Shown here: positions 1 through 64,000 of the stretch, in pieces
Position numbering within the stretch: the first letter of the stretch is position 1
How the letters are laid out: each line of letters begins with the position of its first letter
DNA from: Podarcis liolepis
Taxonomy: Eukaryota
NCBI GenBank assembly: GCA_965112155.1
Contig: OZ218102.1
DNA: 64,000 nt
Reading direction: 5' to 3' (one strand)
Translations under genes and position numbers: made by a program
The notes under the pieces: model-generated
Databases searched by the model: none
What the model saw: only the letters and a program-made list of their open reading frames with translations
What the model was told of the DNA's origin: nothing

Positions 1-2162
1 TGCCCGCCCCTTAAGTTTGGTAGCGTATGCATTTTTGGCAAATAAATGAATCCTGTGTATGTACTTTCAAACTAGCAGCTCTGGAAGGAAACACACATTT
101 TGAATTAAGGTACCCACCCAGCCAATTCAATGGGGATTGATAAGTATTCTGATGGAAACAAGGCCTCACACCTGCATGTTTGTTAGTCATCTTCCACACA
201 GAGACCTTCCCTGCTATATCAGGGTGCCCTGTTTCTTCCAAAAACTCTCCAAAAACACTATTTGCAACATTAAACTAGAAGCTACAAATGAGTTCCATTT
301 TGCTGCATTAAATTAGATTGATCCAGAATGCTAGTTAATTGGCAGTGAGATATTTCCACAATAAGAATGAGGCAGATGAGATGTCCCAAATCATATGCTG
401 ACCTGATAAGATCGACAAAATAAGACTGATCAAATAAGGTCGACCAAAACATACACCACTATTTATTTTTCAAATCTTTCTGATGAAAACGAAGAGACAT
501 TTAGAAGCAGGGCAGTAGGTCATCAGCTCCAAAAAGAACCACCTTAATATTCTGTCTAGAAACCCAAGTCCTGAACCAAGGCTCACCGTATTCTGAGACC
601 AGAATACAATATGTATCTTGTCAAAGATTCAAAATTCTTTTCAGAATAAGCAGATAGAATAGTAACCACGGGAGAGGGGAACTGATCTGTTGAGGGCCAC
701 AAAGTCTCAATTCCTGGCCACAATTGTACAGACCTCTAACTATGCCCCCAACAATCCTTGCATATCTGAAAGGTCAAAGGAGATTTAGCATAGGGACAGA
801 GAAAACTGCCATACCATCTGCTTAAGATGCCCATCTACCTTGCAATTATCTACTCTGAGTAACAGTGGCTCTCAAAAATCTCTAGCAGATATTTTCTCCA
901 TCATCTTTCACCCAGTCTCTTTGATGGAAGAAGCCAAAGATTAAATATGGGATTCCTGAGACTGGACATAAGAAAAGCATGTATTCTTCAAGTGAACATA
1001 CTGCCTCTTTAATTTCTTGCACATAGATAACACAGCATTTACAGAGAGGGGTATAAGCCTTTCCCCCTAACCATTTCCCAAACATTAATCAATTCTGACA
1101 CTATCTTGTTCATCCCTCCTGAACCTGCCACAGCACTTTAGGAGAGGGTTTAATGCCGCCACCACCCTGTCATTGCCTCAGCATTTATCTCCTTTCCCAT
1201 TAGGGGAAACTATGCTTCTCTTATAGTAGAAAGAGCAGCTGGAGGGAGATTTGCATCAGGAAAATTGCATGGGGAAAGGGTTAACTATTGCCAGTGTCAT
1301 CATGCCAACCAAACTGGGGAGGGGCTGTCTCTGTGGCTGCTTTTTTAAACAAAAATGACAAAGAGGGGAGATCTAATCCCCAGTCCTCAAAATCTTTTCT
1401 GGTTTGACCTAGAGACTATTACCAAATGCCTGCGCTTTCTGGAGCTTCTCTTGACAGGCTTAAGTAATTGGATCTTCCTTTTGCAAAGAAACCGTGAAAG
1501 CAGAAACACTTTAAAGATGCAAAATTCTGTGCCAGGTCTTGAATTAAAAACAAGCATGAGGAATGCACACAACAGGGGATAAAGGAGCAGCACTTTCCAA
1601 AGGCCTCAGTTTTCAAAGGATGAATATCAGGAAGGAATGGTGTTTTAAATCTATTGTGTATCCAGGTGGAAGATGTAACATTGTGAAAATCAGTCTGCTT
1701 GGCCAATTGCCTGGCTAATAACCAAGATTAAAATTGTACTCTTGTAATGCAACATTTACCTCCTTTGACAGATTAGCATTTCCATGTCATAAACACAAGC
1801 AAGGCAACAATCTGAATTAATAATACTACTAATTTCCCCCCATATTGTCTAAAGACAGGCCAATCTAGATTATTAGTTCCCTCTTTCTTTTTCCTTGAAG
1901 GAACAGGAAAATGAGTAATTTTAAACCCAAGATAATATTAAAAACTAGATTCAAGCTAATTTTGTTCCGTAACATTCAGACAGGGTTAGAATCATGATAT
2001 GATGTTTGACTAGAAATGCAACCTCCAACTTTATCAATTGGCTTTGTACACAGATATTAAGTAGCTCAAATTCCGCTTTCTTCCCTATCCGTAGAATGGG
2101 GAACTTGCATGAGAAAAGAACTAGATAAAAGAAGAGGAAAGATATATATATATAATACATAC

Positions 2163-2267
2163 GCAGCTCAACCTGTGGATTTCTCCTTGATTTACTCGCC
2201 TAATTGTCCTTTTTCTCCTCCAGAGTTCACTGGCCTCCCTTTTAAATACTTTCCCTCTAAAACTCAT
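2163..2267 (-). CDS. DOCK10: DOCK10 alternative coding exon 1b (DOCK10.2 N-terminus), 35 codons MSFRGKVFKREASELWRRKRTIRRVNQGEIHRLSC
   Basis: It matches the human DOCK10.2 N-terminus as recalled (MSFRGKVFKREPSEFWKKRRTVRRVIQEEFHRFSS), with the same 35-aa length. ATG is at 2267 and a phase-0 donor TGC|GTATGT is at 2163/2162. Strand and phase are the same as exon 1a. Confidence 0.93.
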
Positions 2268-2700
2268 GGTGTCAGTAGGAGTCCCGGCAGCATATTCCTT
2301 TAACCTTTTGGCTACACCAGCTTCAGAGAAGAAACTTAGCTGTACTGTCTGAAGGGGAAGTATAGTATGAGCGTTTACTGCATTCACAGAAGCTGCATTT
2401 AAAAAAAAGCCCCAGCGCCCTCAGTTATAACTCATTACTTCCTGTGAGCTATAAAAAAGATGGTGCTTCAGTGAACCGCAAATAAAATCTTAGTGGGGAT
2501 GACGCCTTAGGCACAATATTTCCCTTCGCAGACCCACTCATAAGAAAATCCTGTTTCAGTTAAGAAACTCTGATTAGAAGAAACCTGGTTACCCCAAACT
2601 CACACCATTGCTCCACCCAATTAGCAATTTCAACTTTGGTAAGGGACAAGCAAGCAAGTCTTCCCTAGGAAGATGGAGACATTTTCTAGAAGAAGCTCAA
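2268..2700 (-). promoter_or_regulatory. Putative 5'UTR/proximal promoter of DOCK10 exon 1b
   Basis: It lies immediately upstream of the 1b ATG. It contains TTC(N3)GAA elements at 2322, 2383 and 2467 and an ETS core CAGGAAGT on the minus strand (~2437-2444). Confidence 0.5.
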
Positions 2701-2886
2701 ATCTTCCATGACTAGGAGGTGGAAACTGCATGGAGGGTGATGATGAGGGTTTGGGAAGAAAATCAGATGGCATTTGAAGGTGAATGGACTTAATTCACAC
2801 TTTCCAAAACCATGTGTGAACTGAATCGCAAGCATCCTTTGAACTTCACACATTTCTGCATTTTGCAATGCAGCTCTCCAGCCAAG

Positions 2887-3218
2887 CAGTGGTGTTGCAT
2901 CCTTTGTTGGTGCCCAGGACACCTGTGTCCATGTGCGCACCAGGTGGGAACAGGGACTGGGCATGGAGGGTGAACAAAACCTGGTGTACAGGCACAGAGC
3001 ATGGAGTATGGCGGTCACATACCAACGTTGGCCGGGCAGCCATTCAGAGAGGGGGCTGGGGACACAGCAGCAAGGCCAGGCTAGGCTCTGGGGCCCAGAG
3101 ATCCCTGGTGGCAGGCAGGACAGAAATCCCTGCATGGGGGCACCCCTGGTTCACACCCCCTCAAAATCACGCATCTGGGGCTACTGCCCCCCCTGGCCCT
3201 CTCCACGCTACGCCCCTG
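2887..3218. mobile_element. Non-autonomous hAT DNA transposon (MITE)
   Basis: Imperfect TIRs CAGTGGTGTTGC / GCTACGCCCCTG and a perfect 8-bp TSD CAGCCAAG (2879-2886, 3219-3226). Confidence 0.8.
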
Positions 3219-3455
3219 CAGCCAAGTAATTTGCAGTATCTCCTTCTCTTTCCAATTCCAATTCAACTGACTTACTAGGGGCTTGTTTCTATCAATTTTC
3301 TTTTCCTGTCTCCAAACTCTAGTTAATAAGAGCTGCCTTCCTTTATTTCTGATGCTTACAGTCACCCTTGAAAGCAACACCAGCAACTACACAATCTAGC
3401 ACAAATGAGTTTTAAATGGCGATAGGACCATCCATTGCTCATTTGTTTAATTCAT

Positions 3456-3456
<1 letters not shown>

Positions 3457-3491
<35 letters not shown>
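3457..3491. repeat. (CT)n microsatellite
   Basis: Perfect dinucleotide run. Confidence 0.95.
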
Positions 3492-3494
<3 letters not shown>

Positions 3495-3669
3495 AAGCAG
3501 CTGAAATAGGTAAGATAGGGATTGCAGGGAGGGAGAGATAGGAGAGGTGGTAAGCAAAATTTTTACTTTAGCTAAATCTAGACTTAACCCAAGACCTAGA
3601 TCCGAATTGCCATTCACACAAGCCAAGAAGGAAAACAAATGAACAAAAACACAAGAGCATAATTAAATG

Positions 3670-3758
3670 TTTTAGAATGTTAGATTATTTGATTGTTTGA
3701 TTATTTGATTGTTGTTAGCCGCCCTGAGCCCGGCTTTGGCTGGGGAGGGTGGGATATA

Positions 3759-3815
<57 letters not shown>
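3670..3815 (+). mobile_element. L2 LINE 3' terminus with (TTA)n tail
   Basis: Closely similar to the reverse complement of the 3' end of the L2 at 42140-42270 (GTTAGCCGCCCTGAGCCCGG...GGATATAAAT plus TTA repeats). Confidence 0.8.
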
Positions 3816-3817
3816 TT

Positions 3818-3935
3818 GCCCTCCAGACATTGATGAACTACAATTCCCATCATCCTTGGCTATTGGCCATGCTTGTTAGGGCTGAGAGGAGTTGAAGTTT
3901 AATAACTTCTGGAAGACCAAAGGTTTCCCACACTG
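3818..3935. mobile_element. Partial palindromic hAT MITE (same family as 17821-17955)
   Basis: Shares the CCCTCCAGA...CTACAATTCCCATCATCC...TCTGGA core with 17821-17955. Further degenerate copies lie near 30680-30760, 38975-39110 and 50055-50185. Confidence 0.7.
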
Positions 3936-5163
3936 CTCTAGCAACTGACAGGAATGTCCCGTGATGCTTCCAAGCCTCAGGAGGGAGAGAAAAGCAATAT
4001 AATGTCAAAAGTTAGCAGTGTTAGTTTGGGCCACTGGTTGCTTTGTCTTACATTTTAAGTAATTAGCTAAAACGATGTATATAAAGAATTCTGAACAATT
4101 GCATGTATTTTATATAGTAGTATTTCTCTTCCTAACCTCTCACTGTAATCCAGATTGCCATCATAATATCAACTTCAGTAGGAAAGGAGAAACAAAATTT
4201 TGGAAAGGGCTATGGAACTTTGGGAGGAATGAATTCTAGGACAATGTATGAGAAACGAAACAGATTTGGGTTTCTATTCTTCAGTTGTATGACTGCTCTT
4301 TTAATTTGTCATTTTTTAAAAAAAGTGTTGACGCTCTGAGAACCTGATCTGAAAACCTAATCTAGAAAGTGTTAATGGTGACTCATTTTAGAGGAAATTC
4401 CACTCTGCACATGTTTGAAGCTAATTTTTGTTCATGGTGTACATATCATTGAGCTGGGCCCTGACACAGAAAATGATTGCCACAATGATGCTCTGAATCT
4501 GGAGTGAAAAATGTCTGCCTGACATTGCAATATATTCATGTTCAACATTGTGCTGGCACCAGTGAAACATTGGTCTCCGTCATGTCCATTCTCTCGCTTA
4601 ATTTGCTACAAGTAGATGCTTTACAATACTTTTACCTGTGGCAGGGGGTTGACCTAGATGACCTTCAAAGTCCCATCCAGCTCTTATCATTTTATGTGGA
4701 TGGTACTGGTCACCAGCTGGGTATTTGTAATGTGCAATGGTAGCCTCAGTTGAACAGACTCCATGAGTTTGTTTTTTTCAGTGAACAGACAAATCTGGAA
4801 CTTGGGTCCACCACTCTGGCACGAACTCCAAATACAGCTCCATAGTAATGGTGAAGGTGGAGCTAATCACAGGAAAGGGTACCATACCATTTAAATATTG
4901 CCTAAATAATACACTCACAGCCCTTAACAGATGCAATTTCCGGGAAATTTCCTGGAGCTTGGGTAAACAAGGAAAGCCCTTCACACAGCATATTAAACCA
5001 AAAGGTTTCTTGAAAATTCAACATTATTTCATCAGAGATTAAATTGATTAAGTGTCTAGGTTACACCTCAGGCAATGCCTTACTTCAGTCTTCAGTCATT
5101 GCCTAAACATCATCACACCAGACACCTGCCTGATTTGGGCTGGTAATTCATTCCACGGAGCTG

Positions 5164-5186
5164 CAGCAGCAGCAGCAGCAGCAGCA
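5164..5186. repeat. (CAG)n microsatellite
   Basis: Short perfect trinucleotide run. Confidence 0.9.
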
Positions 5187-6210
5187 AAGGCTGGATTCTA
5201 GCAGAGGCTAAGCACAACCCTGCGTGGTCATCCATGGAAACAGAGGAGCACCCCCTCCCCAATTACTAATCCAAAAACACTCAGGTGCAACACTACATGT
5301 GGAAAACAAGCTGAATATGCTCACCCATTCGCCATACAAGAGATCTTGCTGGTTGATTACAAAAAATAATTCCCACAGCTCTTCATCATGTAGCAAATTG
5401 TTGCTGATTGTAGTAACCTGATTGTTTGCAATACCAAGGTATCAAATCTTGTTTTGGCACTATAGCTAGACCTCTAAAAGGGTTGTGCTGAATTATGGAA
5501 GCTTCTATTTTGGGGACCAGCAAAAATGTTGATTGCAGTTCTGGTTTGATCTTACAAAAATTGTCTTCATTAAGGAACTCTCTAAAGGACAGTCACGTTT
5601 TGCGGGTGGCTGTTGGAGGAACGGAAAGTTACTGTCCTTCCTTACCCAGCTCCATCACTCTCAACCACACAGTCTCTTTCCAGTAACTAAGCAGAAAATC
5701 TGTACTTACAGTACCCCTAAAGCCATCCCTTGCAATGGCAGCGGCCTCATTGGTTAATGGAAAGGCAAAAAGAAATGGGTGAAAATTTCTTCTCCCACTC
5801 TAACATGGCCCTGCAGCCACTAACATGGACACAGCAAAGGGCACTCCTATTTCTTCCAAATCTGGACCTGATGCCCAGTGGTGTGGTCAGAGATGGACCA
5901 TTGGGGCTCTCTCAGCAAAATCATCGGGAAAGGCCCCCCAAAGCAGCAGAACTAGCTTCCCACATTTTGAAGCAATATACATTAATATCTGAGGAGCCCT
6001 CTCCCCCATCTCCATACGACCATTAAGTCCACATCATTAAATTACCTAACCGCACCATTGCTGATGACCCAAACTAACCACAGCCTCCAGACCCTGAGTT
6101 GGAAGGCAAGGGACAACTTCCTCCATCAGGCAGAAGCATTTGGGATTGGCATGTTTGTGTGCAGAAATTCTCTGCATTGCTTCCTTCCCGCCTCCCACTT
6201 TGGAAACACA

Positions 6211-6536
6211 GGCTCCATCCTCACTATACATTTAAAGCACTGGGATACCACTTTAACCGGTTGCAGTTTCCCCCACAGAATCCTGAAAAGTGTTGTTAAG
6301 GGTGCTGAGAGTTGCTAGGAGACCCCCATTCCCCTCGTGGAGGTATAATTTCCAGTTCCCTGGGAAGAGGGATTGTTAAAATACTCTGAGAATTGTAGCT
6401 CCATGAGCAGAATGGAGGGGCTATCCTAATAACTCTCAGCATCCTTAACAAAGAACAGTTGCCATAAAACTTTGGCGGAAGCCATGACTATTTAAAGTGG
6501 CATGATACTGCTTTAAGTGTACTGTGCAGATGGGGC
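6211..6536. mobile_element. Long palindromic MITE, probably PIF/Harbinger
   Basis: Terminal inverted repeats GGCTCCATCCTCACTATACATTTAAAGCA / TGCTTTAAGTGTACTGTGCAGATGGGGC plus internal arms (TTAAGGGTGCTGAGAGTT / AACTCTCAGCATCCTTAA). No clear TSD. Confidence 0.6.
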
Positions 6537-8696
6537 AGTAATGGCTATTCTTCCAAATACTGGAAGTGCTTTCAAGAGGAATATTGTTCCCTTCAGTATA
6601 TCCCTCTCTCTGGTGGCCAAATCACCCAATATGTTTTCCCTGCACACAGTATTTTAGTTTCCCCACAAGAATGTGAATGGCAGCTATTTGCTTCCTTATA
6701 AGAAAGTAATGGCATAGACTCTGCTTCTAGTGCTGTCCCGGTGTTGCAAATTGTATTGTGGTTCTGGTACAGGCCCTGGCCAACTCTCAGACTCTCTGCC
6801 TGTGCATCACCAGGAGCAGGACATAAAACTCCTTTCACCCTCACACAGCATGACCACTGGTTGGAGATGTTTGGAAACGTAGTCTGGAGGACTTGCTTGC
6901 TTGCTCTGAAGACTTGCAGAAGAGTGGATTCACTGTACTCCCACTGAGTGAAGTACTGAAAGGCAATGGCGTCTGGCAATAAAGAATGGAAAAGAAAGCA
7001 AAAGGTCTTTGCCAAGCTATGCAGACATTCCCAGTGACTACCAAGGAAGAACCACAACATTAACAAAGTTGGTATTTGTCCTTGTTTTCTCTCGTACCAC
7101 CAACACTGGCGGTGTTCTGAAAAGTTCTCGCATGACACTCTGAAAAGAACTGCCAAGGCGAAATGTCCCTGACAGACTCGGGAGTTAACACAGGATCCCT
7201 CAAGCCCTGCTGACTTCACTGAAAATAGAGATTCTTTTTTCAGTAGCTGGAAAGGACATTGGACATTATCTGCAACACTTTATCTCAGGAAAGCATTCTA
7301 AGATTTCCTTGCCCCTAAAATACCTTTGCCATGCAAATATATGTCTCTCTCTCAAACACACACATAGAGACATTTGGTTCAAATTGTATAAAGACGAAGA
7401 ATGTGTTGTTGCAAATAGCCCTAATGGAAGACAACATAGCTCCAACTCTGACCTGCCTCTCCAACAGAGAAATACGGTAAATATGCTTTGCTCTTAAAGG
7501 GAATTTACAAAGGAAGGGAGGCTTTTGTACATTGTACATTGTTTTGGCCCAAACAACCACTGTAATGGCAAGATAAATAATTGAACTTCATCCAAATGGC
7601 TTCCACCTAGCAAACGAAGCTGAGACTGCTTTGTCTTCTGCTTTCAGCTTCAAAATGGAGAAGGAATTCTGCAAGTGCAGCCATTAGTGAAGAGCAATAG
7701 CAAAGTCCCACTTCCCTCAGTAGATATATAAAGCCATACACTTTAAAATAAGTGGAACCAGATTTTGAACAGGATCGATATCCCAATGAAGTCAGTGACA
7801 AAGCACCATTTGAGCAGAATAGATCTAGATCTAAACACACACAAAGAGAGAGGATCTCTGGATGGTTACACACTGAACAGATGCTTGGCACTGGTTTAGG
7901 TGAGCCAAGAAGGGCAAGTTGGTTTAGAAGAGGAAGAGGCAACTTTAAGGTTTGCAAAACCAAGGCTGAGCATTATTTCCTTAAAAAGAAATTCGACAAT
8001 GGGTGTGCAACACATGGTGTGTGCATAACGTCACAAGTGAGCAGCGTGTGCAATACTGGGGCCCCTCAATACTGGGTGCAAGACTACACCTCTGCATCAC
8101 AGCAAGTGAAAAGTAGGTGGTGTATGGCTTCATCTTGCAATCATAAATTGCTTTCTCCCTGAGTGTAAAGACAGAAATCTCCTCAAATCCAACAGTCAAG
8201 TTTAGGAGCAATGGTGCCTTTTCATGTTTCTAGACGATGAAGCATGCTTTGACATGGTAACATCCCCAAATGTTAAACTCCCCAATTTTGTTTCGAGGAT
8301 AAAGACAATCCTGTTTAAGTATCTGCATACTTCTGCATAAGGGTTGCATTACTGGGCAGGATCAGGTCATGTGAATTAATGTGCCCTCATCAGTGTTACA
8401 TCTCAAAAAGATAGCTCCTGTTCTCATGCCCTTTTGGTACAGCCTGGATGGAATCCAGTAAACCCTCCAAACCACTTCGTTCTGGGTTATCCTTAACCTC
8501 AGATTTAAGGTACATTATGCATACATGCTCAAGAGTCGAAAAGTCCTGGGTGAATAAAAATGGTGTTCACACAGAACTAGTGCTGTGCCCTATGCTGAAT
8601 GCCCTCTCAACAATTTCACATCAAGTAATTAGGTAGGAATTTGCATTTGAAAATGAAAACGTTACTTTTCAAGGGTCCATGGACTGTTTGTGACTA

Positions 8697-8938
8697 CTGC
8701 GGTACCTCGAGTTGCATATGCTTCCGATTACATAAACTTCAGGTTACGGACTCCGCTAACCCAGAAATAGTACCTCAGGTTAAGAACTTTGCTTCAGGAT
8801 GAGAACAGAAATCGTGCTCCAGCAGTGCAGCAGCAGCAGGAGGCCCCATTAGCTAAAGTGGTGCTTCAGGTTAAGAACACTTTCAGGTTAAGAACGGACC
8901 TCTGGAACGAATTAAGTACTTAACCCGAGGTACCACTG
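8697..8938. mobile_element. Tc1/mariner (Tigger/pogo-type) MITE, family A
   Basis: TA flanks on both sides, TIRs C(A/T)G(T/C)GGTACCTCG...CCGAGGTACCACTG, and a second copy at 30905-31146. Confidence 0.85.
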
Positions 8939-10380
8939 TATAGCCTCGTTCATTCTACAAATCATCAGCATTCTTCAGCCTTCCTGGGTGTCCAGGTTTC
9001 AATCAAAGCCCAGGGGGAAGACATGAGGAATGGGGCTTTTTTAGACAAGGAAGCACCAGCAGCCAGGGAGACTGCAGAGCACTGGATAAATGCTTACTGG
9101 AAAAAAACCAGAAACCACTCCATTAGGTTTGGTTGAAAATTACTGACACCTGTGTCTCAAATAGTGGTGGAAGGTTTGTCCATCATCCCCCAGAACCCAC
9201 TGGACCTTGACATATGATATCCAATTGAAGGACCAACAGTTCACTGCTCATTTTGTAGCAGTCAGCAGCAAAGCTGCCTGTCCAATTTCCTTTATTTGCA
9301 GCAATCTGTGAAGCATCTGCATCTGAGTCTCCAGCAACCACAGAAGCTGCACTCTATGCAAAATAAAATAAAATAAAGCATCAAAGGCATATTGTGCTGA
9401 CTTTCCTTCAGGGATGCACAATTTTGAAGGCATGGTAATTTAGTAATCTAAACTTATTTGATATGAGTTATTCCTCAGTTGAGACAGTGCTTGCTTTAAC
9501 TGCTGAACCAATAGCCTGCAAATGTACTCTTGCTCTTCCCAACATGTTTGCTATCAGAGATGGAGCAGGGGGGTGGGGAGATTAACATGTAAATATTCCT
9601 TGTCTGAGACATTTCATGTTGGCTACAAATATAACCCCATGACTCCATGCAGGACATAATGGAGAAAGTCATTTACAGTCAAGGAGAGAGGGGGTGATGC
9701 CACTCTTTGATAACAAATAACATGCTCCATGCATCATTTCCTGCTACACTTAACAGGGCTTGCAGTAAAGCTGCTGGTTTCTGACCTAAAGCATCAAGAA
9801 AGAAAGCTTATGAGCTCCTAGCCTGCTCTCCTGTCTTCTGCTGCCTTGCTGCCCCCTCCCACTTCCCCATATTTGGCAGGATCTCCTCAAAAGAGGTTGT
9901 AGTTTCTAAAGAAGCTCTTTAGTCTTCCCTGTTCATAAGAGATTACGACAACTGGCTATCTCTAAATCCTCTCACAAGCTATGTCAAAGTACTGGGGGTT
10001 CTTGGCACTGTCAAAACTTCTATGGAATTATTGACAGCAGTTCCAATGGTAATCTTCAGCAACTGCCACTGTGTGTCCTTTCTAGCCAGCTTCTCTGCAC
10101 CTTCCATCCACCAGAAAACAGAATCTGTCAACAGCTGCATTATTGGGTCATGCCTGTATATTTCACTAGCCACATCTACCTACCAGCAATTTCATGATAG
10201 CCCAGATGCTACCTTGGGGCTTCTTGAATTGTCAGCAGTAAAAATTGATGCACAACTTCACATTTTGTCCTCTGCCACATCACAAGGATGCTGGGTCAAA
10301 ATTCTTGGGCTTCTAGGTCATGCACAACTTGGCTACCTAGCTAATTGGTACACTTAACAATAACCTATTTAACTGGTTAT

Positions 10381-10673
10381 TGGAAATCAGCCCTGAGTGC
10401 ACACAGGAAGGACAGATCGTGAAGCTGAGGCTCCAATACTTTGGCCACCTCATGAGAAGAGAAGACTCCCTGGGAAAGACCATGATGTTGGGAAAGATGG
10501 CGGGCACAAGGAGAAGGGGACGACAGAGGACGAGATGGTTGGACAGTGTTCTCGAAGCTACCAACATGAGTTTGACCAAACTGCGGGAGGCAGTGGAAGA
10601 CAGGAGTGCCTGGCGTGCTCTGGTCCATGGGGTCACGAAGAGTCGGACACGACTAAACGACTAAACAACAACA
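10381..10673 (+). mobile_element. BovB (RTE clade) LINE 3' fragment
   Basis: The ORF end ...LRLQYFGHLMRREDSLGKTMMLGK...RWLD...WRALVHGVTKSRTRLND is the BovB C-terminus, followed by GAGTCGGACACGACT and a (CAA)n tail. Confidence 0.92.
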
Positions 10674-11611
10674 CCACCTAGCCTATTTTGGTTCATCTGT
10701 TCCAACTGGATCAACATATGAGTCAGGTTGCTAGCCACCAGCAACTATTTAGCTATCACTTATGTGAGACAACCGTTTTCCCTTGCATGACCTCACACTT
10801 TCATCTAATTGTTACAAACAGTCAGTCATTAAGAGTTTAGGGACAGAGTAATAATAGCTTCCTTCCTTCCAGAAGACTTTCACAGCACAGGAGCTCATCA
10901 AGCAGAAGTTGAAGGACAGAACTCTTCCCAATGCCTTTACTTCCAGAGAGGGAATAGTAATTTAATTTGCACATGTCATTCACACTGTGACCCACAAGGG
11001 TTTTTCTTGCCTTGATGGAAGCTGATCCCATAGATATTTCAGTATGGATCAAGTAATTTAGAGGCCTTTTAGCCTCATGTTTACCCAAGGCTCTATTTTG
11101 AATTCTGCTCCTACATTCCTGGTAATACGTGAAGCTAGTCTTCCATTTCCTTTAATAGACAGCACATCAGATTCTTAATTGAGCTGGGCTTTGCCTCTAC
11201 CCATGACAGCCATTTTTCCTTCCATTCTGCTGTGAAAACAGGATATGTTCTGTAATTGCTTGATCAGCTACTATCTAATTAATTTGGGGTGTTATTTAGT
11301 TGAAACATTTTGCCCAGGGATTTTGGGAGCTCTGTTAGGTCCTTTGTGCATCAATATTAAGCAAAGCAGGCCATCTCACATTTGCAAACTCCATTCATGG
11401 ACCAAGCATTCCTTTACCTTCAAGATATTGTTGTATGGCACATGTGTAAGAGATTGTGTTAAAATGTTTAATGCCTACACAAGGGCATATTGATTTATTT
11501 AATTTGAATCCTGCCCTCCCTCCCAAAAGGAACCCAAGACAGCAAACATCAAAAGGTAGTCAATATTCTCTTCTCCCTCAAAAAAACCCCTACAAATTCT
11601 TCATAGTTTCT

Positions 11612-11968
11612 CATTGTAAAATTTTTGAATGCTGATGACATTGAAATGAATTGAAGGGGCTCTAGCAACAAGGTAAAAAGTATGAGGGGATTAATAATAG
11701 ATAAACTGATAGATTATGAATTTGCTGAACCAAATTTAAAAGGAATACAAAAATGGGAGATGTGAGGAAGTCAGGAAAATAAGTTAACTAAAGTGGAGAG
11801 ATTAAGAAAGAGAGAAATTTTGTTTTTCTTTTATATATGTTTTTTCTTTTTTCTGGTTTTTGTGTTTAATGTTTGTATTTTTGTATTTTGTATTTTTGTG
11901 CTTTTGTATTTTGTATCTGTTTTGCATTTGTTGTTTGTTTTTTCTAAACTTTTCTATTGATAAAACCT

Positions 11969-12011
<43 letters not shown>

Positions 12012-12014
12012 TAT
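11612..12014 (+). mobile_element. 5'-truncated L1-type 3'UTR fragment with (TA)n tail
   Basis: 17-bp TSD AATTCTTCATAGTTTCT (11595-11611, 12015-12031). The body is purine-rich, then T-rich, then AAAACCTAATAA and an (AT)n tail. Confidence 0.7.
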
Positions 12015-12832
12015 AATTCTTCATAGTTTCTAATTTTCATGGATCCATCAGGATCTCGAATGGTTTGGGAGCTCAAGATAGAAGAGGAGCAGCAGCAGCA
12101 GGGGGAGAATGGAGAAGAAACAAAGAAGAGGCTTGAAAGCTGGCACCCAAGGATGGAAGTTCTCCCTTTGAGACTCTAGATATCAGAGAGGGGGGAGAAG
12201 ATCTGCCAACTCTCTACATCACCACTCCTGCACAGCATGGGGATTCATTAGGGAGTGGAGAGGGCTTTGACCAGCTGAGGTGGATGAAGTGGTGGCAGAG
12301 CTGCAGTCAGACACAGCGTTGTCACCAAGAACCAGGCATCACCTTGGTAGGTGGGATCCGATGCCCCAGGTGTTTCCATATAAAGCAGTCTAATAAAGTA
12401 AGAGTCTCATAAGTGAGATCATCCCACCTCATCTTTAAAAGCTTGGCAAGAGGGGCATGACAACAGTTGGGACATCATGGTTGCTTCTGTTCAGTTCTGC
12501 ATCTCTTGCCTTGCTCGACCCTGTGCTTGTGCTGAGCCTGTACCATTGTTAGCCTGCTTTCCTTGTGTTTTGGGACAGTTAATTCCAATTAATTTTTGTG
12601 CCCTCCTTAAAAGTGTGGCAATTACCTGGATATTTCTGGCAACCTAGAGGATTTACCCAAGGCAACACATCCATTGCAAGAAGATCTGTTTCCTAGCATT
12701 TAAATTATAAAGTGTTGTTCCTGGGGAATCACACCTAACGGCTAGGACTCCCATTACTATTGTGAACACAAGTTTCACCTCATTCCTAACAATGTGAAAT
12801 GGATCATTCCTAAAAATGGACAACAACTTAGG

Positions 12833-13025
12833 CACCAGGCAAAAACATTCCTTTTCAACCAGGCCTTTTGCTGACTAGCATCCTATATCCTTTTAAATGT
12901 GTTTGTGGGAGGGGGTTGCTTTTGTTATTATTATGCATTTTATATTTTTATCTTGTGTTTTTATGCTGTGAACTGCCCTGAGATCTATGGACGAATGGTG
13001 GCACACAAATTTAACAAATGAATAT
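12833..13025 (+). mobile_element. Old L2 LINE 3' end
   Basis: AAAACATTCCTTTTCAACCAGGCCTTT (ORF-end-like), a T-rich UTR and a TGTGAACTGCCCTGAG terminal motif. Confidence 0.55.
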
Positions 13026-13820
13026 AACAACTTCTCTCATATCCATGCCATTTTGTGTACCTTTCAATTTTTTATCTAAACATTATTTACCTAATATTTT
13101 AGAACTATGATCTCCTGCACTGTACTGCTAAAGCATAGGAGTGCTTTCCTAATCCACCTTAAACAAACAAACGTAACACATGGTGAAATTTGCCTACCTA
13201 ATTCCTCGTCTCTCCCTTTTTATTAAAGAGCAAAGCAAAAACAGAACTTTGGCTCTATTCTCACACCTCTAGCATTGCATGGATATGTTTGTGTGTATTT
13301 TAATATTTAGTCAAAACCACTTTCCTGATTTTGAGAGCATGGAAGTGAAATTATATATTGAAACCACCCTGAGAAAGGCATTTCCATAATCTATGACTTT
13401 TCCCACGAGAACAGCATATTGTGTTGTGGGAGATTTGCAAGATGCCTCTACCAACAGAAAAAAATGTTGAGCAATATTTTGCACAATCATCTTGATTAAC
13501 TTTTTTAATGCAGGCACAGTTGTACCCTATTAAAACAGTCCAATAAAATAAATAATTTGAAACAGTTTGATTTGTCTTTGCCTTTCACACAGCCGTCGCC
13601 ACTTCTGTTACCAATGCTTAAGAATCTAACCATCACAAATGAACCCTGTTTTGTTAGTTGTGTGATCAATAAGGAGTTGTCTCCCAGATGAGCAACTTGT
13701 ATTTGACGTGAGCATGTAAGCTTGTGAGAAAACACAGAACTCCTCAGTTCATCTGTGAGATATTAGTAGGTAGAGTGGCAGGGATCCTGCATACGCTGCC
13801 AATGCTGAAATGCCATATTC

Positions 13821-14323
13821 AGAAGAAGCAAAGATCACCAGTGTTGAAGAAATGATTCTTCAACATCAACTTCATTGGACTGGTCATGTTGTACAGATTA
13901 TCGTCTTCCCAAGCAACTACTCTATTCTGAACTTAAAATTGGAAAGCGTAATGCTGGTGGTCAACAAAATGGTTTAAAGACTGTATCAAGGCAATTTTTT
14001 TAAAAAAGTAGTATAAACACCAACAATTGGGAAACACTTGCCTGTGAGTGCTCCAGTTGCAGAACAGCCTTTACCAAAGGTGTAATGGGCTTTGAAGACA
14101 CTCAAACTCAGGACGCAAGGGGGAAATGTGCTAAGAGGAAGGCACACTTGGCAAATCCACACCGTGATCAACTCCCACCTGGAAACCAATGTCCCCACTG
14201 TGGAAGGACGTGGATCCAGAATTGGCCTCCACAGTCACTTACAGACTCATTGTTAAAACTGTGTTTATGGAAGACAATCTTACCTGGCTACGAGTGATCA
14301 CCAAAGAAGAAGAAGAAAAAGAA
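13821..14323 (+). mobile_element. RTE-clade LINE 3' fragment (not BovB)
   Basis: Degenerate ORF with ...HQLHWTGHV...RLPKQLLYSEL... and a frameshifted terminal C2H2 finger (CPHCGRT...IGLHSHLQTHC*). It has a (GAA)n tail and a 9-bp TSD GCCATATTC (13812-13820, 14324-14332). Confidence 0.85.
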
Positions 14324-14407
14324 GCCATATTCTACATAATTATTAAAGGGGCATGAGCCCTGTATTCCATGGCAACAGCTTCAGGATTTAAGAACGTAAG
14401 AACAAAA

Positions 14408-14893
14408 GAATCATAGAATCATAGAGTTGGAAGAGACCACAAGGGCCATCGAGTCCAACCCGCTGCCAAGCAGGAAACACCATCAGAGCACTCCTGACAT
14501 ATGGTTGTCAAGCCTCTGCTTACAGACCTCCAAAGTAGGAGACTCCACCACACTCCTTGGCAGCAAATTCCACTGTCGAACAGCTCTTACTGTCAGGAAG
14601 TTCTTCCTAATGTTTAGGTGGAATCTTCCTTCTTGTAGTTTGGATCCATTGCTCCGTGTCCACTTCTCTGGAGCAGCAGAAAACAACCTTTCTCCCTCCT
14701 CTATATGAAATCCTTTTATATATTTGAACATGGCTATCATATCACCCCTTAACCTCCTCTTCTCCAGGCTAAACATGCCCAGCTCCCTTAGCCGTTCCTC
14801 ATAAGGCATCGTTTCCAGGCCTTTGACCATTTTGGTTGCCCTCCTCTGGACACGTTCCAGTTTGTCAGTGTCCTTCTTGAACTGTGGTGCCCA
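14408..14893 (-). mobile_element. CR1 LINE 3' fragment (young) inserted in the tail of an older CR1 (~14390-15145)
   Basis: ORF 14483-14830 (YEERLRELGMFSLEKRRLRGDMIAMFKY...FLTVRAVRQWN) is the CR1 ORF2 C-terminus, and the 3' end is (ATTCTATG)-type. Flanking AAGAACGTAAGAA...CCTGCTAGATCAGGCC belongs to a second CR1-type end. Confidence 0.9.
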
Positions 14894-15809
14894 AATAAGA
14901 TCCTGCTAGATCAGGCCAGTGGCTGTTCTTATAGCAGCCAACCAGAGGCCTATGGGAAGCCCACAAGCAGCGTTCTCCTCGCTTGTGTTTTTAAGCAACT
15001 GGTATTTCAGAAGCATTGCTGCCTCTGACTGTGGAGGCAGAGCACAGCCATTATGGCTAGTAGCCATCAATAGCCCTTTCCTCCTTGAATTTGCCTAATA
15101 GCCCTTTTTAAGCAATCCAGGTCGATGGTCATCCATGTTGGTGGCTATTTCACATAACAGATCTGCCCCAAATGCATGGCTACATGCAGTGAATCACAGA
15201 CTATTTGAATGGCGGCAATAATTCAAGACAATGAGCCTCCTCGCCATTGTTAATGTGCTACGCACTAGGTAAAATAAAACAAGAGGAAGAAACACACCAT
15301 GGCTTACACAGAATGGACCACATAAACACATAAGGAAATGGGTGAGAGAACGGAATTAACAGATTAACAAAGGGAACACAATCAAATCCAGAAACCATTT
15401 TCACGGAAGGTAATAATGAACAGAAAATACAAATGAGTAGGCAGTGAAGACAAAGCAGTCTTTGTCTCTAGGGCACACTTAGTTGTATCTCACATTAGAT
15501 TTTTATTGAAGATGAGAGGAAAGGCCACACCATCACTGATGCCATTCTAGTGTTCCACACAAAGCCATTTTCTCCCTCATTATAACCAATCAAGCTCACT
15601 AAACCTCCCTAGCAAACATAAAGCCAAAGCCTCCTACGAAATAAGCTTAGAGCTTATTATTTTTACAGCCAAGCAGTATATACATTTTGTTAAATAAAAA
15701 TAAATAAACAATTTTATAGGAGTATGCAACGGCCCCATGATTCATGCTTTTGTCTGTATATGCACTTTTGAAAAATTTCAATTTGTTTCTGAGTCGCTCT
15801 GTCTGCTTT

Positions 15810-16169
15810 TGGTGCTGGAGGAGACTCTTGAGAGTCCCGTGGACTGCAAGAAGATCAAACCTATCCATTCTTAAGGAAATCAGCCCTGAGTGCTCACTGG
15901 AAGGACAGATCCTGAAGCTGAGGCTCCAATACTTTGGCCACCTCATGAGAAGAGAAGACTCCCTGGAAAAGACCCTGATGTTGGGAAAGATGGAGGGCCC
16001 AAGGAGAAGGGGATGACAGAGGATGAGATGGTTGGACAGTGTTCTTGAAGCTACCAGCATGAGCTTGACCAAACTGCATGAGCTTGACCAGTGGAAGACA
16101 GGAGTGCCTGGCGTGCTCTGGTCCATGGGGTCACGAAGAGTCAGACACGACTAAATGACTAAACAACAA
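15810..16169 (+). mobile_element. BovB LINE 3' fragment
   Basis: WCWRRLLRVPWTARRSN...LRLQYFGHLMRREDSLEKTLMLGK, a (CAA)n tail and an 11-bp TSD CTGTCTGCTTT (15799-15809, 16170-16180). Confidence 0.92.
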
Positions 16170-17550
16170 CTGTCTGCTTTGAACTGTGATTTGACTTCTG
16201 AGCCATTCTGTATAAAAAGCAGCTCTGTGTTCCCCATTCACTTTTGGGGGGGTATTTAAAAACAGGTATAATCTTTTTTTTTTCTTTTGGCAGAAGCAGT
16301 TGAAATTTGGAGGCACAGGAGCCCTTCCACAACTGATTTTTTTCCTGCCAAATTGTGGGTCTGGGGGCTTTTGTGGGGGAAGTAGAAAGGATACACTTTC
16401 CTACATAAACCATATTAAGTCAATGCCTTTGTTAGCCTACTAAAACTACAAAATCCATATTGGTTTCATATTTTCTGGAGGGGGGGGGTTATCTTTGGCT
16501 CCAATAGGCAGTACAAGATGAGGCTGTCTCAAAGAACCGAAGCACTCAGTAAGTTTCATAACCGGTGCATTTTGCTTTTCCTATGGATCATGGTTACTCG
16601 ATTGGATGCTAATGTAATTATTCTCCTATGCACTGCAACTTATCCTCTCTGATAAGTAACCAAATGTCTCCTATGATTGCCTACCAATTTTTATTTTTAG
16701 CTCAGAATGGAAAGTGTCTCAAGCACTAAATGGCTCTACATCATTAAAAAACAGATGATGCTGCTGTGCTGACCCAGCAGCCTCAGTTATAAGGTAGACT
16801 CCAGACCTAGTTATGCATAGTGGAGAGGCCCACTGCCATCAAGGGGACATATACTAGTCCTGTCTAGATTAATTCCCATCAATTTCAATGGGCCTACTCA
16901 AGCACACTAAGTCTGAATCCAGCCCATAAATACTTTAGAAAAGTATCAGAGATCAAGCTTAGAAACTGACCAAATTCAAAAGACTGGAAAGTATTCCATG
17001 ATCTAAAAGTTAGTAATCTAGACAGAAATGTATTTGTCACATACCAGTCATTCTTTATCATATGCTCTTTTTTCTGCACTATTCCCCCCCCCCCCCAAAT
17101 ACTGAGAATTTCAGCATAAGGTATTTGATAAATTAGGTTATAGGGAACAGCCTCAAACAGAAGAAGACGTGCTCCATCTAGCCCTGCTTATTTTAACTAG
17201 AAACAGCTCTCTAAGTCAACAGCGGTAATTTCTGCTACTGGAGAGTTAAGGTTCAGGTTCAAGGGCTGCAAACTGCCTGGGATAGATAAGTAGGTACCAG
17301 GCTGGCATCAGGCACATTGTTAAAATTCCCAGTAGCAGAACTAGGAGTGTTATAGGAATCAGTAGAACAGGGCTGGCTTCACTGCATAACGTGATTCTTC
17401 AGGATGAGAATGACAGGGTGGTACTACCTGAAAACGCCTCTCTTGTGACACAAAGGAAGCTTAGAACCAGCGTCTGACCTGCAGTGCTACCATCTTGAGT
17501 TTCATGCTGCCAGATCTCTGCTGGAAGATCAGGATATCACTGGGACAAAC

Positions 17551-18101
17551 TGTCATGGGTCAGGAGTCAGCTTCTGAACAGCACTCTGAAGTGGCAGAAG
17601 GCAGAATGACTCCACCAGCTGAGAGAGAAGGCACCGATGAGAACCAGCTGGCACTGATAAGAACCAGCTGGCATCAGCCTTCTTAAACAGAGCTCTCAGC
17701 AGCAGTCAGATGCTGAAAACAATGCCTGTGGTTCCTGGCCCTACCTTGCAGCTTCCTGTTATCCACCTGGACCCTTGGCTTTGTGATCATTGGATTCCAT
17801 GATCTCTGGATTGTCTACATCAGGCTTCCTTAACCTCGGCCCTCCAGATGTTTTGAGACTACAATTCCCATCATCCCTGACCCTGGTCCTGCTAGCTAGG
17901 GATCATGGAAAGTGTAGGCCAAAAACATCTGGAGGGCAGAGGTTGAGGAAGCCTGGTCTACATGGATTGCTCTTTGCCTGACCCTCGGAATGGACTTCAC
18001 TTTGTATGCTGACTCTATCAATAGTATCTCAAAAGACTTTTATATTCTGTCTGTTTTGCCCCACACTCTACACAGTGTTACTTGGCAATGGGACTATGAC
18101 A
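17551..18101. mobile_element. Solo LTR (TG...CA) with nested hAT MITE
   Basis: Termini TGTCATGGGTC / GGACTATGACA are inverted, with 5-bp flanks CAAAC / CAGAC. Confidence 0.6.
17821..17955. mobile_element. 135-bp palindromic hAT (Charlie-type) MITE
   Basis: ~35-bp TIRs CAGGCTTCCT(T/C)AACCTC(G/T)GCCCTCCAGATGTTTT and a perfect 8-bp TSD GTCTACAT with central TA. Confidence 0.9.
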
Positions 18102-18730
18102 CAGACACCTTTCTAAGTAAGTTACAGCTATTGATTTTAACAGGTCTTCTCTGTGTATGACTTAACTGGATATCACTGGAACAGAAAAATGTGAAGAATA
18201 GGAGGCAAATGTAGCTAGTATTTCATTGGAGTGGATGGAAAAGACCTGCCATCTCATTGCCTCTTCTATAGCTGTGTATGGAAGGCTAGAATCTATAAGA
18301 GGAAACTTGCTGAACCATTCAAATCAGTTCCTATGCCTATCATCTGCATCTGTGTGAGCTTTATTGCTGCAGAGACAAATGAGTGTGTCTTTTTCTCCAC
18401 CTCATCTGGCCAGATGTCACATCAGCCTAGGGTAGAGACAGGCTAGGGCGTGTCTGCTGAATGTGAGTGGGTTTGGTGAATGATGGAAGCTGGAGAGACA
18501 GAGCCATGTCTGCCCCTTGCTGGACCCAAAGCTGAGTTTCGGGCTTCCCTGGAAACCAAGTTGCTAGGAGCCCATCCAACCTAATGTGTAAATAATCTCT
18601 TATATCCTAAATTCCCCGTAGTCTCCATTGACCTTCATTCCAAGGAAACCAAACCCTGGTTAAGTGCAGGCACCCCTGGAGTCTCTTAACACGTGGAGAA
18701 AGGGGTGTGTGTGACAATATGTTTTCCCCC

Positions 18731-18776
18731 TTGTTGTTGTTTAGTTGTTTAGTCGTGTCCAACTCTTCGTGACCCC
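18731..18776 (-). mobile_element. Extremely 5'-truncated BovB (~46 bp)
   Basis: Reverse complement of GGGGTCACGAAGAGTTGGACACGACTAAACAACTAAACAACAAC, flanked by ATGTTTT(T)CCCC repeats. Confidence 0.8.
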
Positions 18777-19324
18777 ATGTTTTTCCCCTGCCTTTCGACA
18801 AATATAGAAAAAGAAAAACTAACAACACTCACAGAAACAGCTGAAGTTGCATGCTGTAACTGCAGAGGAATTTTTCAACATAGGCTGATGGCATCCTTTC
18901 AGGAGACAGCCATGCACAAAAAGTACCAAAAAAACAAAACCCTCCACTTCTGCCTCCAACCCCATTGCCTGCCAGAAGGAAGCTAGCGTACACTAGCAAA
19001 TAAAGTGCATTGGCTGCAGTTATGCAAGTCTCTTTATTTGTCTTGGATGACACAAATATATTATCAGCTACCCCTCCTCCCACCACAACCATTTTTTGAT
19101 TATTATTTTTTACCTTTGTACATGGTCCAGATGCTATGGTGCCTTGCCAAAGGACAAGCATTCCTCCCCCTTCTGTGTACAAAGATCACTAAGACCTCCT
19201 TGCTAAATCATCAGAATTGTGACGTTTAAATCATCCTTAGACCCCTGCTTCCTTGTGTATTAATTGGAGTCTTTGCTCTTGGTTCGTTACTTTAGTCCTA
19301 GGGGAAGAGGAGACACAGCAGGGG

Positions 19325-19325
<1 letters not shown>

Positions 19326-19363
<38 letters not shown>
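19326..19363. repeat. (TG)n microsatellite
   Basis: Perfect dinucleotide run. Confidence 0.95.
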
Positions 19364-19367
<4 letters not shown>

Positions 19368-22300
19368 ACCTCAGTTGTGCTCCTTGCAAAATCTGTTAAA
19401 CCTATTAAATTCAATGGATCTGATTTTAGGCAGAACAATCCTAAGTAATGGAAGCTGGTGAAACTTAAACAGGCTTAAGTTTAGCTGGTGTAAATTGCCC
19501 CTCTTCCACAATCCATTCAGGAGCAGGGCTACTGCTGGGTGAGGCAGCCTAAGCCTGGCAGAGAGAAAATAAGCCTTTAAAATTCAAGTCCAATAAATGA
19601 CAACACCCAATATCCTTTAACAAATTCCACATGCAATCCTCAGGGGGTAAAGCTGAATGAGGGAAGCTTTGTGGAAGATCAATTTACCAGTCATTTCATT
19701 CATTCATTCACACACACCCCTTTTCTATTAGCTATGCACAAAGTGATGTACAACAAATCATGCATTAACAATTTTTAAAATGAAGCGTGTGTTTTTTTTA
19801 AACTACCCTAGCAATGAAAGCTAAATAGTGTAAAATAAAATTAGGGCAGCTTGAAAAACTTAAGATGCCAGAGCAAATGGTATGACTCAAAAGCCTATCC
19901 CAAAAGGCAGGTTTTCAAAACCCACAAGAGACAGAGCCCGCTGGATCTTTCCCAAGATCTTCTATAATTTTGGCACCAGCACCGAAAAGGGCCCGTCCTT
20001 CACACCACCTGTCATTTTTTTCAGTGTGGAGGGGATAGAGAACAGGGCCTCTGAGTTGCTGTTAAGAGTTTGGGCAGGCTCATATTTATTTAGTTATGAC
20101 TTAACCTATCAGCCTCTGAAAGGCTGAGAAAAATGATGAGCCTCTTCACTTTGCACCTAAAATAATTTCAAGTTTGAGTGGGATACACCTCACTGGGGCA
20201 ATATAAAGTTGGGGTGAGACACACCTCAAATGAAAAGACAGCCCTTTAATTAACCTTTAAAAAGGAAAAAAGAACTGGACATTTTGGTTAGGCAATTTGA
20301 CCTTGACTTGTGACCTCAAGGCAGCATAATATACCTCAGAGTAACGATCAAGACTGTATTGCTACCTGGGCTGATTTGGATCCAGCTCAGGTGTGCTGAG
20401 AACAGAAGGCATTAAAATGATAATGGATTTCGGGATGGCAGAGTAAGTGGCTGTGTTCGTGCTCGTCCTTTGCAACCCAAATCAGCTTAATCTTGACTGC
20501 CGCTGCTTTTCAAGGATTTGTGGAATATTCAGATTCACTGCTGTTTACTATTTCCAGACATACTTATTTGGATTTCCACACACATAACTCTGAATGGCTG
20601 CCTAATGAGTACCAGAAATATCTGCAGTAGTTATAGAAAGGATTTTTAAAAAGTTAATTTAGGCAGGAAAGCCCAGCTCAGACACAACATCTGGTTTCTG
20701 CAGACTCTGCTTTATACCCAATTTTCCAGCTGAAATGACTGAAGCAGAAGGAGGTCAAGTCCTTTACCCAAAGTCACATTGGTTTCTCAGACAGATATAT
20801 TTCTCTAGTTCTTAGCAGGGGATCACACTCATTCACTGTCTAATGCTTACGCTTGACAATTTCCTATGTAAGCTACTATTCATTTGCTTTTTTAAAATCA
20901 TGGAACCAGCTGATCAAGACTCTCTAGGGGGCTTGCAACACAACAAAGTATATAAAAAGCACTTTAAAATAAGATTTTTGGCCATTCAACTCCAATGAGG
21001 TGTATAAAATACTCCATAAACAAATCCATCAAAATTGAAAGCATTCCTTAAAAAGGAGGTCTTCATAAACCTTTTAAAGTTAAAAAGAGGACAGATGTAT
21101 CTGAGTAGGCAGTTTCAAACAAGGTGCTACCACTGAGAAGACCCCGCATCTTATTTACAGCTTTCAGACACACCACTGAAAAACAGGACACCTGAAGGAA
21201 GGCTTCCTATGGTATGTTTTAGGACTGTGCAACTGATCTGCCTGTATTCCAAACTGAATTGGGGCAGCCTGGGTCAATTTTGGTGGCCACAGAGTGAGGC
21301 GAGAGTGCCCCACTCCAAGTCACTTTGGAGGTCCAGGGAGACTGAGTTTAGAAACACTCAGAAAATCCCAGACAATTGTCTCAAAAATATTTTAAAAATG
21401 AAGCAAAAAGTCAAAGATACACCATACAAGGAAAAGGTGTGGGGAGCAGGGTAGGAGGGGAGTTGGACTTTGCTTATTGACAAACTCTTCTTCCAGTCCA
21501 AGGCTAGAATGCCAGGGTGGGGAGATGGAGAGGTGGGCTTTGCTTATTGAGACAGCGGTCTTGCTTCCACTCCTCAACTAGAAAGTCTCATCTAACATCT
21601 TCCCAATGACAGTGCTTGCGGGGAGGGATGGTGAAACCTTAAAATTATGAGCTTTCCCTCCACTTGCTTCACTCTTTTCTTAGTTTTTCTTGTGAGAGAA
21701 AGCTTCAAAGAGTTGATCAGCATTTGGTTGTTTTATATTCAGCTTTTCTTGTTTTCTTCTCTAGTCCTTAGCATACCAGTACCTACTCAGCCTTATATCT
21801 GTTAGTTTTCCCAATCCCCTTTACTGTAAATAAAATAAAATGTTTGTTGCCTGGGTCTTGTCTTAGCTATTCAAGCTGTGCTACCAACCCACCTGGAATT
21901 TTGGCCCTATTTAGCAGTCCCCTCTATAGAGGCTACCATGTTTACAAAAAAGCCTATGTAAAAAATAATAATACATTTATCGTGATTTTGATTTCTCAAT
22001 GCAAGTTAATGGGATTCCTAAAGATTTGTTTTTCTGGCTCACAGTCTGGAACTGAGGGTCAAGTTGGGTCAGATTAGGGTCAATATGAATCATGAATCAC
22101 CAAATCAGGCCCTGAATGGGATGCAAAGTGGGGAGCTGTGCACATCCTTACTATGACTGGTGGAATATGGAAGGTATGTTCCTTGAGATACCTCAGATCA
22201 AAGTCATTAGGGCTTGTCTTCTTGCATGGAGAAAAAGTTATAGAAAAGCAACATGGGGCCAGTTTTGAAATAACCTTTACAACTTCATTCCTGGACAAAC

Positions 22301-23689
22301 AGAAAGTTTGACCAGTTTTCCAGATATATGTAAAATCAGAGGTGATTGTACTGGTGTCCCTCACATATGGAACATTGCTTTCAGAATTGCATCAGTAGCC
22401 TTTCATCAACTATTTGACAGTATTGTGTTAACAATGAGGAAGCCTTCCAATGTTGGGTGTTTGTGCAGGAAGATCATATCGACTCATCCCTGGATTAATC
22501 TGGGTGATCCATGTTTGATTGTCACATGAAAAGATACATAGATTTACTTTGTGAAGCACAAATTGCCACATGAAACGTTATGTGTGTGTTGCACTAGGCT
22601 AAAGCCTCAGTGCATACAGAATATGCACTGTTCAAAAATGCCATTTTCCTAAACACTAAAAGGCTGTGGATTAATTGTTATGAGAAGATACAAGATTTCT
22701 TCTTCTTTTTCCACTAGCATGAGCTCCAAACATGCTTACTCATGGGAAAGCGAATTATTATCTGCACGAGCAATCACATCTGGAATCAAAATAATCGTTT
22801 GACCTCCTCAGAGCTGAAAGTTTTGAAAGAGTTCAGCTGCCATCCTAAGCATGCTTATTAGGTAGTTTCACTGAACCTCAGTAAAGGCTTATTTCCAAGT
22901 CAACATCTTTGGAATCATACTGCATGTCAGAAGGGTCAGAATTTGGAATGCTGAATGGAAGATAAAAAATCTGGCTGTAGCCCCAGTCCTTCCAGAAATG
23001 TATTATGTAGTTAAGGATGAATTATTCTGTCACAACTCACATCCTCCCCAATACATTTTCTTATGATGACCCTTAAATGACACAAAGCAGGATCTGTGGA
23101 ATAAGGAGACAATTTTTGTATTCTTCACAAATACATTTCTCTTACTTCCAAGCACCAAATAAGTGAGCCACATAGCTGAAGATGCATTGCCTGTGTGAGG
23201 AAATAAAATTTAATTTTGTATATTTTCCCCCTCCATGTAGGATGATCTGGAGTTCTGTGCAAAGTTTCAAGTACAGAACACAAGAATCCTTGAATTAGCT
23301 TTCACACGACTGTATTCTTTGGGAACAACCCTATGCACAAGAAGTTGGCATAAAACAAGCTGGTGTAAATTAAGCCCATGTAAAGTTACACCAGATCCAA
23401 ACCTCATTCAGCAGCAACAGCTGCTGCTGCTCTGTCTAAACCTGGCAGAGGGAAAGCAAACCTTTAAAATAGTGTTCTACACTGGCTTGCCAGGTCACAT
23501 GACTGAGCTGAATGGCCTTTGGGATCCATCCTAAACCTCCCCCTTCTGGTCCCACTTCTCCACTCACCTCCAGAACTCCTCTTTTGAGGAACTTACACCA
23601 GCTCAAATGAAACAATGAGCTTTGGCTCAGCCAGCTGGGCCCTCACTAGCCTCCCATCAATAGCACCTGGTACTTTAACTTAAAACTAG

Positions 23690-24034
23690 TAAAGGTAAAG
23701 GGACCCCTGACCATTAGGTCCAGTCGTGACTGACTCTGGGGTTGCAGCGCTCATCTCGCTTTATTGGCCGAGGGAGCCGGCATACAGCTTCCGGGTCATG
23801 TGGCCAGCATGACTAAGCCGCTTCTGGAGAACCAGAGCAGCACACGGAAACACCATTTACCTTCTCGCCAGAGCAGTACCTATTTATCTACTTGCACTTC
23901 ATGCTTTCGAACTGCTAGGTTAGCAGGAGCAGGGACCAAGCAACGGGAGCTCACCCCGTCGTGGGGATTTGAACCGCTGACCTTCTGATCGGCAAGTCCT
24001 AGGCTCTGTGGTTTAACCCACAGCGCCACCCCTT
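23690..24034 (-). mobile_element. Sauria SINE (Squam1)
   Basis: tRNA-like head (GGTGGCGCTGTGGGTTAAACC...GGTTCAAATCCC), GCAAGTAGATAAATAGGTAC core and (ACCTTT)n tail, with an 11-bp TSD CTTAAAACTAG. Confidence 0.92.
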
Positions 24035-25281
24035 CTTAAAACTAGGGAAGCCTAAAAACAAAACATAAATAAGCCCTGTGAAGTACTTTACATACAGAGA
24101 AGCAGTGATTGTACCAAGGTCACCCAGCCAACTTCATGAATGACTAGGGATCTGTCTCTGTGATCTCAGACAAGATGCTATCTGCTTCTTTTTTTCTTAT
24201 GGCAACATTACAGCAAAGCCAAATGCATACCATACTCGTTTCATTGTTTGTTTCTAAACATTACTGATTAGTTCACTTTTGTTCATATATATACACTTCA
24301 GTTGCTTTTGTGAAAGAAAAAGCAAAAGAGCCAGCAAATCTGATTAGATTTACATCAGAAAATGACTCCTTTGTATATCCTGACTCCAATGCAAACGGAA
24401 AAACATTTCCACAGTTATTCTAATTTTGTTTATCTGTAAACAACTATGGAAATTCCATATCTGTTGAGGCGGTTATGATTCCTGATGACCGCGTGGCACA
24501 GACAAGAAGTCTAAACAATCCAGAATTGACTTTGGTTCAAGGAAGGCTGATGTAAGCACAAGTAGTGTCTATAGAGGGCAGTTCTACATGTTACAAGGAA
24601 CATGCAGGTGCTGTTGAAAATGACAGGCCTGTGTTGAGTCACTCTCCACAATACACAGTATTCATTTTCTGTAACTTAAGGGAAGTTCAAGCAGTGCCAG
24701 CTCTGGGTTTGGGGGGATCTTTAGGCAGGAAGCTCCCGGCATGGGCTGTTTTTGAATGGGCCCATCTCTTCCTTGCCACTGTTACTTCAGCCCACTTGCT
24801 TGCACGCTTCTACTAGGCCCAGTCTATACATAGCCAGAGGGATGCTGTGCCATCTCTCCAGGTCTGCCTACTGTTTGAGTCCTGGAGAGGGTAAGTAAAC
24901 AGGGTGATAGCCACAAGGAGGAACAGGGCCTGGAGGCTCGGGGGGGGGGGGGCAACAGAAGGCCCCTTGCATGGCTGAGAGCCTTGTTGGCTACCCAGCA
25001 ATGCTGATCCCTGACACCAGCCTATTCCTGGTAGCTTGCACAAAGGTAGGCTTGTCAATAACTCATTCATTGCTTTCTTCCTTACTGGGTGTTTTATTGA
25101 TTGAACAAGCCAAACCCCATTCAGGCAGTACATTTTGCAGCAGGGATGGGGAAAAGAGGATGGCCCTCCATCCTGTTGGATAACGGACCACACTGACCAT
25201 TTGCTGTGCCAGCCAGCCAATAGGAATAGGAAACACAACATGCAGAGGCCAAAGGTTTCCAAAGTCTGATGCAGACAAATA

Positions 25282-25704
25282 CTGTATTTTTCCATTACTC
25301 AAAAACCATGTCAAAAAACTGGGGTCGTCCTATACATGGATAGTGATGGGGGAGGGAGCTGCGTGCCGCCAGCCAGCCGGTTAGTGAGCGCACAATTCCC
25401 CCTCCCCCCCCACAGCTGTGGGAGGTGTGCGCTCTAGGGAGTGATTCCCGCAGCTGCATGGAGGGGAAGCTGCACACCACCAGCCAGCTGGTTGGGGGGT
25501 CAGCGCACTATGGAGCTTCCCGCTCACAGAGGTGTGGGGAGAGCGGTTGCCCACTTTGCCAACCCCCAGCAATGGTACTGCTGGGGTTATGGCACACGTG
25601 CAATTCACCCTTAAAAAAGCTCAACAACTTTGGGCCATCTCCCCTCATTTTCTTTAAATTTAGTTCCCCAAAATAGGGAGCGTCTTATACACGGAAAAGT
25701 GCGG
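25282..25704. mobile_element. Degenerate Tc1/mariner (Tc2-type) non-autonomous element
   Basis: TA|CTGTATTTTTCC ... GGAAAAGTGCGG|TA termini and a repeated CGTC(C/T)TATACA(C/T)GGA subterminal motif. Confidence 0.55.
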
Positions 25705-27742
25705 TATTTAGAAACAAAATTGCACACCAGCATTTTCCTGCTATGGTCCAAAGCAGTTTTGAATTGCATATACTTAGTCACAAACATATCAAAATGGTAA
25801 CTGGGTTTAGTCAGCACTTACAAGTGGGGAGTTGCTGAACAATGTATATCTTTACTTATAAAGTGTAGCAAGAAAACTTTAGGAAGCTAACTGATGCAAG
25901 GTTGTAACACTTACACATTTGAAAACTGTTACTTCTTCACCTTCTCAGATTTTTCTCCTCAAGTGTTAAGCAAACACAATTTATTGTCACTTTCTTCCCC
26001 TTTTGTCAATAAACTGTCAAAAACCAGCTTATACTTAGCCAGTGCTGCTGAACGGTTTTGAACAATCATGTCTTTTGTTTTAGATATGATGTTTCTCCTA
26101 ATGCAAGACCGAATTGTGTTTGGCATTGTTTACATTCACATTTTGTTTGCAACCCAGAAAAAGCACCCTTGTTAGTTGTGTTTTCTCCCCCTCTTGCTTA
26201 GTCTCGTGCTCTTAGAGCATGTCTTAAATGGATGCAAACCCATGCTTCCAAGGATATTGTGAAAATATGCAACACATTCAACATCTGTCTTTATAGCATC
26301 CGAATCCCTTTCTAATTTTGATTATTCTCATCAAAAGACTCCCCAGTTTAACTGAATGACCATTCGCCTTTGTGTTTCCAAATACCAGTAGTGAAATAGA
26401 AGAAATGGTGTTCATTAGGGCTGTGGATAGAGGAAATACACCACTAATTTAAAGAAGTAAAATGGTTTCTAAATATAAAGCTGTCTTGGGGGCATCATCA
26501 TCCAGCTATAAAACTGCTATTTTTCATAGGGTAATTAGCTCAGGAAAATACTATCTCTACACACTGAGTGATTATAGTTACTGCAAAACACATGTTGATC
26601 CTGATTAAAAATACATTCTAGTAGTAAAAAAAAAAGCAGCAATAAACTATTTTGGAAAAATGTTTAAAACCATTGCAAAGGCAGAGATAAACACACAAGG
26701 TCAGCTTATTCGCTCTCATAAGTGACAGGACTCAAAGGGATATTTCCTCCCTAAGCATTTATGGCTGCCAAATTTTGAGTTGGCCCATTTAAATATGCTT
26801 TAAACAGCCGTCTGACCTGAAGCAATTAGAAGGATTTATTATTTATCTCCATGATACAAAAAGCTTCATTGGATGATTTCTTTATATCAAATAGCTATTC
26901 AAGGTCCAAGAGCAACGCTAGGCCAGTTTTTTTCTTCTTCTTCTTGCTACTTGGCAATCTTACGACTGACAGCGATCTGTACTTAGGGAATAAAAAATGA
27001 GTCTTTTATTGGGGATCCATGCAGCATCTGGCTAATTCTGAACTCGAGGAGACCCGGGCAATACGAAAGACAAGGCCATTTGCTGTTTCTGTCCAGAATC
27101 TCTTGAAGCTATAAAGAGAAATGAAACAATTTATTCCTGATACCGAAACACATGAACAACCTAGAATTGGCCCATGAGCTACCTAGAACTGACACACAAT
27201 TCCAAGCCTCAGCTACTCTTACATCCAGAAAGTATATGAATACCAGGATATTTATCAGTGAGTGCTTGCAAACCTCAAAATCGCCATCATGGATCAAACT
27301 AGAGCATTGTGCCATTTGTTCCTGTTTTATAAATGCCAATTAGAGTAGAGGATATTGAGCTACAGGTACATCAGCAGTGGGGAACCAGTAGCCCTTCAAA
27401 TATTGTCAATAGCCTGATGCAGTTTGAAGCCATTGCATAGGGCCACAATCCAAATCCCTTATCCATTGGGCTGGAGTGGGTTTGAATGAGGCAAAAGCAT
27501 TCCTCTACCCAGCCCTGCCTGCTTCTGTCAGTGCAGAGGGCCTCAATGTGCCTACTTAAACAGTGGTGGGTTGAGTGGTGGTACTTAGTGGTAACCTTTG
27601 AAATGGGGTGGTTTTGAGGGTAGGGAGAGGGCAGCTGATCCTGAGCCAGCTCTGTTTGCATTATGCCACAGCAATGGGCCTGATCCAGGCCGCTTTGCTG
27701 CACTAACCTGAGTGGTGGTATAGCAAAATGGCATTGCTGTCC

Positions 27743-28544
27743 TGTGGCGATCACACAAGGTCCCCAGACGTTTGATGGTCTATTGACCCTGTGCCACCAC
27801 TGTGTTTGCTTTCTTTGCTGCCACCAACCCATGTCTCTCGGGTACACACGGAGTCCAGACAGTTGTTAACATTAACAAATAATCAAGTTTATTTTTATAA
27901 GCAACTTCAGCTTCCTAACAGCCTCAAACTAATTATCCCAACTATCTATCTGACTCCACCTAACAGTTCCTCTCACTCTCTCACCACACAACTCGACCAA
28001 CCAACAGACTTATCCCCCCCCTTCCTTCTCCAACTCCCAACTCTCAACTAACTTCCACACAACACCAACTCTCACTCTAACTCCTCCCCTTGGGTTCCCA
28101 CTGGCCAATCATCTTCACACACATTTAACACTTTTCTTATGACCCACCAGGGACGTGGGTGGCGCTGTGGGTAAAACCTCAGCGCCTAGGGCTTGCCGAT
28201 CGCATGGTCGGCAGTTCGAATCCCCGCGGCGGGGTGCGCTCCTGTTGCTCGGTCCCAGCGCCTGCCAACCTAGCAGTTCGAAAGCACCCCCGGGTGCAAG
28301 TAGATAAATAGGGTCCACTTACTAGCGGGAAGGTAAACGGCATTTCCGTGTGCTGCGCTGGCTCGCCAGATGCAGCTTGTCACGCTGGCCACATGACCCG
28401 GAAGTGTCTTTGGACAGTGCTGGCCCCCGGCCTCTTACGTGAGATAGGCGCACAACCCTAGAGTCGGACACGACTGGCCCATACGGGCAGGGGTACCTTT
28501 ACCTTTACTTTACCTTATGACCCACCTAGGAGGTAAATGCCACA
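27743..28544 (-). mobile_element. Solo LTR (family X) with nested Sauria SINE
   Basis: Termini TGTGGC / GCCACA, 5-bp flanks TGTCC / TGTCA and AATAAA on the minus strand (~27890). Homologous to 41392-41969. Confidence 0.75.
28149..28513 (+). mobile_element. Sauria SINE
   Basis: GGGACGTGGGTGGCGCTGTGG head, a BovB-like GAGTCGGACACGACT near the 3' end, an (ACCTTT)n tail and a 13-bp TSD CTTATGACCCACC. Confidence 0.93.
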
Positions 28545-30904
28545 TGTCACCTTCCCACAACCCTTTTAGCCCTGGTCATTACAAGCAGTGGGGCTGTGGA
28601 TGCAGAAGTGGCTTCACTGCTGCATTCAGCCCCACTGCTGCTGGGCAGGGCATGAAGATTGCTCTGCCTGTCATGTTTTAGTCACATTGAAATTAATGGG
28701 AGTTCAGTGTTAGCCATGACTCACTTGCACCATTGATTTCACAGAGGATAAAACTTGATCAGCTCAATGTGGATCCCGCCCTCTATATTTTCCTCTGCCT
28801 CCTGCTGGAGGATGTGCCTTGGTGGACACAGAATTTCCACAGGCCTAAAAGCCATTTGGTGGAGTTATGGAGTTGCAAGCTGAAAGGCACAATTCCAGAG
28901 ACTAAATCTGCCAGGCTCCACGAAGCTGAGTCCAGCTGCAAGAATCCAGGCTCCAAAGTGTGATGCTGATGATGTCAGTGGAGCTTATTCCACACTCACA
29001 GAAGGACGTACACCCCATAAGAAAGCACAGCGAGTGCTGATTGCTTGATGGGAAGATCTGCTCTGGAGCCTGTGCCAGAAACAGCTTAATCACTCTCCAT
29101 TCAGGTTCCGTTAAATGTTAATCCCCGAAGTAAGGTAAGATGGTAGTTAAATGCGCAACATCGAAGGATTTTCTAGCAGGATGAGGACTGCAGAAAAGAA
29201 ATTTCAGGCTAATCATCATAATAAGGAAATTAGAAATTGAGGTATTAAGATAGACCAATGAGAGACAGTGGTTAGAAAGCAGATTATAATAAACTATCTT
29301 TTCAATAGCAGTGTGCCAATTTAATTAGGGCATTTTACATTTGGCTTCTCCTTCCCTGAACTCTTAGACTGCCTCTGCCTCTTGATCTTTCTGCTTTACC
29401 CCTCCCCCCCCTCTAGTTTCCCCTCGAAGCTCTTCATTTCTGGCGTTTTCTTTTGCTTGGCTGACTTCCTCATCTCGTCTCTCTGCTTTATGGGTCTGTT
29501 CCTCAATCAGCGCCTCTCTTGAAGAAGTGCCTGTTTGCTTCCAACACTGAGTTTACAGACTTTTGCTACTAGCCAGAGTCCTGGAGACAGCTTCTAAGTA
29601 TGTTTACACCTATCCAGATTAACTGCACTGAGCTGGAACCAAAGACAAATATACACTCAAGAACAAGTCCAGCTTACTTGACACGCCAAGCAAATGGGTT
29701 GCAGCTGAAAAACAAACATGTCTGGTGCAGCTTCTTAGCTGAAAATAGATTAAAAGTAAAATTAGCCTCTCTGCATCTGCCTAAAACTATGTGACACCAA
29801 CTATAGCTTTAACTCTTTATAACTGGCTTGAATTGGGACCAAAGCCACATTTGTGGATTCTATCTCCCCCCCCCCCTTCTCATTTTATTTAAGCTCAATC
29901 TGACAGTAAAGTAAGTAAAACACAATCTTTATTTTGTTCTGGCTTTCCTATTTCCCATCTCTCTTCTATTTTTGCAAAGACAACAAAAAAGTTACTAGCC
30001 TGCAAAAAAGAAAAAGCTGGGAGTAGGCTTCATTGAGGCTAATAGGTTTTCTTTCCATGCTGGCACCAGAAGAGGAGAAACACTGCTCTCCTTGCCTCAC
30101 ATGGAAACATAGACATGCTGGAGCCGGAGTAAGTGGTAATGTGTAGACAGCCCAAGTGGGCTATTGGAGGAGAGAGAGATTAATCTGTTCCTTCTCTACC
30201 AACCTGCTCACATAGCTGCATTAAACAGGTGAGTCCTTAAATTCAAAGCTAGCCTAACACTGTCTTTCTATGTTTATTCTAGGGCTTCATTGGATACCGA
30301 CCACTTTTGGGTTTTTACTCCAAAACTGGCAATTTCTGCTCTCATTGAAATGTCTCATCCCAACCATTAACTTATTCCCCCCCCAAAAAAAAAATATTCA
30401 CCTTTTCCCAGTCCTGTTCAATACAATTGTTTCCTTGGGTGTTGCTTCTTCAGCTTTGCATACACACGTGTGCCTTCCATACCTGCTTATTTCTAGCCCT
30501 TGAATAGTCACATGGGTAATTTCAGTCAATCTGAATGAGATAATTTCATGATGCTATAGCTGAGTGGATACTTTTGATTATACTAAAAATATTTATTTCA
30601 TAAAAATCATATAATGCTTGACTTTTTAAAATAAAATAAAAAAGCCTTGGCTGTAGTCATTAATTCTCTTGGCCCTCAACTCCCATCTTCTCTAACAATT
30701 GGCTGTACTGGCTGGCACTAATCCAATCATGTCTGGAGGGCACCAAACTGCCTACACCTGGTCTAACTCATGACTTCCTACTACCTCCTATGAACTACCA
30801 GTAACACTCCTGTGATCCTCCTAAGTGCCTCCATTAGGTTGCACAATCTTTAGAGCAACACAGAAGACTGGGATGTGCAATGGCTTCAAGTACCTAGGCA
30901 ACTA

Positions 30905-31146
30905 CAGTGGTACCTTGGGTTACATACGCTTCAGGTTACATACGCTTCAGGATACAGACTCTGCTAACCCAGAAATAGTGCTTCAGGTTAAGAACTTTGC
31001 TTCAGGATGAGAACAGAAATCGTGCTCCGGTGGCACGGCAGCAGCAGGAGGCCCCATTAGCTAAAGTGGTGCTTCAGGTTAAGAACAGTTTCAGGTTAAG
31101 TACCGACCTCCGGAACGAATTAAGTACTTAACCCGAGGTATCACTG
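30905..31146. mobile_element. Tigger/pogo-type MITE, family A (second copy)
   Basis: TA|CAGTGGTACC...GGTATCACTG|TA, colinear with 8697-8938. Confidence 0.88.
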
Positions 31147-32273
31147 TATTCACTTTAGACAAGGCAACATACATTGCTACAGACCTTTCCCAGTGGAAAT
31201 CTTATTTCCTGTTATAAGACCATTGACTTTCGTGGGGAGAAAAGAACCACACAGGTTAGAAATAGAGCATCCCTTCATCTTCCTGTGCTGAAAAGCAGGA
31301 AGCCTAGTATCTTTTCAGCTGACCCAACTCCTAACAATCACTCTGACCTAATGCTAAGTCTCCTGCACAAAGTCATATGTTTATTTGTGATTAGAAAATA
31401 TTGGAGAGAACACAAAGCAGTATTTGGAGCTGGCATCTGAGTGGCTACTCATTGATTGGAAATTGTTCTAGGATGTACATAGTGTTGCTGTACTAGTGTT
31501 TTAGGTACATCCACCTGGAGCATCTCATTGATGGATGCATTATAAAAAACAATCAATAAATACATCAACTTTAATAATTAATAAATATTATTATGCATCA
31601 AAACTTCTGAGTACGCTAGAAAGCAACCAAATTGGAAAATCACTGTCTCTCTCAGATGATACGGCATACAATGTCTGACTAAGTGTAGCAACTTTGAGGT
31701 CTTTGGATGAAGCCCTCTAACAAATAATAGTAAGCCTTACCGTGGTTCAACCATTTAAAGTTTAATCAGGTGCAGCTATTTAGATGTCTGCTTGATAATT
31801 CCATCCACGCAACAACTGATCTTATTCTCAAAGAATCTAATGAAGGAACTGAAACACAACACACAACCAAGTCACACAAGTAGCCTCTAATGACAGTCTC
31901 AAATGGCTGTCCAAATTCACAGCCCACTCAGTTTCACAATATTTGGGTGTATTTGCTGAACAAGGCACAAATCCTGTTTGCTACCTCATCTTCTAGAAAG
32001 AATAAATACTTCAGGTTCTTTTGTAAATTTCTCTGTTCTACAGGAAACAGAATTTTAGCAAACTTCTTTTTAGATTGCTTCTTATGGACTCTGAACTCAA
32101 TAAGAAGGAAGTGACTGAGCTTGTAAAAACAGAGAAAGGCTATTCACTGAAGTACTGTACTGATATGAGGCTATGTAATTACACAAAGGGTACTATACAA
32201 ATCCTATAGAAATCAATGCCTCATTTTTATTTTTTGCAAGGCTCCTGTGACTTTAAACAGTTGCTTGATCAAC

Positions 32274-32849
32274 TTCCATAGACTGGTTTGGACAAAGAGG
32301 AATGGGGGGAGGAACCAGCTGGGAAACCCCCAAGGGAAGAAGGCTCAGAGTCCAGAGAGTGGTGATGGGACAACGAGTGGTCAGAGAGAAAAGAGGAAGA
32401 AGACTGGGAGGAGGAGGTGTTGGAAGCTGAAGAGGTAAAAGGTCTTAGTGAGATGGGATAGTCTGTGGCAGGGAGGAATCCAGAATCAGAGCAGAAGCTG
32501 AAGGAGGAGAGGGAGGCCAAGAGATGAGTCTGGCTGGTGAAAAGGCATGGGTGTCTCCCCCTCCTGCTGTGACAAACTCCGCCCCCCCCAGTCTGCAAGA
32601 ACCAGAAGAGGCATGTAAAGGGTGGAGAAGTTAACTTCATGCAGGCATAGTCTCAGATTGCTTGGGGAAAACCCTGTGGGGAGGCAAGGACCCTGTCTCA
32701 GCAACTGTTTCATGGGGGCAAGACTTACTGGAGGTGAGTTGTTCTGCTCATTAGGCCTGACACTCCTATGAAGATCCCATTTTTGCTAATAAAGAGTTAA
32801 CTCCAACTTGCTCAGTGTGATTTACTGCTGGCTCACTCCTGTCATCAAC
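32274..32849 (+). mobile_element. Probable solo LTR (purine-rich, Gypsy-like)
   Basis: GA-rich U3-like body and AATAAA at ~32788 followed by a short U5-like end. Termini are degenerate and no TSD is found. Confidence 0.45.
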
Positions 32850-35668
32850 GTATATTTGTTAGGCTATAGTTCCGTCTCCCTGGCAGTATCCGAACAATAT
32901 TAAGTGCCCCCCACAACCCCCTCCCATGCAGCTACAGTAATGGGGAGAGATTAATATATGTAATTCATCTAGATGATTTAAAAACATAAGAGCTTCCAGA
33001 TGGGGAGGAGATGTTGGTAACTATTGTATCACATACCTTTCACTGGTTTTAAATGGTTTTGCATTTCTACTTTTTATTCTAAGCAAGGAAGTAATTCTAT
33101 GGAAAAGTGTTCTATTATACATTCATAGCTTCCACATTAATAATAAGTTTTCAGCTGATGTCAATGAAAACAGACAAACTGAATACGTTTGGTGAGAGCT
33201 CCTCATGTGCCTTTGAGCATTCAAAAAAAGACCACATTTTGTCACAAGTAAGTAGCTCTGTGGTTGAATTTCACAGCTCTCCAGGGAAGGCTTACCCAAA
33301 TAGGGAGCTACTCCACCAACCTCAATGTATGCTCAGCCAAATAAATTGTTTCAAAACATTGTTACGTATGCCACCCCAATCTCTGCTGAATGGCTACATG
33401 AGATTCCAGGGGTGCCAGATGCTCACCCAAGGTTGTGCTAACCAAACCTAGTGCAAGACGGCACCTTTTTCTTGCTGCACAGCCTGCCACCATGACCTTG
33501 GCAATGTCTCGCCTAGTTGATGATTTCCATTGACTTGCTTCCAGCACCTTTTGCCATTCTTAACAACTTCTATCTCAGTTGAGGCCCTGGCATCTTCCCT
33601 TCGATATTCCAAATATTATCTAAATTCTACAATTTATTCAATTCTATCATTCACTAACATTGCACCCCGAAACCTGTAATAGTATCTATTTTCTGGCCAA
33701 ACACTTGCATTGTAAAATGCTTTCCGTGTAAGAATATGAAAGCAATATGTAGGTTGTTCATGTGCACTATTTCAGTGTAATACCTGTGTTTTAGAATTTC
33801 TGCTCAGGAAGCTCACCTGTGATGCATGTCATTAAGAAAGAAGATAAGCCCTGAATGGAGGCCAAATTTTGGCTAAACAATTCCTCAGTGCTAGGTGTTA
33901 GTGAAATTGCCTTTCTCAGCAGGCCTTCTCAACCATGGCATCCCAATCAGGGAATGCTCTTCCCAGAGAATTCCATCTTTTCCCCCTTCTGGTGCTATGA
34001 TAATGCATTTAAATTTTCCCAAACCTTTTGCACATAATTTTAGTCCTACTGATTGTTTTTTATCTGGCTTCTAAGGTCTTGCTGCCTTTTAGTTCTTGTG
34101 TTCACTGCGATAATCTGGATTTGTATTGTTTATTTTCACCCTAATGCAAACCATCCTGGAAATTAATTCACCTTAGTTAAACCATCCTGGTATAAATATA
34201 TCTGTAATAAATCAATTACAAACAGAAATGTTCATTAAAAGAACGTGAAATTTTGAAATTTGCAAAGACAGGCCACTGCGGTCCATAAAGAGAAATCCTT
34301 CCTAAGGCAATTTGTGCTAACAATGGTGCTAATAGTAGTATCTGGGTGATACTTAGAGGATACCTGGAATATCCTTTGTTAAAACAGGGAGTTAGCCACA
34401 GAGACTGCACAGTCCACACTTGTACCACAATAGTCCATGTCAGCTGTCTAGACTGGCAGAACACAAGTGAAAGCTAAACATGTATTCTGCAGGGACAGAA
34501 TGTGCTGATATCCAATATGAACCATGTAGGCATAAGGTATGAGTATGGGACTAAAAACACACTTGTCCCCTTTTACATTCCATATATCTGAATGTCTATG
34601 AATAATTAAGAGGCTCTTTGCTATGGAACAGCATTCTGGACTATCTACTCAGGTGCAGTGTGCTGCATTAACCTAAATGATATTCACCGATACTTTACCC
34701 TGTGGGGAAAGATGTGCATAACATGTAGAACTGAGCAATATTAACACGAGGCAACATCATACCTGCCTTGAGACTTTGCAATGTACTAGTGCATCTGAAA
34801 ACACTGTGCTGTGGTCATGGTAACTGGAAATAAAATGCTGAGAACTAAACAATCAAGACCATTCTTTTTTATACACTAATCAGAAATAAGAAGAAATTCA
34901 GTTGAACTGTTTTGGGGAATGGAAAGGGGAGCAGGAGGGTGGTCTCATTTCATTGTGCTCTTACTCTGAAATCTTCTGCTTGAAAAAGCCAATTCTAGCC
35001 AATACCTAGTTTAAATTGGAGGTACATCTCTGAGTCCAAGTCACCATGATTCTTTTCAACCAAAGCAAAATAAATACAAAGAGATCTCTTGTATTCATTC
35101 ATAATCTAATAAGTCACTCTTAATGTGGAAAAGCCTACTGGCAGGGTAAAGAAATCTCTAGCTCCCGTAAAAACAAAAAACAAAAAAAACAAGAACACCT
35201 TTAAGACTAAAAGGAATCATTTGCAACAATTGGCTGTGAGGAACTATGGGAAGGTGCTAGGAAATCACTTTGCTCTATAATATGGCTGTGTCTATACCAC
35301 TGAGGCAGAAGTTTTGAAGGAAGATGACAGAAGCACTATAGAATTCAAAACAAATTATAGTCAAAATAAAATGATGCTGTTTCCAGCAACTAGAACAAAA
35401 TGCAGAAAGAAATCCTGTCAGATAGCAAAATGCCCTTTTCTCTATTGCATACAGACCTTTCCTAGTTTCAGCTGCAGAGAAGTGGAAATTGCACTCTGTT
35501 AGGTAACAGGCAGAATTTCAATTAGAGGGTTTCACAGAGTTTCAAGCATGTTAGCAAATGCTCTTTTCTCCTCTTCTCCCCCACTCTCTATCTCAAGTCA
35601 AGAAATCACAAAACAATTGTCCTAAAACCCCCTCTCAGCTGTCACTGTATGCAAAGAGTATACTGTAC

Positions 35669-35830
35669 CATTATGATGAGAGTTCTGGGTCTGCTCATTT
35701 CATCATCACTATCCAGAGGCAGGATTTCATGTGACAATTCCTCTTGCCGTCTTCTACAAATATGTGCACAGTTCCTCTGTACCACTGAACGAAAGGCTTG
35801 AAGCAGAACAATGCTGGCAGCACAGCCCAT
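35669..35830 (-). CDS. DOCK10: Candidate third DOCK10 first coding exon, 54 codons MGCAASIVLLQAFRSVVQRNCAHICRRRQEELSHEILPLDSDDEMSRPRTLIIM
   Basis: It is on the same strand as, and lies between, exons 1a and 1b. The start has a strong Kozak context (GCT ATG G) and an MGCxxS acylation motif. There is a phase-0 GT donor ATG|GTACAG, which is weak. The surroundings are TE-poor. Confidence 0.7.
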
Positions 35831-38324
35831 AGCTGCATCCTGAAGCCTACAAAATAACTTCTATGTTTATGCTATGTTTGAAAAACAGTAGCTCCTTGTC
35901 CCTGAAAACAGCCTACAGTGCAGCTGCAGCCAGCCAGCTCGCTCCAATCATTTCCTTGAGCTGCAATCATCTGATCACAACCAAATAGCTTGGATGCAGA
36001 TATAGGAAAGATTTGATCCACTGAAACAACATAACACACACAGAGAGAGACACACACACACACAGTATTAAGGTCCTTTTTTTGGAGTAACTGTTTCTGA
36101 AAACACAGAACAATTTTTTTTCTTTAGCAATAATCCTCCTCCTCCTCCTGATCCCAGATTCAGAGAGCTGAAAAGTATAAACCAGCTGTTTAATAAAAAA
36201 AAATCTGGCAAGACTCATTTAAATGCCTGTTAACAATCACACAGAGGAAAATCAGCAATGACAACCATAAGTAGGATTAAACAGTGATGACTAAAAATGA
36301 AATACTTTGTTGTATTGCTTTATTAAGGATGAAAAATAAAATCCAGCTTCTGCTTCATTGAGGCACATAGGCTGGTACCTTTGGATGAAAGTGTTTCATT
36401 TTCTCAAACGAAATTAACATGTCAAAGTATTAAAACATTATTGGGGGGGGGTGCAAGATAATAACAATAAATGGGTTGCACAGCTCATGCCCGAACATCA
36501 ATGGCTTCATGAAAAACACCACTGTTTAGCTATGAAATGCTTCTCAAGACTAGTTTTTTTGTGAGTGATCCCACACAAACACTTCTGCAGACTGTGGCAT
36601 TTTTTTTATACTGGCAGAGGCAGCTTGTGTGTGGCAAATCTTTCTAGGAGGGCTCACTTCCAAGGAATTAAGCACAGATTATCTCTCCACCCACCCACCC
36701 CCACAGCCACCACCACCCCTCAAAAGAAAAAGAAAAAAGCAAGGTAACCAACTGGGAAGCATTAGTAAATGTTTTATTGCTAATAATTAATGCAGAGAAA
36801 GAAACAGGGTTTGAGCAGTTAACAACTTAGTATTCTAACTGCTGGCAGAGAAGTAATTGAGAAAGCTGCTAAAAAGAGGTGCTTAGAAACCACATGACCC
36901 CGTTTGGATAAATATCAAGATCTTAATGGTACAGTTGTGTGAGGTAAGAGTACTTCAGGGAAAGTTGGCACTAAGCCTCGTTTCTCACAAATGAAGAGAG
37001 CTGCGAGTGTTGCAAGGAAGATGTTTTCAGAAGGAACAGCATTCTTGTTTCTATGCTTATTTTCTTACTATCTGCAGTCACATCTGTCTTCACTTTTAAA
37101 ACATTGTTTCTGTCTACACACATGCGCGTGCACACACACACACATGGCCCTACTGCTTTTGTAGGCAGTGGGAGCCTTGCCATTCACTTTCATGGGGACT
37201 TGAGTAAGCCTGTAATTCCTGTTGATGTAATCTTTGGAACGGCTGTTTCATAGAATGGATTGTTTAAAAAGAGAATGGGGCTGCTAACACTGTTCTCCGG
37301 AACCATTTTACACAGGGGTTGATTAGGATTTAATTGCTCAGTAATCTGTCACAATATGGCAGCATTTAAATGAAAATATTTACCAGGGCCATTAAATGGC
37401 TCGCTTTTTTTTAAAAAAAAAGGCCTCCTGCCCACTGCCAAATGTTTCTCTTTGCTTGTATCAAGAGCGAACTGACTGCAGTACTTTGATCTATTCTCTC
37501 TCGCTCTGTCATGTATGCATATATGAGAGGCAAACAGGCATAGTAAACAGCATTTGCATCTATCCGCCTTGAGTTTTGTTAGCATCCTTCCAGGAAACGC
37601 TTTGCTCCCCCCCCCCCCAAGTCATCTCACTAGAAAACTCCTTCTCTTGAATCATGATCTGGCGCATAGGAAAGTTACACGTTAGAAAAGTCCAAGGCAT
37701 ACTTTTTTGTGCTTAGCAGTTTCATTTCTTCAAATACACTTGCAGCAACACAGTGCTGTCATTCCAGCTTCAAAATGGGATGCCCTGCTGCCTCTTGCCT
37801 GCCCCACTTGTCTTTTCATTACTTTCCTTCTGCACATTAGGATGAAGCTGACCCTTTTGGGAGATAAGAGACTAAAATAGTTATCATTGCTGGTCTTAAT
37901 AGCACCAGTCTGGGTTTGACTAACTTCCATTATGGTGTATGTAGTTTGCTCTTCTAGTGTCTGCTGCATGGCCTTGGGCAATATTAATGTCCCTGGCATG
38001 ACAGGCTGCTGCTGTTATTTTACTCATATCATACTGGAGTGCTTGGAGTTTGGTTCCTATGGCAACAAGGCCCAATTTCACCATGCAACTGGATGCCAGA
38101 CAATTCTTTTCCAAATCCCTTTAAAAAACTAGTGGAGGAAAATTCCCACAGAACTGAACAGTCCTGGATCAGGTCCATTCTCTTTAAATGCTTTAATAAG
38201 GAGACAGAGAAGAATTGCTCGAGATACGGCTAGGAAGCAGCTGTGGCTTATAATCACTATAAAGAAGTACAGTATGAAGAGAACAAAGCCTACCCCAAGG
38301 GAACAAGACAAACTCTTTGTAATT

Positions 38325-38763
38325 CATAGAACTGTAGAATTGTAGAGTTGGAACGGTTCCTGAGCACCATACTCCAACCTCCTGAAATGCAGGAATCTCA
38401 ATTATAGTATCCATGACAGATGGCCATCCAACCTCTGCTTAAAAATCTCCAAGGAAGATGAGTCCACCACCTCCTGAGAGAGTACATTCCACTGTTTGAA
38501 CAGCTCTTACTATCAAAAAGTTATTCCTTAAGTTTAGTTGGAATCTCATTTCTTGTAAATTGAAGCCATTGGTTCGGGCTGTTCCCTCTGGAACAAGAGA
38601 AAACAAACTTGCTCTATTTTCCATGAGACACCCCTTCAGGTATTTGAAGATGACTATCATAGCTCCCGTCAGTCTCCTCTTATCTGGGCTAAACATATCC
38701 AACTCCCTCAACCATTCCTCATAAGGTTTGCATTCCAGACCCTTTATCATCTTGGTCACCCTG
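38325..38763 (-). mobile_element. CR1 LINE 3' fragment
   Basis: ORF 38439-38849 contains YEEWLRELDMFSPDKRRLTGAMIVIFKYLKG...RTNGFNL, and there is a CR1-type 3' end. Confidence 0.88.
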
Positions 38764-39326
38764 ATGTGTGGGTGACAAGCCAGAGGAGTTTTGTGCTTCA
38801 GACTAAGGCAACTGTAGGCCAAATGGGTTGCAGAAAAGGAAAGCAGCAACTCCGCTTAGTTACTGTTAACCAGCCATTTATTTACTGGGTATCTTACAAA
38901 ATTATCTTTATACAGGCAGCAATGTATAAACTAGATGTGGAGATCTGGAAGGGCCCAGTTAATAATCTACTGAAGACTTCTTCAACCTGGTGTCATCCAG
39001 GTAGTCCAAACTGGACTACAATTCTTTTCATCTCTGGCCAGCATGGCCAATGCTCAGGGATGCTGGCCACAGTAGTCCAAAACATCTTGAACAAACCAGG
39101 TTACTACCCAAAAGGTAGGATGATCCTTTCACCCAGATCCATCTAGGCACATGCCGTTTGGACTATGGTGTTCTGGGGCATCACACTTTAAGAAGGAAGG
39201 AGGCAACCTGGAAGGGATGCAGAGGAATGCAAAATGATGATGAGCACTGTGGCAAGCAAGTCATATGTCAAAAAGTTGAAGGTGTTGGGCATGTTCAGTC
39301 TGATAAAAAGAAGATTGGGGGAAACA

Positions 39327-39455
39327 GAATCATAGAACAGCAGCATTGGAAGGGACCATGAGGATCATCTTGTTCAACCTCCTGCAATGCAGAAATCTTT
39401 CACCTGTTGTGGGGCTCAGATCCACAACCCTGAGATTAAGAGTCTCAAACTCTAC
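39327..39455 (-). mobile_element. tRNA-Lys(CTT)-derived SINE with CR1-type tail (degenerate)
   Basis: The minus strand reads GTAGAG..TGAGACTCTTAATCTCAGGGTTGTGGA..GAGCCCCAC, then CTGCATTGCAGG...GATTCT. Confidence 0.7.
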
Positions 39456-40044
39456 TGCCTCCATGCCAGAAGAAGCGTTCTGGGCTGAACAGAGGAAGAC
39501 AACCCATCAGTCAGCACAGCAGATCAACTGTTTGGCTGGAACCACCAAACTTTTTTCCCCTTCCAAAACTGTCACCCTCTCTAGCTGATTCCATTGGAAA
39601 GGCCCATATAATAAGTCCCGCAGTCTTATTTCAAAATTAGATCTCTTCAACTTCTCTTGCTTTAGGTCAGATTCTGTTCATATCCTTTCTGACTGTTGAC
39701 AGAATTTATTTTTGTAAGATTACACTTTTTAATCTTTCGGTATAGCTTTTCTGATTGAAATGACTTAGCCAGGGATCACACAAGTGATGAAAGGCAAGAT
39801 GTAAATTGAAATAATTAGTCAATCAGTCGGTTGGCAGTATGGCCAAAGTCTTTATGCTTAAGTCGTATGAGCTCCATTCATCTGTAAAGCAATACGTCTA
39901 AATTGCTATATTAAATCACCAAGGAAAAACGCCTATTAAAATCACCTTGATTCAAATCAGTTACTCATACATTCATCCTATCTCATCGTTCTCAGTGCCA
40001 CAACTAACATTTTTCCATTTGCTGGATTGCATCTTATTTACCGG

Positions 40045-40240
40045 GTATTTATTGCATTTATATTTCACCATCGCCCCCTCCTCATCTAATGTTCACATCA
40101 ACCTTGTCCAGTAGGTTAGGCTGGGAAGGATGGACTGACTCCAGGTCACCCAGTGAGCTTCATGGCTGAGTTGGTATTTGAACCCTGGTCTCCCAGGTCC
40201 TAGACCAATACTCCCCAACCACTGCACCACATTGGCTCTC
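40045..40240 (-). mobile_element. Squam3/MIR-like tRNA SINE
   Basis: The minus strand reads GAGAGCCAATGTGGTGCAGTGGTT...GGAGACCAGGGTTCAAATACC..CAGCCATGAAGCTCACTGGGTGACC. Confidence 0.7.
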
Positions 40241-41391
40241 ACGTATTCTTATGTGTTGAGGACTCCTAAGAACTAGAGGCCAAGACAGGTGATTTGCAGT
40301 TCTGAGAATGAGATCTGTATCACCCTGAATGTGCTTCAAGAGCACTTTTAAAATATATGATATTCATTGCTATATGTTGCAGCTAGCTACTCCTGCTATG
40401 TTACAGACACATGCAAATGAAAGAAAACTCAAAGCACATTCACAGCCCGGGGGGAAAGGATAAGAACCACCATTATCATTGTGAGAAATGGTCCATCTAG
40501 TGCAATAAAGTGACACAAAATAGAAGCTGGATCAGATGAGACAAAAGGAACTGTTCAAGAAGCAGAGCACTTACGGAATGAGCAAACAGAAGTGGTAGTT
40601 AACTAGGAATATCTAGCAGTCAGTGATGAATACATAAATTGGAACAGGACCAATTACAGATTCCCGCGGCACCCCGCTTACTCTCTGCAACGAAAAAGCA
40701 AACTCGAGTATGATAAACACAAAGTAATTTAAAATGTGCACACTGAAAGAACAACTTTTTCAGTATTGAAGTGAAAATGTGTCGCAGCACAGGAACCAAC
40801 CGACAATACATTGTTCAAAAGAAATGGATCAAGAGAGAAATCAATATAAAGAAAATTCTGAATCCCTCTAACTGTCTTATTACAAATGGTGGGCAGATAT
40901 AGTTGCTGTTGATGAGGGTGAATGTGTTGCTGTTGTTGTTACTGCTGTTGTTGTTGTGCATAGACACTCTGTTATTTAGAAAGGGGAGCAGCATCCATTT
41001 GAAAAATAAAACCTCTTTCATCAGACAGACAGAGAATCACAATATCTCTCAGTTAAAGAGTGACATAATTTCTTCAAAATACTACTGTTAGCAAACAGAC
41101 AAATGAGGAACTGCAGGAAATTAGTAAGCATATGGCACCCTCTAGGGAGTAACCCTCGAAAGGCAGCTAGATCACCCTGAAATATTTTAAGTAAGTAGCT
41201 TCCCAGATTGCAACTATGCCTACTGAAATTTCTTTAGCATTTAAAAAACTAGGAATTTTTAATTCCAGATGACCACTTAATCCAAGCTAAATGAGAGATG
41301 GGCAAGTGAGCAAGCATTTGGACCTAGTCCTGCCCTGAACAATGGATCATCACTATTACAGGCAGATAGCCCAGGAAGAAGCAAAACTCCA

Positions 41392-41969
41392 TGTGGCGGT
41401 CACACAGAGCCCCCCCCCCCCGCCCGGTCCTTCCACAGACTTTTGACCCTACACCACCATGGCTTATCTCTTCCACTGCCACCAACAAGGTTTCCCCGGT
41501 AATATATTCAGACTCAGTCAGGTTGAAATGTATTAGCAAAGATTCTAGTTTATTGTGAACGCAAACAAGTTTTAAATACAGTGGATGCTCGGGTTGCGAA
41601 TGTTTGCAACCTGCAGCGCCGCGCATGCACAGGTTGTGATTTGGCACTTCTGCACATGCGCGAGTGCCAAAACCCGGAAGTAACCTGTTCTGGTACTTCC
41701 AGGTTTGGCACGGTGCACAACCCAAAAACGCACAACCTGAAGCGTCTGTAACCTGAGGTATGACTGTACTTTGAAACACTAATCCGATTCTGTCTCTGTC
41801 TCCCCCCTGTGTCTAACTCACTCTGGCTCCTATGCTCTTGTCCACCCACAAGAAACCAACCGAACTAACTGCCAAGCTCCGCCCCTGGGCTTTCTTATTG
41901 GTCAGCCTATCAACCCTTTCTCTCTCTCCCCCAGTACAACATCTCCATAATGTGTGGGCAAATGCCACA
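41392..41969 (-). mobile_element. Solo LTR (family X) with nested Tigger-type MITE
   Basis: TGTGGCGGTCACACA ... AAATGCCACA termini with a 5-bp TSD CTCCA / CTCCG. Shares GACCCT..CCACCA..CTGCCACCAAC..AGTTTATT with 27743-28544. Confidence 0.8.
41579..41766. mobile_element. Tigger/pogo-type MITE, family B
   Basis: TA|CAGTGGATGCTCGGG...CTGAGGTATGACTG|TA, with an inverted-orientation relative at 56555-56816. Confidence 0.8.
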
Positions 41970-42139
41970 CTCCGCATCAGTGCTCCCCCCCCCATCAATC
42001 ATTTCCCCAACTGCTAAGGAATCGCTGTATAAAGCATGAGTTTGCACATCTGAAGCCATTGTGATGCATTGTTTGTCACTGTCCTTTCCCCCTCTCTCTT
42101 CCAAGTTTGCTTCTGATGCAGTTGCTGAGAATATTTATT

Positions 42140-42145
42140 TATTAT

Positions 42146-42181
<36 letters not shown>

Positions 42182-43959
42182 TTTATTTATATCCCGCCCT
42201 CCCCAACCGAGCCGGGCTCAGGGCGGCTAACAACAGTCAAATAACAATCAAATAATAACACATTCTAAAAATATTTCATTATAAAAATTAGTTAAAATCA
42301 AATTGATGGCAACCGATTAAACAAAATTCTGTGCAGGTTGCCAGAGGAGGGAGTCAGGCTGCGCCCTGACCAAAAGCTTGGCGGAACAACTCTGTCTTGC
42401 AGGCCCTGCGGAAAGATGTCAGATCCCGCAGGGCCCTAGTCTCTTGTGACAGAGCATTCCACCAGGTTGGAGCTGCAGCCGAGAAGGCCCTGGCTCTAGT
42501 TGAGGCCAGCCTAACCTCTCTAAGGCCTGGGACCTTGAGGGTGTTATTATTTGTAGACCGTAGGTTTCTCTGTGGGGCATACCAGGAGAGGCGGTCCCGT
42601 AGGTACGAGGGTCCTAGGCCGTATAGGGCTTTAAAGGTTAAAACCAGCAACTTAAACCTGATCCTGTACTCCACCGGGAGCCAGTGCAGCTGGTATAGCA
42701 CCGGATGAATGTGATCCCGCAGCGAAGACCCCGTAAGGAGTCTCGCTGCGGCATTCTGCACCCGCTGGAGTTTCTGGGTCAGTCTCAAGGGCAGCCCCAC
42801 GTAAAGCGAGTTACAATAATCCAGTCTGGAGGTGACCGTCGCATGGATCACAGTGGCTAGGTCAGGGCGAGAGAGATAAGGGGCCAACTGCTTAGCTTGG
42901 CGGAGATGGAAAAATGCCGCCTTTGTTATAGCTGTAATCTGCGCCTCCATAGAAAGGGAGGTATCGAAGATTACACCCAAACTCTTAACGGACGGTGCTG
43001 GCACTAATTGCACCCCCGCAAGAGATGGGAGTTGCCCCCTCGATCCCATATCGTCCCGCCCCAGCCAGAGGACCTCTGTCTTCGAAGGATTTAACTTCAA
43101 CCGGCTCCCACGTAACCATCCAGCCACAGCTTCCAGACATCTGGTCAGTGTGTCTGGGGCCGAGTTAGGATGGCCATCCATCAACAGATAGAGTTGGGTG
43201 TCATCAGCATACTGATGGCAACCCAGCCCAAAACTCCGGACAAGCTGGGCGAGGGGGCGCATAAAGATGTTAAAAAGCATCGGGGAGAGAATCGCACCCT
43301 GAGGCACTCCACACACCAAGGAGTGACGCGATGACAATTCCCCCCCAAGCGCCACCCTCTGTCCCCGATCAGAGAGAAACGAGCGCAGCCATTGAAGGAC
43401 TGTGCCCTGGATCCCCACGTCGGCAAGGCGGTGGTCCAGGAGTTCGTGATCCACCATGTCAAAGGCTGCTGACAGATCTAGAAGAATCAGCAGCCCCGAC
43501 CCGCCTCGATCCAGCTGCCTACGGAGATCATCTGTTAGGGCGACCAGAGCCGTCTCGGTCCCATGACCAGCACGGAAGCCAGACTGGAATGGATCCAAAG
43601 CAGATGTTTCATCCAGAAACCTACCAAGCTGTTCAGCAACCGCTCTCTCAATCACCTTACCCAGGAATGGAAGATTCGAGACCGGGCGGTAATTGGATAG
43701 ATCTAAGGGATCTAACGATGTTTTCTTTAAGAGCGGACGCACCACCGCCTCCTTCAGTTCCCCTGGGAATATCCCGGTGCCAAGGGACAAATTGATGATA
43801 TCCCCCAGGGGGGCCCGCACCTCGTCTGGACACGCTCTAATCAGCCATGACGGGCACGGGTCAAGAGGACAGGTGGTGGGCTTTCCAGCTTGGAGGAATC
43901 TGTCCACATCGGCTGGAGATATCCGGTCAAAGTGGTCCAATTTAAAGGCAGAATGCTTA
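42140..43959 (-). mobile_element. Young 5'-truncated L2 LINE with an intact reverse-transcriptase-to-C-terminus reading frame
   Basis: Uninterrupted 528-codon ORF 42354-43940 with RT motifs (NYRPVSNLPF, QSGFR, LLDLSAAFD, GVPQGAILSP, YADD) and the L2 C-terminus (LHWLPV, RAFS.AAP.WWN). It has an (ATT)n tail and a 13-bp TSD GAGAATATTTATT (42127-42139, 43960-43972). Confidence 0.95.
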
Positions 43960-44811
43960 GAGAATATTTATTATAGAAAGTAAAACATTAAGTAAGCAAC
44001 ATCAACAAGAACCATTCTTTGGTTCAACTAAACCAGCCAATTGAACTTCCTTTCTTATACTAAAGACCTGTACATATGGGCATTGCGACCCTTGCCCGGC
44101 TAATTCAAAAGTGGAATCCCCTAAACTCACAACAGTATGCTTTCACCTTCATAAGTCAATAGTTCTTCCTCATAGTGGCAAGTGAGTCACAGCATTTGCA
44201 AACAGTGAAAACATCACATGGCAAGCACATTTCTGAGAAAGTTTAACATGCCACCTCAAAGCAGCAGCAACTTCCTGTCAAGCTATCTAAAGTCACTCGG
44301 TCACCTAGCAGGAAAACCTAAACTTTGCTGTTCTCAGGCATCATTCCCATGCTTTGTTCTGAGCTGGCTTTGTTTTCGTATCTTGCTTTAACATGCGTTG
44401 TTTCTCTTGTCCCTGCAAAGGCTTTCAAAGTAACCATACTTCATCAGAAAGCTGAGACTAGGATAGGATTCGTATGAGAGTGTGCCATTCTGCTGAGGTT
44501 TACTCAGAGCAGAGCCACTGAAATTAAAGGACATGATTAAGTTCGATCCATTGATTTGAATGGGTTTACTCTGGATAGCATCTTTATGTACTTAAGATTA
44601 ATGGGTAGGGGGATAGTATATGCAAGAAAAATCCAATTGATTTCAATTATATTAATTCACTAAGACCTAAAACATCATAGTGCTTAAGTGTGAGAGGAAG
44701 CAAGTGCCTTTTCCAAATCTGGCCTCAGGCATAAATATCACCACTAGGTGATAATAATACTGTACTATCATGTGGAATTGTGGTAATTAATACTAAGGTA
44801 ATGTATATAAT

Positions 44812-45174
44812 GGGACACGGGTGGCGCTGTGAGTGAAAGCCTCAGCGCCTAAGGCTTGCCGATCGAAAGGTCGGCGGTTCAAATCCCCACGGCAGGGTGT
44901 GCTCCCGTTGCTCGGTCCCAGCGCCTGCCAACCTAGCAGTTCGAAAGCACCCCCGGGTGCAAGTAGATAAATAGGGACCGCTTACTGGTGGGAAGGTAAA
45001 CGGCGTTCCCGTGTGCTGTGCTGGCTCGCCAGAGCAGCTTCGTCACGCTGGCCACGTGACCCAGAAGTGTCTTTGGACAGCACTGGCCCCCGGCCTCTTG
45101 AGTGAGATGGGCGCACAACCCTAGAGTCTGGCAAGACTGGCCTGTACAGGCAGGGGTACCTTTACCTTTACCTT
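44812..45174 (+). mobile_element. Sauria SINE (same subfamily as 28149)
   Basis: Shared diagnostic CACCCCCGGGTGCAAG, an (ACCTTT)n tail and a 13-bp TSD TAATGTATATAAT. Confidence 0.93.
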
Positions 45175-48100
45175 TAATGTATATAATACTTGAAATGCAC
45201 AGCATATGCAGAGTATGAATTAATCTGTGAAAAATTGTCTCAGTTGACTGTTGACTATGTAAAATGAATAAATGGCCACGTAACACAACTGAGGAGTCAG
45301 CTTGGGTCTCTGATAACTTTTAAATAAATGTGCCTGTCAAACAAAGAGAGAACTTAATTAGCTGGAATTTAATAGAACTTGCTCTGTAATCCTAAACAAG
45401 TTTACTCAGAAGTAAGTCACATCCAGTTTAATTATCAGAAGTCTCTATAGCTGAACTAAATTCAAATTAGGGATTGATGGTTCAGTTTGTTCATGGCCCA
45501 TGTCAGTGTCACATAAATTAGACACATCTACTCTCTCTCTCTCCCCCACATTAATATGTGATTCTGCCCCCGTCCAAAAAAACCTACTTGAAATTTTGTA
45601 TTTAAGTACATATTTTTGATCCTATTTTCTCACAAAATACAAATTTCTAAATGCAATTTATGCTACATGTTGATATATATGCATTTTTGCTATGCTTTTT
45701 TAGCAGAGAACTGCTCCACAAAATTCAGAGAAGAGAAAAATCTGCAAGATAAGCTGTGTTCTTATCCACAGATTAATAAGGAAGGGCAGATCAAGCCAAT
45801 TCAAATCACAATTCACAAAGAATGGGTTCTTCAAGCACCCCTAATAACTGGGTGAGGTTTGCAGATAACCTCTTGGGCATTTAGCCACCTTCTTAAATAA
45901 GCCATTGTACATTTCTGAAGATAGAACCATTTAACATTAAACACTATCATTCTAAAAGGACTGATTTCTTATTTCACAGTGAATAAACACAATTTGACAC
46001 TGTGACACAAAGCACATAAAAAATGTGCCATACACATTGAGAGACATGGGGTTTTTTTCTCACTAGATGAAATGTAGGTTAAGCAGCAGAAACACAGACA
46101 AGACAAGGTTTGACAACAGGCAATAGTTCACTTAAGGAGGTCGAGTGGGTAGAGAATGTGCTGTTTAAGGGAACCAAACATCAACACATGAGCTTTAAGT
46201 AGAGATGAAACACTTGTAATTATAGGCAGAAACAAGTTTAAAAAAGAAGACATACACACCTCAAAAAGGGGGTGTAAATACAAATGCCATTGTATTATTG
46301 GGAGAAACTATTTCAGAATCAGCGTTCTGGTCTAAATTCCAGCCATAAATATCTTATTTCCAAATAGTTTTAATTGAATGTGATTTACCTACATCTAGGC
46401 CAACATCCTCTTCTTGCAGCGGCGAACCAGTTGCCTATGGAAAACCCATAAGCAGAGTGTAACACCACTTTCCTCAGTTGTGATTCCCAACAACTGGTAT
46501 CCACAATGTATCAGTAACTCTCATTTAAGCATAATATGCATTGCTGTCTGACATGCTCTCCACACAAGGACTAGATCACTTCCAGGTTCTAACTCTATGG
46601 TTAAATATTATTTGCTGCATATTCTTGAAGCACAAAAATGTTGTGGCTCTGATCTTTTCAGAATAATCTCTTTCACACCTGCTTTTCTAATACCTAGAAA
46701 TTATTATTTTTGAATCTAGTCTTCTTTTCCATTTGCTTGTATACCCCAGTATTTTGATATTATTTTGGGGTGAGCTTATGTATGCTTTGCCTGCTTTGTG
46801 TATGTTTGTATGATTACATTTTTAAAAACCATTATTGCTAAAAACTACTTAAGTGGATGGAAAATTGATACATCCTATTGCATATTTAGGGGAAACAGGG
46901 ACAAACCCCTCAGCAAATTAGGGTACTTTGCTGGCTGTTGACAGTTTCTACTTCAGAGTCTCAGTTTTACATCTGACAACTTTGCTGTACCAGTTTTCAG
47001 AGTGAGAGCTAGTAAAGGTGGGTGTGAGGAGTTATATCATAATAAGGCAGTTCCATCTTATACATGCCATCCAGCCCAAGTTCCGTTTCTGTCAACTCCA
47101 CATGACATGATGGTGTCACTAGTTAGTGCAAAGATAACTATTTCATGGAAAATGGATGAAGTGCTTACAGTTCTGCTATGCTGATCAACAGCAAGAGACA
47201 GGACCAATAATTTCAGAGAACAGAGTGGGAGAATGTGTCCTTCTTGCCCTACAGACCCTCCCAGGAGTTAAGATCAACAGAGGGGGACCATCTTGGTAGT
47301 ACCGCTGCCCTTGCAAGTTTGGGAAGTGGTGGTTTAGGAAGGAGCACTCTCTGTGGCAGCTCCTAAGCTGTGAAATTCCTTCCCTACAAAGGTGTAGCTG
47401 CAGAAGACAGCTGCATGGCAAGGAGTTGGACTAAATCCTCAGGGTCCCTTCCAGCTCTATGATTCTTTACCCTGGCCTTTGACACTTCACTCACTCTCAC
47501 ACACCAGGACCCAACCTATTCTTCTGACTGTAGATTGAATTAACAGGGCTCCGCTCAAGTGCAAGTTCAATTGTTGAGAAAATCATCACCATCCCTACAT
47601 ACCAACTGGCATGCATAAAAGCAAAATGCCGTTAAATTTCACCTTCACAGATGATAGACATTCTGCGTTTATGAAACTGAACCCACCAGAACAAGGGTGG
47701 GTGGAAACAGAAATCCATCCAGACCCTTTAAGTAGGTGCCAGAACACAAAGTAACAATAAGAGCGTATGCCGAGAGAGGAAATTATAAGCCATCCTTTTC
47801 ATAGCTTCTTTTTTCACTCCATATTTGATCATGAGTTTACTCATGACTGATTTGCTTGTGTTAGCTTAGTCTTTTTTTGTTTAGCAAAAGGTAATAATGT
47901 TTAATTTAGCCATCTGGTTGTCATGCTTCTTCTGCAAAGGTGGATAGCATAAGACTCCGGCTAGCTTTTGAAGTCCCACTGCATTTGCATTGTTTATCTG
48001 ACTGTTGCATGCAGAAAATAAACTTATTTCAGATCATTGGTATCTGTATTCAACTTGGATATCCACCAGTGCAAATAACAATTCATGCCCTTCATACAAT

Positions 48101-48627
48101 TATCAATTATGTCATTGGCTTTTAAAAGTTAAATAGCAGGTACAGAGGCCCCAATCTGGGGAGCAGGGGCTTTCATCTTTTGCCACCTGCTGTGGGTCCG
48201 ATCCTGATAAAATGCCCCCCCATCCGACCCATTCTCAGCAGAATGAGACATTATACTACACATGGCTACTGCTGGAAATAATCAAGGCAAAGCAGGCATT
48301 GGGAAGGTTTCAATTCAAAAAACAGAGAAATTAATGTACTTGGGCTAATTAAAAAATGACTCAACCTGGCATTTCAAATTTACAGTTAGTATGTACTTCT
48401 TAGATTTCAGATAAGCTCTTCTCATACCAAATAGGTTAACCAAAGGTTTTGACTACCCTTTTGCATGTGCTTTTTCATAAAATTCATATCCTTTCTTTTT
48501 TCTTCTCCTAGATTAAGTATGGAAGAAATCCATGGGAGAGTGGAGGTTCACTGTATTTATAACTAGCAGTATAGGTTCAGAGAGAAACCCACTTGAAGGG
48601 GAAATTACCTTCAAGAAACATTTAAAC

Positions 48628-48765
48628 CAGGGGTACCTAACCTGTCACCCTCCAGATGTTGCCAGATTACAACACCAACAATCCCTGGTCATTGGCCATG
48701 ATGGCTAAGGCTGATAGCAGTTGGAGTTCAACAACATTTGGTGGGCTACAGGCAAGCCATCCCTG
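48628..48765. mobile_element. Palindromic hAT MITE (older copy)
   Basis: CAGGGG..AACCT...CCCTCCAGATGTT...AACATTTGG...CCCTG. The TSD is not preserved. Confidence 0.7.
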
Positions 48766-49582
48766 TAACAGACCTACACTCGTAATAATGTAAACCTAAC
48801 CAGGCAGAACAACAAATAAAACCAGCGAAAACATTCCTTTGTTGATCAGATTTAATTTTCCTTTCTTCACATCCATGCTGGTATCAGTTGTCTCCAGTTA
48901 GAAAAGAGGTGTTTTTTCTCCTGCTGGTGCTTGTAAGCTAGCTGCATTCATTAAACACCATTATATCTGCATCATTTAATTTAGGTCAACATGTCAAAGC
49001 GATGCAAGTTCATATTTGCTCCCAGTCAGTCTATCTTACCCTCAATAACAAAAGAAAGCTAAGCAAGCTGTATTTGGACTCAGCAATAGAAATAACCATG
49101 TTCTTTATATTCCATTACGATACAGCACAAAGAGCACATGCACCATATATGGCATATAATTTTGTTTCTACCTGTGTGCAGTTGCTCTTTCCAAAGATAA
49201 ATGTGAATGTTAGCCATCAATTTCGTACTTAGGAGTGATAGCAATGTGTTTAAGAAATGAGGGTTTTGAACAATCCTAAGCCAGTATGCATAAAGTCAAA
49301 CACACTTTTTAACTAACCAATAGGACACTAACTTTCAGCTTGATTTGTGACTACTCGACACTAGCCTTCCATGGCTACCAGCCTCCCCTATTTTTATTTA
49401 TATGTTTTCTAATAAACCACTATGTCGCACAACATGATAAGGGTTGTTTATACATATAAATCTTACTGTTGAAATTATAAAACACAATGTAACAAATTAA
49501 GGCCAGTATTGCAACACATACCAAGCAAACAGCACAAAACAGTTCTCCATTACAAATGGATGACTTATCAACCGTATTGATA

Positions 49583-49847
49583 CCGTATTGGCCTGAATAT
49601 AACCCTCACTTTTTTTTCCAAATTCCGACCGTGAAAAGTTAAAGTGTGGCTCAAATTCGTGACCTTACAAAAACTGGCTTTTATGATATCACTGATGAAA
49701 TAGACATATGGTAAAACGGAACAGGTGTGAGAGTGAATTTTAAAGGAGCAGCTTATGTTTGGGCATTGTCTTTTTTTCTCCCCCCCCCCCCTGAATTTTA
49801 AAGGTGCGGCTTATATTTGGGTGTGGCTTATATTCGGGCCAATACGG
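49583..49847. mobile_element. Tc1/mariner (Tc2-type) MITE
   Basis: TA|CCGTATTGGCCTGAATATAA ... TTATATTCGGGCCAATACGG|TA, giving ~20-bp TIRs. Confidence 0.85.
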
Positions 49848-50624
49848 TACCTCAGTGAAGAGATGTTTGAGCTGCCACCAAAACTCATGCCAGCCACATT
49901 TCTGATGGGAGGGTATTCCACAGCTGGCACCTCAGAAAAGGTCCTACAGCACACCAGCACCCAATGTACCACAGGTACTAGCCAGAGCTTCAGAAGACCT
50001 TTCCCTGCAGATCTCCAGTCTTGGATAGATAGGTGTAGGGTGTGTTATAGGAGAGGGGTAATCCATGTGGGTCCCTTCAGATGTTGCTGGACTACAGTTC
50101 TTGTGATTCCTGATCTTTGGCCATGTTGACCACAGCTGGTGAAGGCTGTGGTTGATTGCTTGGAGGGCAGTACACTGGCTAACCCAGTAATAGGTATACA
50201 GTATACTATACCTATATAGGTTAATTTTGATATGCTACTGGTTTCCTTCCCGCTCCCTCTTTTCTTATCATTATAAGGAGGGGGGGCAAATTGGCAGCAA
50301 AGACTGGGGAAATTGTCCATCTTATGCTATGGTTGCAAGTCTGCAGTGGGCATACATAGTGCTGATATCTTTTTATGGAAACACTGCACACTGTGATATG
50401 GAAATGTATGAATCATTGCAGTTAGCAACCACAGGAATTTAGGGTGAGTTGTTTTTTTTTAACCATTTGTCTATGCTGAGTTCACGGCAGATTCCCTTCT
50501 TTTGAAATTTGATGGTTAGGAATGCGTGGAAATGGGGTAGGGAGGTGGATGAGTAGTAGAGGGCTTGTGGCAGTAGAAGAGTAGCACCTGGCTGGGTGTT
50601 TCTGAGCCTAGAAACTCTTTATGC

Positions 50625-50948
50625 CATGGGTAGGCAAACTAAGGCCCGGGAGCCAGATCCGGCCAAATCGCCTTCTGAATCCGGCCTGTGGATGGTCCAG
50701 GAATCAGCGTGTTTTTACATAAGTAGAATGTGCGCTTTTATTTAAAACACATCTCTGGGTTATTTGTGGGGCCTGCCAGGTGTTTTTACATGAGTAGAAT
50801 GTGTGCTTTTATTTAAAATGCACCTCTGAGTTATTTGTGGGGCATAGGAATTTATTCATATTTTTTTTCAAAATACAGTCTGCCCCCCCTCCCCAAGGTC
50901 TGAGGGACAGTGGACTGGCCCCATGTTGAAAAAGTTTGCTGACCCCTG
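50625..50948. mobile_element. hAT-Charlie MITE resembling OposCharlie1 (OC1) non-autonomous elements
   Basis: CATGGGTAGGCAAACT...AGTTTGCTGACCCCTG termini, a GGTCTGAGGGACAGTGGACTGGCCCC subterminal block and an internal ~71-bp tandem duplication. Confidence 0.75.
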
Positions 50949-51119
50949 CAGTTTTATGCGGGTGTGTACTTAAGAGTTCTCTCAGAGAGCTCAGAAAGAC
51001 TGAAATATATGATTCAAGAAGGGGGATTTCACCCTCACTAGAGCTAAATATTTCCAGCCCTTGACTGAAGGCTGGTTCACACACTGACCCAGTTGAGGAG
51101 CATGCATATACTGTTTCTC

Positions 51120-52976
51120 TCTCTTTTTTTTTTTTCAAGATCAGTGTTGAATTTCTTTTTTTTAAAAAAAAAATTTTATTGGGTTTTCCACTTTTATAAC
51201 AACAAAACACACACACACACACAAAAATGACACATAACAAAACATGTATAAATTCAGCCAATCCTCGTTTCATGACCTTGTTCCCTGACTTCCCCCCACC
51301 CCCCCTCGTGCATCCCAATTCCCAAGATTATATCAACAAATTGGTATTTCTCCTCTTAACCATCTTGTTCTTCTTATTACCTCTTTTGTAATTAAAATTG
51401 ATATTCCTAAGTTGGACTTAAGTTCTCTTCCATCGATTTTTCATTTTGTCTTAATTAAAAATCATATTAACCAAACCTAAAAATCTTAAGAGTTTCTAAA
51501 AGTCTCCTCTTCCCTCCCTCCCATCCCCGGTTTTTGTCCCTTCCCGATGAAAGTCCAAAGTCGAGATTCTCAGCCTGGGTTCCTCACGTCCGAGGCTTTC
51601 AAGTCCCTTTCAGTCCCTCTCCGCCGTTCTTGTTGGTAGCCCTTTATATCAGTCGTCGAGTCTGGAAAAGACATCCAAATATATTCTCTTCCCACAAGGA
51701 GATTTGTAATCAATTGCTGGAAAATTTCCACCAAGCCTGTATCCTCAGAACCAAAGTCCAAACAAAGGCCCCAATCATGCCTCTTTATTTTAAATTCCTG
51801 TATTCCATATTGTCCCAGGGCCTCTTCCTTCTTCTTCTGCATCTTTCGCAGACTTGTGGTAGATGTGTTCCCAAGATCTCCTTGCTTGTATTCCACAGAT
51901 GTCAGCTTTTGGATGTTGCTTCCCAAAGTTACTTTCTCTTTTTCTTGTTTAGTCTCTTCCACCTCTGAAAGTATTGTTTCCTCTTCAGCTGTGGATTCTT
52001 TCTCATTCAAGTCCTCAACACAAACAGCAGAGTTGCCTGTTCCCAAGGTCATAGTCACAAGTTGTTTATTCATAGCCAAACTCTGCTCTTGTAAGGTTCC
52101 CACCAACTGAAACATCCTTTCAATTTCAGCTAGTAACTTTCCATCCACAGCCATTGTATCCATTGTAGTTTCACAGAATTCCCCCTAGGGGGAATCTGGT
52201 TACTTATTAATCTTTTACTCAACAACCCTTTAACTTCTTATTGTTACTTTGTTTCCAACAATTTTGATTCAATTGTGTCTTAGTCCAGGGGGATCTTAAA
52301 CAACAATTTTTCCGCTTTAAATTGCCCGTTTGTCAGCTTTGACAGCTGTCAAACTCCGCGGCTCTAACACAAGCACTAAGGCAGGACGTTCCCGAGCCCG
52401 GGAGGGGGGGTAGTTTAAAACAAAAAGAAGGCTTCTGAAACTCCACTCTCCAGCATAAAATTTCCCTTAGCGAAATCTTGAAAGTTAATGTCCTTTTTAA
52501 CTCACCCCACCAAGGGCAGGCTCTCCAGCTTAGCTCTTATGTCGTTGCTTAGATCTTCTGCAAGGGGGGGGTGCGGACTTCCTTTTAGCACACCCCCCGG
52601 TCGTCTCTAATTCAGGGTAGAAATTTTTAAAGTCCCAATCCGTCTTACTCACGGGTAGTTCTTTCAGTCCAGATTTTCAAGGAAGGAAGTTGGCGCTCTC
52701 TGGTTATGGCTCGCGGCTTCGCTCCACCGAGGTAGCGATCGACTCTCAGTGCCACGCCACCCCCGTATCCCCTCCGCAGCCTTTAAAAAGGCTCTTCGCG
52801 AATCAGGGGGGGCGCTTAAGGCACCCGCCGAGTCTTCAGTCCGCAGGCATCCGCGCCTGCGGTTTTTAAGGGTCCCCGCGTCGCCGGCGCGGCTAAGACC
52901 CATCCTCGGTAGAGCCGATTCCCTCCGGAGCTCGGAGGGAATCCGCCATTTCCAGATCGCGTCAACCCGGAAGTCC
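51120..52976 (-). mobile_element. Full-length non-autonomous L1-dependent retroelement (HAL1-like) with a single ORF
   Basis: 17-bp TSD TGCATATACTGTTTCTC (51103-51119, 52977-52993). The 5' end reads GGACTTCCGG...AAATGGCGG and leads into a CpG-rich 5'UTR. AATAAA (51175-51180) is followed by poly(A). No EN or RT is encoded. Confidence 0.85.
51570..52163 (-). CDS. 197-aa orphan ORF of the HAL1-like element (N-terminal heptad pattern, acidic middle)
   Basis: Intact ATG-to-TGA ORF positioned between the element's 5'UTR and 3'UTR. LLAEIERMFQLVGTLQEQSLAMNKQL suggests a coiled coil. No L1 ORF1p RRM motif (RRxNLRIxG) is recognised. Confidence 0.6.
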   Translation of the reverse strand: MDTMAVDGKLLAEIERMFQLVGTLQEQSLAMNKQLVTMTLGTGNSAVCVEDLNEKESTAEEETILSEVEETKQEKEKVTLGSNIQKLTSVEYKQGDLGNTSTTSLRKMQKKKEEALGQYGIQEFKIKRHDWGLCLDFGSEDTGLVEIFQQLITNLLVGREYIWMSFPDSTTDIKGYQQERRRGTERDLKASDVRNPG

Positions 52977-55900
52977 TGCATATACTGTTTCTCACCATGT
53001 GTACAATCTAATCTGAGGCATGGGAATGACACACATAGAATTAGGATAACAAGAATCTGGCCTACAGGTAAATATGCATGCATTTACCATTTTAGTCATT
53101 AAATATCTTGTATGCACATATTCCCAGCATTTCTTTCTAAGGCTCTTCACATCTCCTCCTTGATTAGACCTTCTGTTAAATGCCCCCTTATTTGCATTCT
53201 ATTATTTCCCTTCCTAAGTTGGCTGCTGAGCACATCATCACCATCTGAATACATATCTGCCATTCAAATATTGCAGTCTAATTATACAAAGAGCAACCCA
53301 GGTAGCAAACATATTGACTGCACCCTTACCTTGGGTTGTGTAGCAGTGCCCACAAAGTGACACAGAGCTCTTGCAAGATCTCACGGAAGCCACCGCCGCT
53401 TCTCTGCCCCCAGTGGAGGCAGCAGGGTGGGCTGCCCAAGGTGGCTGCCTCAGTCTGCCTCACAGGTGGGCCAACCCTGACTATTTCAGACTCCAGTTGG
53501 GGATTTGCATGATTCAATAAATCAAATGTTTATTATGGTACATCAACCATCAAACAAAGTTCAAAATACAAGAAATACAAAACCATACCCTCAGAAGAAC
53601 TAATTAGGAATTACTGACAAGTCTGAGAGATATTACAATGTTCAGATATATTGCCACCTGTAGCAAATTTAATAGTCCTCCTTTTGTAAGACTGACTCAG
53701 CTCAATTGATCTTTCATGATAATCAGTCCATTTCCTCCCCTGCAACTGCAAGCTATTTGCCAATTGCTTATTTCAGCTCTTCCACTTCAAACTTGCTACT
53801 TTGCCACAGCAGGACAACAAATTTTGAAAAGCTAAAGCTAATTTGCTGTTTGTTTTTTTTGAAGTTTGCAAACCTTTTGAAATGCTTGCTATTCAACATG
53901 ATTCATAGAGCAAATGATTTCTCCCCCCCTTTTTTGTTACTTTAAAACTTTGTCCCTTCTTTAAAAATTACAACAGCTTATAGTAGCACACCTAAATTAA
54001 GGGGTGTGTGTGTTAACTTGGAATCTGCAAGAATTCAAGGGTCAGTTTATTAGTCATCTACCCACCTGTCCAAGCTTGGATGCAGTTTTCTTTGATTCTT
54101 TCCTCCTTTTCCATTTCATTTTGGTTCTCTCTTTTTCTGCTACTTCTTTTCTCCTTTCTCCCATCTCCGTTATGCTTTATTCCTTTGGCTGGACTTTCTT
54201 GCTCTTTTTCTACCTCCTCCTCTTTCGAGGAACAAATTCATCTCTGGTGTCAAGCTAGTTGGACAGAGCTGCAGGAATAAACTGCCCCTTTGTCTTGGTC
54301 TCTCCTAGAGGGCGAGTCCAGCAGCCAGGGAATTTGCAAGCAACACATTCTTGCCTCTGCCCTTTTCTGGTTGCCTCCTAATCCACCGTACCAGTAGCTA
54401 TGAGATATATCTATATGTTGGTGGCTGAGCCTATTGAATGATAACACAAATCTTAAGAAGTGAGCCTCTTCACAACATTTCTCCAGGGAGAGAAATTATC
54501 TTACAGTAAGATAGATCAGTTTAACAAGATGAGATTTACCGAAGATTGAATATTCAGCAGAATTTTTGGAAGTTTTTGTTCAGATTACCCTGTAGAGTAT
54601 TACCAGTTTCTTTTCTCTCTAAAACCCATCTGCATTATTTAAAGTGACGGCTAACAGATGGCACCTCTATTGCTTCATGGGGTTACCTTTTCAAAACCCG
54701 CTTCTTCCATGAAGCCTTTGGCACAGCGCACTAGTTCCCATGCCCAGTAGAACACAGCCTGAAACTTAGGCTAAGGATGTGTGACTGAAACTAATGTATA
54801 TTGCTTCCCTGTTTAGCCCTGCCTCTACTTCCCTTCCCTTTCTCTATTTCCCCCATGTTGAATTTTATATTGAAAAGCCATTGGCCAGTAGCCTGTTCTC
54901 TTGTATTCTGTAAAGTGCCATGTACAGTGATGGAACTATGTAGGTAACAACAGCAAGAACAAACAACAACAACAACAACAACAACACTTGTAGGAACCTG
55001 ATATAGCCAGATCCTACTTAACATACATGTACCATAACTGGCTGGATCCACAGACCTCCTGTGGACAGATCAGGAGGAGAAAGTAGAGGAGAGAAAGTCA
55101 CTAAAGTTGGCTGAGTAGCTCTTGCAAATCTGCTATCTGTTCACGTTTTAATCCTGGCTCTTCAGGGGACACAACGTATATTCCAATTCCACTAGAGAAG
55201 AGTGCTTCTTGGATTTTCTGCCAATTCCCTACCACTTAACCTAGCGGTTATAATATCCTGGGTCTAGTCAAATCCAAAGCTCTGACTCTAAAGTGGGGTG
55301 TACCATTCCGTACAAATAAAATAATAATTGCTCCCATTAAACAGCACAGAATGTAGGTTGCACACCATTTACTCAAGGGAATCTCACTAGAGATAACAGG
55401 ACAACTACAGTGAAAGTGGACTGCAACCATAAGCTTCAGACCATTTGGTCTTTCTCTGTCTCTCCCCCCCCCCACAAAATTTGTGTTAGAATAATGCTGA
55501 ACCATTGCTTCTCCTAACCACATCCTGTGGCAATGCCGCAGTGTCTAATTACTCACAGAGTGAAATTAAACATGGGTTTCAACTTTCTTTGTCCATTTTG
55601 AAATTTCCTAGCAGATAACTCTACATCAGCAGCTGTATTCATTAGGAAGAGAATGCAGAGGCTTACTGAAACAAATGCAGGGAGCAATCTACCAAGCACT
55701 GCTGCAGCACAATCTTCACTTCAGTGGGGCTTCTGTACCAAAATGAATGATGAGTGAAGGCTACACAGAAATGGTGCTGGGTGAAATGAACTAAGCACAA
55801 ATGACTGCTTTGTTTCCTGCTATGAAGAGAACAAATGGAAAGCACTGTGGCACCTTGGGAGTCTGACAGTGGCATCCTATGCTTTACACAGTAGCAAGTT

Positions 55901-56554
55901 CCACTGTGTTCAATGCAGCTTGCTCCTTAGTAAGTGCATTCAGGATTGCAAGCTAAGGCTTCAGTCCTGTGCACACGTGTATGGGAATATGACCCTGCGA
56001 ATACAAGAGGACTTATTTCTGAGTAAATACACATGGATCACGCTTCACTTCGTACATTGATCAGGTGTACACGAGGCAGGTACTACATATGGCAAGCTAT
56101 CTTCCGCTGCTGTTCCGCACAATCAACTGCTGCAGGCAGATAGCGCAAATCTGCAGAGCACCAGCTACATAAATTCAGCTTCTAGCAGCCTCCATGACTA
56201 TTCATTTTGTTTCTAGAAATGACCCTCCATAGTTTACCGTGGCTTTAATAGGCCACAGTATTCGACATGCTTAGAATACATTCACTGATTGCAATGCAGT
56301 CTGTGGTCTGCTTTTAGCATTAACTTAAATGGTCTGGACAGAGGTGTAGCAAGGTCAGGTGATACCGGGTGCGAAAATATTTTTGTCAAACCCCCATTGC
56401 AATTTTTGGGAAGTTCTTGAGCTTTTGGGGGGGGGAGGATACCCCAAAGTTGTTGAGCTTTTTAAGGGAGGGTTGGCTGCAGATAGCGCAAATCAGACCT
56501 TGTCAGTGCCGCCCAAGTGCTGTCAATCAATCTAAGTCTCAACATTAACAAATA

Positions 56555-56816
56555 CAGTCATACCTCAGGTTACAGACGCTTCAGGTTGTGGTTTTGGGGG
56601 GCTACGGACATGCCAAAACCTGGAAGTACTGGAACGTGTTACTTCTGGGTTTCGGCAGTCACGCATGCACAGAAGCGCTAAATCGCACTTTGCGCATGCA
56701 CAGAAGCACTGAATCACAACCCTCACATGCGCAGAAGCGCCACTGCAGGTTGTGAATGCTGCTGGTTGTGAACTTGCATCCTGCATGGATCACGTTCACA
56801 ACCCGAGTGTCCACTG
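56555..56816. mobile_element. Tigger/pogo-type MITE, family B
   Basis: TA|CAGTCATACCTCAGG...CCCGAGTGTCCACTG|TA with internal GCATGC(A/G)CAGAAGC repeats. Confidence 0.82.
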
Positions 56817-58199
56817 TATGTAGCATTTGCAAGAAAGGCCACACAAACTTTTTTTTAAAAAAAGCTACTGTTGCCCCGTGATCCAGTCACAATTAACAAC
56901 GAGGTTGGGTGAAAAGAAAAAGTTACATTGCATCCACTGAAAACTGCAGATCAGAATAATGAACACAGAACAATCTTTAAACATTATGGTATATTCTGGA
57001 GACTTAAATATTCCCACTAATGAATTATTACATATAAACTAATAATTTATTAAGGGATTGTTAGTGTGTTGGCTATGATACTGATGGCCAGATGCAAAAT
57101 ACAATTGGGATCCTACAGCTTTAAAAGTTGTTTGGAAGAAGAAGAAATCAGTAGGCACACCTACTTGGCATCTAAGTGGATAGGCTTTTGGTTTAATGCA
57201 TCATCAAGATACACTTGTTGAAAAAGCTGAGAATAGAGATAAAGAAAATATAATGCATTGGGACTCTACAATAAACATATACTGAATTCAATTTAAAATA
57301 ATAAAACTCCTGCCTTGAAAGGGTTAATAGTCATGAGTGGGTCACCCTCTCTCCTCACATCTAATATGAAATAGGTTTATTTGAATAAGATCAATTCAGG
57401 CATAAAATTAATCCAAAATGTGATGCTTTCCAAACTAGTAAAACCTCTGTATTCTATTTGCATTTTTGGTTATGTCACTGGGCATATGATGGATCGAACC
57501 ACAAAATTTCAAAACAGGAAAGTAGATTAATATATTCAACGGATGTTTCCTTGGCCTGGCCCACACATTTTTCAGAAGGGACATTCAAAAATATAATTAT
57601 TGTCCTGCAAGCTTAAATCATGCAGTTCATTAATTCCTGTTTCATTCCACTGCATGTGTAGACCCAGCCTATTTATATGCCAGAAATGTCTTAAAGCTTC
57701 AGAATTAATAGGCATGTAATGCTAAATAGCTTCAGTGAGACTTGCAAGACTTGTAAATTTGTGTGGTGCAACCTTCAGATTATGTTTTAAAATACTGTAC
57801 AATAGAGGTTTTCCCTTGGGTGTTTTTTTGTTTTGCTTTGTTAAATAACCATATATATTTTCGGTTTCTGGAAATAACAAAGGTAAATATTTTTAGGAAC
57901 TTACCTGGTTTGCATGTAACACTAAGCCAAACCATGGTTTAGCATGAGCATGAACAAACAAACATTAAGGTTCTCAGAGTGAAGATTATGACTGCTGCTC
58001 CTCAAGTCCTGCTGCTACAGGCTGAAACCATGGCTTTGCTTTGCACTGCATCCAAGTGGGTGTTTATTGTTTATCTCACGCCAGACAAACCATGAGCAGT
58101 AACTAAGGCTTGCTCTTGATAATGATTGTGGCTTGCTTGGGGGAGACAAACCACAAGCCCAGATTCAGACATGATGCTAAACCACGTTATGGCTTAGTT

Positions 58200-58454
58200 C
58201 ATGAGTAGGCAAACTAAGGCCCGGGTGCCGGATCCAGCCCAATCGCCTTCTAAATCCAGCCCGTGGACGTTCCGGGAATCAGTGTGTTTTTACATGAGTA
58301 GAATGTGTCTTTTTATTTAAAATGCATCTCTGGGTTATGTGTGGGGCATAGGAATTCGTTCATAATTTTTTTTTCAAAATATAGTCTGGCCCCCCCACAA
58401 GGTCTGATGGATAGTGGACCCCCCCCCCCGCTGAAAAAAGTTTGCTGACCCCTG
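58200..58454. mobile_element. OC1-like hAT MITE (second copy), nested in an older palindromic element (~57912-58530)
   Basis: Colinear with 50625-50948 but lacks the duplication. The flanking element has inverted ends GCATGTAACACTAAGCCAAACCATG / CATGGTTTAGCTTAATGTTACATAC. Confidence 0.75.
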
Positions 58455-60333
58455 ACTTAGCCCTTCACTCCAGCAACCTGCATGTTTACTCATTTACACT
58501 AAGTCATGGTTTAGCTTAATGTTACATACAAATACATACATTGTATAACTCTGATGTATCAAACCTAAGTAATTTATGTTACTTACTCAAGAAGGTGTAT
58601 TTATCACTGCCAAATGACTGCTGCTGGAAACTCTTTTGCCAGAAATCTGTTGCTGTGCAACATAAAATAAACTTGGTGATGGAATTCCTTCTGTAAATTC
58701 ACACATGGCTACAATCCTTGGCTGAGTGAATAGCCAAGAAATATATAGCATTTTCCAGATCTGTAGTACTCTAGCCAACAGTAACTTAAGATTCTTAACA
58801 ATAAAAATTATGCAGTTTCGAGCCCACACTGACAGTGTCTTTGGATGTCACAATCAACCATGGTTTATCATGACAAGAATTAGCTTAGTGAAGCCTCAGG
58901 CTCATATATTTCCCACTTTTTTTTCTCCCTTGGCACAGCTGCAGAATGGAATTTGGAAGCTTTCACTTGTGATTAAGCATAGCTGCTTGTGAACTGAATG
59001 CAAAAAAAGGGGGGAAGGGGGGAGAGGTTAATCTGAACTACAGTTTGCTTGCAACAAGCCAACTTCAAATTATGGATTATGAAGCTGTCTTGTTTCCACA
59101 CCCCATCATTATGATTTACCGCTGTTTAGATCTGAATGCAATACTGAATTGCATTTAATCAAAAGCAGAAGCAAAAGCTTCCAAATGCCTTCTCATGTCT
59201 GGAGTAGAGGAGAGGAGCGATGTTGATTCTAAAGGTTCGACTTTGTTCCTGTCACAATAAATGAATGAGTTGTGGCAGTAGAAGGCAATATAAGGTCTTC
59301 TACTTTTCACCCCTCTATTCTCCTGATTTGCCCCTCACATCAGCTGGGGGGGGAGGTGGCTTTCAAAGGAACTCCTAGAATAGTGCATGGGGAAGAAGGA
59401 GAGGGGAGATTGTTCCATCTGGTATGCTGAAATGCTGGAACTGATGAAACTATCTTCTTAAAACTACACTGAATTCCTCCCAATGGTTCTAACAGCCAGT
59501 ATCAGAAAAACCAGTTATGCTTTTTGCACACATGTAAAGCAAAAACTGTTGTTAAGGGCAGGGTATTCTTACACTGAATAATAATGCATACATACTTGCC
59601 ATAGATGGCAATAAACAGGTAGGTTTTTGCCATAGTCGCATGGCAGCTTGGTCATTCAAAATTGTCCCTGGTTAAGGCATCATTTTTTCATGGGGAAACA
59701 TTGCCAATTGATGATGAACTCATAATGAAGGCAGTTTATGAATGGAACATCTTCATCCACCCACTTCTTATGCAAGAGACACAGAGTTTGCACCAATGTT
59801 CCTGTACTGCCGCATGTCCATAAAAATTACAGGAAATAATTTGGCAATGTTTGCTTACTGCAGACCAAGGACACATCAGATCTTTCCCCCAAGTGTTACA
59901 GTCAGAATCGATAGCTCAGTGGTCTATATTAAACTGTGTGATTTTTCAGGTGGGTAACTAACCCTGTAAAAACAATGGGACCCTCCTTACAATGGAGGTC
60001 ATGACACTTTCTGTGCAACAGGGGTAGCTGGATGGGATCTCTGTTAGAAAGTAAGAACTATAAAGAAACCTGCAAACATAACAAATTCATAATGGAATAC
60101 AGTTTCATGGACTAGTCCACTTCATGATAAATTGGACTCTGGTATAGGAAAGCTAATGGCATAAATTTATTATGTATCACAATATATTTTGTTATGCTTT
60201 AAGCAGCCACAGGCCTCTTTGGCTGTTTTAGCTGCAACAAACTAACCCAGCAGGAAGTTGTTACTATTTGAAAGCACCAATGCCCGGCAGGAGCAACATA
60301 GGCATAGATGGCCACAAAGAAACAGATGTCATA

Positions 60334-60519
60334 TCTTCTTATTCCTCTTCTTTGGCGATCACTCATAGCCGAGTAAGATTGTTAAAACTGTGTTTATGGA
60401 AGACAATGAGTCTGTAAGTGACTGTGGAGGCCAATTCTGGTTCCACGTGTCCTTCCACAGTGGAGACATTGGTTTCCGAGCGGGAGTTGATCATGGTGTG
60501 GATTTGCCAAGTGTGCCTT
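60334..60519 (-). mobile_element. RTE LINE 3' fragment (same family as 13821-14323)
   Basis: Reverse complement of the zinc-finger/3'UTR part of the 13.8-kb copy, with a TTC-repeat tail. Confidence 0.85.
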
Positions 60520-61355
60520 ATGCAGTGTTTCTGAGATGTGAAAGCTAGGAGCTAAATGGCACCTTAAACCTAGGTTATGGGCACCGCAATGGAGTGTCTA
60601 GGCTTGCTTTTTTTTAATAACAAGAATACAAAGCTGAAAATGAATGAATCTTACGTTCATTTCTCACATGGCCTAGTCCTCATCTTAAGACTGCAAAAAA
60701 CAAAGCCATACTTACCCCACCCAGCCCACTAATACTGTATTCTTATGCGGATCCCTTTTCCAGTCTCAACAAGTGGCTGGAAGTGGGGAGGCAGAAAAAG
60801 GTTCTCCTTTCCTTCCAGCAGTGGCAGTTTCAGTCTGAAATCTTATGGGCAGTACTGCGCCCAGAGCTCAGAAACTGTTTGCATTAGTGAAATCCCCAAA
60901 CACTGGGAGTTTCGAATGCTAGTCCTATGCAACACACCAGAACATGCCGTATGAAAGACCTTTGCCACAATCTTACTAATTAAAGAGCTGCTGTAACACC
61001 ATACCTAAGGGCACAATCCTATGCACACTTACCCTCCTGAGTAAAACTTACTGAGCACAGTGGGATTTGCTTCTGATCACACATGCACAGTATTACTCAG
61101 CAAGAGAGCTGTTTGAGCAGGAAGCCCTTGCTTTGAATCTTGCTTCTGTGGGGAATTTAAGAAGGAAGGCTGCAATCCCAGCCGCATCTCCCTGAGAGTA
61201 AGATCCCAGCATCAAACCCCAATAGACATGCATCAGACGCTGTTGCGTGCCACTTTTTCGGCTAACCTCAAGTCTGGAAGCTTCAGCCCTGCTTCTCTCC
61301 CCAGTTCCCATCTCCAATATGAAAGCGGTGGGTGGGAAAATACTGATTTCCCTTA

Positions 61356-61497
61356 TAGAATCTTAGAATTGTAAAGTTGGGAGGGGTCTAAAAGGACATC
61401 TAGTCCAACCCCTGCAATGCAGGAATCTTTTGCCCCCCCCCCAACCACCCATGGGACTCGAGATTAAGAGTATCATGCTCTACGGCTGAGCTATCCC
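61356..61497 (-). mobile_element. tRNA-Lys-derived SINE with CR1 tail
   Basis: The minus strand reads GGGATAGCTCAGCCGTAGAGCATGATACTCTTAATCTC...GATTCCTGCATTGCAGGGGTTGGACTAGATG...GATTCTA. Confidence 0.75.
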
Positions 61498-61529
61498 AGA
61501 TTAAAGTTTGCTTAGAAGTTTGAAAGAAC

Positions 61530-62470
61530 GAACGGGAGGCGCTCTGAACGCTCGACAGCGCTATATACATGGCCAGGTCTCAATACTATTGAAGGGGACA
61601 CAAGGAAACAACGGCCTTCCGATCCAAGACAGACGCGGCTCGTCGCGACAGAAAACGCCGGGACTCCCCGCGAGCCACAGGAGGCGCTAGGGCTCCCTCC
61701 GTCTCCCCCACTTTGCGCCGCTGCATCCACGTCTCCCCCTTCCAAGCCACATGGTACGCGCGCCCTGCCAAGGGATGCCAGCGCGCGAGATGGGACAGCG
61801 CGAGTTCATTGGCGGCGCCCGGGGGGGAGACGGGACGACGCTTCTTCGCGCCTTTCCCGCGCTCTCCAGAAGAGGCGAACTGAACTCACCCTCAGCCGGA
61901 GCCGGCAGCGGCTGGCGACGGCGGCGGCTGCGCTCTGGCGGTGCTCGGACGCCAAGCTGGGTCGTAGCAGGCTCCGGGTGAATCTCCGCGTTTTCTCCAC
62001 AGCCATGAGAGGGTCAGAGCGGCTGGCAGGAAAAGTCCGGCGGCGCAGACTGGCAGCGCTCCCGCCTCTCAGCCGCGTTCAGGAAGCGGAACTCAGGGCT
62101 TGCTTGCTTCTTCTCGCTTTCCCCCCTCCGCAGCTCGAAGGCGTGACACGCGCGCTCCCCCCCCCCCCATTCACCTCCGCGGCGCTTTTCTCCTTTTTTT
62201 GGGGGGGGGGGTGCGTCGCAAGGCGAGGCGCCCAAGTTGGCAACTTCAGAACGACCGGCGGGAAAGCTTCCCCGCCAGCAGCCCAGCCGCCTCTTTCTCT
62301 CTCTCTCGCACACGGCTGCCTTGGCCGAGCGGCGTCTAGTCAGCGCCTCATCGTTGCTCCCCGCAACAGGCCGAGGCTGTCAGGGTTCCTAGTTCGCTAC
62401 TGGAAACATCGGGGGCCTCGGGGCAAATGCCCCCTAGAATAAGCAGGAGGGAGCCCCCACACTCCGCAGG
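61530..62470. promoter_or_regulatory. CpG island / promoter of DOCK10 exon 1a
   Basis: There is an abrupt rise in GC and CpG density (many CGCG and GGCGGCGG) spanning exon 1a and its upstream region, in an otherwise CpG-depleted window. Bounds are approximate. Confidence 0.9.
61890..62006 (-). CDS. DOCK10: DOCK10 coding exon 1a (DOCK10.1 N-terminus), 39 codons MAVEKTRRFTRSLLRPSLASEHRQSAAAAVASRCRLRLR
   Basis: The translation matches the human DOCK10.1 N-terminus as recalled (MAGERTRRFTRSLLRPGQAAELRHSAASAAAV...). ATG is at 62006, the exon is 117 nt, and it is followed by a consensus phase-0 donor AGG|GTGAGT at 61890/61889. It lies in a CpG island. Confidence 0.95.
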
Positions 62471-62506
62471 GCTGCCTTGCTACCTGTGAAATAACCCACA
62501 TGCTGG

Positions 62507-62792
62507 CGTGGGAGCCAACTCCTAGGGGGCCGAGATCCCTTCGTAGCCCCCCCCCCCATAGCTGTCAACGTTTCCTTTTTTAAAGGGAAATTCCCTTATT
62601 CTGAATAGGATTCCTCGCAAGAAAAGGGAAAAGTTTACAGCTATGCCCCCCTCAAAATATTTAAGGGGGCCGCCCCCCCAAGTTGATGGGCACTGCCGTT
62701 CAGATGCTGTGTGCACGTGCTGCATCTTGTGTTCAGTTATGAGGGGCGGAGCTCCCCCCCCAAAAAATATCTAATTCAAGTTGGCACCCCTG
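62507..62792. mobile_element. hAT MITE containing a nested 89-bp palindromic MITE (62557-62645)
   Basis: Outer TIRs are CGTGGGAGCCAACT / AGTTGGCACCCCTG with flanks CATGCTGG / CGTGCCAG. Inner TIRs CATAGCTGTCAAC / GTTTACAGCTATG sit in a poly-C tract. Confidence 0.65.
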
Positions 62793-62830
62793 CGTGCCAG
62801 AACTGTACCGTTGGTAAAGACCCTGAGGAT

Positions 62831-63318
62831 CAGTGTCGGATTTACGTATAAGCTAAACAAGCTATAGCTTAAGGCCCCACTGTTGCCCCCCCAAAAAAAA
62901 ATTAAGGAAAAAAAACCCCTGGATGTACATTTCCAAAATATAAGATAAAAAACAAATAAAACCTACATACAGCAACATTGTTTTGTGTCGTGTAGGCTCC
63001 TATGATGTAAGTAATGGGCCCCGCCTGCTAGCCTTCTCCCTAAAATATCACTGCTTTGCTCATTTCTGTGTATAGGGTGACTACATTCTGCATGGGCTTT
63101 GCATTCTGCATGAACTTTTCAACAATTACTTAGATAAAATACATATTTTGTTATGTGCAAATGGCTTTAGTTACATATTAAGTCCACAAATTACCATATA
63201 GCATATATTCAACACAAAAACCAGTGACAATTTGTTGTTGACAAAGGACAACTGGACATATAAAGGGCCCCATTACCTTCCGTAGCTTAGGGCCTCATCA
63301 GACCTAAATCCAGTCCTG
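62831..63318. mobile_element. Non-autonomous hAT element
   Basis: TIRs CAGTGTCGGATTTA / TAAATCCAGTCCTG and an 8-bp TSD CTGAGGAT / CTAAGGAT. Confidence 0.8.
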
Positions 63319-64000
63319 CTAAGGATCATCATCATTTTATTATTTATACCCTGCCCATCTGGCCAGGTTTCCCCAGCCGCTCTGGGCAGGTTCCAACAGA
63401 ACATGAAAACACAATAAAATGTCAAACTTTAAAAACTTCTGGATACAGGGCTGCCTTCAGATGTCTTCTAAAAGTAGTCATCTAGTCCAAACCCCTGCAA
63501 TGTAGGAATATGCAGCTGTCCCATACGGGGACAGAAGGCATTAATCAAGCCACAGGCCCTCATAGGATGGACTAGGTATAAATAATAAACTATTATTATT
63601 ATATTATTATTACTCCTAGGTCAGCATCATCAGATACAGTGATGCAATGATCCTCACACACTGAATGCAGATAAGTGATTCTGCCAGACATCCGGTTCTA
63701 CAAACAATGGCTGCAAAACAGGCTCAGATCCTGTGTTACCCACACTGCAGTGTGGCTGCTTTTACACAGTTCAAAAAACATTTCAGGAAGTGGGCATCAT
63801 GGGCAGGGTTGACAGCATGGTTACTTCCCACTCTGGAAGCTGGTAATCTTGTCTTGAGACTCAACAGCAACACCACCCCATGACCACTTCCTTCAATCAT
63901 GAGTGGAGCAGAATGAGTGTTACCACACCACAACTGGTAACATATGAACTTAAATATTTTCTTCCACCCCCCTCCAAATGAATTTCTGTCCAGGGTATTT

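Follow-up and report, generated by a model that had tools for sequence, protein, structure and literature searches.

A conserved third first exon of DOCK10 in the lizard Podarcis liolepis with a predicted dual lipid anchor

A 54-codon exon in DOCK10 of the lizard Podarcis liolepis appears to be a deeply conserved, mutually exclusive third first coding exon of this gene, and the peptide that it encodes would supply the protein with a dual lipid anchor. Judging from sequence comparisons, we consider this the best explanation as a whole, with a probability of roughly 0.7. The exon lies in a stretch of 64,000 nucleotides that we refer to as the window, and it had been proposed earlier in an annotation made from the bare sequence (the initial annotation). 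We call it the MGC exon, after the Met-Gly-Cys with which its peptide begins.

Results

The MGC exon stands between two known first exons of DOCK10

The MGC exon is placed between DOCK10 exon 1a and exon 1b, all three being on the minus strand (Table 1) and all three having phase 0 at their 3' ends. It opens with an ATG at 35830-35828 that carries G at both -3 and +4, and its codons run from MGCAASIVLLQAFRSVVQRN to PRTLIIM; read without splicing, the frame reaches a stop and is 62 codons long, ending at 35642. The peptide begins with MGCAAS, continues with a hydrophobic and basic stretch containing Cys21 and Cys25, then an RRR patch, and turns acidic in its second half. On re-reading, each of the sequence features given in the initial annotation (the ATG, the 54 codons, the phase-0 GT, the motif and the second GTACAG) was correct, and so was its statement that the phase is shared with the known first exons. 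Its caveat that the donor is weak also stands: in the lizard the last codon, ATG, is followed by GTACAG, a poor match to the consensus.

Going by the human isoform, we take exon 1b to be the DOCK10.2-type first exon. Exon 1a, which starts at 62006 with MAVEKTRRFTRSLLRP..., is the DOCK10.1-type first exon. It lies within a CpG-rich stretch (GC 0.56), a setting that fits the published placement of the DOCK10.1 promoter in a CpG island (PMC7551865), and GC around the MGC exon is low, at 0.40. Poly-C and poly-G runs are found directly upstream of the exon 1a start codon (region 61890-62300, minus strand). Gly2 is absent both from exon 1a (M-A-V) and from exon 1b (M-S-F), in line with the earlier claim that neither known first exon has the MGxxxS motif. 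The MGC exon is the only one of the three with Gly2-Cys3, and thus the only one with an acylation signal.

Table 1. Features of the window that bear on the DOCK10 first exons
Feature	Position	Strand	Support
Probable third (MGC) alternative first exon of DOCK10, coding part, MGCAAS N-terminus	35669..35830	minus	54 codons; 50 homologues
5' splice donor GTACAG, phase 0, weak consensus match	35663..35668	minus	17 homologous products joined at the same boundary
Internal GTACAG after codon 16 (boundary 35783/35782), encoding conserved Val-Gln	35777..35782	minus	sequence
Out-of-frame upstream ATG with A at -3; 47-codon overlapping ORF	35695..35838	minus	sequence
DOCK10 exon 1a, coding part (MAVEKTRRFTR...), 39 codons, GTGAGT donor after 61890	61890..62006	minus	orthologues P0037 and P0043 spliced to the same exon 2
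DOCK10 exon 1b, coding part (MSFRGKVFKRE...), 35 codons, GTATGT donor after 2163	2163..2267	minus	sturgeon P0054, same exon type spliced to exon 2

The exon is spliced to DOCK10 exon 2 in other vertebrates

With phmmer, the 54-residue peptide gave 22 matches among 1.84 billion representative proteins, nearly all of them aligned from residue 1; with two word-indexed searches and two cluster look-ups added, the total came to 50 homologues. In 17 of these the peptide is joined, at the position of lizard Met54 (...LIIM or ...LIVM), to QEKPK/RLLEPLDYE, which is the start of the DOCK_C-D_N domain (Pfam E 1.6e-31), that is, of DOCK10 exon 2. Spliced models of this kind are present in Ensembl or UniProt for birds (pheasants, Phasianinae; turkey, Meleagris; emu, Dromaius), turtles (painted turtle, Chrysemys; desert tortoise, Gopherus) and mammals (platypus, Ornithorhynchus; opossum, Monodelphis; goat, Capra; horseshoe bat). 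Others come from NCBI: Phaethon ('DOCK10-like'), Molossus ('dedicator of cytokinesis 10') and the Weddell seal Leptonychotes (XP_030876208). The teleosts are represented by Myripristis ('Dedicator of cytokinesis 10') and Salvelinus (XP_023833928). Finally, three run-assembly contigs of 940-1405 nt (P0004, P0025 and P0032) encode the spliced product and must for that reason derive from cDNA. Nineteen sequencing runs contained the stretch: none is on record as RNA, and 13 have small contig sets, a feature that may hint at transcriptomes but does not establish them as such.

The remaining homologues are read-through ORFs on genomic DNA. Here the codon that follows the exon is Val (GTN) in 27 of 34 cases, showing that the GT of the donor is conserved. 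The second GTACAG, after codon 16, was considered as a donor and rejected, since all 17 spliced homologues are joined at codon 54/55 instead; this hexamer simply encodes a conserved Val-Gln. The initial annotation had proposed a third DOCK10 first exon in frame with exon 2 and had preferred the donor at the end of the 54 codons, and both proposals are borne out by these orthologous products. One mammal-like contig of the cDNA type (P0032) has the junction ...TLIM-EKPRLL, two residues shorter than the other spliced forms, which suggests alternative donor or acceptor use in one species.

In emu and seal (P0037 and P0043) the same exon 2 follows a first exon of the 1a type, and in sturgeon (P0054) one of the 1b type, which indicates that three mutually exclusive first exons are an old vertebrate feature. 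Exon 2 itself was not detected in the 64-kb window, where we looked for its LDYE motif. A DOCK10 fragment from the gecko Sphaerodactylus townsendi (P0040) reaches exon 2 from yet another first exon, which encodes only MALDMGKE; a search for MALD, the start of this peptide, gave no match on the minus strand of the window.

The exon is under strong purifying selection

Across the homologues, identity falls sharply at the proposed donor: for distant pairs it is 0.58 within the exon and 0.07 over the 12 residues past the donor, a drop that marks the exon boundary. Among 15 amniote pairs the exon is 88% identical, as against 77% for the next 95 constitutive residues, which implies strong purifying selection on the exon. 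Identity of the lizard peptide to the turtle and bird copies is 94-96%, and 94-98% when other sauropsids are included; it is 81-93% identical to those of mammals and 43-63% identical to those of teleosts, and in the sauropsid comparison the lizard frame has neither a frameshift nor a stop. The conservation check that the initial annotation had called for thus came out in its favour, the frame being kept in sauropsids, mammals and teleosts when compared at the protein level.

Four residues, M1, G2, C3 and S6, are invariant in all 51 sequences, from teleosts to mammals, and every one of these sequences fits the motif of N-myristoyltransferase (NMT). Position 7 of the homologues is I, V or L, never Pro. 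Likewise invariant are R14, C21, S33 and T50, and the SRPRT block is nearly so. We regard it as almost certain that vertebrates have and use this exon, and its use in P. liolepis, as judged from the sequence, is very probable.

The peptide begins with a predicted dual-acylation signal

NMT recognises Gly at position 2, a small uncharged residue at 3 and Ser or Thr at 6, with Pro excluded at 7, and G-alpha-i/o/z, Lck, Fyn and Yes are dually acylated at a Met-Gly-Cys start that supplies Cys3. The lizard MGCAAS has Gly2, Cys3 (small and uncharged) and Ser6; the MGxxxS motif with Cys3, on which the initial annotation had built its proposal, is the one kept in 51/51 sequences. We therefore regard the N-terminus as probably lipidated, by myristoylation and palmitoylation, in so far as this can be predicted from the motif.

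The residues that follow may assist in membrane binding. Net charge is +4 over residues 1-30 and -4 over residues 31-54, and the hydrophobic moment is 0.5-0.7. An AlphaFold2 model built on a 19-row alignment places a helix at residues 4-33 (pLDDT about 60-70) and disorder beyond, with a mean pLDDT of 60; at this low to moderate confidence the model backs helical propensity only. The amphipathic stretch described earlier is plausible on these values, though its support is weak. Searched by sequence against the PDB, the peptide had no match with E below 1.7. In the full-length structure of DOCK11 the first named ordered segment (AWS1) begins at residue 39 (PMC13663769), from which we infer that the first-exon peptide would be a free leader able to reach the bilayer.

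It is rather unlikely that the exon is a real first exon whose product is not lipidated, or whose main role is a different one, the leader being regulatory or protein-binding, or the exon mainly supplying a tissue-specific promoter, the role that the literature gives to the first exons of DOCK9 and DOCK10. In such a leader, the invariant RNC..IC cysteines and the SRPRT.I.M tail would be the candidate elements. In favour of this account, conservation reaches far past the first six residues (R14, C21, S33, T50 and the SRPRT block), which implies that something besides the acylation signal is also selected. The first exons have moreover been described as sequences that 'lack recognizable functional domains' and may serve expression control (PMC7551865), and Pfam returned no family for any of the three first-exon peptides, that of the MGC exon included. 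It is hard, however, to explain otherwise why M-G-C-x-x-S has been kept in 51/51 sequences over >400 million years, and in the DOCK9 paralogue as well, and why it is identical to the motif of proven dual-acylated proteins. Lipid anchoring remains our preferred reading of the peptide.

The Met-Gly-Cys is most likely the N-terminus of the isoform

An acylation signal of this type acts at the extreme N-terminus, as it does in G-alpha and in Lck, Fyn and Yes. If the exon were instead an internal cassette, spliced downstream of exon 1a by way of an AG 9 nt before the ATG, Met-Gly-Cys would be internal and not myristoylatable. The lizard sequence does have this AG, after a pyrimidine-rich run, and the phase-0 frame of exon 1a would stay open through these 9 nt. 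A sheep model (P0078) reads ...QQQR-DAA-MGCTAS..., with exon 1a joined at the equivalent site, and the DAA before the Met is identical in the lizard, in a genomic ORF from a related sauropsid (P0081) and in the sheep model. The sheep model is nevertheless doubtful: it is entered as 'hypothetical protein, partial', is unreviewed and lacks a continuation into exon 2. Further against a cassette, 14 database models and three cDNA-type contigs begin at the Met of the MGC exon, where a longest-ORF rule would have extended them had exon 1a been upstream in the same frame; the flanks differ in fish; and the strict invariance of G2, C3 and S6 would have no obvious reason at an internal position. We consider a cassette exon improbable. 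The Asp-Ala-Ala codons ahead of the start (window 35832-35839) may have been conserved as Kozak or 5'-UTR sequence, or they may belong to an acceptor of the cassette type.

How often such an exon would turn up by chance was estimated from the window. On the gene strand, 210 open stretches of 30 codons or more begin with ATG and have a phase-0 GT; the NMT motif occurs in two of them and an MGC start in one, which is this exon. Two further MGC-type ORFs are on the opposite strand, making three in the whole 64-kb window. The combination of ORF and motif, taken alone, is weak evidence and not beyond chance; the MGC exon stands above chance because it is conserved across species, not because of its pattern. 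It is accordingly very improbable that the lizard stretch is a chance or decaying intronic ORF with expression lost: about three MGC-type ORFs with a phase-0 GT are indeed expected per 64 kb by chance, and the donor is weak, but an unconstrained sequence of 162 nt would not have stayed 94-98% identical to sauropsid copies for >250 million years.

Some features of the surrounding sequence deserve mention. An out-of-frame ATG stands 8 nt before that of the MGC exon, with an ORF that stops within the exon, and, were it part of the 5' UTR, it would compete with the MGC start for initiation and may act as a brake on translation of this isoform. A compound (TG)n(TC)n microsatellite lies about 220 nt upstream of the MGC ATG (window about 36040-36075, minus strand). 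Farther upstream, an uninterrupted ORF of 528 codons (42354-43940, minus strand) has a reverse-transcriptase domain (Pfam RVT_1, E 4.7e-37) and represents part of a LINE within the intron that separates the MGC exon from exon 1a. An ORF of 136 codons (38439-38849, minus strand), at the upstream edge of the stretch that the initial annotation had seen as free of repeats, has no match in Pfam and presumably resembles the conserved C-terminal tail of ORF2 of a sauropsid CR1-type LINE.

A homologous exon is found in a sturgeon DOCK9

One of the proteins related to the MGC exon, from sturgeon (P0011), belongs to DOCK9. It begins MGCTTS...RNCGYIC and goes on to AKPKVIEPIDYENV, which is DOCK9 exon 2, and its PH domain matches that of DOCK9 (PDB 1wg7) with 279 bits. 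Residues 1-35 align with the DOCK10 exon at 42% identity (E 9e-10), and no alignment is possible over the second half of the peptide. As this DOCK9 carries a homologous exon, the module probably predates the split between DOCK9 and DOCK10. In P0011 the MGC exon is present twice in tandem (residues 1-54 and 71-124) in near-identical copies, and the record is flagged UNVERIFIED_CONTAM; the tandem copies are either a real exon duplication or an artefact of the assembly or model. A search for further DOCK9 copies with residues 71-124 returned only P0011 itself, among proteins of 378-1202 aa and hence in a set without full-length DOCK9. Human DOCK9.2, we assume, also begins MGCTTS.

No DOCK11 counterpart was present among the phmmer matches, and human DOCK11 has a single first exon (PMC7551865). 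The initial annotation had suggested MGC-type termini on both DOCK9 and DOCK11: for DOCK9 one sturgeon protein agrees with it, and the DOCK11 part is unsupported.

Discussion

Altogether, these comparisons suggest the following mechanism for DOCK10. Transcription would start at a non-CpG promoter of its own, closely upstream of the MGC exon, to give an isoform that begins Met-Gly-Cys-x-x-Ser. Once the initiator Met had been removed, N-myristoyltransferase would attach myristate to Gly2 during translation. S-palmitoylation at membranes would follow, on Cys3 and possibly on the conserved Cys21 and Cys25 as well, as happens in G-alpha-i/o, Lck, Fyn and Yes, and the predicted basic, moderately amphipathic helix (residues 4-33 or so) would raise the affinity for membranes. 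Once lipidated, the leader would keep this Cdc42/Rac exchange factor membrane-bound, together with its PH and DHR1 domains or independently of them. Promoter choice would in this way set the localisation of the protein, with the MGC isoform constitutively membrane-tethered.

In its wider form the proposal concerns both paralogues. There is perhaps an even chance, on the sequences at hand, that DOCK9 and DOCK10 inherited from before the vertebrate genome duplications an alternative promoter and first exon with a myristoyl-palmitoyl anchor, and that promoter choice switches these proteins between a form that is cytosolic and can be recruited and one that is tethered to the membrane at all times. 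Such a switch would have been overlooked because the literature works with two isoforms, because the first exons were stated to have no functional domains and because constructs were tagged at the N-terminus.

Two DOCK10 isoforms are known to arise from alternative transcription start sites (PMC4434814), and DOCK10.1 and DOCK10.2 have been described as mutually exclusive first-exon isoforms by Alcaraz-Garcia et al. 2011, as cited in PMC4434814 and PMC7551865. Like theirs, the MGC exon is an ATG-bearing, phase-0 first exon of the same gene that is spliced onto the common exon 2, and first exons of both types are in the window; unlike theirs, its peptide carries an acylation signal, is unrelated in sequence and is longer (54 codons, against 39 and 35). 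The searchable DOCK10 papers give DOCK10.1 and DOCK10.2 only, with no mention of the MGC exon. The promoters of DOCK9.1 and DOCK10.1 are in CpG islands and those of DOCK9.2 and DOCK10.2 are not (PMC7551865). DOCK9.2 (RefSeq NM_001130048, named in PMC7551865) is a product of a different gene, but the low GC around the MGC exon resembles the position of its promoter off CpG islands.

Parallels to the proposed anchor also lie outside the DOCK family. G-alpha-i/o/z (MGCTLS, MGCRQS) and the SH4 regions of Lck, Fyn and Yes share the Met-Gly-Cys-x-x-Ser at the extreme N-terminus. There is no homology past these six residues, however, and in DOCK10 the predicted signal comes from an alternative first exon and would be attached to a protein of ~2,200 residues already equipped with the lipid-binding domains PH and DHR1. 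Sperm hexokinase HK1S offers a precedent for the principle, since there too an alternative 5' exon brings in a fatty-acylation signal and moves an otherwise soluble enzyme to membranes (PMC4736023); the protein is unrelated, and its acylation was shown by experiment whereas that of DOCK10 is predicted.

The MGC exon is already included in automated gene models (Ensembl/UniProt and NCBI) of many vertebrates and is in this respect less novel than the initial annotation implied. What is new is the functional reading, together with the absence of the exon from the DOCK10 literature. Within the searchable literature we found no relevant report on lipidation of any DOCK-D protein, looking for myristoylation, palmitoylation and myristoylome data.

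An HA or FLAG tag at the N-terminus would block N-myristoylation. The DOCK10 and DOCK9 constructs in the literature carried N-terminal tags of just these two kinds (PMC4434814), and in published constructs of this design the signal would be destroyed. For the same isoform, assays that count DOCK10.1 and DOCK10.2 alone miss the MGC transcript.

By which route the DOCK-D exchange factors reach membranes is an active question, with the PH domain, DHR1 and feedback from active Cdc42 under discussion (PMC13663769). These factors work only at membranes, and a lipid-anchored isoform, if it exists as predicted, would be a second, promoter-controlled route there. It could then account for what is isoform-specific in the biology of DOCK10, and of DOCK9.2, in lymphocytes, neurons and migrating tumour cells.

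Follow-up and report, generated by a model that had tools for sequence, protein, structure and literature searches.

The window analysed here, a 64,000-nucleotide stretch of Podarcis liolepis DNA, carries on its minus strand an element that encodes one protein and no enzyme. This locus raises the question of what kind of element it is, where its protein came from and why the reading frame is kept open.

The element, its insertion site and its family

A sequence-only reading had proposed a complete 1.86-kb element mobilised by L1. We measured 1857 nt, running from 52976 to 51120, between two copies of a perfect 17-bp TSD (52977-52993 on the 5′ side and 51103-51119 on the 3′ side, identical at 17 of 17 positions). 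The element begins with GGACTTCCGGG (52976-52966) and shows AAATGGCGG at 52951-52943, as had been described; we take these motifs, which open a CpG-rich head (52643-52975), to be ETS-like and YY1-like. The 5′UTR (52164-52976), estimated before at about 810 nt, measures 813 nt, contains four upstream ATGs and has a CpG observed/expected ratio of 1.1 in the first 400 nt versus 0.5 in the remainder. A single intact ORF of 197 aa follows at 52163-51570, as predicted, and the start conserved in the family is its second Met (MAVDG, 52154), not its first. The distance from the stop to the AATAAA (51180-51175) is 389 nt, matching the 3′UTR of about 390 nt proposed earlier. The poly(A) was also there, but it had to be refined into two short A-tracts (51120-51163) separated by about 20 additional nt; this 20-nt piece (51137-51156) occurs once more in the genome and is likely a short 3′ transduction. 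The ORF survey found no endonuclease or RT frame inside the 1857-nt element, in agreement with the earlier description. Since contigs from the DNA runs of two out of four relatives (organisms B and D; X17 and X18) join the flanks with a single TSD copy, the insertion is real and recent, and the youth assigned to it held. Contigs from the other two runs (X14 and X16) break at the insertion site.

A DNA search of the genome listed 40 matches with 93-100% identity, 39 of them near full length. A flanking direct repeat was present in 29 out of 30 matches examined, and 26 out of 30 kept the full ORF. Exact 5′ heads of this lineage occurred 286 times, compared to none for the control, so that neither a single-copy sequence nor a one-off deletion of an L1 accounts for the element, which was amplified as a unit. 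We then considered the first 40 of 100 heads listed, selected by the head alone. Thirty-eight of these copies read to the RNPG-stop, including one with an in-frame deletion of 99 nt; of the other two, one was frameshifted and one internally deleted, indicating that the ORF is maintained across copies, as the sequence-only reading had anticipated. TSDs of 12-22 nt (mean 17.4) with an A-rich start flanked 36 of the 40, which agrees with the proposed mobilisation by L1. Protein searches added more lineages, which were 45-80% identical and shared the layout of 1.8-1.95 kb; the homologues comprised other copies of the element and proteins that were unnamed or hypothetical, the only named ones being hypothetical proteins of Podarcis lilfordi. 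A tree of 89 copies was ladder-like, with the window copy as a young tip.

Origin of the element and its protein

The head motif was found 2771 times in the genome versus 8 times for its reversed control. Among 40 head hits hand-picked to cover the head types, 14 were L1s in which ORF1 is followed by a whole or broken ORF2, 19 were short elements of 1.0-2.5 kb (18 of them with a TSD) and 7 were other sequence. Half of these L1s (7/14) had a TSD and measured about 6 kb, for example L154, with an ORF1 of 345 aa and an ORF2 of 1243 aa; intact L1s with like ends carry TSDs of 14-21 nt. Comparison with the UTRs of such autonomous L1s revealed homology at both ends of the window element: nt 2-334, corresponding to the CpG-rich head, are about 73% identical to the 5′ ends of the 6-kb L1s, and nt 1598-1825, the distal 3′UTR (51152-51379), match the 3′ end of L154 with about 70% identity.

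The protein had been considered an orphan and possibly novel, a claim that does not stand, as it descends from L1 ORF1p through intermediate elements. Profile comparisons between sets that share no sequence gave probabilities of 100% for A2 with A6, 99.6% for A6 with A4 and 99.4% for A4 with L1 ORF1, over the full length. The direct match between the family and L1 ORF1 was weak (13.9%), so the ancestry rests on these stepping stones. According to the alignments, the N-terminal domain was lost, the RRM core, already absent in A4, was deleted, and the CTD was then eroded. In L169, L137 and L157 the DNA at the stop passes from an ORF1 tail of the L144 type of L1 into the terminal portion of ORF2. 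Sister elements retain only some 100-150 nt of that ORF2 end. Downstream of the stop in the window copy, what is left of ORF2 scores no better than shuffled sequence. The L1 ORF1 tail, which varies among L1 families and reads ALDRRSPD or ASDRRSPN, was converted into (K/R)ASDxRxPG-stop at the deletion junction. Other short elements (L165, L171 and L172) have different junctions and likewise kept the coiled coil. The helix of the window family is far diverged from present-day L1 coiled coils.

Altogether, these comparisons at the sequence level identify the family as an internal-deletion derivative of L1 with L1 ends. With both ends derived from L1, a single ORF homologous to ORF1p via intermediates, no ORF2 and amplification as a unit, the element is almost certainly a HAL1 (half-L1), as the sequence-only reading had suspected. 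A processed pseudogene of a host gene was also considered and rejected: no host mRNA homology was found, the homologues being those listed above, and the ancestry leads to L1.

The lack of a recognisable RRM or CTD and the N-terminal heptad pattern, both noted before, were confirmed by modelling. The ORF1p of L154 matched the human ORF1p fold (E 1.7e-9), and its model gave the full ORF1p fold from a shallower alignment than that of the HAL1 protein, so the loss of fold in the latter is real. The HAL1 protein does not adopt the canonical arrangement of coiled coil, RRM and CTD: only a helix at residues 3-40 was confident (pTM 0.22), with 3-4 spacing at residues 11, 14, 18, 21, 25, 28, 32 and 35, and the tail was modelled as a helix (168-191) with pLDDT near 50. 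Foldseek with this low-confidence model returned no fold match, the ESM Atlas search no usable hit and the PDB sequence search a best E of 0.55. For the window ORF and 28 family members, Pfam returned nothing beyond sub-threshold chance hits. This carries no information, as four genuine ORF1p from the same genome also lacked an ORF1 family hit. Across the genome, PF02994 had no match, controls included, which is equally uninformative, and PF13966 matched two old L1 fragments. With its RRM core deleted and its CTD eroded, the HAL1 protein probably does not work as a normal nucleic-acid chaperone.

Purifying selection on the two ends of the protein

We estimated dN/dS from parsimony counts on internal branches with a kappa of 4.5. 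The first set consisted of 89 copies chosen beforehand for their open frames, with a pattern fixed at residues 1-6 and 191-194. In this set, dN/dS was 0.25 for residues 1-35, 0.84 for residues 36-168 (p 0.08) and 0.07 for residues 177-194 (p 2e-7), while dS was 1.10 in the tail versus 1.28 overall. The second set comprised 38 of the 40 copies picked by their heads, after dropping the two without a frame, and gave 0.46 for residues 7-35, 0.81 for the middle (p 0.11) and 0.17 for the tail (p 3e-4), with a dS of 0.79 in the tail versus 0.78 in the middle. With a kappa of 2 the middle of this second set fell to 0.67 (p 0.002), a mild constraint, and so it may do more than serve as a spacer. Among the indels common to several copies, 4 out of 4 in the ORF were multiples of three versus 3 out of 46 in the UTRs, where many were single bases. 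As measured by codon substitutions, purifying selection acts on the N-terminal helix (residues 1-35 from MAVDG, 52050-52154), which corresponds in the alignment to the first part of the ORF1p coiled coil, and on the last 18 residues. Between them, the remains of the coiled coil, RRM and CTD (51651-52049) evolve near neutrally, in frame and without a confident fold. The W/L-rich C-terminal segment stressed by the sequence-only reading does exist, but it sits in the least constrained part, and the most constrained residues had been missed.

The conserved C-terminal peptide, RRRGTERDLKASDVRNPG with its stop (51570-51626), comes from the ORF1 tail, and its Gly-stop was made at the deletion junction, as seen in sister elements. 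Its consensus is L-x-A-S-D-x-R-x-P-G-stop. A DNA pattern for the tail end matched 1587 genomic sites, compared to none for the control. The tail pattern was present in 19 out of 21 representatives. In these 19, Leu-10, which lies outside the pattern, was invariant with two codons, Arg-4, which belonged to the search pattern, showed synonymous variation only, and all three stop codons were found. Arg-4, Pro-2, Gly-1 and the position of the stop are fixed, while position -3 varies between N, S and L, and also D in sister lineages. The codons GCC TCG, derived from an ancestral GCA TTG, were kept in 18 out of 19 representatives; because they are nearly fixed in the DNA, a model based on the peptide only is incomplete. 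CpGs are retained in the final 87 nt of the ORF, with an observed/expected ratio of 0.83 versus 0.1.

Possible functions of the protein and known systems

Our overall reading is that of a recent half-L1 whose eroded ORF1, under selection at both ends, would work as a cis tether that borrows the enzyme of intact L1s, and we give it slightly less than an even chance. We infer that the CpG-rich head may be an internal promoter driving HAL1 transcription and that ORF2p would be supplied in trans by 6-kb L1s such as L153-155. RNA reads from a related organism (tissue unspecified) map along the element with identities mostly of 88-95%, and none lay on the unique flanks. Across the proximal 5′UTR and a large part of the ORF, most first mates of X24 lay on the plus strand, while a neighbouring repeat was balanced. 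If the library is stranded, these reads weakly suggest sense transcription of related copies.

Because the source lineages evolved under purifying selection, the gain should go to the RNA that encodes the protein; otherwise, a copy whose frame is broken would spread just as well. The ends of the protein therefore probably act in cis. A conserved helix, a C-terminus that is fixed and a middle that stays in frame while evolving near neutrally are most simply read as a tether. The helix would dock on the helper ORF1p or the L1 particle, the middle would be the spacer between helix and tail, and the tail would slow termination, so that the chain remains on its own RNA and ribosome until ORF2p takes the RNA. 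Arrest peptides can be about the length of this tail and end at Pro/Gly. This mechanism of tethering and pausing is put forward tentatively. In a minimal form of it, which looks doubtful, ORF1p would have changed from an RNA chaperone into a docking helix and a disposable spacer joined to a new C-terminal peptide, one that first stalls termination and, after release, acts as a degron. In the available excerpts of PMC10588031, different L1 coiled coils form heterotrimers when co-expressed, and the assembly of nascent chains from different mRNAs is doubted. If true, the tether would be a protein-based counterpart to the docking of Alu on ribosomes, and the family would chart, by natural deletions, which parts a parasite requires to defeat the cis-preference of L1.

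Several other explanations share part of this evidence. That the ORF is neutral and open merely through the youth of its copies could account for the near-neutral middle, and with a median terminal branch of 0.6% single copies should have intact frames anyway. However, lineages with 45-60% protein identity all retain the frame and the tail, dN/dS in the tail is 0.07-0.17 and shared frame-breaking indels are absent, so this explanation is largely refuted and we regard it as extremely improbable. The tail could instead be kept mainly as RNA, in the form of a short hairpin (GCCU-CGGA, with CC(A/G)GG(C/U)) directly before the stop. Its stem appears in the consensus fold of 13 representatives, GCC TCG persisted despite its CpG and CpGs are retained at the end of the ORF. 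Against it, folding z-scores ranged from -0.72 to +1.51 across 13 windows, none of them stable, dN and not dS is reduced in the tail, neither Leu-10 nor Arg-4 is part of the stem, the latter lying in the loop, and the helix and the frame are left unexplained. A stable RNA structure at the stop was thus discarded in favour of a weak stem, and selection mainly on the RNA is very unlikely.

With the same ancestry, the tail could also be a C-degron, through which CRL2 ligases would destroy the released protein, sparing the helper and denying the protein to other copies, or, in a variant, bring the ligase to the partner bound by the helix. R-x-P-G-COOH fits the Trp/Ala/Pro-Gly consensus of KLHDC10 (PMC11568203, passages at hand) and the R-x-x-G motif of APPBP2, which is permitted at the extreme end (PMC10614623, accessible part), and the fixed Arg-4, Pro-2, Gly-1 and stop with a variable -3 position are as expected. 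Nevertheless, conservation extends to Leu-10 and further, exceeding what a degron needs, a benefit arising after release is common to all copies and harder to select, and many consensus ends are not true substrates according to the same passages of PMC11568203. A degron as the main role thus appears unlikely. The degron and pausing readings are compatible with each other. Finally, the protein might be a minimal adaptor or chaperone, whose helix forms trimers, either alone or together with ORF1p, while a basic tail helix grips RNA directly after release. The tail is Arg-rich and was modelled as a helix, and multimerisation of HAL1 proteins with those of the helper, which the sequence-only reading also offered as a possibility for the present protein, has already been proposed in print (PMC5786205, in part). 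Yet the Arg cluster varies by lineage (L/Q/K) while the uncharged A-S, the P-G and the exact stop are fixed, and the confidence of the tail model is low (pLDDT as above); an adaptor is rather unlikely. The cis tether remains the reading that we prefer.

Among the known systems, HeT-A and Ag-Sponge also encode one ORF1-type protein with a proposed multimerisation with that of the helper, but they belong to the Jockey and CR1 clades and not to L1 (PMC5786205, as excerpted). The NPG end of the window lineage recalls the 2A/StopGo peptides (D(V/I)ExNPG-P), known in some non-LTR elements. That assignment was rejected, since D(V/I)ExNPG followed by Pro is absent: the HAL1 tail lacks the Glu of the motif, a stop replaces the Pro after Gly, and N varies to S, L or D. 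The CRL2 C-degrons (KLHDC10 Pro-Gly and APPBP2 R-x-x-G) share the terminal R-x-P-G, which is a pattern match, but they were defined in human cells and the stretch conserved in HAL1 is longer.

HAL1 elements of mammals were reportedly described by Smit (1999) and by Bao and Jurka (2010). In the available portions of PMC5753468, PMC5786205 and PMC3627910, they are likewise internal-deletion derivatives of L1 with ORF1 only and L1 5′ and 3′ ends, carry TSDs and poly(A), are multi-copy and keep their coding capacity over time. Literature searches found no reptile HAL1 paper, which does not exclude publication, the primary HAL1 paper and Repbase/Dfam lying outside the comparison. In the excerpts, only two reasons are put forward for the retention of ORF1 in HAL1: its protein multimerises with that of the helper, or ORF1p is required in cis. 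In the lizard family, the question comes down to a peptide of 18 residues and a helix of 35, and young intact helper L1s are present in that genome too. The family has shed its RNA-binding domains and remains active with two short segments under selection, indicating the parts that matter, and it illustrates the stepwise rise of an apparent orphan protein from ORF1p, which explains 'hypothetical' lizard genes of this kind. Compared with the mammalian HAL1 proteins, known here by partial descriptions, the lizard family differs in its host, in its deleted RRM core and eroded CTD, in the selection on two short ends, one of them a motif made at a junction, and in the graded intermediates found together in one genome. 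Activity that continues after the RNA-binding domains were erased, a conserved tail born at a junction and a coexisting series of intermediates appear to be new.

The 3′ end of the element and its neighbours

The poly(A) end of the half-L1 (HAL1) element consists of two A-tracts separated by a 20-nt piece (window 51137-51156). A genome search found only one further occurrence of this piece (L219, G000:C1:116256324-116256343), where it is preceded by an A-rich tract and the element is absent. The piece is likely to be either a short 3′ transduction, whose source copy would be missing from this assembly, or the product of a template switch. A short repeat present in very high copy number, part of which (64 nt) is duplicated internally, lies close to the left side of the element (window 50620-50948), and an open frame of 537 aa on the minus strand (window 42354-43967) resembles a LINE reverse transcriptase, which we take to be L2-like.

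Genomic distribution and a repeat with a shorter head

One locus of the same genome (L095, contig G000:C37) carried three copies inside 10 kb, an arrangement that looks like a segmental duplication in tandem. Among the 150 L1 ORF1 matches listed, many were located on contig G000:C20 alone, and this concentration would fit a W-like or other repeat-rich chromosome. Five loci (L138, L139 and L160-L162) belonged to a different repeat, in which the head GACTTCCGG...AAAATGGCG is shorter, and no target-site duplication (TSD) was found at any of them.

Variant copies and lineages

Two copies, L164 (1016 nt) and L201 (425 nt), were flanked by TSDs and lacked the ORF or most of it. They represent either single deletions or small non-coding subfamilies, a distinction that would bear on the need for the ORF. 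In L157, a second segment resembling a 3′ end (approximately nt 790-1015) preceded the ORF; an insertion nested within the 5′UTR may account for it. Further short L1 deletion derivatives of 2.2-2.4 kb were also observed (L165, L171 and L172); in these, the reading frame continued from the ORF1 coiled coil into a portion of ORF2, either its middle or its C-terminal end, and their origins were apparently separate. Within the HAL1 family, one lineage (L119-L121 and L130) was 87% identical over its first 445 nt to L148-type L1, suggesting that this lineage captured a newer L1 promoter.
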